A DNA stretch of 29,900 bases from a virus (lineage: Duplodnaviria; Caudoviricetes): the IMG/VR virus record IMGVR_UViG_3300022177_000077, positions 1-29,900 of that record; one strand, 5' to 3'. The position numbers and the translations under genes were made by a program. The notes below the pieces were generated by a model. It was not told where the DNA came from, did no database searches, and saw only the letters and a program-made list of their open reading frames with translations. This document shows positions 1 through 29,900 of the stretch, piece after piece (position 1 is the stretch's first letter; each line of letters begins with the position of its first letter).

Positions 1-381
1 GCGGCATGGCGTGTTTATCGTGATATACGCGTAAGGCTTGAAAGGATATGGGACAGCCCAGGAGAATGGAGATCAACTGCCGTATCGTCTGCTCGCTGGT
101 TCAGTGCCTTTGCTGTTTGCCTTGAACGGAGCAATCTTTACGAGGCAGAAAACGCAGGGTTTCTTATACTTGACGATCTGGGGTGTGAAATGAAAAGTCC
201 CAGCAATGCAGCGATTCTCAATGAACTTATAGGTGTCAGGTACAACGAAAAGCGCCCAACGATCATTACTTCCAATTGCAGCCTGGCCGAACTTGAAAGC
301 AGATACATGTCCAGAATGTACGAAAGAATAATACAGTCAAACTCGGTAATCGATGCCGGTGTCACTAATAAAAGACTTTAA
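1..381 (+). CDS. DnaC/IstB-like ATPase (helicase loader), 5'-truncated by window edge
   Basis: Frame +1 is open from base 1; Walker B FLILDDLG, then RYNEKRPTIITSN...SRMYERI, typical of the DnaC/IstB C-terminal half. Confidence 0.85.
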   Translation, partial: AAWRVYRDIRVRLERIWDSPGEWRSTAVSSARWFSAFAVCLERSNLYEAENAGFLILDDLGCEMKSPSNAAILNELIGVRYNEKRPTIITSNCSLAELESRYMSRMYERIIQSNSVIDAGVTNKRL

Positions 382-394
382 AAGGAGGTCCGGT

Positions 395-907
395 ATGAGC
401 AAGGTTACGGCTAAGCAGCTCAGTGCATTTATAGATCAGATACTGAAACATGAAGACGGCCTTGCCATCCTCCTTGGGACCGTTCCTCCTCCGATCGCAG
501 CCGATCTGTGTGAATTAAAAAAGGGCTCTCTTCCGGATCTCGGGGTTCATGTTGACGGAGGGAATAAAATCCCTTATGCAGAGGCTGTCCTTACAAGCAC
601 CGAAAAAGAATACAGGATGCTGAAGGAAATCGGCGGATGGAAAAGGATCAACCGGGCAATGCGGGAATATAAAAATTCTTATCCGCAGGGGTGGTCACTC
701 TTTGAAGAACACGTTCTATTTGTCCGCCAGGGCGGGATGATCCACGACGGCAACGGCGGAATGAGCGCTGTAATTGCTGCAAAGCACGGGGGCATAACTA
801 CAAGGACATTAAGGAACAGAAGGAACGCTATCCTTAACACTGTCTCAAGATATATACTGTCATGGATGCCCGGAGATGACTTTAGATTAATCCAGTCGTG
901 CAAATAG
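395..907 (+). CDS. Hypothetical protein, probable late-gene transcriptional regulator
   Basis: AGGAGG RBS before ATG 395; C-terminal HTH-like segment (MSAVIAAKHGGITTRTLRNRRNAIL); lies between replication and packaging modules. Confidence 0.5.
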   Translation: MSKVTAKQLSAFIDQILKHEDGLAILLGTVPPPIAADLCELKKGSLPDLGVHVDGGNKIPYAEAVLTSTEKEYRMLKEIGGWKRINRAMREYKNSYPQGWSLFEEHVLFVRQGGMIHDGNGGMSAVIAAKHGGITTRTLRNRRNAILNTVSRYILSWMPGDDFRLIQSCK

Positions 908-994
908 TTTTCCGAACTTTGGGTCTAACTTTAACTCGAAAAATGATTATACTTATAGCATAGGATTGTTTACAGAAAAATAGACAGAGAAAAG

Positions 995-1020
995 AGCCGC
1001 CCTTTACAGGGGCGGTTTTT
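995..1020 (+). terminator. Intrinsic terminator
   Basis: AGCCGCCCTT-TAC-AGGGGCGGTT hairpin ending in a T run; A-rich run on the left suggests bidirectional use. Confidence 0.7.
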
Positions 1021-1107
1021 AAGTGTTTCTCCATATAGATGTATTCCTATACATGATATATTTATCCTATACATCTAAAAATTACCTGGTGTAAAGGAGT
1101 GATATCG

Positions 1108-1332
1108 ATGTGGTGGGGAACAGCTGGAAACGGATACGGTATGCCATATGGAATGTTCATGATGCCCCTGTTTTTCCTTATATTTGTTGTGATAATAATT
1201 TACTTTTTCAATCGCAACAATAAATCACGGGACGATCATCGATTCAGCTATTACGAGAACAAAGATGAAGTATTAAAGGAAATACAGGAACTTAAAAAAG
1301 AAATTCGAGAACTAAAAAAAGAAAAAGAATAA
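1108..1332 (+). CDS. Small single-TM membrane protein with C-terminal coiled coil (SHOCT-protein-like), moron
   Basis: AAGGAG RBS; MWWGTAGNGYGMPYGMFMM + hydrophobic helix + EVLKEIQELKKEIRELKK; AT-rich; flanked by terminators; GTG 1099 is an alternative start. Confidence 0.7.
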   Translation: MWWGTAGNGYGMPYGMFMMPLFFLIFVVIIIYFFNRNNKSRDDHRFSYYENKDEVLKEIQELKKEIRELKKEKE

Positions 1333-1379
1333 CCGGCGAGACATCGCTGTTTTGTTCATAGCAAAAACTATACAAGTGC

Positions 1380-1414
1380 GGCTTCAGGGAGTGCATTCCC
1401 TGAAGCCATTTTTT
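1380..1414 (+). terminator. Intrinsic terminator
   Basis: Perfect 11-bp stem GGCTTCAGGGA/TCCCTGAAGCC followed by ATTTTTT. Confidence 0.85.
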
Positions 1415-1466
1415 ATCTATGTGAAATGGACACATAGACAACTTATATTATATAAGAGGTGTCTAT

Positions 1467-2285
1467 ATGTCAACATATTTTGAATCAGAACTTGGCCGCC
1501 TGTATCACGGTGACTGCATGGAGCATTTTGGAAAGATCCTCAACGGATCGGTTGACATGGTCCTCTGCGATCTGCCCTACGGAATTACCGACTGCAAATG
1601 GGATGTAAAGATCCCGCTTGCGCCTCTCTGGCGCGAATGGGGACGGGTAGTTAAAGAAAACGGGGCTGTTGTGCTTACTGCGCAGCAGCCCTTTGCTACG
1701 GAGCTCATAGTTTCGTCCGGAAGGATGTTTAAATTCCGGTACGAGCTTATATGGGAGAAAGCAAAAGCCCTGGGCTTTCTTAACGCACGGAAGATGCCGC
1801 TTCGGGCGCATGAAAATATCCTGGTCTTTTACCGCCATCTGCCGACGTACATACCGCAGATGGCAGAAGGAAAGCCGTATAAAACAAAAGATAACGGTAA
1901 ACACACGTCCTTATATGCAAAATATAAGCCATTTAAGTCTGTAGACAACCCAGGCAAACGGTATCCAAGAAGTGTGCTCCGCTTCCCGCAGGAAGGAAAA
2001 ACCGACCACCCAACAGAGAAGCCGCAGGCAATGTTTGAATGGCTGATCCGGACATATACGCTTCCGGGTCAGGTCGTCCTTGATAACTGCATGGGTTCAG
2101 GAACAACTGCTGCAGCATGCGAAGCGACAGGGCGGCGCTGGATAGGAATGGAACTCTCCGGGGAGTTCTGCCGTATGACTAAAGAACGAGTACAGAGGTT
2201 AATAACGGAACGGGGTGATGCAGATGCAGAAGGTACAGCCGCTCAGGGAAAAGACGGAAGTCGAGCGGTTCAAGAATGTGCTTAA
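1467..2285 (+). CDS. Orphan N6-adenine/N4-cytosine DNA methyltransferase (beta class)
   Basis: LYHGDC, catalytic DLPYG before HPTEKP and the SAM-binding VLDNCMGSGTT motif. Confidence 0.93.
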   Translation: MSTYFESELGRLYHGDCMEHFGKILNGSVDMVLCDLPYGITDCKWDVKIPLAPLWREWGRVVKENGAVVLTAQQPFATELIVSSGRMFKFRYELIWEKAKALGFLNARKMPLRAHENILVFYRHLPTYIPQMAEGKPYKTKDNGKHTSLYAKYKPFKSVDNPGKRYPRSVLRFPQEGKTDHPTEKPQAMFEWLIRTYTLPGQVVLDNCMGSGTTAAACEATGRRWIGMELSGEFCRMTKERVQRLITERGDADAEGTAAQGKDGSRAVQECA

Positions 2286-2826
2286 AAGAAGAAACATAAG
2301 AGACTGGGCCATGTTCACCTTCGGAGCGAACACCGGACTCCGCGCTTCTGACATCCTCAGGCTCAGGGTTGAAGACATACTTGACCCTGAATCGATTCCA
2401 AGTCGGATCAGGATCGCCGATTCAATAGAAATAACAGAGAAAAAAACGAAGAAAAACCGCGATATTCCGCTCAATAAAGCGGCAAAAGACGCGATAAAAG
2501 AATATGTAATAAAAGCGTCTCTTCTGGACTCTCCGGAAGGAAGCAAATCACCGTTATTCCCATCAAGAAAAGGTAGAGGAAGCATGTCTATTACAAGGTC
2601 TGCGGCATGGAGAGCACTGCATGTGGCAGCAAAGGAGGCAGGGATCAGGTGCCGTATCGGAACGCACACTATGAGAAAGACCTTTGGTTACGCTCTGTAT
2701 ACCGCCGGGACTGACATCACACGCATCCAATATCTGCTCAACCACTCATCTCCGGAGGTCACTCTTGCATATATCGGAATAACCAAAGACGAGACAGACA
2801 GCCTCATAAGGGGTTTAAGTATTTAA
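2218..2826 (+). CDS. Small tyrosine recombinase (catalytic-domain-only, Xer/resolvase-like)
   Basis: TGLRASD (R), EKKTKK (K), HTMRKTFGY (HxxR), LLNHSS (H), TLAYIG (Y); no arm-binding domain; start 2215 or 2218. Confidence 0.92.
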   Translation: MQMQKVQPLREKTEVERFKNVLKRRNIRDWAMFTFGANTGLRASDILRLRVEDILDPESIPSRIRIADSIEITEKKTKKNRDIPLNKAAKDAIKEYVIKASLLDSPEGSKSPLFPSRKGRGSMSITRSAAWRALHVAAKEAGIRCRIGTHTMRKTFGYALYTAGTDITRIQYLLNHSSPEVTLAYIGITKDETDSLIRGLSI

Positions 2827-3078
2827 CCAATATTAACGTTATGAAATCCTGCATCAGAGAATTGGCATGTTGACGAGGTGAATTCTTTGTTCCCGTCGGC
2901 TTTTATCGTTAGCTGTCCCAATGCAACAAAATACCGTTATGGTGCATTCGTAGTTTAAGGGGGTCTCATGGGAGACTCCGGGAAACGCCATAGACAATGT
3001 TCAGGGCAATTTTGGATAAATGTAACGTTGGCTCGTTATGGTGCGTTCATTTTCAGCGTTAAAAATTATGTTGCATTC
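2822..3078. repeat. Array of imperfect dif/res-like recombinase sites
   Basis: AATGCAACAAAA-TACCG-TTATGGTGCATT (2920-2948), AATGTAACGTTG-GCTCG-TTATGGTGCGTT (3019-3047), TTATGTTGCATT (3066-3077), weaker CGTTATGAAAT (2837-2847). Confidence 0.65.
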
Positions 3079-3092
3079 GAGAGGTCAAAACG

Positions 3093-3389
3093 ATGGCAAG
3101 AAGAGATTTCTATACAAGCAAAGAGTGGGTTGCATGTAGGGAGGCTTATGCCGCTTCCGTCTTCTATCTGTGTGAAAGATGTAAACGACCAGGCTACATT
3201 GTCCATCATAAAACCCATATCACTAATGAGAACGAAAGCGATCCAAACATCACATTGAACTGGGATAACCTTGAATTCTTATGTATTGAGTGCCACAACA
3301 GGGAGCATTTCAGCAAAGAAATCACCAGAAAAGACGTGAAATTTGATGAAAATGGACAATTAATTGCGGTTAAATCCCCCCCTATCTGA
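3093..3389 (+). CDS. HNH endonuclease, terminase-associated (HK97 gp74-like)
   Basis: FYTSKEW, CERC, VHHK, NWDNLEFLCIECHNREH; directly upstream of TerS. Confidence 0.92.
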   Translation: MARRDFYTSKEWVACREAYAASVFYLCERCKRPGYIVHHKTHITNENESDPNITLNWDNLEFLCIECHNREHFSKEITRKDVKFDENGQLIAVKSPPI

Positions 3390-3480
3390 CCCTCGAGGGG
3401 TCAAAAAGTCAGAACGGTACGGGGAGACGCGAAGAACACGCAGGCCGCGCGCGTGACCCCCCACCCGAAAAAGGAGGCGG
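3375..3480. other. Candidate cos (packaging) region
   Basis: GC-rich gap between HNH and TerS with C-tracts and dyads TGACCC/GGGTCA (3387-3403) and CACGC/GCGTG (3437-3455). Confidence 0.4.
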
Positions 3481-3484
3481 TGAC

Positions 3485-3850
3485 TTGAAAAAGAAAGAGT
3501 TAGGCAAAGATGAAAGAATCAAGAGAGAGATAAAGAGAGTTAGCAATATATACAGTGAGATTTCAGAAAAAGAGCGCGCCGCCATTGAAGGACTTATCCG
3601 GAGGGCGGCGTTTATGCGTGTGACGCTTGAGGACATGGAAGCAGATCTGGATGAAAACGGCTTTACGGAATTCTTCACTCAGAGCAAGGATCTTGAGCCC
3701 TACGAACGGGAACGTCCAATAGCAAGGCTCTATAACACCATGAACAAAAACTACCAGGGGATCATGAAGCAGCTTACGGAGTTTGTCGTCAAAGAGCCGC
3801 CGAAGGAGCCTGAAGATGAATTCGAAGCCTTCGTCAACGGGAAAGAGTAA
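3485..3850 (+). CDS. terS: Terminase small subunit
   Basis: AGGAGG RBS + TTG; helical protein with ERERPIARLYNTMNKNY and acidic tail EDEFEAF; upstream of TerL. Confidence 0.85.
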   Translation: MKKKELGKDERIKREIKRVSNIYSEISEKERAAIEGLIRRAAFMRVTLEDMEADLDENGFTEFFTQSKDLEPYERERPIARLYNTMNKNYQGIMKQLTEFVVKEPPKEPEDEFEAFVNGKE

Positions 3851-5567
3851 AAAGGTAAGAGAGAGCATATCCAGAAAAAGCGCTGAACTTCTCACAGGAA
3901 GGGTCAATCCCATCCGGCAGTACTGGGAGGAAATACGATCAGGCAGGGAGATCGTAAGCCGAAAGGTTTACAAGGTCTATAGAAAACTGGTCCGGGATCT
4001 CGACGACAAAAAGAGCGAATGGGAATACAACGAAAATAAGGCTCAGCATCCGATAGCCTTTATTGAGAAATACTGCCGGCACTCCAAAGGCAAGATGGGC
4101 AAAGAGCCCTTTGTCCTGGAGCTTTGGGAAAAAGCGCTGATTGCAGCGACTTTCGGCTTTGTCCATAAGATAGACGGTACACGTAAATACAGGGAACTTA
4201 TCCTTATTGTTGCCCGTAAAAACGGCAAGTCCACCCTGGGAAGCGCGATCGCGCTCTACATGCTGCTTGCTGACGGTGAAAACGGGCCTGAAGTAGTATC
4301 CGCTGCAACGAAAAGGGATCAGGCGAAGATAATCTGGCTTGAAGGCAAGCGAATGGTAAAAAAGTCGCCGGTGCTTTCCAAACGGGCGAAAACGCTTGTT
4401 GGTGAAATAACCTGCGAAGCCAACGACGGAGTATTCAAGCCGCTATCTTCTGAAAGTGACACACTGGACGGACTTAACGTTCACTGTGCGCTGATAGATG
4501 AGCTGCACGCAATTGCGGATAAAAATCTTTATGACGTAATCATCGATGGCATGAGTGCCAGGGAGCAGCCTCTATCGATCATAGTTTCCACAGCGGGAAC
4601 GCTGCGTGAAGGCATCTTCGACCTTAAATATGAGGAATGCGAACAGATAATCAACGGATACGAGGACCCCAACGGGTACCATGACGAGCGGGTCCTTCCA
4701 ATCATATACGAGCTAGACAAGCGCAGCGAGTGGCAAAATCCAACCTGTTGGAAGAAAGCCAACCCAGGGCTCGGGACTATAAAAAGCATGGATATTCTTA
4801 AGGGCAAGGTCGACAAAGCCAAGACAAACCCGCTTTTGGTCAAGAACCTTGTAACAAAAGACTTCAACGTAAGGGAAACAACATCGGAGGCATGGCTGAC
4901 ATTCGAACAGCTGAACAATACTGAAACATTCGACCTTGCAGCTCTGAAACCAAGATACGGGATCGGGGGGGCGGACCTTGCTTCAACCATAGACCTTACA
5001 TGCGGCACTGTCATATTTATGGTGCCTGATGATCCTCATATTTATGTCCTCCAGATGTACTGGATCCCGGAGGATATTCTTGAAGCGCGGGAACGGGACG
5101 ACAAGATACCTTATTCAACGTGGAAGAGCATGGGACTGCTTAGGACCTGTCCGGGGAACAAGGTCCACTACAAGCATGTTGTGGATTGGTTCAGGGAGAT
5201 CCAGCAGGAACACGACATATACATATCTTTCTTTGGATACGACAACTGGTCTGCAACATACTTTGTTGAAGAGATGAAGGACCTTATCGGCAGTGAGGCA
5301 ATGGAAGGGGTCGTGCAGGGGAAGAAGACGCTCTCATCTCCCATGAAGTCACTCGGAGCCGATCTGGAATCGAAGATCATAAATTACAACAACAATCCTA
5401 TTCTCAAATGGTGTCTGTCAAACACTTCGGTTGAAGTTGACAAGAACGACAATATCCAGCCTGTGAAAGGCGGCAGCCAGAGACGGCGCATTGACGGAAC
5501 GGCCTCTTTGCTTGACGCATATGTGGCGTTTGAAAGGCACCGGGAAGAGTACATGAATTTGATATGA
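3816..5567 (+). CDS. terL: Terminase large subunit
   Basis: Walker A VARKNGKST, Walker B LIDELH, WKKANPGLG, GADLAS, RRIDG nuclease motifs; AAGGAG RBS favours ATG 3816. Confidence 0.97.
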   Translation: MNSKPSSTGKSKKVRESISRKSAELLTGRVNPIRQYWEEIRSGREIVSRKVYKVYRKLVRDLDDKKSEWEYNENKAQHPIAFIEKYCRHSKGKMGKEPFVLELWEKALIAATFGFVHKIDGTRKYRELILIVARKNGKSTLGSAIALYMLLADGENGPEVVSAATKRDQAKIIWLEGKRMVKKSPVLSKRAKTLVGEITCEANDGVFKPLSSESDTLDGLNVHCALIDELHAIADKNLYDVIIDGMSAREQPLSIIVSTAGTLREGIFDLKYEECEQIINGYEDPNGYHDERVLPIIYELDKRSEWQNPTCWKKANPGLGTIKSMDILKGKVDKAKTNPLLVKNLVTKDFNVRETTSEAWLTFEQLNNTETFDLAALKPRYGIGGADLASTIDLTCGTVIFMVPDDPHIYVLQMYWIPEDILEARERDDKIPYSTWKSMGLLRTCPGNKVHYKHVVDWFREIQQEHDIYISFFGYDNWSATYFVEEMKDLIGSEAMEGVVQGKKTLSSPMKSLGADLESKIINYNNNPILKWCLSNTSVEVDKNDNIQPVKGGSQRRRIDGTASLLDAYVAFERHREEYMNLI

Positions 5568-5581
5568 CGGGGGTGTTTCAT

Positions 5582-6760
5582 TTGGGTGCAGTTAAAAAGA
5601 TCTTGAATTACTTTACCAGATCTCCCACTCAGACTGTTTCAAAGCACGAACTTATTGTTGAACGGGGAAACGGATTCTATAGCTGGAACAGGCAGCTGTA
5701 TAAGAGCGATATTGTAAGGAGCTGCATCAGGCCGTTTGCGAGATCGATAGGGAAACTCAACGCAAAGCAGATAAGGGAGGCTAAAGACTCTTTAGTTGTC
5801 AATCCCGACCGTTATATCAAAATGCTGCTTGAGGAGCCCAACCCGCTTTTGACGGGACAAATGCTTCTCCAAAAATTGGCTGTCCAGTATCAGCTGAACA
5901 ACAATGCTTTTGCGCTGATCATCCGAGATGATTTTGGTTTTGCAGAGCAGATATACCCGATTTCTGCTTCATCCGCAGAAGCCGTTTATGACAGTGACAT
6001 GAAGCCATATCTGCGCTTCTGCCTGCAGAGCGGAGTGATAGCTACATTCCCATATTCAGACATAATCCACGTCAAGGACGACTTCTGCAACAACGATCTT
6101 TTCGGCGAAAGCAACATTGAAGTCCTGGCACCTGTAATGGAAGTCGTTGGGACACTGGACAAAAGCCTTATAGATGCGGTCAAAAACGGGGCAATCATAA
6201 GGTGGCTGATGAAATGGAGCGCTTCTCTTCGTCCGGAGGACCTGAAGGAAAAGGCAAGGGCATTCGCTAAGTCTTATCTTGATACGGCAGAAGAGGGTCT
6301 GGGGGTCGCCGCTACTGATGCAAAGGCTGAGCTGACACAGGTAACTCCTCATGATTATGTTCCCAATGCTGTTACTCAGCAGAATGTTTACCGGCGTCTC
6401 TACAATTATTTTCACACAAACGAAAAGATCATCAATTCAACCTGTGATGAAAATGAATGGAATTCCTATTACGAACTGGTTATAGAGCCGTTTGCGCTTC
6501 AGCTGGCCAACGAGTTCACGCGCAAAATCTTCTCTATTAGAGAACGCGGACACGGCAACAGGATCGTATTTGAGTCCATGAGCCTTCAGTACGCTTCTAT
6601 GTCCACCAAGCTGAATCTTTTGCAGATGGTTGACCGAGGGGCAATGACGCCCAACGAATGGCGCAAGGTTATGAATATGGCTCCGATCGAAGGAGGGGAC
6701 AAGCCGATACGCCGTCTTGACACGGCAGTCGTGAAGGAAGGAGGAGGTGAAAACATGTGA
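5582..6760 (+). CDS. Portal protein (HK97 family)
   Basis: EPNPLLTG, NNNAFALI, DIIHVK, GAMTPNEWRKVMNMAPIEGGD; start TTG 5582 or ATG 5564. Confidence 0.95.
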   Translation: MGAVKKILNYFTRSPTQTVSKHELIVERGNGFYSWNRQLYKSDIVRSCIRPFARSIGKLNAKQIREAKDSLVVNPDRYIKMLLEEPNPLLTGQMLLQKLAVQYQLNNNAFALIIRDDFGFAEQIYPISASSAEAVYDSDMKPYLRFCLQSGVIATFPYSDIIHVKDDFCNNDLFGESNIEVLAPVMEVVGTLDKSLIDAVKNGAIIRWLMKWSASLRPEDLKEKARAFAKSYLDTAEEGLGVAATDAKAELTQVTPHDYVPNAVTQQNVYRRLYNYFHTNEKIINSTCDENEWNSYYELVIEPFALQLANEFTRKIFSIRERGHGNRIVFESMSLQYASMSTKLNLLQMVDRGAMTPNEWRKVMNMAPIEGGDKPIRRLDTAVVKEGGGENM

Positions 6761-7461
6761 AGAGCAATCTTGATAAGCTTCTGCAGATCCGGAATCTGAG
6801 CAACGGGCATGCAGCTCTTTATTTCTACGGCGAGATCGTAGATGACTGGTATGGGGCCTGGAATGTTGAAGACCAGTATCCGGAAAGAATAAGGCAGTTT
6901 CTGAAAGAGGCCGCAGGGAAGGATCTTGATGTGTTTATCAATTCGCCCGGCGGCTCTGTTTTTGCGGCAATGGCAATAGTGAACATGCTGCGCAGGCATG
7001 ACGGAACTACAACATGTTACGTTGACGGACTTGCGGCCAGCTCGGCAAGTGTCATTGCCCTGTGCTGCAATAAAGTCGTCATGCCAAAGAATACGTTCCT
7101 CATGATCCATAAAGCATGGTCCATCGCAATAGGAAATTCTGAAGATTTTATCAGATATGCTGAGCTGCTTGAAAAATGCGATGAGGGGATCCTTACCGTA
7201 TATGAAGGGAAAATGAGAAGCGGAATCAGCATTGACCAAATAAGAACCATAGCGGAAGAAGAGACATGGCTTACGGCGAAAGAGGCATCTCAGTATTTCG
7301 ATATTGAGGTTACGGAGGCAAGCGTCAAACCCGCGGCGTTTGCTGTGGGAAAGGGCAAAATCAGCAGTGCTCCACAAGCTGTCAAGGATGCAGTTGAACT
7401 GGCTTTGGAGACGGAGCGTATCCGGCTGTTAAATATGAGAAAGGAAGGCGATGTAAATTGA
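6757..7461 (+). CDS. ClpP-like prohead (head maturation) protease
   Basis: INSPGGSV, VDGLAASSASVI, LMIHKAW, ETWLTAKEA. Confidence 0.95.
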   Translation: MKSNLDKLLQIRNLSNGHAALYFYGEIVDDWYGAWNVEDQYPERIRQFLKEAAGKDLDVFINSPGGSVFAAMAIVNMLRRHDGTTTCYVDGLAASSASVIALCCNKVVMPKNTFLMIHKAWSIAIGNSEDFIRYAELLEKCDEGILTVYEGKMRSGISIDQIRTIAEEETWLTAKEASQYFDIEVTEASVKPAAFAVGKGKISSAPQAVKDAVELALETERIRLLNMRKEGDVN

Positions 7462-8696
7462 CCAAAGAGCAGTATAAAGCAAAGCGCGATGAATTGATGT
7501 CAGTGGCCAACAAGGCAATTGACGACGGGGATCTGGAACAGGCAAAAGAGGTCAGGGGACAGATAGAGGCCCTGGATGCAAGTTTCGAGGAGGAAGTAAA
7601 GGTGCGCGCTGATATGAACGCGCTTAAGGACAGGACTGTTATCAATATCGAGGACAAAAGCACCCCTGCAAATAACGGGATAAAGAAAACGGTTCCCGGC
7701 ATATCAGCTCCTGCGGATGAAGAGAAGCTTTACCGTACTGCTTTCGCTAGGGCGATGATGGGACAGTCTCTTGATGCGGAAGAGCAGAGGGTATTTGACC
7801 TCATTAACCCCGGTATCAACAACGCGGCGCAGACAAGTTCTGATCATCAGGTAATGATACCCACTACCTTGGTTGAAGATATATGGAAGGAAGCGGCCAA
7901 GATACACCCGGTTCTCTCTCTTGTAAACATGACCAACGTAAAGGGTAAGATCGAATACCCGAAAGAAAACGGTACCGGCTCAGATGCGGCATGGTATGAC
8001 GAAGACACTCCGGTCACGGACGGAAATGTTGCAACTGTCTCCATTGAACTGGATGGCTGGGAGCTTGCAAAGTGCGTTCCTGTAAGCTGGAAACTCAAGA
8101 AGATGTCGATCGATGCGTTTTTGGTCTATCTTCGCGACAACCTTGCCCTGAAAATGGGAGACGCGCTTGCCACGGCGATTTTTAGCGGTAAAGGCAAAGC
8201 CGGCGAAGATGACGTCTGGAAATCAGAACCTCTGGGTATTGTGACTGCGCTTGAGGCAGAGAGCCTTACTCCGCAGGTAATCACATGGACTCCGACATCA
8301 GATCCCATTAACTACGCCAAGTTGACGGCAATGATGGCGAAAATGAAGTCAGGGTACGCCAGCGGCGCGGCCATTTTTGCCAAAAACGATTTTATCTGGA
8401 ACTATCTCGCCAATGTCCTGGATGAATCAAAGAGGCCTTACTTCATCGCAAATCCGATCAACGGCGGAGTGGGAATGATGTTCGGGAAGGTCGTTTATGA
8501 GGAAGATGCGGCTCCGGCAGACGGAATGGTCCTTGCAAACGTAGCACGCGGGTACAAGATAAACGCCCAGGAAAACGTGACAATGTACACGGAGGATCAT
8601 ATCAAATCTCGGATAACCGATTATATGGCGTATGCCATAATCGATGGTAAGCCTATTTCGACAGCGCCATTCGTATACCTAAAAAAATCGGCGTAA
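7458..8696 (+). CDS. Major capsid protein (HK97 fold, N-terminal coiled-coil delta domain)
   Basis: Position after protease; MIPTTLVEDI, AAWYDE, IFSGKG..EPLGI, LDESKRP motifs. Confidence 0.93.
   Translation: MTKEQYKAKRDELMSVANKAIDDGDLEQAKEVRGQIEALDASFEEEVKVRADMNALKDRTVINIEDKSTPANNGIKKTVPGISAPADEEKLYRTAFARAMMGQSLDAEEQRVFDLINPGINNAAQTSSDHQVMIPTTLVEDIWKEAAKIHPVLSLVNMTNVKGKIEYPKENGTGSDAAWYDEDTPVTDGNVATVSIELDGWELAKCVPVSWKLKKMSIDAFLVYLRDNLALKMGDALATAIFSGKGKAGEDDVWKSEPLGIVTALEAESLTPQVITWTPTSDPINYAKLTAMMAKMKSGYASGAAIFAKNDFIWNYLANVLDESKRPYFIANPINGGVGMMFGKVVYEEDAAPADGMVLANVARGYKINAQENVTMYTEDHIKSRITDYMAYAIIDGKPISTAPFVYLKKSA
8681..8687 (+). promoter_or_regulatory. Putative -1 ribosomal frameshift site (A AAA AAA) at the end of the capsid gene
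   Basis: CTA AAA AAA TCG GCG TAA; the -1 frame reads KKIGVTVSPD... straight into ORF 8699-9205. Confidence 0.8.
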
Positions 8697-9205
8697 CCGT
8701 GAGCCCTGACTTTGCTGCTGTCAGTAAAGATGACCCGACTGACGCAGTGTTCACGGTAACAGGGGGAAAGGTGACGCTTACTGCCCTTAAAAACGGAGTG
8801 TCAACTGTAAATGCGGAGAATTACACTTATTCCGATGCAACAGACAGGCTGACAATTAAGGGTACTTATCTCGGCACGCTGACTGCAGGAGATAAGACTT
8901 TCACTTTGGTTACGAATGTCGGAGATTTTGAAGTCGAGATATCGGTGGTAGACACCTCTCCAACAACTGACACCTTCAGCAAGGCGGCTGCGGATGACAT
9001 AGCAGTTACGATCACAGGGACAACAGATCTGATCCAGGTCAAAAACGGCAGCGCTGTTTTGACCAAGGATACCGATTACACTGTGGCTGCCGGCGTAGTT
9101 ACCCTGAAGAAGGAGTATTTCTCCGCGCAGGAAAACGGAGACGTTGTTATCACATTTGTAACCGGAGTGGGAAGTTTCACCTGTACGGTAACTGTGGGAG
9201 ACTAA
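8687..9205 (+). CDS. Tandem X2/Ig-like domains, probably a frameshift extension of the major capsid protein
   Basis: Two ~83-aa repeats (LKNGVSTVNAENYTY..LTIKGTYL / VKNGSAVLTKDTDYTV..VTLKKEYF) resembling CBM_X2; no RBS before GTG 8699. Confidence 0.8.
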   Translation: MGVTVSPDFAAVSKDDPTDAVFTVTGGKVTLTALKNGVSTVNAENYTYSDATDRLTIKGTYLGTLTAGDKTFTLVTNVGDFEVEISVVDTSPTTDTFSKAAADDIAVTITGTTDLIQVKNGSAVLTKDTDYTVAAGVVTLKKEYFSAQENGDVVITFVTGVGSFTCTVTVGD

Positions 9206-9240
9206 AAGAGGAAGGGCATTTGCCCTTCTTCTTCTTTTTT
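9206..9240 (+). terminator. Intrinsic terminator after the capsid extension
   Basis: GAAGGGCA/TGCCCTTC stem followed by TTCTTCTTTTTT. Confidence 0.75.
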
Positions 9241-9257
9241 AGAAAGGAGAGTGGCAA

Positions 9258-9584
9258 ATGCCTCTTAGTATCGAAGACATGAAGATATATCTGCGGGTGG
9301 ACTCAGACAATGAAGACAGCCTGATTGAAGCGCAGATGTTGGCCGCTGATAAGTACATATCCGGAAAGTTGAGCAAGAATCAGGTCTATTTGAGTACCGG
9401 CGAGGATGGAGTGAAGGTTTATGGGCCGCTTGCAGAAGATGTCCTTTACCAACAGTGCATAAAACTTATGGTTGCACACTGGTATGAAAATCGCGAAATA
9501 GTTACAGCAGTAGCATCAACTGGCATACAGCATACCGTGGACGCCATCCTGACGCATATTGAAGGCTGCGGTGACTATGTATGA
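9258..9584 (+). CDS. Head-tail connector (HK97 gp6-like)
   Basis: KIYLRVDSDNEDSLI, KLMVAHWYENRE. Confidence 0.93.
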   Translation: MPLSIEDMKIYLRVDSDNEDSLIEAQMLAADKYISGKLSKNQVYLSTGEDGVKVYGPLAEDVLYQQCIKLMVAHWYENREIVTAVASTGIQHTVDAILTHIEGCGDYV

Positions 9585-10222
9585 ACCCTGGAAAACTTGA
9601 TCAGCGTATAACAATTCGGTATTTAAAAACAGTCGAAGACTTAGAGAACGAGGGAAATCCCCCGCAAAAAGTATTGACTGATCTTTGTACTGTCTGGGCG
9701 GAGTTTGGTAAACCAAAAACTACGTCAGATCTGCAGAATGGGGGTTTTTCTTCCGTTCTGACCCACACTGTCAACATTAGATATAGAGATGATGTGCAGA
9801 TGAATTATCAGATATTTGTCGGGACAAAAATATATAAAGTGCTTCACGTTTATCATACGGACCGTGAGATCACAACGCTTATATGTAAGGAAATCAGCCA
9901 GAATGATCAGGCTCTAAAAGAATTAATCAAAGTATATCGCAAGACCTCAGTACGATCTTCCGGAGGAGGCAGGGAAGAGAACGAAGTGTTTATTTGTCAC
10001 CTTTGGGCAATTGTGACGGTGATCACCAGTGATGATAAATTTTTTGCGATGAAGGATTCAGAGGTAAGAACACACGAAGTTCGTGTTGTTTTAACAGATG
10101 AAGAGCCTTTGCAGTATGGCGACATTCTTCACTGGCGAGATATAAAACTTGATGTCAGAGGGCTTATTCCTGACCATGAAATAGGACTCCTTATAGCAGA
10201 ATGCGTGTGTCGAAATGACTAA
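9581..10222 (+). CDS. Head closure protein (SPP1 gp16-like), two tandem domains
   Basis: MNPGKLDQRITI..TVWAE..IRYRDDV..LICKE, then a second similar unit LKELIKVYR..HLWAIV..THEVRV..GDILHW..AECV. Confidence 0.85.
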   Translation: MNPGKLDQRITIRYLKTVEDLENEGNPPQKVLTDLCTVWAEFGKPKTTSDLQNGGFSSVLTHTVNIRYRDDVQMNYQIFVGTKIYKVLHVYHTDREITTLICKEISQNDQALKELIKVYRKTSVRSSGGGREENEVFICHLWAIVTVITSDDKFFAMKDSEVRTHEVRVVLTDEEPLQYGDILHWRDIKLDVRGLIPDHEIGLLIAECVCRND

Positions 10223-10619
10223 AGTTATTGTCTGTAAAGGAGAAAAGGAAGCGCTTGAAGAATTAAGAAGGGCCGCTGAAGGAGGCAGGTTAAAAGATGC
10301 AGCACAAAAGGCGGTCGATGATTGCATTATGATCGTGGCGGAAGAGGCAAGACGCAATGTTCCGATCGATACAGGAAGACTAAAGCGATCCATAAAAACC
10401 AAGAGAAGTAAAAATGTTACATGGGGAGCGGTATTTTGTGATTATCCGCAGCCCCAGCGTAAAAGAAAGAGAGAAGGGCAAAAGGAGTATTATGCTTTTG
10501 CCGTGGAATATGGAACAAAGTCACGCAGTGCAGATCCTTTTCTTCGCCCTGCTGTTGAAAAAACAGAGGATGTTGTAGAAGAGAGGATGGGGAAAGTGCT
10601 GAAAGAGGTGATGCCTTGA
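10215..10619 (+). CDS. HK97 gp10-like neck/tail component
   Basis: ARRNVPIDTGRLKRSI, YYAFAVEYGT, PFLRPA. Confidence 0.92.
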   Translation: MTKVIVCKGEKEALEELRRAAEGGRLKDAAQKAVDDCIMIVAEEARRNVPIDTGRLKRSIKTKRSKNVTWGAVFCDYPQPQRKRKREGQKEYYAFAVEYGTKSRSADPFLRPAVEKTEDVVEERMGKVLKEVMP

Positions 10620-10981
10620 GCTCTTTGGACATTATCATTGAAATTGACAATGCCCTGAAAGGTATTCCGGGCATTACGGAGATTTACGATCTGAAAGCGC
10701 ATAAAGATGCTGTCTGTCCATATATAGTCGTCGACCAGATAAGACGGCATGAAGGGCGCCTTATGGACGACTCAGAAAGAAAAAGTTTTATTGACATTCA
10801 TCTATGGACAGATCCAAGTTTCGTTGGTAAAAAGAAATGCTGCGAGTTTGAGGCACTGATAGAGGCAAAAATGAAGACGCTTTCAAGGGATTACTTCCTG
10901 GACGAAAGCGTCTTCATTATTGATGAAGAATCTTCCATGCCCCACCTCGTTATGACATTTCGAACCTACGACAATATTTAG
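10616..10981 (+). CDS. Tail terminator/completion protein
   Basis: IYD..PYIVV..IDIHLW..HLVMTFR pattern; position before the tail tube gene. Confidence 0.75.
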   Translation: MSSLDIIIEIDNALKGIPGITEIYDLKAHKDAVCPYIVVDQIRRHEGRLMDDSERKSFIDIHLWTDPSFVGKKKCCEFEALIEAKMKTLSRDYFLDESVFIIDEESSMPHLVMTFRTYDNI

Positions 10982-10998
10982 AAAGGTGGTTGTAAGGA

Positions 10999-11748
10999 AT
11001 GGCGAAAATTGCAGCAAGAGGCAGCCGGGTATATATTGAAATTGCAGGTGTGCCGACGCTTCTGCCGGCGCTTAAGGACTGGGCTCTCAATACAACGCGC
11101 GGAACGATCGATGTTTCCTCGATAGAATCTGACTGGAAGGAGTTTTTGGTTGGACAGGCTGTTGCCGATGGAAGCTGCAACGTCTTTTACGATCCGGATG
11201 ATCCCGTTGCAGAGGTGCTTGAAGATGGCATCTGGGAAGGGACGCCGATCAAGTTTTACTACTACCCTCAGGGAGTTGGCAGCGGAAAGAAAGTATATTC
11301 CTTTACAGCGATGATCACGGGATGGAATTTCTCTGGTGCAACAGAAGATGCCGTAGGATCCGCTGTTACATTCCAGGGAACCGGCCCTGTATCAAGAACT
11401 GTCCAGGGAAAGTTCGCATCACTTACCACTTCGCTGACGGGAGACAACAACGACATAACACTTGTTGCTAAAGCAGCAGGGACTGCCGGCAATGACATCA
11501 AAATCAAACTGGTGGATCCTGCCTCAGCAAGCGCCTCGATGTCGATCAGCGTCACCAACAAGGTCATTACAGTTAATCTGGGGACAGATGCGACATCAGA
11601 CATCGTAACCACAGCAGCAGGGCTGGTTATTGCCCTGAACGCGCACGCTGATGCCTCTGCGCTTGTTACCGCATCTCTCAAGACGGGAGAAACAGGGGAC
11701 GGCATTGTTACGGCACTGACAGAGACTGCTTTGACCGGAGGTGAATAA
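10999..11748 (+). CDS. Major tail (tube) protein with extra C-terminal domain
   Basis: IDVSSIESDWKEFLVG, FYDPDD, FTAMITG, VTFQGTGP in residues 1-135; ~110-aa Ala/Thr-rich extension. Confidence 0.88.
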   Translation: MAKIAARGSRVYIEIAGVPTLLPALKDWALNTTRGTIDVSSIESDWKEFLVGQAVADGSCNVFYDPDDPVAEVLEDGIWEGTPIKFYYYPQGVGSGKKVYSFTAMITGWNFSGATEDAVGSAVTFQGTGPVSRTVQGKFASLTTSLTGDNNDITLVAKAAGTAGNDIKIKLVDPASASASMSISVTNKVITVNLGTDATSDIVTTAAGLVIALNAHADASALVTASLKTGETGDGIVTALTETALTGGE

Positions 11749-11750
11749 GT

Positions 11751-12104
11751 TTGTTTATACGCCTGGCAGGAGAAGAGTATGAAGTAAGGTATCCCTTCTG
11801 GGCCTGTAAAAGGCTGGAAGAGTCCATGCCCGGACGAACGATATCATCCTTTATCAGAGACAACGGCCTGAGGGCGGCAACAGGCGACATATCATACAGC
11901 GACATTGTTTCGCTTCTTTGGGCCGGCATACTCCATAATCAGAAAAAGCAGATCCCCGGCAAAGATAAGATAGCAATGCTGCTTGATGAGCCTGACACTA
12001 CCCCGATCTATGAATTCCTCCCCGAAATGTTCGACGAGCTCTGCCGATCTGTAGAAAGTAAAGTCAGAGTACCGGAAGAGGAAAACGAAGAAGAAAAAAA
12101 CTAA
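11751..12104 (+). CDS. Tail assembly chaperone (gpG-like)
   Basis: GGAGGTG RBS + TTG; lies between tube and tape measure genes; ends EEKN at a slippery site. Confidence 0.85.
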   Translation: MFIRLAGEEYEVRYPFWACKRLEESMPGRTISSFIRDNGLRAATGDISYSDIVSLLWAGILHNQKKQIPGKDKIAMLLDEPDTTPIYEFLPEMFDELCRSVESKVRVPEEENEEEKN

Positions 12105-12430
12105 CACCGGAGGACACGGAGCTGGGGTTTCAGCAGTATCTGCTGTTTGCTCTGGGTCCTCTGGAACTAAGTCATGAGGATCTTTGGCGCGTCACTATCG
12201 GTGAGCTTAATGACCTGATCATCGCACGCAGATATAAAGATTATCTTGAAATGCAAAAACAAGCCCAGTTTGCACAGTGGCTGATGAGCTGTTGGGTTAA
12301 GAAAGCCCCGTCTGTACAGGACATGGTCGGAGTTTGGGATGAGAAACTCATGAGGCCATTGGGGAACCGGGAAGCTTATGAGATAGCAAAGGAAAGAATC
12401 AGAAGCAAAAAAAGAAACAGGATCAAATAG
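12095..12430 (+). CDS. Tail assembly chaperone -1 frameshift extension (gpT-like), absent from the ORF track
   Basis: A AAA AAC (12095-12101); -1 frame is open LTPEDTELGFQQYLLFALGPLELSHEDLWRVTIGELNDLI...KRNRIK to TAG 12430. Confidence 0.85.
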   Translation, partial: KKLTPEDTELGFQQYLLFALGPLELSHEDLWRVTIGELNDLIIARRYKDYLEMQKQAQFAQWLMSCWVKKAPSVQDMVGVWDEKLMRPLGNREAYEIAKERIRSKKRNRIK

Positions 12431-12483
12431 GCGCTGCCTCTGTCAGGGGGCAGCGTTCGGCTTTATTTGAAGGAGGTGCGGAC

Positions 12484-15087
12484 ATGGCGGCAAAGCGCAA
12501 GCTGCAGTATGTTTTCGGTGCGGATATTTCTGAAGCTGAGAAAAATTTCAAAAAGATGGGGAATGTCATCGAGCGTACCGGAAAGAGAATGCAGAATTTA
12601 TCCGGTACTATTACCAAGCTGTCTGCCCCCCTTATTGCGATCAGCGGGATAGCTACAAAGATTGCTCTGGATTATGACAATGCCGTTGACGTCATAGCGG
12701 CAGGGACAGGTGCCACCGGACAGAATCTAAAAAGACTTGAGCAGTCATTCAGATCTGTTGCTAAATCTGTTCCTCAGAGCATGGCCGAAACATCCAAGGT
12801 CATTGCCGATTTTAATACAAGGACAGGGGCTACAGGAAAAACTCTTGAGGCTCTGTCTGTTCAGGCTCTTGATGCTAGCAGGCTGCTCGGTGAAGATGTA
12901 AGTTCTGTCGTTGCAGAATCGACCAAGGCAATGAACGACTGGGGCGTTTCTCTGGACAACAGTTCGGGATTCCTCGATAAGATCTTCCTCGCTTCACAAA
13001 AAACCGGCGTGGCTATGACAACTCTTTCCACACACGTATATAAATATGGCTCAGCGTTAAGGCAGATGGGTTTTGATGTTGACAGCACAATTGCCACACT
13101 TGCCGCATTTGAAAGGGCCGGCGTCAATACAGAACTTGTAATGGGATCGCTCAGGATAGCCCTGGGGAAACTTGCGAAAGCCGGCGCGACCGATCTTCCC
13201 GGAGCATTAAAGGCAAGTATTGAAGCGATAAAAAGCGCAAAGACGGGCGGAGAAGCAGCCGCTATTGCTATTGAAACTTTCGGCAGCAGGGCGGGCGCAG
13301 ATATGGCAGCCGCGATCCGTGAGGGGCGTTTCGAAGTAGACGAACTTGTAAAAGCCCTCATGTCAGCAGAAGGACAAATCGCACGAACAGCACAGGAGAC
13401 CGACAGCTTTGAAGAAAAAATGGGACGCTTGAAGAATCAGGTCTCGCTAACGCTGGAACCTCTTGGAACTGCCATTTTGAAAGTTGCAGAAAAACATATG
13501 CCAAAACTGAGCAAAGCCCTGGATAACATGAACCTTGAGGTAGACCAGAGCAAAGTGGAAATAGGGCTCTTGACCGCTGGTTTTGTTGCAGGAACCTTCG
13601 CTATCGGGTCATACATTGCGATCGTGGGAAGCGCAATAAAAGCACTGGCTGCTCTAGAAGCGGCTCTGGTAACCAACCCTGTCGGAGCAGCTCTCCTTGT
13701 CGGCGCAGCAACTATCGGGACCGGATACATGTTAGGCAAAAATCTAAATAAATATGTCAACAGAAATAAGCCAACCTATACTCCATACGTCCCAGGGCAG
13801 GACAGCACAGGGATAGGAGATCTGCAGGAAAGAATAAAAAAAGCTGCAGCGGGTGAAGACTTAAAAGCCTTTAATCTTGATTCTTTTCTTTCGTCATTGC
13901 CGAAGACAAAAAAAGTTGAGACACTGGCCGGATCCGGAGTAAGCACAAAAAAAGGGAAATCTTCTGCAGCCGATGCTGCAAAGAAGGCAAGAGAAGCTGA
14001 GGAAGCTCTTGCTAAAGCGGCCAGGAAAGCCGGTGAAGAGGTCGCTTTTGCAATAGAGCGAATGGAAGCCCAAAAGCAGCTTTCTCTTGAAATAACAGAT
14101 GCCGTAGCCCAGGGAGAAGCAAAATTCTATGAGGATATGGGATGGGAAAATTCCATGGGTCTGTTGGGCGATGAAGAATATTTGTCGCTTCTTAAAGACA
14201 GATTTATTGAGCTAAGGGGCGAGCTTGAAAAGATTGGCAGTGACATGTCCAATATTGCCAACTGGAGCGAGCCAATGAAAGAGGCATTCGCTGAAATTCA
14301 AAACAAAGGCGGAGATATCGCCGCAAAGTCCATTGATTCATTCAAGGCTCAGATGGAGGCAGGAACAATTACCGGAGCTGAGTATGAATCGCTGCTTATC
14401 AATATAATGGACAAATTTGCCGAATACCCTGCGATTGTAAAAATGGCCAGAGACGAACTGGAAGCGTTCAGGCTTGGCCAGGCTTCGGCACTTGCAACCA
14501 CTGCCAGCCAGGTTAAAGCTGCCTGGGATGACATGCGTCAGTCAATAGCACTTGTACCTAATGCGATTGGAGATGCTTTTGTGTCGGCGATCCGCGGATC
14601 TGAATCTCTCAGCGACGCACTCAATAAAGTACTTGCGGATATTGGTGCCGTTATAGCGAAGGCATTTATTATGAAAATGCTGTTCGGGTCGTCTGGTACA
14701 GGCGGAATTTTAGGCCCTATTATCGGCTGCCTGGGTATCTTTGGAGACGGCGGCGTCTTTGATCAAACCGGGGTAACTGCGTTTGCTTCCGGAGGGATCG
14801 TCAACGGTCCGACCCTTTTTCCTCATGCTGGTGGAATCGGATTAATGGGTGAAGCTGGACCGGAAGGAGTCTTCAAACTTAAACGCAACGGCAAGGGAGA
14901 GCTCGGGGTTATTGCAAGCGGTGAAGCGTCATCTCCGGTAATTATAAATGTCCTGGATAAAGGGGACCTGGAACAGGTCACATATGAGGCAATGACCAAG
15001 TATCCCGGATCTCAGATCGTAACAAACCATGTATTGAGGCAGCGGATCGAGCGCGGCAGTTTGGCATTTGGAGGTGCAGTACGATGA
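12484..15087 (+). CDS. Tape measure protein
   Basis: 867 aa, Ala-rich helical; C-terminal FASGGIVNGPT..GEAGPEG motif. Confidence 0.95.
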   Translation: MAAKRKLQYVFGADISEAEKNFKKMGNVIERTGKRMQNLSGTITKLSAPLIAISGIATKIALDYDNAVDVIAAGTGATGQNLKRLEQSFRSVAKSVPQSMAETSKVIADFNTRTGATGKTLEALSVQALDASRLLGEDVSSVVAESTKAMNDWGVSLDNSSGFLDKIFLASQKTGVAMTTLSTHVYKYGSALRQMGFDVDSTIATLAAFERAGVNTELVMGSLRIALGKLAKAGATDLPGALKASIEAIKSAKTGGEAAAIAIETFGSRAGADMAAAIREGRFEVDELVKALMSAEGQIARTAQETDSFEEKMGRLKNQVSLTLEPLGTAILKVAEKHMPKLSKALDNMNLEVDQSKVEIGLLTAGFVAGTFAIGSYIAIVGSAIKALAALEAALVTNPVGAALLVGAATIGTGYMLGKNLNKYVNRNKPTYTPYVPGQDSTGIGDLQERIKKAAAGEDLKAFNLDSFLSSLPKTKKVETLAGSGVSTKKGKSSAADAAKKAREAEEALAKAARKAGEEVAFAIERMEAQKQLSLEITDAVAQGEAKFYEDMGWENSMGLLGDEEYLSLLKDRFIELRGELEKIGSDMSNIANWSEPMKEAFAEIQNKGGDIAAKSIDSFKAQMEAGTITGAEYESLLINIMDKFAEYPAIVKMARDELEAFRLGQASALATTASQVKAAWDDMRQSIALVPNAIGDAFVSAIRGSESLSDALNKVLADIGAVIAKAFIMKMLFGSSGTGGILGPIIGCLGIFGDGGVFDQTGVTAFASGGIVNGPTLFPHAGGIGLMGEAGPEGVFKLKRNGKGELGVIASGEASSPVIINVLDKGDLEQVTYEAMTKYPGSQIVTNHVLRQRIERGSLAFGGAVR

Positions 15088-15488
15088 CAGTACCGGCAAT
15101 TACAAAATATAACGCTGCCGAATTGGCAACGATAAGCATACCCTCATACTCGGTTCTTGAAGTCAACCAGGAGGATATAGCGGTGGAATTTACATCTCCA
15201 TCGCGATTGTCCCAATGGCTGTACGTTGATGCTTTCCTTGGGAACTCATGGTCATTGACCATCCATGCTATGACCGGTACAGAAGTAACAACTATGAAAA
15301 CGTTCTGGGAGAATCACAAAGGACGTGTCATTCCGTTTAAATGGGTCAACCCGACAGACGGATCAACTTATTATGTCCGTTTCAGTTCCTCCTCGCTGCT
15401 CTTCCAGCGTATATCCAAAACACACTGGAGCTGCTCATTTCTTATCAGTGAGGCGCATCCGTTGGAGATAGAGGTTTCGGGGGTGTAG
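15084..15488 (+). CDS. Distal tail protein (lambda gpM-like)
   Basis: FWENHKGRVIPFKWVNP..YYVRF; follows the tape measure gene. Confidence 0.75.
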   Translation: MTVPAITKYNAAELATISIPSYSVLEVNQEDIAVEFTSPSRLSQWLYVDAFLGNSWSLTIHAMTGTEVTTMKTFWENHKGRVIPFKWVNPTDGSTYYVRFSSSSLLFQRISKTHWSCSFLISEAHPLEIEVSGV

Positions 15489-15490
15489 TA

Positions 15491-18448
15491 ATGAATAAGA
15501 GTGATTTTATTTCTGATGCGGTAGCCCTTGACCTAGGCAAGAGCGGGGTCAAGGTTGCCGAAACGCTTGAAATGCAGATTGGCGATGAGTGGTGGAATTT
15601 AATAAATTCTGCCGATGTACTAAACAATAAAACAGTGTTTGATCTTAGGGAAGATTATACGGTTGTAGTCGGGGACACTATAGATGTAACGGAGTTGAGT
15701 GATAAAACCAGCACAGGCGGGGGTAGTGGGTCAAAGTATTCTGCATCCACTACATATTCTGGAAATATTTATCTGAGCGGGGGCAATATTGCCTATACCT
15801 TTACGGCGTTTCAGCAATATAATGTTTTTTACTTGCTGATCTTTGATAATAATGCGGGAATACATAACAGCCTTACAAGCAGTTGGTCAGGCTATTTTGG
15901 CTTAAAGGGGGCATTTTGGGATTCGGTTAATTCTAGAATAGTAGCGATATTTGCAAAGGGCGATTCTCCCCGCTTCGGAGTTTTATATGCAGAAGTAAAC
16001 AGTTCTTCGCTGTCTAGCGCAACAGCAACATCGAATCCTATAAGTTCTGGATTCTCTCAGATCAAAACCTTTCAAGAAGTCCCTGATAGTGTATATAGCT
16101 TGTTTTGTACAAGTAATAATATTTACGTTAAAAAAACAGAAATGGTAAGTGAGCAAGCCCCATTGACAACGGCAACAAATGTTGTGAGTTCAAGCGGTTA
16201 TGTGCAGATTGCTTCTGCAAGCTACAGGTCTGCCTCAGAAGTACATTTGTTTTTTTCTCGTAAATATAATTCTGCTGGTGTTATGTGGATAGACCAGACA
16301 GACAATAACCTTTACTACGCTCTTGAATCTGACGAATGGCAAACCATGCGTTTTTTGTTGAATATAAACAGGGGCTTCTCCTTAAAGACCGCAGGGAATT
16401 TTGTTATACCAGAGGCACTTGACCACGGCGGTGAATACTTGATTGCGGGAACGGAAAAAAAGATAACTGGCACGGTAACTAAACCGTCTGGCTACGCATA
16501 TCCAGAGAATCTTACAATCACAGGAGTTTGTTCATGTTCAGATAACAGTTTTAAGATTTTTGGTACTGTCGGGTCTTTATGGTATATCTACACCGTATCT
16601 TACAGTACAATGACGATAACTGGTGTTACCAGTGCATATTCTGGTCCTTTCGCCTTATCAGGGTATTATTTACCGGAAATGGTAGGCTATTCTGATGACA
16701 GGGAACTTTATGTTTTGCAAAGTTACCGAAGCGCAAGGACGAAAAACGATAGCCGAGCCGCGATGCTTCTTTGCTACAGTAAAACTTCACAGGAAGTTCT
16801 TTGGATTTGGGGGTATGACGAAAGCGCAGATTGGACGGACTCGACGATATTCCCTGCTACGAATAAAAGAGATTCAAATTGGGCGCAACAATACTTTTTT
16901 GCATATAAAGATACATTGTTCACTTGGCAGATTTATTCAACAGGGTCTACGAACGCATTTTCCGAACATTATATGGTTAGTATTCAAGACGCGATGTTGT
17001 GTAATGTAAAAGAAGATTTTAAAGCCTTGTTGTTGTCTAAAACTAAACAGTATTCGTCAACTCTTTCGCATATTTCATGGTATTCATCCAGACCACCACA
17101 ACCTTCACATATTTCAGTCAGGGCAGTTGGCGAAACATCTGAAACTATTTGTTTTTTGTTGGAATCCTATACTTCATCTAGTGCTGATGGTCCTCATAAT
17201 TGGATCATGGCGTACCACTTCAGAAAGGATACAGGGGCATATTCACACAAGGTAAATTTACATACCTCCGCCAGTCCTGCAATTTTTTGCTGTCCATCTG
17301 TCTGTCTTAAATCGGAGAGAAGATACGATTATAACCTTGATTTCTATACAGACAACAATCAAGATAATTTTGTAAAGACATTCGCATGTACAACAGGAAC
17401 TATAGTTGCTAGATATAGCGGAGTTGAGGAAGATGTATTCATAAAAACAATATCGTCTGAAGTGGTGGACTTTTCACCTTGTTCAGTATTGGTAACTTCT
17501 GAATATGGAGTTGCATCTCTTGTGACATACAATGGCTCCAATTTGACCATTTATTATTTCAACGCATCAACAACTATTGGAAGCACAATGTCAAGAAAAA
17601 TTGTTCTACCCTTCAGCTTCCACAAGATACTTGTAGATGATTTTGCGAATCAGATGGTTTGTCTCAGCGCGCTTGCAGACGGCGATATTTCGTTTGTGCA
17701 GATGAGTGCGGACACCCTGCATGAGGAAAAATACTATGCCCTTAAATCAAGCGACCTGACGGAAATTTATGACCTTGATTGGGGACACGTTTTACTTGGG
17801 GGGATGTCAAGTTCAGACATTAACGGCAGTAAGTGGGCTATCAGGGATTACTCTGGCAAAATGATAATCGGCAAGACTAACGCAATGATTAACGAGGGTT
17901 GGAGTGATGAACCCTCTGGCGGCGGGGAATCCCTTGTAAATTTAAGTTTGCAATACAAGGATGTTAATTATATTCCATACCCATTTGCCAGAGAGGGCAT
18001 TAGGGTCGAACTATCAAATATAAGCAAGATGACCAAAATTACGTTGCCAGAAACCCAGACAGACCTGATCCGCACAATGCTTGCAAGCGGAACGGACTTC
18101 CGCGGGTCAAGGTGCGTTTTGCGAAGGATATTTCCAGACCATGTGAATGAAAGAGGCTCTGACATCGTTCTGCTTGACGGCTATATCCAAGATTGGAATT
18201 ATTCGCCAGACCAGAAGGGGATACTTTTCACCGTCAGTAAGACTTTAATTGATGTAGGGGCATCGTTCCCAAAACGGCTGATGAATATGGGATGCTCCCA
18301 CGTTTTTAAAGGTAAAAGATGCGGATACTTAGGTGCGTCCGGAATATGTACTAAGACAAGGACAGATTGCATCAGTAAAACAAATGTTCTTAAGTTCGGA
18401 GGCTTCCCATGGGTCGCGGCGAGACAGCGCAGGATCATGTGGCGATGA
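15491..18448 (+). CDS. Lambda gpL-like tail hub protein with a ~770-aa internal insertion
   Basis: YKDVNYIPYPF..DFRGSRCVLRRIF..PKRL..CSHVFKGKRCGY..CTKTRTDC..FGGFP C-terminus; AT-rich beta-strand-like centre. Confidence 0.8.
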   Translation: MNKSDFISDAVALDLGKSGVKVAETLEMQIGDEWWNLINSADVLNNKTVFDLREDYTVVVGDTIDVTELSDKTSTGGGSGSKYSASTTYSGNIYLSGGNIAYTFTAFQQYNVFYLLIFDNNAGIHNSLTSSWSGYFGLKGAFWDSVNSRIVAIFAKGDSPRFGVLYAEVNSSSLSSATATSNPISSGFSQIKTFQEVPDSVYSLFCTSNNIYVKKTEMVSEQAPLTTATNVVSSSGYVQIASASYRSASEVHLFFSRKYNSAGVMWIDQTDNNLYYALESDEWQTMRFLLNINRGFSLKTAGNFVIPEALDHGGEYLIAGTEKKITGTVTKPSGYAYPENLTITGVCSCSDNSFKIFGTVGSLWYIYTVSYSTMTITGVTSAYSGPFALSGYYLPEMVGYSDDRELYVLQSYRSARTKNDSRAAMLLCYSKTSQEVLWIWGYDESADWTDSTIFPATNKRDSNWAQQYFFAYKDTLFTWQIYSTGSTNAFSEHYMVSIQDAMLCNVKEDFKALLLSKTKQYSSTLSHISWYSSRPPQPSHISVRAVGETSETICFLLESYTSSSADGPHNWIMAYHFRKDTGAYSHKVNLHTSASPAIFCCPSVCLKSERRYDYNLDFYTDNNQDNFVKTFACTTGTIVARYSGVEEDVFIKTISSEVVDFSPCSVLVTSEYGVASLVTYNGSNLTIYYFNASTTIGSTMSRKIVLPFSFHKILVDDFANQMVCLSALADGDISFVQMSADTLHEEKYYALKSSDLTEIYDLDWGHVLLGGMSSSDINGSKWAIRDYSGKMIIGKTNAMINEGWSDEPSGGGESLVNLSLQYKDVNYIPYPFAREGIRVELSNISKMTKITLPETQTDLIRTMLASGTDFRGSRCVLRRIFPDHVNERGSDIVLLDGYIQDWNYSPDQKGILFTVSKTLIDVGASFPKRLMNMGCSHVFKGKRCGYLGASGICTKTRTDCISKTNVLKFGGFPWVAARQRRIMWR

Positions 18449-18825
18449 AATTCATTTGCCCATATTCGGAAGATGAGATTGTTGCTCGTGCAAGGTCTTG
18501 GGTCGGAAAACCAGTTGCAAGAGCAGAATGGAGGCAGGGTGTGACGTGTATTCACCTTGCCTCTTTTTCGTATGGATGGGATGACATCATTCCTAAAAAC
18601 TGGTTTGCTTGGAGCATGGATGACCTAGCAAAACTTTCGGGGTGGACGATAGTTGGACGTGAACCAAAGCGCGGGGATTTTGGGATATTTGAGATACGCG
18701 GGAAAGAACATCTGGGGATATTCACAAGCGACGATACTTTTGTCCATGCTGGGAGCATCGCTTTTGTCGAGGCAAAAGCAGATAGGTTTATGCGGTATTT
18801 TAAGGGGGTGTTGACTTGGCAATAG
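18445..18825 (+). CDS. NlpC/P60-like tail tip protein (gpK-like)
   Basis: ARSWVGKP, GVTC, GDFGIF, HLGIF, FVHA (Cys-His-His); ATGA overlap with the upstream stop. Confidence 0.8.
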   Translation: MKFICPYSEDEIVARARSWVGKPVARAEWRQGVTCIHLASFSYGWDDIIPKNWFAWSMDDLAKLSGWTIVGREPKRGDFGIFEIRGKEHLGIFTSDDTFVHAGSIAFVEAKADRFMRYFKGVLTWQ

Positions 18826-20948
18826 CGGGGATGTTCTCAGGCTTGCTCGGATGGCTATTTGTCGGAGCGGCGATATATTCTTGGCTGACATATAAAGATT
18901 ACAGTTCTTCCAGTTCTCCGCAATCAGCATTTTCAGACCCCGGAGTTGGCGGAGGACCTTGGGCGCACCCGACCAGTTCTCAGACCCCCATTCCGTTGGT
19001 GTTCGGCACGGCACGTTCAACGATGCCTGTAATTCATTACCGGCTAGAAGGAGATCAGTATCAAGATATGTGGCTCGTCTGTGCTGTAGGAGAAGATTGG
19101 AGTTCCCTTGATCCAGATTATGAAACTGCTGTCGGAGCGGTCTGGCTGAATGATACTCTATTGTCTCGGTTCTCACGATATACGGCAAATCCTGACCTTT
19201 ATGACCGCGATCACGATTGGTGCAGATTTTACCCCATCGGCAGGGGTTGCAATATTTATTGGAAATCAGAAGGTAAGCATGTTTTTCAGAAAGAGGCAAC
19301 AGCTGATGTCCCTGCTGAAAGTTACAACCTACAAGCCACACACGATGCGTATATTTCCTTCCCAATTGTATGCACCGTGCGACTTATCCACCAGTTCAAA
19401 GAGGGAGGTTCGACACAAGCGTTTAAGGTTACGGTTTTCTACAGCACGGAAGTTTCGGGAAGTCCAGAAATCGTGCTTTTCAATGGCTCTGTTTTTAAGA
19501 CCGCAACCCAGACCGTAGAGGCGGGGAAAGATTCTGAAACAATAAATGTCGCAGGAACTCAGGAGAGCGTTTATGAGGTTAATCTGCCCTATAAAGGAAC
19601 ATTCAAGGTTAAGGTTGAACTGATTTCCGCATCCAACGAGGGTCAGCTTTACCTCGATTCCGTGGAACTGGAAGATTTGGCGGTGCAGAGCGAAGCGGTC
19701 GAGTCATACGGAACGTCCCTCTTGGTTGTCCATGTCCGTGATGTTGACGGAACAATGGTCAAGCCAACAGTAACGGCGATGGTTACAGGAGGTCCTTCCA
19801 ATCCAGCGGAGGCTCTGCTTTGGTTGTTGGAAAACAGGGAGGTCAGCTTGGGGATCGGCACAGACTATATTGATGAGGTCAGTTTTACGGAGGCATCGGC
19901 AAAGTGTGATGAGTACGGATACACGTTCAATCGCGCTTACTGCGCCGTGTCGAATTTTGAAACTGTGATCCACGATATGTGCAAGTCTGGGAGGTTGCTC
20001 CTTGGGGAATACGGCGGGAAACTGGCTTGCGTATTTGACGAGGAAATTCCCGCTCTGAATACCCGTGTCGTGGACATGATGACGATGGCTGACAACGCCA
20101 ATTATGGCGACACATCAATGCAAAACATTCCTAACCGTTTCGTAATTAAGTATGTGGACAGTGCCGTTGAATCAACAGCACAGGACATTGTACTTGAAGA
20201 TATTGTTCTTCAGCAGAAAGCAGGGGTCGTGAATGAAAAGACGATTGTCCTCTACGGAATCACAACACAGGTGAAGGCATGGGAATTAGGTTGGTATCAT
20301 GCCCACTGGGCGCAAGCGAGCAAATGGCTTGAGTTCGACATGAAACCTATGCTCTGGGATTTGTCGCCGAGTTCTGTCATTACAACCGTCAGTTCCGAAG
20401 ATCCATTCCTCAATAACCGTGAATGGATGCTTGTAGGGTTTGACGAAACCGAACTAAACAGGTACAGGGCAAAAGCAATCGAATACAAGCGGTCGGCGTT
20501 TCACCCAGAGGGTTATGTAGAGGAGTTCCCGACTGTCTATATCGAGGATTTCGTCCCTTCAAATGCGCCGAACGTATCGAACGCCCCATCGGGAGCGGTT
20601 GCGATATCGCTTCTTACTCTTGAGCATACAAGCACGGGCGAGGCTAAAATCACGCTGAGGCTGAACGGCATCCCTGCCGAGGCGACCTATGTAAAAATAT
20701 ATCGGAGCTACAGCGGCACGAATTTTGCCCTCTTGGCAGAGATAGAGGGCGGGGTGACTTCCTTTGATTATTCCTATATCGAAAATCAGCTTTGGACTTT
20801 TGTGTGGTACAAGGCGACCGTTCGGTCATCAAAGGGGGAAACACTTCTTGCGGGCGCGCCGACCACACAGGTCTACGTTACGGGAGTCGAGGAAAATGTC
20901 CCAGGATTCGGCAGGGGCGCATACGGCAGACAGCCTTACGGATATTAA
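18816..20948 (+). CDS. Central tail tip/host-specificity protein (gpI/gpJ-like) with FN3-like C-terminal domain
   Basis: PIPLVFG, SNPAEALLWLL, IDEVSF, PNRFVIKYVD, YGITT; IYRS..WYKATV; ends GFGRGAYGRQPYGY; start 18816 or 18829 region uncertain. Confidence 0.82.
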   Translation: MAIAGMFSGLLGWLFVGAAIYSWLTYKDYSSSSSPQSAFSDPGVGGGPWAHPTSSQTPIPLVFGTARSTMPVIHYRLEGDQYQDMWLVCAVGEDWSSLDPDYETAVGAVWLNDTLLSRFSRYTANPDLYDRDHDWCRFYPIGRGCNIYWKSEGKHVFQKEATADVPAESYNLQATHDAYISFPIVCTVRLIHQFKEGGSTQAFKVTVFYSTEVSGSPEIVLFNGSVFKTATQTVEAGKDSETINVAGTQESVYEVNLPYKGTFKVKVELISASNEGQLYLDSVELEDLAVQSEAVESYGTSLLVVHVRDVDGTMVKPTVTAMVTGGPSNPAEALLWLLENREVSLGIGTDYIDEVSFTEASAKCDEYGYTFNRAYCAVSNFETVIHDMCKSGRLLLGEYGGKLACVFDEEIPALNTRVVDMMTMADNANYGDTSMQNIPNRFVIKYVDSAVESTAQDIVLEDIVLQQKAGVVNEKTIVLYGITTQVKAWELGWYHAHWAQASKWLEFDMKPMLWDLSPSSVITTVSSEDPFLNNREWMLVGFDETELNRYRAKAIEYKRSAFHPEGYVEEFPTVYIEDFVPSNAPNVSNAPSGAVAISLLTLEHTSTGEAKITLRLNGIPAEATYVKIYRSYSGTNFALLAEIEGGVTSFDYSYIENQLWTFVWYKATVRSSKGETLLAGAPTTQVYVTGVEENVPGFGRGAYGRQPYGY

Positions 20949-20959
20949 GGAGGGAAGAC

Positions 20960-21541
20960 ATGAGTATTTATATATGTGGGGCTTGCAACTGCGGAAAGGC
21001 TGAGATCGCGAGAAAACTGGGGCTGGATTTCCCAGACCTCAGAGTCGTAATTGATCCGTCAGAAATGGTGTTCAAGCCCATCTTTGGAGTAGGGCTTGAT
21101 AGGGTTTTCAGAGGCAGGAAATGGGAGGGAAAAACCGATGAAGCGCATAAAGGAATTATTGATTATCTTGACCTCTTGGAGCAGGAAGACATTGTCACGA
21201 ATGAAGGAGCTTTGGCGTTCCTTACGCACGTGGCTTTCTTCGGTGTTTTAAGTTCGTTTAATGATGAACAGCGAAAAGTGATATTACTAAGGTGTTACGC
21301 ACAATTGCGCAAGGGTCATCATTTTGTTGTGAGGCGGTGGGCTGACAACGGGAATTTCTGCCAAACGAGTGTACAGCTTCAGAGGGACATCGGCGTTGGC
21401 AGAAAGAACATTTATATCATTCCGCCCGCGTCAGATTATGACAGCACGGTCGAGCAGGGATATGAATTCATCAAGCGAAGAATGGAGGCGGTGAACAATG
21501 GCACTATCGACAACGGCGAATTACGGTCTGAGAAAGCATGA
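20960..21541 (+). CDS. Hypothetical protein with N-terminal P-loop-like motif
   Basis: AAGGAGG RBS + ATG 20960; IYICGACNCGKAEIARKL. Confidence 0.6.
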   Translation: MSIYICGACNCGKAEIARKLGLDFPDLRVVIDPSEMVFKPIFGVGLDRVFRGRKWEGKTDEAHKGIIDYLDLLEQEDIVTNEGALAFLTHVAFFGVLSSFNDEQRKVILLRCYAQLRKGHHFVVRRWADNGNFCQTSVQLQRDIGVGRKNIYIIPPASDYDSTVEQGYEFIKRRMEAVNNGTIDNGELRSEKA

Positions 21542-22556
21542 TGCGGGAGACTTGAACTGGGACGTTGATGTCAACTGGAACATGACCGAGATAGACAAAA
21601 AGCTGAAACTCCTGTTTGCCAACTTTTTAACCTGTTCAACAGCAGCGGGAACAGCGGCGAAGGTTGCATCTTTTACGAATTTCGCACTTGAAGCCGGGTG
21701 CCTTATCGCCGTCAAATTCACCAACGGAAACAGCGCGAGCGGAGCAACTTTAAACGTGAACAGCACGGGAGCAAAGGCAATACAGTATAACGGCGCGGCG
21801 ATCCCGACTAATGCCATTGTTGCAAACGGTATATATCTGCTTACTTATGACGGCACGAACTGGGCTTTGCTGAATCCTGTAACGGTTTCCGATGCGATAA
21901 CCGAAGACGAGACAGGGCTTGCCCCTTCTCAGGGAGCGGTATTTGATGCGCTGGCATTGAAACTAGATTCCTCAGATGTTGCAGTAACAGCGGCGGCGAA
22001 TAAGATTCCGAAGGCTGATGCGTTAGGCAAGATTAACCTTGGTTATCTGCCTGATGCTCAGACTACATTCGCCACAACCAGCACCAACGATGCGACCAGC
22101 CCAACGGCAGCTCCGCTGAAGAGTGCTGGGGGGCTTGCGGTAGCAAAGAGTGCTTGGTTCGGCGGCCCTCTGAAAATGGTTGGGCTAGGTACAACTGCCA
22201 GCCGATGGATTGGGGAGATCCCACCCGCAACCACGGCTACCGTTACAATACTGTCTCGGTTTGCGACTAATGGGGCACGTCCAGCGATATTGACAATTTA
22301 TACCTCAAAAGGCATAGGGAGTAATGTCTGCGGAGTAGCGAAATATATTATTTACCCCAGCCTCACGTTTGTTATAGCCGCTCAATGGGGAGCAAGCGGG
22401 GCGCTCGGTGGATATGAGTCGGTGGTGCTATCGGTTAATGGGAATAATTTACAGGCCACAAAAGCGGATTCTACGGTAGGGTGTTGCTTAGAACTGGAAA
22501 CCCTAAACAATACCAATCCGTGGGTATCGCCCAGCGCAGAATATTTCTCAGTTTAG
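21498..22556 (+). CDS. Tail fibre/receptor-binding protein
   Basis: TANYGLRK..NMTEIDKKLK anchor; CSTAAGTAAK..VKFTNGNS..TLNVNSTGAKAI..TYDGTNW module; GGLAVAKS fibre motif. Confidence 0.82.
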   Translation: MALSTTANYGLRKHDAGDLNWDVDVNWNMTEIDKKLKLLFANFLTCSTAAGTAAKVASFTNFALEAGCLIAVKFTNGNSASGATLNVNSTGAKAIQYNGAAIPTNAIVANGIYLLTYDGTNWALLNPVTVSDAITEDETGLAPSQGAVFDALALKLDSSDVAVTAAANKIPKADALGKINLGYLPDAQTTFATTSTNDATSPTAAPLKSAGGLAVAKSAWFGGPLKMVGLGTTASRWIGEIPPATTATVTILSRFATNGARPAILTIYTSKGIGSNVCGVAKYIIYPSLTFVIAAQWGASGALGGYESVVLSVNGNNLQATKADSTVGCCLELETLNNTNPWVSPSAEYFSV

Positions 22557-22569
22557 GAGGATTATCACA

Positions 22570-22794
22570 ATGACTGTATCTGAAAACCTCGCAATACTCG
22601 AATCTCTTCATCAGGACATGGCACAGGCAATCATTGCCATGCGTGACATGGTGAAATATGGCAATGATTTTACCGAGACGGTGCAGACGCAGAAGTACGC
22701 CGAAATCATGCGCATGGTTGGCGATGCACAACTCAAAAGCGACACACTGGAAGACTTTCGTCAGTACGGAACGTTAGAGCCGGGACAGTGGTAA
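22570..22794 (+). CDS. Small hypothetical protein (possible fibre chaperone)
   Basis: AGGAGG RBS, 74 aa, follows the fibre gene and precedes a terminator. Confidence 0.6.
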   Translation: MTVSENLAILESLHQDMAQAIIAMRDMVKYGNDFTETVQTQKYAEIMRMVGDAQLKSDTLEDFRQYGTLEPGQW

Positions 22795-22817
22795 TATTGC
22801 CTAATAAAACTATACGC

Positions 22818-22852
22818 ATGGACAGGGGTTATCCTCCTGTCCATTTTGTTTT
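22818..22852 (+). terminator. Intrinsic terminator
   Basis: ATGGACAGG/CCTGTCCAT stem followed by TTTGTTTT. Confidence 0.75.
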
Positions 22853-22868
22853 GGTTGGCGGTGGTTAA

Positions 22869-23075
22869 ATGGATGTTCTGACTTTTTACAAGTTAGCAAA
22901 AGGGTTTCGACACATCAACGCCTTCGCCGTCACGGTTCAGTCCGCTGTCGAGACGGGCCACTGGACAAGCCCGTTATGGCTAAATACTTACAACGGAGCA
23001 GGGCTAAAAGCACCTCCGTCATGGCGAGCAAGAATAAACGAATTAGAAGAGATGATGGAGCAATTAGATGTTTAG
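22869..23075 (+). pseudogene. Truncated glucosaminidase (GH73-like) endolysin remnant
   Basis: MD..TFY..AK...IN.FAV.VQ...E...W...L....N.AGLK...W aligns with the N-terminus of 23328-24491, then diverges after ~52 aa. Confidence 0.75.
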
Positions 23076-23092
23076 CCTGTAGATGTAGATTT

Positions 23093-23130
23093 TGCCCCTT
23101 TCGCGACTTTTCACAGAGGGGCATTTTTTA
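23093..23130 (+). terminator. Intrinsic terminator
   Basis: TGCCCCTTT/AGAGGGGCA stem followed by TTTTTT. Confidence 0.65.
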
Positions 23131-23149
23131 TATGAATGGAGGGGTCTCG

Positions 23150-23233
23150 ATGATGTGCCTAGTTGTCCTTGCGATTATCGGCGTAATCGCTATCGCGCTC
23201 GCCTGTTACATCGACAGCGGGGCGAATGAATAA
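23150..23233 (+). CDS. 27-aa hydrophobic peptide
   Basis: GGAGG RBS; MMCLVVLAIIGVIAIALACYIDSGANE. Confidence 0.45.
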   Translation: MMCLVVLAIIGVIAIALACYIDSGANE

Positions 23234-23312
23234 AATGCTTGCGAAAATTGCAGAAGCTATAACGAGTCTGTTGGCAAAGGCGAATGAAGTGTTTTTCGGC
23301 GGAGAGTTCTGA
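23226..23312 (+). CDS. 28-aa amphipathic peptide
   Basis: Overlaps the previous stop; MNKMLAKIAEAITSLLAKANEVFFGGEF; fills the gap to the endolysin RBS. Confidence 0.35.
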   Translation: MNKMLAKIAEAITSLLAKANEVFFGGEF

Positions 23313-23327
23313 CATGAGGGTGAAGGG

Positions 23328-24491
23328 ATGGACAACGCTACATTTTATGAAAAGGCAAAAAAACACAGCAAGTTAATAAACCCGTTTGCGGTGCTTGTCC
23401 AGTGCAATTGGGAGTCCCGCGAAAAAGGGAAAGAGTGGGCAACCGAACTTTGCACGAAAGCGAACAATTGCGCGGGGCTGAAGGTTTGGAACGAGTGGAA
23501 CGGCGCGGTCTACCCAAAGGTTTCATGGGAGCAGAATTCTGACGGCACGAAGGTGAACCGCATGAGCCTTTTCTGCAATTACGCGACTATCGAGGAATTT
23601 ATGGAGAACTACGTGCTGAAGATAACCTCAAGCTATCCGAAGTGTTATCTCAAGAGGGACAACTTCTTCGGATATTTTGACGGGCTTTTTGAGGGCAAGT
23701 GGGGAGCTTGGGCAACGGACAGGGCTTACTTCTCGCGTCTGGTAAGCAACGCGATAGCCCTCGCGCCTCAGATATTCGGCGATGGGTGGGAGCGCAAAAT
23801 AATGTTTGCTTACGAATACGCTATTGACAAAAGGTATCTGTCGGACGAACGGCAGAAAATTCTCACAGAACTCCTTGGGTCTGCGGTCGCTGTCGACCCC
23901 TTGCCAGTGTCTAAGCAACCCCAGAAACTTATCTGCCTTGACTTCGGACACGGGGGAAAGGATTCTGGCGCGTTCCAGAACGGCATCAGAGAAAAAGATG
24001 TCAACCTTGCTTACGGTCAGCGGATCGGTGCGAACCTTTCTGGGCTTGGATACGACCTCATGTACACGAGGGTAGGTGATGAATATGTTCAGCTTTCGGA
24101 AAGGGCGCGTATCGCGGAAAGGCACAGACCTTTACCTTTGGTATTTCTGAGCTTTCATGCGAACAGTTCGGTCAGAATAGATGCAAGTGGATTTGAGGTT
24201 TATACGTATTACGGGCAGGATGAGAGCGACAGGCTTGCGACCGAGATTATTAAGTCCGTACAGAGGGCGTTCCCGAGTATGAAAATAAATAAGGATATGT
24301 CAGACGGCGATCCCGACAAAGAGGCGAACTTTGCTGTTCTAAGGGAAACCCCGAACATTCCATCCGCGCTTGTAGAGCTTGGTTTTTTGAGCAATCCGAC
24401 AGAGGCAAAAAATATTATGAACACGAACTATCGCGAGAAACTTTGCTTTGCGATAGCTCGCGGAGTTGATTCCTTTCTGGGGGGAGCGTGA
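23328..24491 (+). CDS. Endolysin: glucosaminidase (GH73-like) + N-acetylmuramoyl-L-alanine amidase (Amidase_3)
   Basis: QCNWES, NNCAGLK, WATD; LDFGHGGKDSGA, EKDVNL, FLSFHANS, LVELGFLSN. Confidence 0.92.
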   Translation: MDNATFYEKAKKHSKLINPFAVLVQCNWESREKGKEWATELCTKANNCAGLKVWNEWNGAVYPKVSWEQNSDGTKVNRMSLFCNYATIEEFMENYVLKITSSYPKCYLKRDNFFGYFDGLFEGKWGAWATDRAYFSRLVSNAIALAPQIFGDGWERKIMFAYEYAIDKRYLSDERQKILTELLGSAVAVDPLPVSKQPQKLICLDFGHGGKDSGAFQNGIREKDVNLAYGQRIGANLSGLGYDLMYTRVGDEYVQLSERARIAERHRPLPLVFLSFHANSSVRIDASGFEVYTYYGQDESDRLATEIIKSVQRAFPSMKINKDMSDGDPDKEANFAVLRETPNIPSALVELGFLSNPTEAKNIMNTNYREKLCFAIARGVDSFLGGA

Positions 24492-24922
24492 GTGATCGGA
24501 TGGAAGACATGAGGCAAGTAGACATCAAACAGCTAGAAATTGCCATGCAAGCGACATTGAACGCATCTTTGCAAGTTATAAGCAAAGAGATTTTCACAAA
24601 GCTCGACTTAGACAGCGAGAAGAAACAGCGGTCGATTGACAAGATTTATGAAAAGATCGACGAGAAGTACAAGCGACAGGAGAAGTGCTTGAACGATTTT
24701 GTTGACAAGGTTGACGAACGGCTCGATGAGATGGACAGCGAAATCTCAGCCATAAAAATCGAGTGTGCCATCAGACGAGCCCCTTTTGAGCGGGTCGTTG
24801 CTCATGTCGAGACTCCGCATGAGGATAACGATTCGTGGGCATACAGGAAAATCGGAGAACGGTTTGTCCAGATCGTTTATGGGGTCATCATCGCGTACCT
24901 GTGTTGGAGGATAACGCGGTGA
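24488..24922 (+). CDS. Coiled-coil protein with C-terminal TM helix (holin-associated/XhlA-like)
   Basis: Charged heptads followed by FVQIVYGVIIAYLCW; located in the lysis module. Confidence 0.55.
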   Translation: MSDRMEDMRQVDIKQLEIAMQATLNASLQVISKEIFTKLDLDSEKKQRSIDKIYEKIDEKYKRQEKCLNDFVDKVDERLDEMDSEISAIKIECAIRRAPFERVVAHVETPHEDNDSWAYRKIGERFVQIVYGVIIAYLCWRITR

Positions 24923-25167
24923 AGCTGAACGAGAAAAATATCCTAGTACGCCTCTTTTTCACGTGGGGGGGCATCCCTTGGAAGAAGCCTCTTATCATGG
25001 TGTCGTGCGTCCATTTTCTCGTAATGGAAACGATCGGTCAGTTCTTCGGAAGGGACATTCCGCCCATTCTAGGCGAGATTTACAAGGTTTATATGTTCAC
25101 GGTCATTACGGCTGGCTTCGGCAGTTCCACGATCGAGGCATTCAGAGGCGACAAAAAGAAAGAGTGA
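24919..25167 (+). CDS. Putative holin (two TM helices, charged C-terminus)
   Basis: GGAGG RBS + GTG 24919; two hydrophobic segments, tail RGDKKKE. Confidence 0.6.
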   Translation: MKLNEKNILVRLFFTWGGIPWKKPLIMVSCVHFLVMETIGQFFGRDIPPILGEIYKVYMFTVITAGFGSSTIEAFRGDKKKE

Positions 25168-25172
25168 TCGCG

Positions 25173-25475
25173 ATGGAGAACAGGTCAAAGTGGATCAAAT
25201 TATTCGCGCTAATTGTTGTAATTGTTTGCGGTGTTCTGATTTACAAAACTGTCTACGGCAAGCCAGAGGCTTTGCAGAACGCGCAGAATGTGACTAACAG
25301 CGTTATTGAGCAGGGAACGGCTCACACCGAAACACAAAGGGAGAAGGTGAAAAATCATGCTGAACAGGCAAAACAGGAGGCGCGTAGAATCCGCGAAACT
25401 GTTAGTAAGGATATTTCTCGCCTTGACGGTGACGGCGTTGCTGATGCTGTTCGTGGGGCTATCCAGAGGCCGTAA
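25173..25475 (+). CDS. Rz/i-spanin-like protein, copy 1 (probably 3'-truncated)
   Basis: N-terminal TM helix + coiled coil; ISRLDGDGVADAV resembles ITDLDNDAVAAAW of 25595-25975. Confidence 0.55.
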   Translation: MENRSKWIKLFALIVVIVCGVLIYKTVYGKPEALQNAQNVTNSVIEQGTAHTETQREKVKNHAEQAKQEARRIRETVSKDISRLDGDGVADAVRGAIQRP

Positions 25476-25641
25476 ATGGGCCGATGACTTAATAGACAAG
25501 ATACTGTGGCAGCGGTATGGGCAAGGCAGCTATTACGGCAGCAATCCGTTTGGCCCACAAAATAACTTGAATAATCTCCAGGGAGATGATTCTGATGGAA
25601 ATACGAATAATGGAAATCAAGAGCTGGATCCGCGGGAATAA
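25357..25641 (+). pseudogene. Chimeric overlapped ORF: signal/TM segment of outer spanin-like copy 1 fused to unrelated sequence
   Basis: AKLLVRIFLALTVTALLML parallels AKLLKLLLILIMMLL of 25839-26315 in the same +1 overlap geometry. Confidence 0.45.
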
Positions 25642-25975
25642 ATGGGCGCTGCTGATCCTGATCGTAGCTTTAGCCGTCGGTGCTGCATTCTTCTATGTCA
25701 CTCACAGGACAGTGAAGCCCGGACACGTGGTCCAGTTTCCAGCAGCAGCTATATCAGCAGATATATCCGCAGCACGCATAGATGAGCTTATCAAGGACAT
25801 CAATAGTCAAAGATTCCAGGAAGAGGAGGTTGTTCGCAATGCGAAACGCAAAGCTGTTAAAGCTATTACTGATCTTGATAATGATGCTGTTGCCGCTGCA
25901 TGGAATGCCCGCATCGGCGAATACAGGGAGTCCAGGCAAAATCAAAACGGCAGAACCGGGAACGATCGTAACTGA
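25595..25975 (+). CDS. Rz/i-spanin-like protein, copy 2
   Basis: N-terminal TM helix (WALLILIVALAVGAAFFYV) + helical domain; at the end of the lysis module. Confidence 0.6.
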   Translation: MEIRIMEIKSWIRGNKWALLILIVALAVGAAFFYVTHRTVKPGHVVQFPAAAISADISAARIDELIKDINSQRFQEEEVVRNAKRKAVKAITDLDNDAVAAAWNARIGEYRESRQNQNGRTGNDRN

Positions 25976-26315
25976 AAGTGCCTATTTAGTGCCACTAGAA
26001 GACGGCAGAGACACTTTAGAGCTTATAGATACCCAATCCGCTGAAGTTAAGGCATTACAGGGCATCGTGGCGTCAAAAGATATTCAGATTGATAAACTAA
26101 TATCGGCTGTTGATGGTCTTAATAAGAACCGTCTGCAGGAACGTACTGAATGGCAGGAGCAGGTAGGATCTCTTGCGAATAAAAATATTGCTTTAGATAA
26201 AAAACTTGCAATAGAAAAGCGTAAACGATGGGCGATTGGCATCTTCGGGGGGCTTGCTAACAGCGGCGAGGGCGTTATAGGAATAGGAATAACTTATGAT
26301 ATTATTAGATTCTAA
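25839..26315 (+). CDS. Secreted coiled-coil protein ending in a beta-hairpin and Phe; candidate non-lipoprotein outer spanin
   Basis: GAGGAGG RBS; signal peptide with ASA site, no Cys; C-terminus WAIGIFGGLANSGEGVIGIGITYDIIRF; 137-bp overlap with the upstream gene. Confidence 0.6.
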   Translation: MRNAKLLKLLLILIMMLLPLHGMPASANTGSPGKIKTAEPGTIVTESAYLVPLEDGRDTLELIDTQSAEVKALQGIVASKDIQIDKLISAVDGLNKNRLQERTEWQEQVGSLANKNIALDKKLAIEKRKRWAIGIFGGLANSGEGVIGIGITYDIIRF

Positions 26316-26456
26316 TATGTTTTGAATGATAGATAAAAAAGCGTGGAAATGGCTGAGTCTCGATTTTCTTTAAGGTGATATAATTAAGAGCCAATTATGA
26401 TTGTATATGGTAACGGTGTGTAATCTTAGTTGGTATACAATAGCTAAAAAGACATA

Positions 26457-26485
26457 TTGCGTATAGTGAAGAATTTTTGTACTAT
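26457..26485 (+). promoter_or_regulatory. Sigma70-type promoter of the GNAT moron
   Basis: TTGCGT-17 bp-TACTAT, 30 bp upstream of ATG 26516. Confidence 0.6.
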
Positions 26486-26515
26486 GACCATAAGTAAGAG
26501 GGGAGGCGTGTTACG

Positions 26516-26683
26516 ATGGCAACGAGCAGTATTTATACTAGCGTAAGAGTAAAAAACAAAACAGACTGTAAAAAGCTAGTTGCTGCGTTGGAGCACGCAA
26601 TGGGCAAGAAAGCAAAAAAAGTTGTGTTTTCACGCTCAGTTGAGGTAATGAAAGGAGAAAAGGTTAAAGACCTTTTCAAATAA
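26516..26683 (+). CDS. 55-aa basic protein, putative antitoxin partner (below ORF-track cutoff)
   Basis: GGGAGG RBS; MATSSIYTSVRVKNKTDCKKLVAALEHAMGKK...DLFK; stop 1 bp before the GNAT start. Confidence 0.7.
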   Translation: MATSSIYTSVRVKNKTDCKKLVAALEHAMGKKAKKVVFSRSVEVMKGEKVKDLFK

Positions 26684-26684
26684 T

Positions 26685-27305
26685 ATGTCAGACAAACAGA
26701 TTCAGGGGTATAAGATTATATCTTTGAGTGATATGTTAAAACAGCTTGAAGAAGAGAGGACTGGGCAGATCCTCTCTTCTTTTTCGTCACCGTTGAATAA
26801 TGATGTAGAGTATTTTTTGAAGCAAAAAGCGATTCTTTTTGATAAACAATCAATATCAAGGACGCATTTAGTCTTCACGTCTTACCGTGGCGAAGTTGTC
26901 TTGGTAGGCTATTTTACACTTGCTTATAAGGAGTTTACAATACCTGCCAAAAATATTAGCAGGAAATTGAAAGATAGAATCAATAAATTCGGCAACTACG
27001 ATTGCGATATAAGAGCGTATAAAATATCTGCACCTCTGATTGCGCAGTTGAGTAAAAATTTTACCAATGACTATTGCAAACTGATTACCGGAGATGAGCT
27101 TCTTAAAATGGCTTGTGATATGGCTTCGGAAATACACATGATTGCCGGTGGAAAAATTGTATATGTCGAATGTGAAGATAATGTTAAATTAAGAGATTTT
27201 TATGAGGACAACGGTTTTGTTATATTTAACGAACGTCAGCTTGACGCAAGGTCAAAAGAAAAAATGGGTGTAGATTACTTACTGCAACTTTTACGCTATT
27301 TCTAA
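26685..27305 (+). CDS. GNAT-family acetyltransferase, toxin-like
   Basis: FSSPLNNDVEYFLK, LVGYFTL, APLIAQLSKN, VYVEC, LRDFYEDNGF. Confidence 0.8.
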   Translation: MSDKQIQGYKIISLSDMLKQLEEERTGQILSSFSSPLNNDVEYFLKQKAILFDKQSISRTHLVFTSYRGEVVLVGYFTLAYKEFTIPAKNISRKLKDRINKFGNYDCDIRAYKISAPLIAQLSKNFTNDYCKLITGDELLKMACDMASEIHMIAGGKIVYVECEDNVKLRDFYEDNGFVIFNERQLDARSKEKMGVDYLLQLLRYF

Positions 27306-27370
27306 TCTATAAAAACATAAAACCCCGATAAACAAACACCGGTATTAGAGCTTAATCAAGCAAGTTATTC

Positions 27371-27404
27371 TGGCAACCCCTAGGGGATTCGAACCCCTGT
27401 TGGC
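27371..27404 (-). other. tRNA-Glu-like 3' fragment (att core)
   Basis: Minus strand CAACAGGGGTTCGAATCCCCTAGGGGTTGCCA = T-arm + 3' acceptor strand + CCA, like bacterial tRNA-Glu; no 5' half. Confidence 0.8.
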
Positions 27405-28577
27405 CTATATCTTTAAATTCGGTTTCAGCGGTACATCCTTTCCATCCCGTACAGCGATCAGAAAGTTACCCCACCATTCCATCATGACTGTTCTCTGAGT
27501 CATATACTGAGCTCTGTTGTAAGTTCTTCTTATAGTATTTCTGTCAACATGTGATAGCTGGTGCTCGACAACGTCAGCCGGCCATTCATACTCATTCAAG
27601 ATGGTGCTGGCCATCGATCTGAACCCGTGGGCTGTCATATCTTCCTTCTCATACCCCATGGATCTTAAGGCCATGCGGACGGCTCCATCGCTTAAATGCC
27701 TGCCGCCTCCGCGTGGAGAAGGGAAGAGCCAGGTCTTGTTTCCTGATATTGACTGGAGTTCTTTCAATACCCTTATAGCTTCAGTTGAGAGTGGAACAAC
27801 ATGCTCGTTTTTCTCTTTCATCTTTTCGCCTGGTATACGCCATTCTTTCTTGTTGAGATCAAACTCTTTCCACTCTGCCTGCCTAATTTCGACTGGACGG
27901 ACAAATGTCAGGGCCGACATTATCATCAGATACCGTACTAATCTTTGAGGATAGGCATAGACGCTGCGCATAAGGGCTCCAATATTTTCATTTTCAACAA
28001 CTGTTGCATAGTGTTTCTGGCGGTGCGGCTGCAGCGCTTTTGATATGGCAGCTGCTGGATTGACCAGAGTCCTGTCTGTTGTAATGGCATAATCAAAGAT
28101 TTGTTTCATAAACTGGCGTAATCTGTGTGAAGTGTCTATAAGTCCTTCTTTTTCAATTTGTCTGCAAAAAAGCAGGATTAAGTTAGGAGTAATTTCATTC
28201 AGTTTTCTATTGCCAAATTCTGGGATCAGATATTTATTCAGCCTCAATTCTACGGTCCTAACATAGTTTTTGCTTTTATCAGGAAGGATTACCGAGTTAA
28301 ACCATTCAGAGGCAAGCTCCTTAAAAGAATATTCTCCGGAGGGGCCACTTTTATCCTCTTTTCTAATCTCATAGTTCTTATCTCTTGCAGCCTTTAAGCT
28401 GACTCCAGGGTAGATCCCCAGGCTTTTACGTTTTTCTTTTCCGTCGATCCATAGGCGTGCGATCCAATATTTGCTTCCGTTAGGCCTGATGTCGAGGATC
28501 AATCCACGGCCATCTGACAGGCTGTATGGTTTTTCTTTGGGTTTCGCGTTCTTTATGATGATCTCAGTCAGAGCCAT
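27405..28577 (-). CDS. P4-like tyrosine integrase with N-terminal arm-binding domain
   Basis: KPKEKPYSLSDGRGL..SLGIYPGVSLKAAR; RPVE, KMK, TAHGFR, QLSH, TYNRAQY. Confidence 0.96.
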   Translation of the reverse strand: MALTEIIIKNAKPKEKPYSLSDGRGLILDIRPNGSKYWIARLWIDGKEKRKSLGIYPGVSLKAARDKNYEIRKEDKSGPSGEYSFKELASEWFNSVILPDKSKNYVRTVELRLNKYLIPEFGNRKLNEITPNLILLFCRQIEKEGLIDTSHRLRQFMKQIFDYAITTDRTLVNPAAAISKALQPHRQKHYATVVENENIGALMRSVYAYPQRLVRYLMIMSALTFVRPVEIRQAEWKEFDLNKKEWRIPGEKMKEKNEHVVPLSTEAIRVLKELQSISGNKTWLFPSPRGGGRHLSDGAVRMALRSMGYEKEDMTAHGFRSMASTILNEYEWPADVVEHQLSHVDRNTIRRTYNRAQYMTQRTVMMEWWGNFLIAVRDGKDVPLKPNLKI

Positions 28578-28688
28578 GATATCCCCTCCACCGTATAAAA
28601 TACTGTGACCGTATGACGTATTTATACAAATAATTATACAGTATTGAATGAATAACAGTGGTTATTTATAGTTATCTGTGGTTAGCTG

Positions 28689-28727
28689 AAAAAGCAAGAA
28701 ACCCTGCTGTGGGCAGGGTTTCTTGGG
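28689..28727 (-). terminator. Intrinsic terminator downstream of tRNA-Val
   Basis: CAAGAAACCCTGC/GCAGGGTTTCTTG stem with a T run on the minus strand. Confidence 0.8.
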
Positions 28728-28754
28728 TGTATGGAAACGTGTGGATTATTGGCT

Positions 28755-28829
28755 TGGTGGGCGATATTGGGTTCGAACCAACGACTTCCACCGTGTGAAG
28801 GTGACACTCTACCGCTGAGTTAATCGCCC
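28755..28829 (-). tRNA. tRNA-Val (anticodon CAC), CCA encoded
   Basis: GGGCGAT/ATCGCCC acceptor stem, anticodon loop TTCACAC, T-loop TTCGAAC, ACCA end; 75 nt. Confidence 0.97.
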
Positions 28830-28848
28830 GTCGTCTGCATCGGATGGA

Positions 28849-28877
28849 ATTATACTTGCTTAGTTACAATATTTCAA
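28849..28877 (-). promoter_or_regulatory. Sigma70 promoter of tRNA-Val
   Basis: TTGAAA-17 bp-TATAAT on the minus strand. Confidence 0.8.
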
Positions 28878-29054
28878 GTTCTTCCTATAATTTTGCTCAA
28901 AGAACAACATTATTAACAACGGGTTGGTTTGGGGAGGCAGGCTGGAAAGGCCGCAATGATGAAATGTCAGACAGGAAGCCGATTCCCACAATCGGCCATA
29001 TTTGGTGTAAAATAGTTCCCGTTGGAAAAACCCAAACGAGAGGTCGGATGCCGG

Positions 29055-29900
29055 ATGATCCTCTGCACAAAAATGAACGGCAACGGAAACGATTTTCTGA
29101 TCATCGACAACATGGATCTTAAATACAGTAAGGAAATCTTGTCGGGGTATGCCAAAGCCCTCTGCAGAAGAAGAGAGTCGCTTGGAGCTGACGGAATACT
29201 TGTCGCCGAGCCTTCCGGGGTATGCGACTTCAAAATGAGACTCTTCAACCGCGACGGCACAGAGGGAGAGATGTGCGGCAACGGTGCAAGGTGCATTGCA
29301 AGATATGCATTTCTTAAGAGAATCGCAAAGGATCCCGTAATGGCGTTTGAGACACTTGGCGGCAGGGTGGAGGCAGCCGTACAAGGCGCGAGGGTCGTGA
29401 TCAAGCTGTCTCCGGTCGACGTCTCGGGTCTTATTCTGGATGTTCCGGCCTCTGTCGAGGGCTATGGTTTCAATTACACTTTTTTGACGGTAGGAGTTCC
29501 CCATACGGTGATCTTTGAGAAGGAAAAACTTAATTCAGAGGACTTCTACAGGAAGATCGGCCGGTCGATAAGGCTGAGGACTGACCTTTTCCCTGAAGGA
29601 TCGAACATCAACTTCGTCTCTCCGAGAGGAAGTTTCGATAAAGGGCTGGAAGTGCTTACCTATGAGAGGGGGGTGGAGGACCTCACCCTTTCATGCGGTA
29701 CCGGCTCGACTGCGAGCGCTATAGCAGCTTTTAAGGCAGGACTCACAGGACCTGTCGTGGATGTTTATAACCCCGGAGGCCTCAACAGGGTATCGCTTTT
29801 GGAGGGGCCCTCGGATACCCTTCTGCCCGAACTTGAGGGCGGCGCCTCTTACATTGCGGAAATAGAGGCCTCGGAGGAAGCTTTAGAAAAGTATAATTAA
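29055..29900 (+). CDS. dapF: Diaminopimelate epimerase (host gene)
   Basis: KMNGNGNDF, GADG, EMCGNGARC, GVPH, YERGV..TLSCGTGS. Confidence 0.93.
   Translation: MILCTKMNGNGNDFLIIDNMDLKYSKEILSGYAKALCRRRESLGADGILVAEPSGVCDFKMRLFNRDGTEGEMCGNGARCIARYAFLKRIAKDPVMAFETLGGRVEAAVQGARVVIKLSPVDVSGLILDVPASVEGYGFNYTFLTVGVPHTVIFEKEKLNSEDFYRKIGRSIRLRTDLFPEGSNINFVSPRGSFDKGLEVLTYERGVEDLTLSCGTGSTASAIAAFKAGLTGPVVDVYNPGGLNRVSLLEGPSDTLLPELEGGASYIAEIEASEEALEKYN

Follow-up and report, generated by a model that had tools for sequence, protein, structure and literature searches.

The Lol machinery is practically absent from the Terrabacteria, the Synergistetes included, according to the available part of a published study (10.1101/2021.05.31.446380). 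This raises the question of how the phages of these bacteria cross the outer membrane. The question is posed in concrete form by two overlapping genes, B and C, in a 29,900-nucleotide stretch of viral DNA, which we refer to as the window. The window covers the later half of a long-tailed Synergistota prophage, with terminase, portal, capsid and tail genes, the lysis cassette, an integrase, tRNA-Val and the host dapF gene. We suggest that B and C probably form a two-component spanin in which the C-terminal hairpin of C, predicted to oligomerise into a small outer-membrane barrel, takes the place of the lipid anchor. That the pair has a spanin-like role in some form is, in our judgment, highly probable.

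An overlapped gene pair in the lysis cassette

The B/C pair ends the lysis cassette, with endolysin and holin-like genes directly upstream; all cassette features given here are on the plus strand. The endolysin (23328..24491) has glucosaminidase-like and Amidase_3 family matches. It is followed by a 144-aa helical protein with a C-terminal hydrophobic segment (24488..24922; no family over the cut-off), which is a possible lysis accessory, and by an 82-aa holin-like membrane protein (24919..25167). The latter has no family match; relatives have a similar gene ahead of the B-type gene. In the lysis cassettes of relatives, B and C are kept together while the type of endolysin changes, and the pair is not always the last there.

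Several other features of the window were recorded. A 68-aa ORF at 22869-23075 resembles the start of the L003 glucosaminidase-type lysin and is an apparent remnant upstream of the intact endolysin. After the cassette, a low-GC pair at 26516-27305 encodes a 55-aa protein (phrog_3291) and an acetyltransferase (phrog_1758), and looks like an antitoxin-toxin moron. Directly after the capsid gene, two CBM_X2 (Ig-like) matches at 8699-9205 point to a possible head decoration protein. A second gene with a tyrosine-recombinase domain (2215-2826) adjoins a DNA methylase gene upstream of the terminase.

Gene B (25595..25975, 126 aa) is i-spanin-like, with an N-terminal membrane helix and then a helical segment. 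The hydrophobic run W17-V35 (25643..25699), with a best 19-residue Kyte-Doolittle mean of 2.58, is the predicted inner-membrane helix, and the C-terminal WN...YR helix has W103, N104, Y110 and R111 invariant in 29 rows. B gives a weak match to a PHROG Rz-like spanin (E 0.06), and C matches no spanin family in profile searches. Gene C (25839..26315, 158 aa) encodes the predicted outer component, and neither protein contains a cysteine. It lies in the +1 frame; its ribosome-binding site GAGGAGGT (25823-25830) and its ATG at 25839 fall within B (together 25823..25841), and the overlap is 137 bp. The initial annotation had recognized this geometry, an N-terminally anchored protein with a +1-frame partner that has its own ribosome site. 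It placed the start of the partner 137 bp inside B; the number is right, but it is the distance from that start to the end of B.

The overlap is a stable property of the family. Among 29 hand-picked distinct pairs, 28 have a hydrophobic upstream gene, a +1-frame partner, a ribosome-site-like sequence and an overlap of 74-218 bp; the sole miss, L197, has an uncertain start. Four of the pairs came to light from the DUF6808 hairpin alone, and these too have the overlap. The start codon and ribosome site are at the same place in all 18 loci that have upstream DNA (L015 is truncated). In 17/17 loci the overlap is free of stops in the C frame, against 4-17 stops in the B-only part, a count that is partly circular because the loci were picked for C. 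Third-position divergence in B drops clearly within the overlap in the window's own group (0.46 to 0.21) and slightly in two other groups (0.35 to 0.30 and 0.38 to 0.35). Gene C is real, and its overlap with B is not due to chance. Many gene callers favor a start of C at V51; we discarded it because there is no ribosome site at V51 and the upstream site is conserved.

A profile built from 39 close homologues of C found a match in 15 of 268 Synergistota genomes. This close profile yielded 31 clusters at 50% identity, and a broader profile yielded 411 proteins. The named close homologues are from Synergistaceae, plus one entry labelled Macellibacteroides. Searches by tblastn with C and a helix-type homologue against 50,697 phage records found nothing. 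The A5 versus A7 profile match involves rows common to both and is partly circular, and it was set aside as evidence.

Upstream of B lies gene A (25173..25475), a second i-spanin-like gene with seven weak Rz-like PHROG matches, whose 3' end has been cut by recombination. BLASTP gives no alignment between A and B. A comparison of A with the B family at the profile level gives a probability of 90.9 and an E of 1.2e-6, and by this measure gene A is a distant homologue of B. Its own +1 partner has left an orphan start and a signal-like region at 25357..25456. The A-type cassette passes into the B/C-type cassette at a 12-bp microhomology common to both types (25445..25456), and 25445..25641 holds the surviving 3' end of a 146-aa membrane-protein gene, which in relatives lies ahead of B. 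Identity to L001 begins near 25447. In runs of three other studies, contigs match the window up to 25456 and then diverge, and in two of these studies' runs other contigs join at 25445. Only run X1 contains the joined form uninterrupted, and the window may itself come from that run. Since 12 bp should be too short to mislead a 31-mer assembly, the junction is likely a natural recombinant. An intact partner of A was not found in the viral and metagenome scans, and gene A is probably a partnerless relic.

Signal, rod and terminal hairpin of C

Residues 1-27 of C (25839..25919) make up its predicted type I signal peptide, which was identified by inspection and lies over the codons of the conserved last helix of B. 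It has a K/R-rich n-region, a Leu/Ile/Met h-region and PASA followed by N28, and n, h and A-x-A regions are also present in the homologues, likewise by inspection. The proposal of an outer component without cysteine or lipobox was borne out for C itself, and its N-terminus looks like a type I signal. The canonical lipobox, as defined in the available part of PMC6139136, occurs in none of 57 full-length homologues and in 1/30 of a wider set, though 21/57 fit a looser, PROSITE-like lipoprotein pattern. A cysteine for lipoylation is not a requirement in the family. Nearly all of the 21 belong to one GTAC subfamily. We read the GTAC cysteine as part of a type I cleavage region, and lipidated GTAC members are possible.

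These cysteines bear on whether B and C are an outer-membrane device at all. Both could be inner-membrane lysis accessories, or C could be a lipoprotein or a part of the virion; the loose lipobox-like motif fits this, and so do 13 homologues in which a signal to be cleaved is combined with a hydrophobic C-terminal helix, the layout of an inner-membrane protein. These helix tails are the strongest point in favor of this explanation. The hydrophobic N-terminus of C could also be partly a by-product of B codons. However, 30/57 homologues have no cysteine in residues 15-36, Ser takes the place of Cys at the same column in close relatives, and the start and ribosome site of C are conserved. Every host named among the matches belongs to a diderm lineage, monoderm genomes being outside the search, and we know of no beta-hairpins of the pattern described below that serve as inner-membrane anchors. 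We consider this explanation quite unlikely.

The AlphaFold2 model of C (75 rows, mean pLDDT 82.9) has a short beta neck, a helix at 53-128 and strands at 131-139 and 145-153. The pLDDT is 82-85 over the neck, the helix and the hairpin, and a model from 39 rows agrees at lower confidence. The small neck, together with a YxVP..DGRDT motif (residues 36-59; 25944..26015), is the putative contact for B. The helix of 76 residues (25995..26222) would be about 11 nm long at 0.15 nm per residue. The long coiled coil claimed at the outset is real, but its d face is polar, with hydrophobic residues at 8/11 a positions and 3/11 d positions. A Foldseek search of the first C model against BFVD and PDB gave no match at E 0.001, and VIA-align returned only generic long helices (best Z 5.8), a comparison in which the hairpin was barely probed.

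The terminal amphipathic hairpin (W131-I155) and a three-residue tail ending at F158 occupy 26229..26312 and are DUF6808-like. The two predicted strands and the YDIIRF end agree with what the initial annotation had described. A DNA pattern for the tail, scanned in 29 of 64 parts of IMG/VR, gave at least 119 loci; 118 of them end an ORF in frame and form 36 clusters. In the 36 cluster representatives, the seven odd positions that the pattern leaves unconstrained (135-155) are 0% polar, the even positions 136, 152 and 154 are 78-100% polar, and position 146 is Tyr in 30/36, opposite the invariant Gly138. In the 75-row alignment, four Gly positions show 93-97% conservation. Phe136 lies opposite Gly148 in the Synergistota alignment; on the hydrophobic face W131 is paired with Y153, and the register shifts after residue 155. 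Alternating, two-faced strands are the pattern of transmembrane barrel strands. The sequence alternation and the AlphaFold2 monomer give the C hairpin one lipid-facing face and one polar/glycine face, with an aromatic girdle. Such a girdle and such alternation are described for barrel strands in the available text of PMC13067283.

The end of the hairpin had been taken as a C-terminal beta-signal for BAM, and this did not hold in its strict form. The strict terminal GxxPhixPhi motif is found in 1/75 homologues and in 0/36 cluster representatives, where its absence is fixed by the search pattern, while 62/75 have a relaxed motif plus three further residues and 73/75 end in an aromatic residue. 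A BAM substrate with two strands per chain would be unusually small. One DUF6808 hairpin gives a weak match to OmpW (E 0.0077), and some OMPs have no terminal beta-signal, as stated in part of PMC13067283. We regard the use of BAM by the C hairpin as plausible.

Distribution of the anchors and the host envelope

The hairpin is also found outside overlapped pairs. C scores 19 bits against Pfam DUF6808 (PF20647), below the cut-off of 24.4 bits, and the match is limited to the last 35-43 residues; two Synergistota homologues, L155 and L161, pass. Most of the pattern matches are single-chain proteins. Of 15 tested tails, 12 pass the DUF6808 cut-off and 10 match PHROG 26448, a family of unknown function. 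DUF6808 and PHROG 26448 share with C the terminal W-G-x-G...G-x-G-x-x-Y...aromatic hairpin and the position in a lysis cassette, but the middle of C is a coiled coil and C has a separate partner gene. We studied the context of 28 representatives with upstream DNA, after 8 had been dropped for lack of it. A hydrophobic N-terminal segment is present in 27/28, with a lipobox-like motif inside the segment in 4. In 17/28 the gene closest upstream encodes a wall hydrolase, from five Pfam families. Because these proteins combine an N-terminal anchor with a hairpin end, they would have one membrane anchor at each end, as a spanin does. Two hairpin queries match Bacteroides and Polaribacter phages, and the gene follows the endolysin in both records that were opened. 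A positional spanin label for the single-chain form, not including the hairpin anchor, may already exist: in the available part of PMC8354205, the 177-aa gene that follows the BV01 lysin is called 'O-Spanin' on the basis of its position and a lipoprotein prediction.

Two further observations concern the same hairpin. One cluster (L087, L104 and L115) has a separated two-gene form with a different inserted gene in each locus and surroundings that do not look like lysis genes; no lysin was seen within 5 kb. A 4.6-kb record labelled Inovirus (MT135313.1) contains an unannotated DUF6808-like ORF and could be a piece of a tailed phage under a wrong label.

The long rod, the conserved partner and the inner-membrane-anchored single-chain forms point to a role in spanning the envelope. 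They speak against C as an outer-membrane pore or disruptor that is held latent by B and that permeabilises the membrane instead of fusing it. A protein pore would moreover be too small for virion release. We find this idea very improbable, even though Gly-lined hairpins could build larger rings and a non-fusion route exists in gp28 of phage phiKT, as given in the available part of 10.1101/515445.

Within the family, the barrel is not a rule. A search with the divergent homologue L019 gave a match in 30/268 genomes; 30 loci were fetched and 19 read, the other 11 being places already seen. In 12 of the 19 the C-terminal end is a Gly-rich hydrophobic segment of 15-19 residues, in 4 it is a hairpin, and 3 are broken or partial. 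With L019, the helix-ended set comes to 13 (L019, L174-L180, L185, L186, L190, L192 and L197). They have the same overlap and, among those tested, no PHROG match and no Pfam match over the cut-off. Since these homologues keep the rod and the overlap but have a Gly-rich helix at the end, the family does not depend on a barrel. Hairpin-bearing L173 shares 49% identity with L019, whose end is a helix. When signal and anchor are removed, a tree of 30 rods (L178 was left out as a near-copy of L177) needs four changes of anchor type. Supported branches require two of them, and the rejection of a single helix clade is only marginal (p-AU 0.045). Because homologous rods carry either a hairpin or a helix, with these four changes, the C anchor is, as judged from the rod tree, a swappable module.

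This interchangeability also fits a different account, in which the tail of C acts as a fusion peptide that inserts itself into the outer membrane from the periplasm, as viral fusion proteins do, with neither BAM nor a closed barrel, and in which the signal might not be cleaved. In hydrophobicity the helix tails fall short of the anchor of B (19-residue means of 0.6-1.8 versus 2.6); they may escape retention in the inner membrane, and they could also be inner-membrane anchors. The rarity of the strict beta-signal is in line with self-insertion as well. However, the two-faced alternation, the cross-strand aromatic-glycine pairs and the nearly constant terminal aromatic residue are a better fit to a closed transmembrane barrel. 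We give the fusion-peptide account a minor but appreciable share of our expectation, and retain the barrel-anchored spanin as the preferred model for the window.

The host is a diderm of the atypical kind that the initial annotation had foreseen. The host DapF is 99% identical to that of the Synergistota genome G184, the best of 268 genomes searched. BamA is present in 39 of 41 sampled Synergistota genomes, G184 included, and LolA was found in none of the 41 searched. G184 has BamA and LpxC and no match to three LolA families. Among five prophage-bearing genomes, LpxC is present in 5/5, LolA_2 in 0/5 and Lnt in 0/5 over the cut-off. LolC/E is found in 0/41 over the cut-off, with weak matches in 40/41, and a Bacteroides control was likewise under the cut-off; the best LolC/E match in G001 adjoins an ATPase gene and a membrane-fusion-type gene, and we read it as an efflux system. 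The host-genome LolA result agrees with the available part of 10.1101/2021.05.31.446380. The only LolA-like gene in the 41 genomes (L028/L166, at about 1347-1353 kb of G044:C1) adjoins two LolC/E-like permease matches. The pair likely serves to break the outer membrane of a host whose lineage yielded no LolA in the genomes searched.

The absence of Lol is not the whole reason for the hairpin, as had been supposed, because the hairpin is also used by phages of Bacteroides, and the Bacteroidota have LolA and LolB, according to the available part of 10.1101/2024.09.13.612696. The hairpin is, as predicted, Lol-independent by design, but it is not confined to hosts that lack Lol.

Proposed mechanism and relation to known spanins

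What the analysis shows is the order and overlap of the genes, their sequence features, the predicted fold of the monomer and the genes present in the host; we infer the localisation, the oligomer, the use of BAM, the binding of B to C and the fusion step. B would sit in the inner membrane with its N-terminus inside, a topology that is predicted. Sec would export C, and signal peptidase I would cleave it behind A27. Several C hairpins, for example four giving eight strands, would then insert into the outer membrane, probably with BamA, so that the 11-nm rod hangs back into the periplasm. There the conserved N-terminal neck of C could meet the conserved last helix of B, tip to tip. After the endolysin has removed the wall, the B-C rods may fold back and fuse both membranes, comparable to the proposal for lambda Rz-Rz1.

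The pair resembles the overlapped two-component spanins (P2 architecture; lambda Rz/Rz1 mechanism), as described in the available part of PMC6139136, in its lysis-cassette position, its N-anchored helical inner component, and a partner that starts inside B in another frame and runs past its end. As in those systems, the partner is often mis-started by gene callers, here in many 108-109-aa entries. Unlike the outer component of Rz/Rz1-type spanins, however, C has no lipobox, is C-terminally anchored and itself bears the long coiled coil. In addition, 507/528 known two-component pairs have periplasmic cysteines, according to part of the same survey, whereas B and C have none. Though the pair would work like an overlapped spanin, we have not filed it as an Rz/Rz1 member because C failed the lipoprotein test.

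The unimolecular spanins, such as T1 gp11, have one membrane anchor at each end, and the single-chain DUF6808 relatives, with their beta-rich-looking middle, are similar in this respect. In T1 gp11 the outer-membrane lipid is at the N-terminus and the inner-membrane helix at the C-terminus, as given in the available part of PMC6139136, whereas the DUF6808 single chains are predicted to be inverted. The system of the window differs from the T1 gp11 type in having two genes, no lipobox and a hairpin tail, and we do not class it as a u-spanin.

Trimeric autotransporter anchors also consist of a signal peptide, a coiled-coil stalk and a multi-chain barrel, with four strands per chain and the stalk outside. 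C is alike in its signal peptide and coiled-coil stalk, but it has two strands per chain and its rod is predicted to be periplasmic.

In the available portion of the spanin survey (PMC6139136), the types described all depend on a lipoprotein to reach the outer membrane, and 91/677 phages are without a recognisable spanin. We found no description of a hairpin- or barrel-anchored spanin in the literature searched, judged mostly from titles and the starts of abstracts, and 'DUF6808' was not found in any paper of that literature. B/C is likely a new, lipid-free spanin variant. As a broader proposal, which we regard as possible rather than probable, the DUF6808 hairpin would be a portable outer-membrane anchor of two strands per chain. 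It would define a lipid-free spanin class that is overlapped and two-component in Synergistota and inverted and single-chain in Bacteroidota phages, with a Gly-rich helix as an interchangeable anchor.

The B/C pair is a concrete, cloneable candidate for the crossing of the outer membrane in Lol-poor diderms. It assigns a likely role to DUF6808/PHROG 26448, a gut-phage family of unknown function, and the natural swap between hairpin and helix allows the requirements of the fusion step to be tested. If the broader proposal is true, a portable hairpin anchor would explain how phages burst diderms that are unable to send lipoproteins to the outer membrane.
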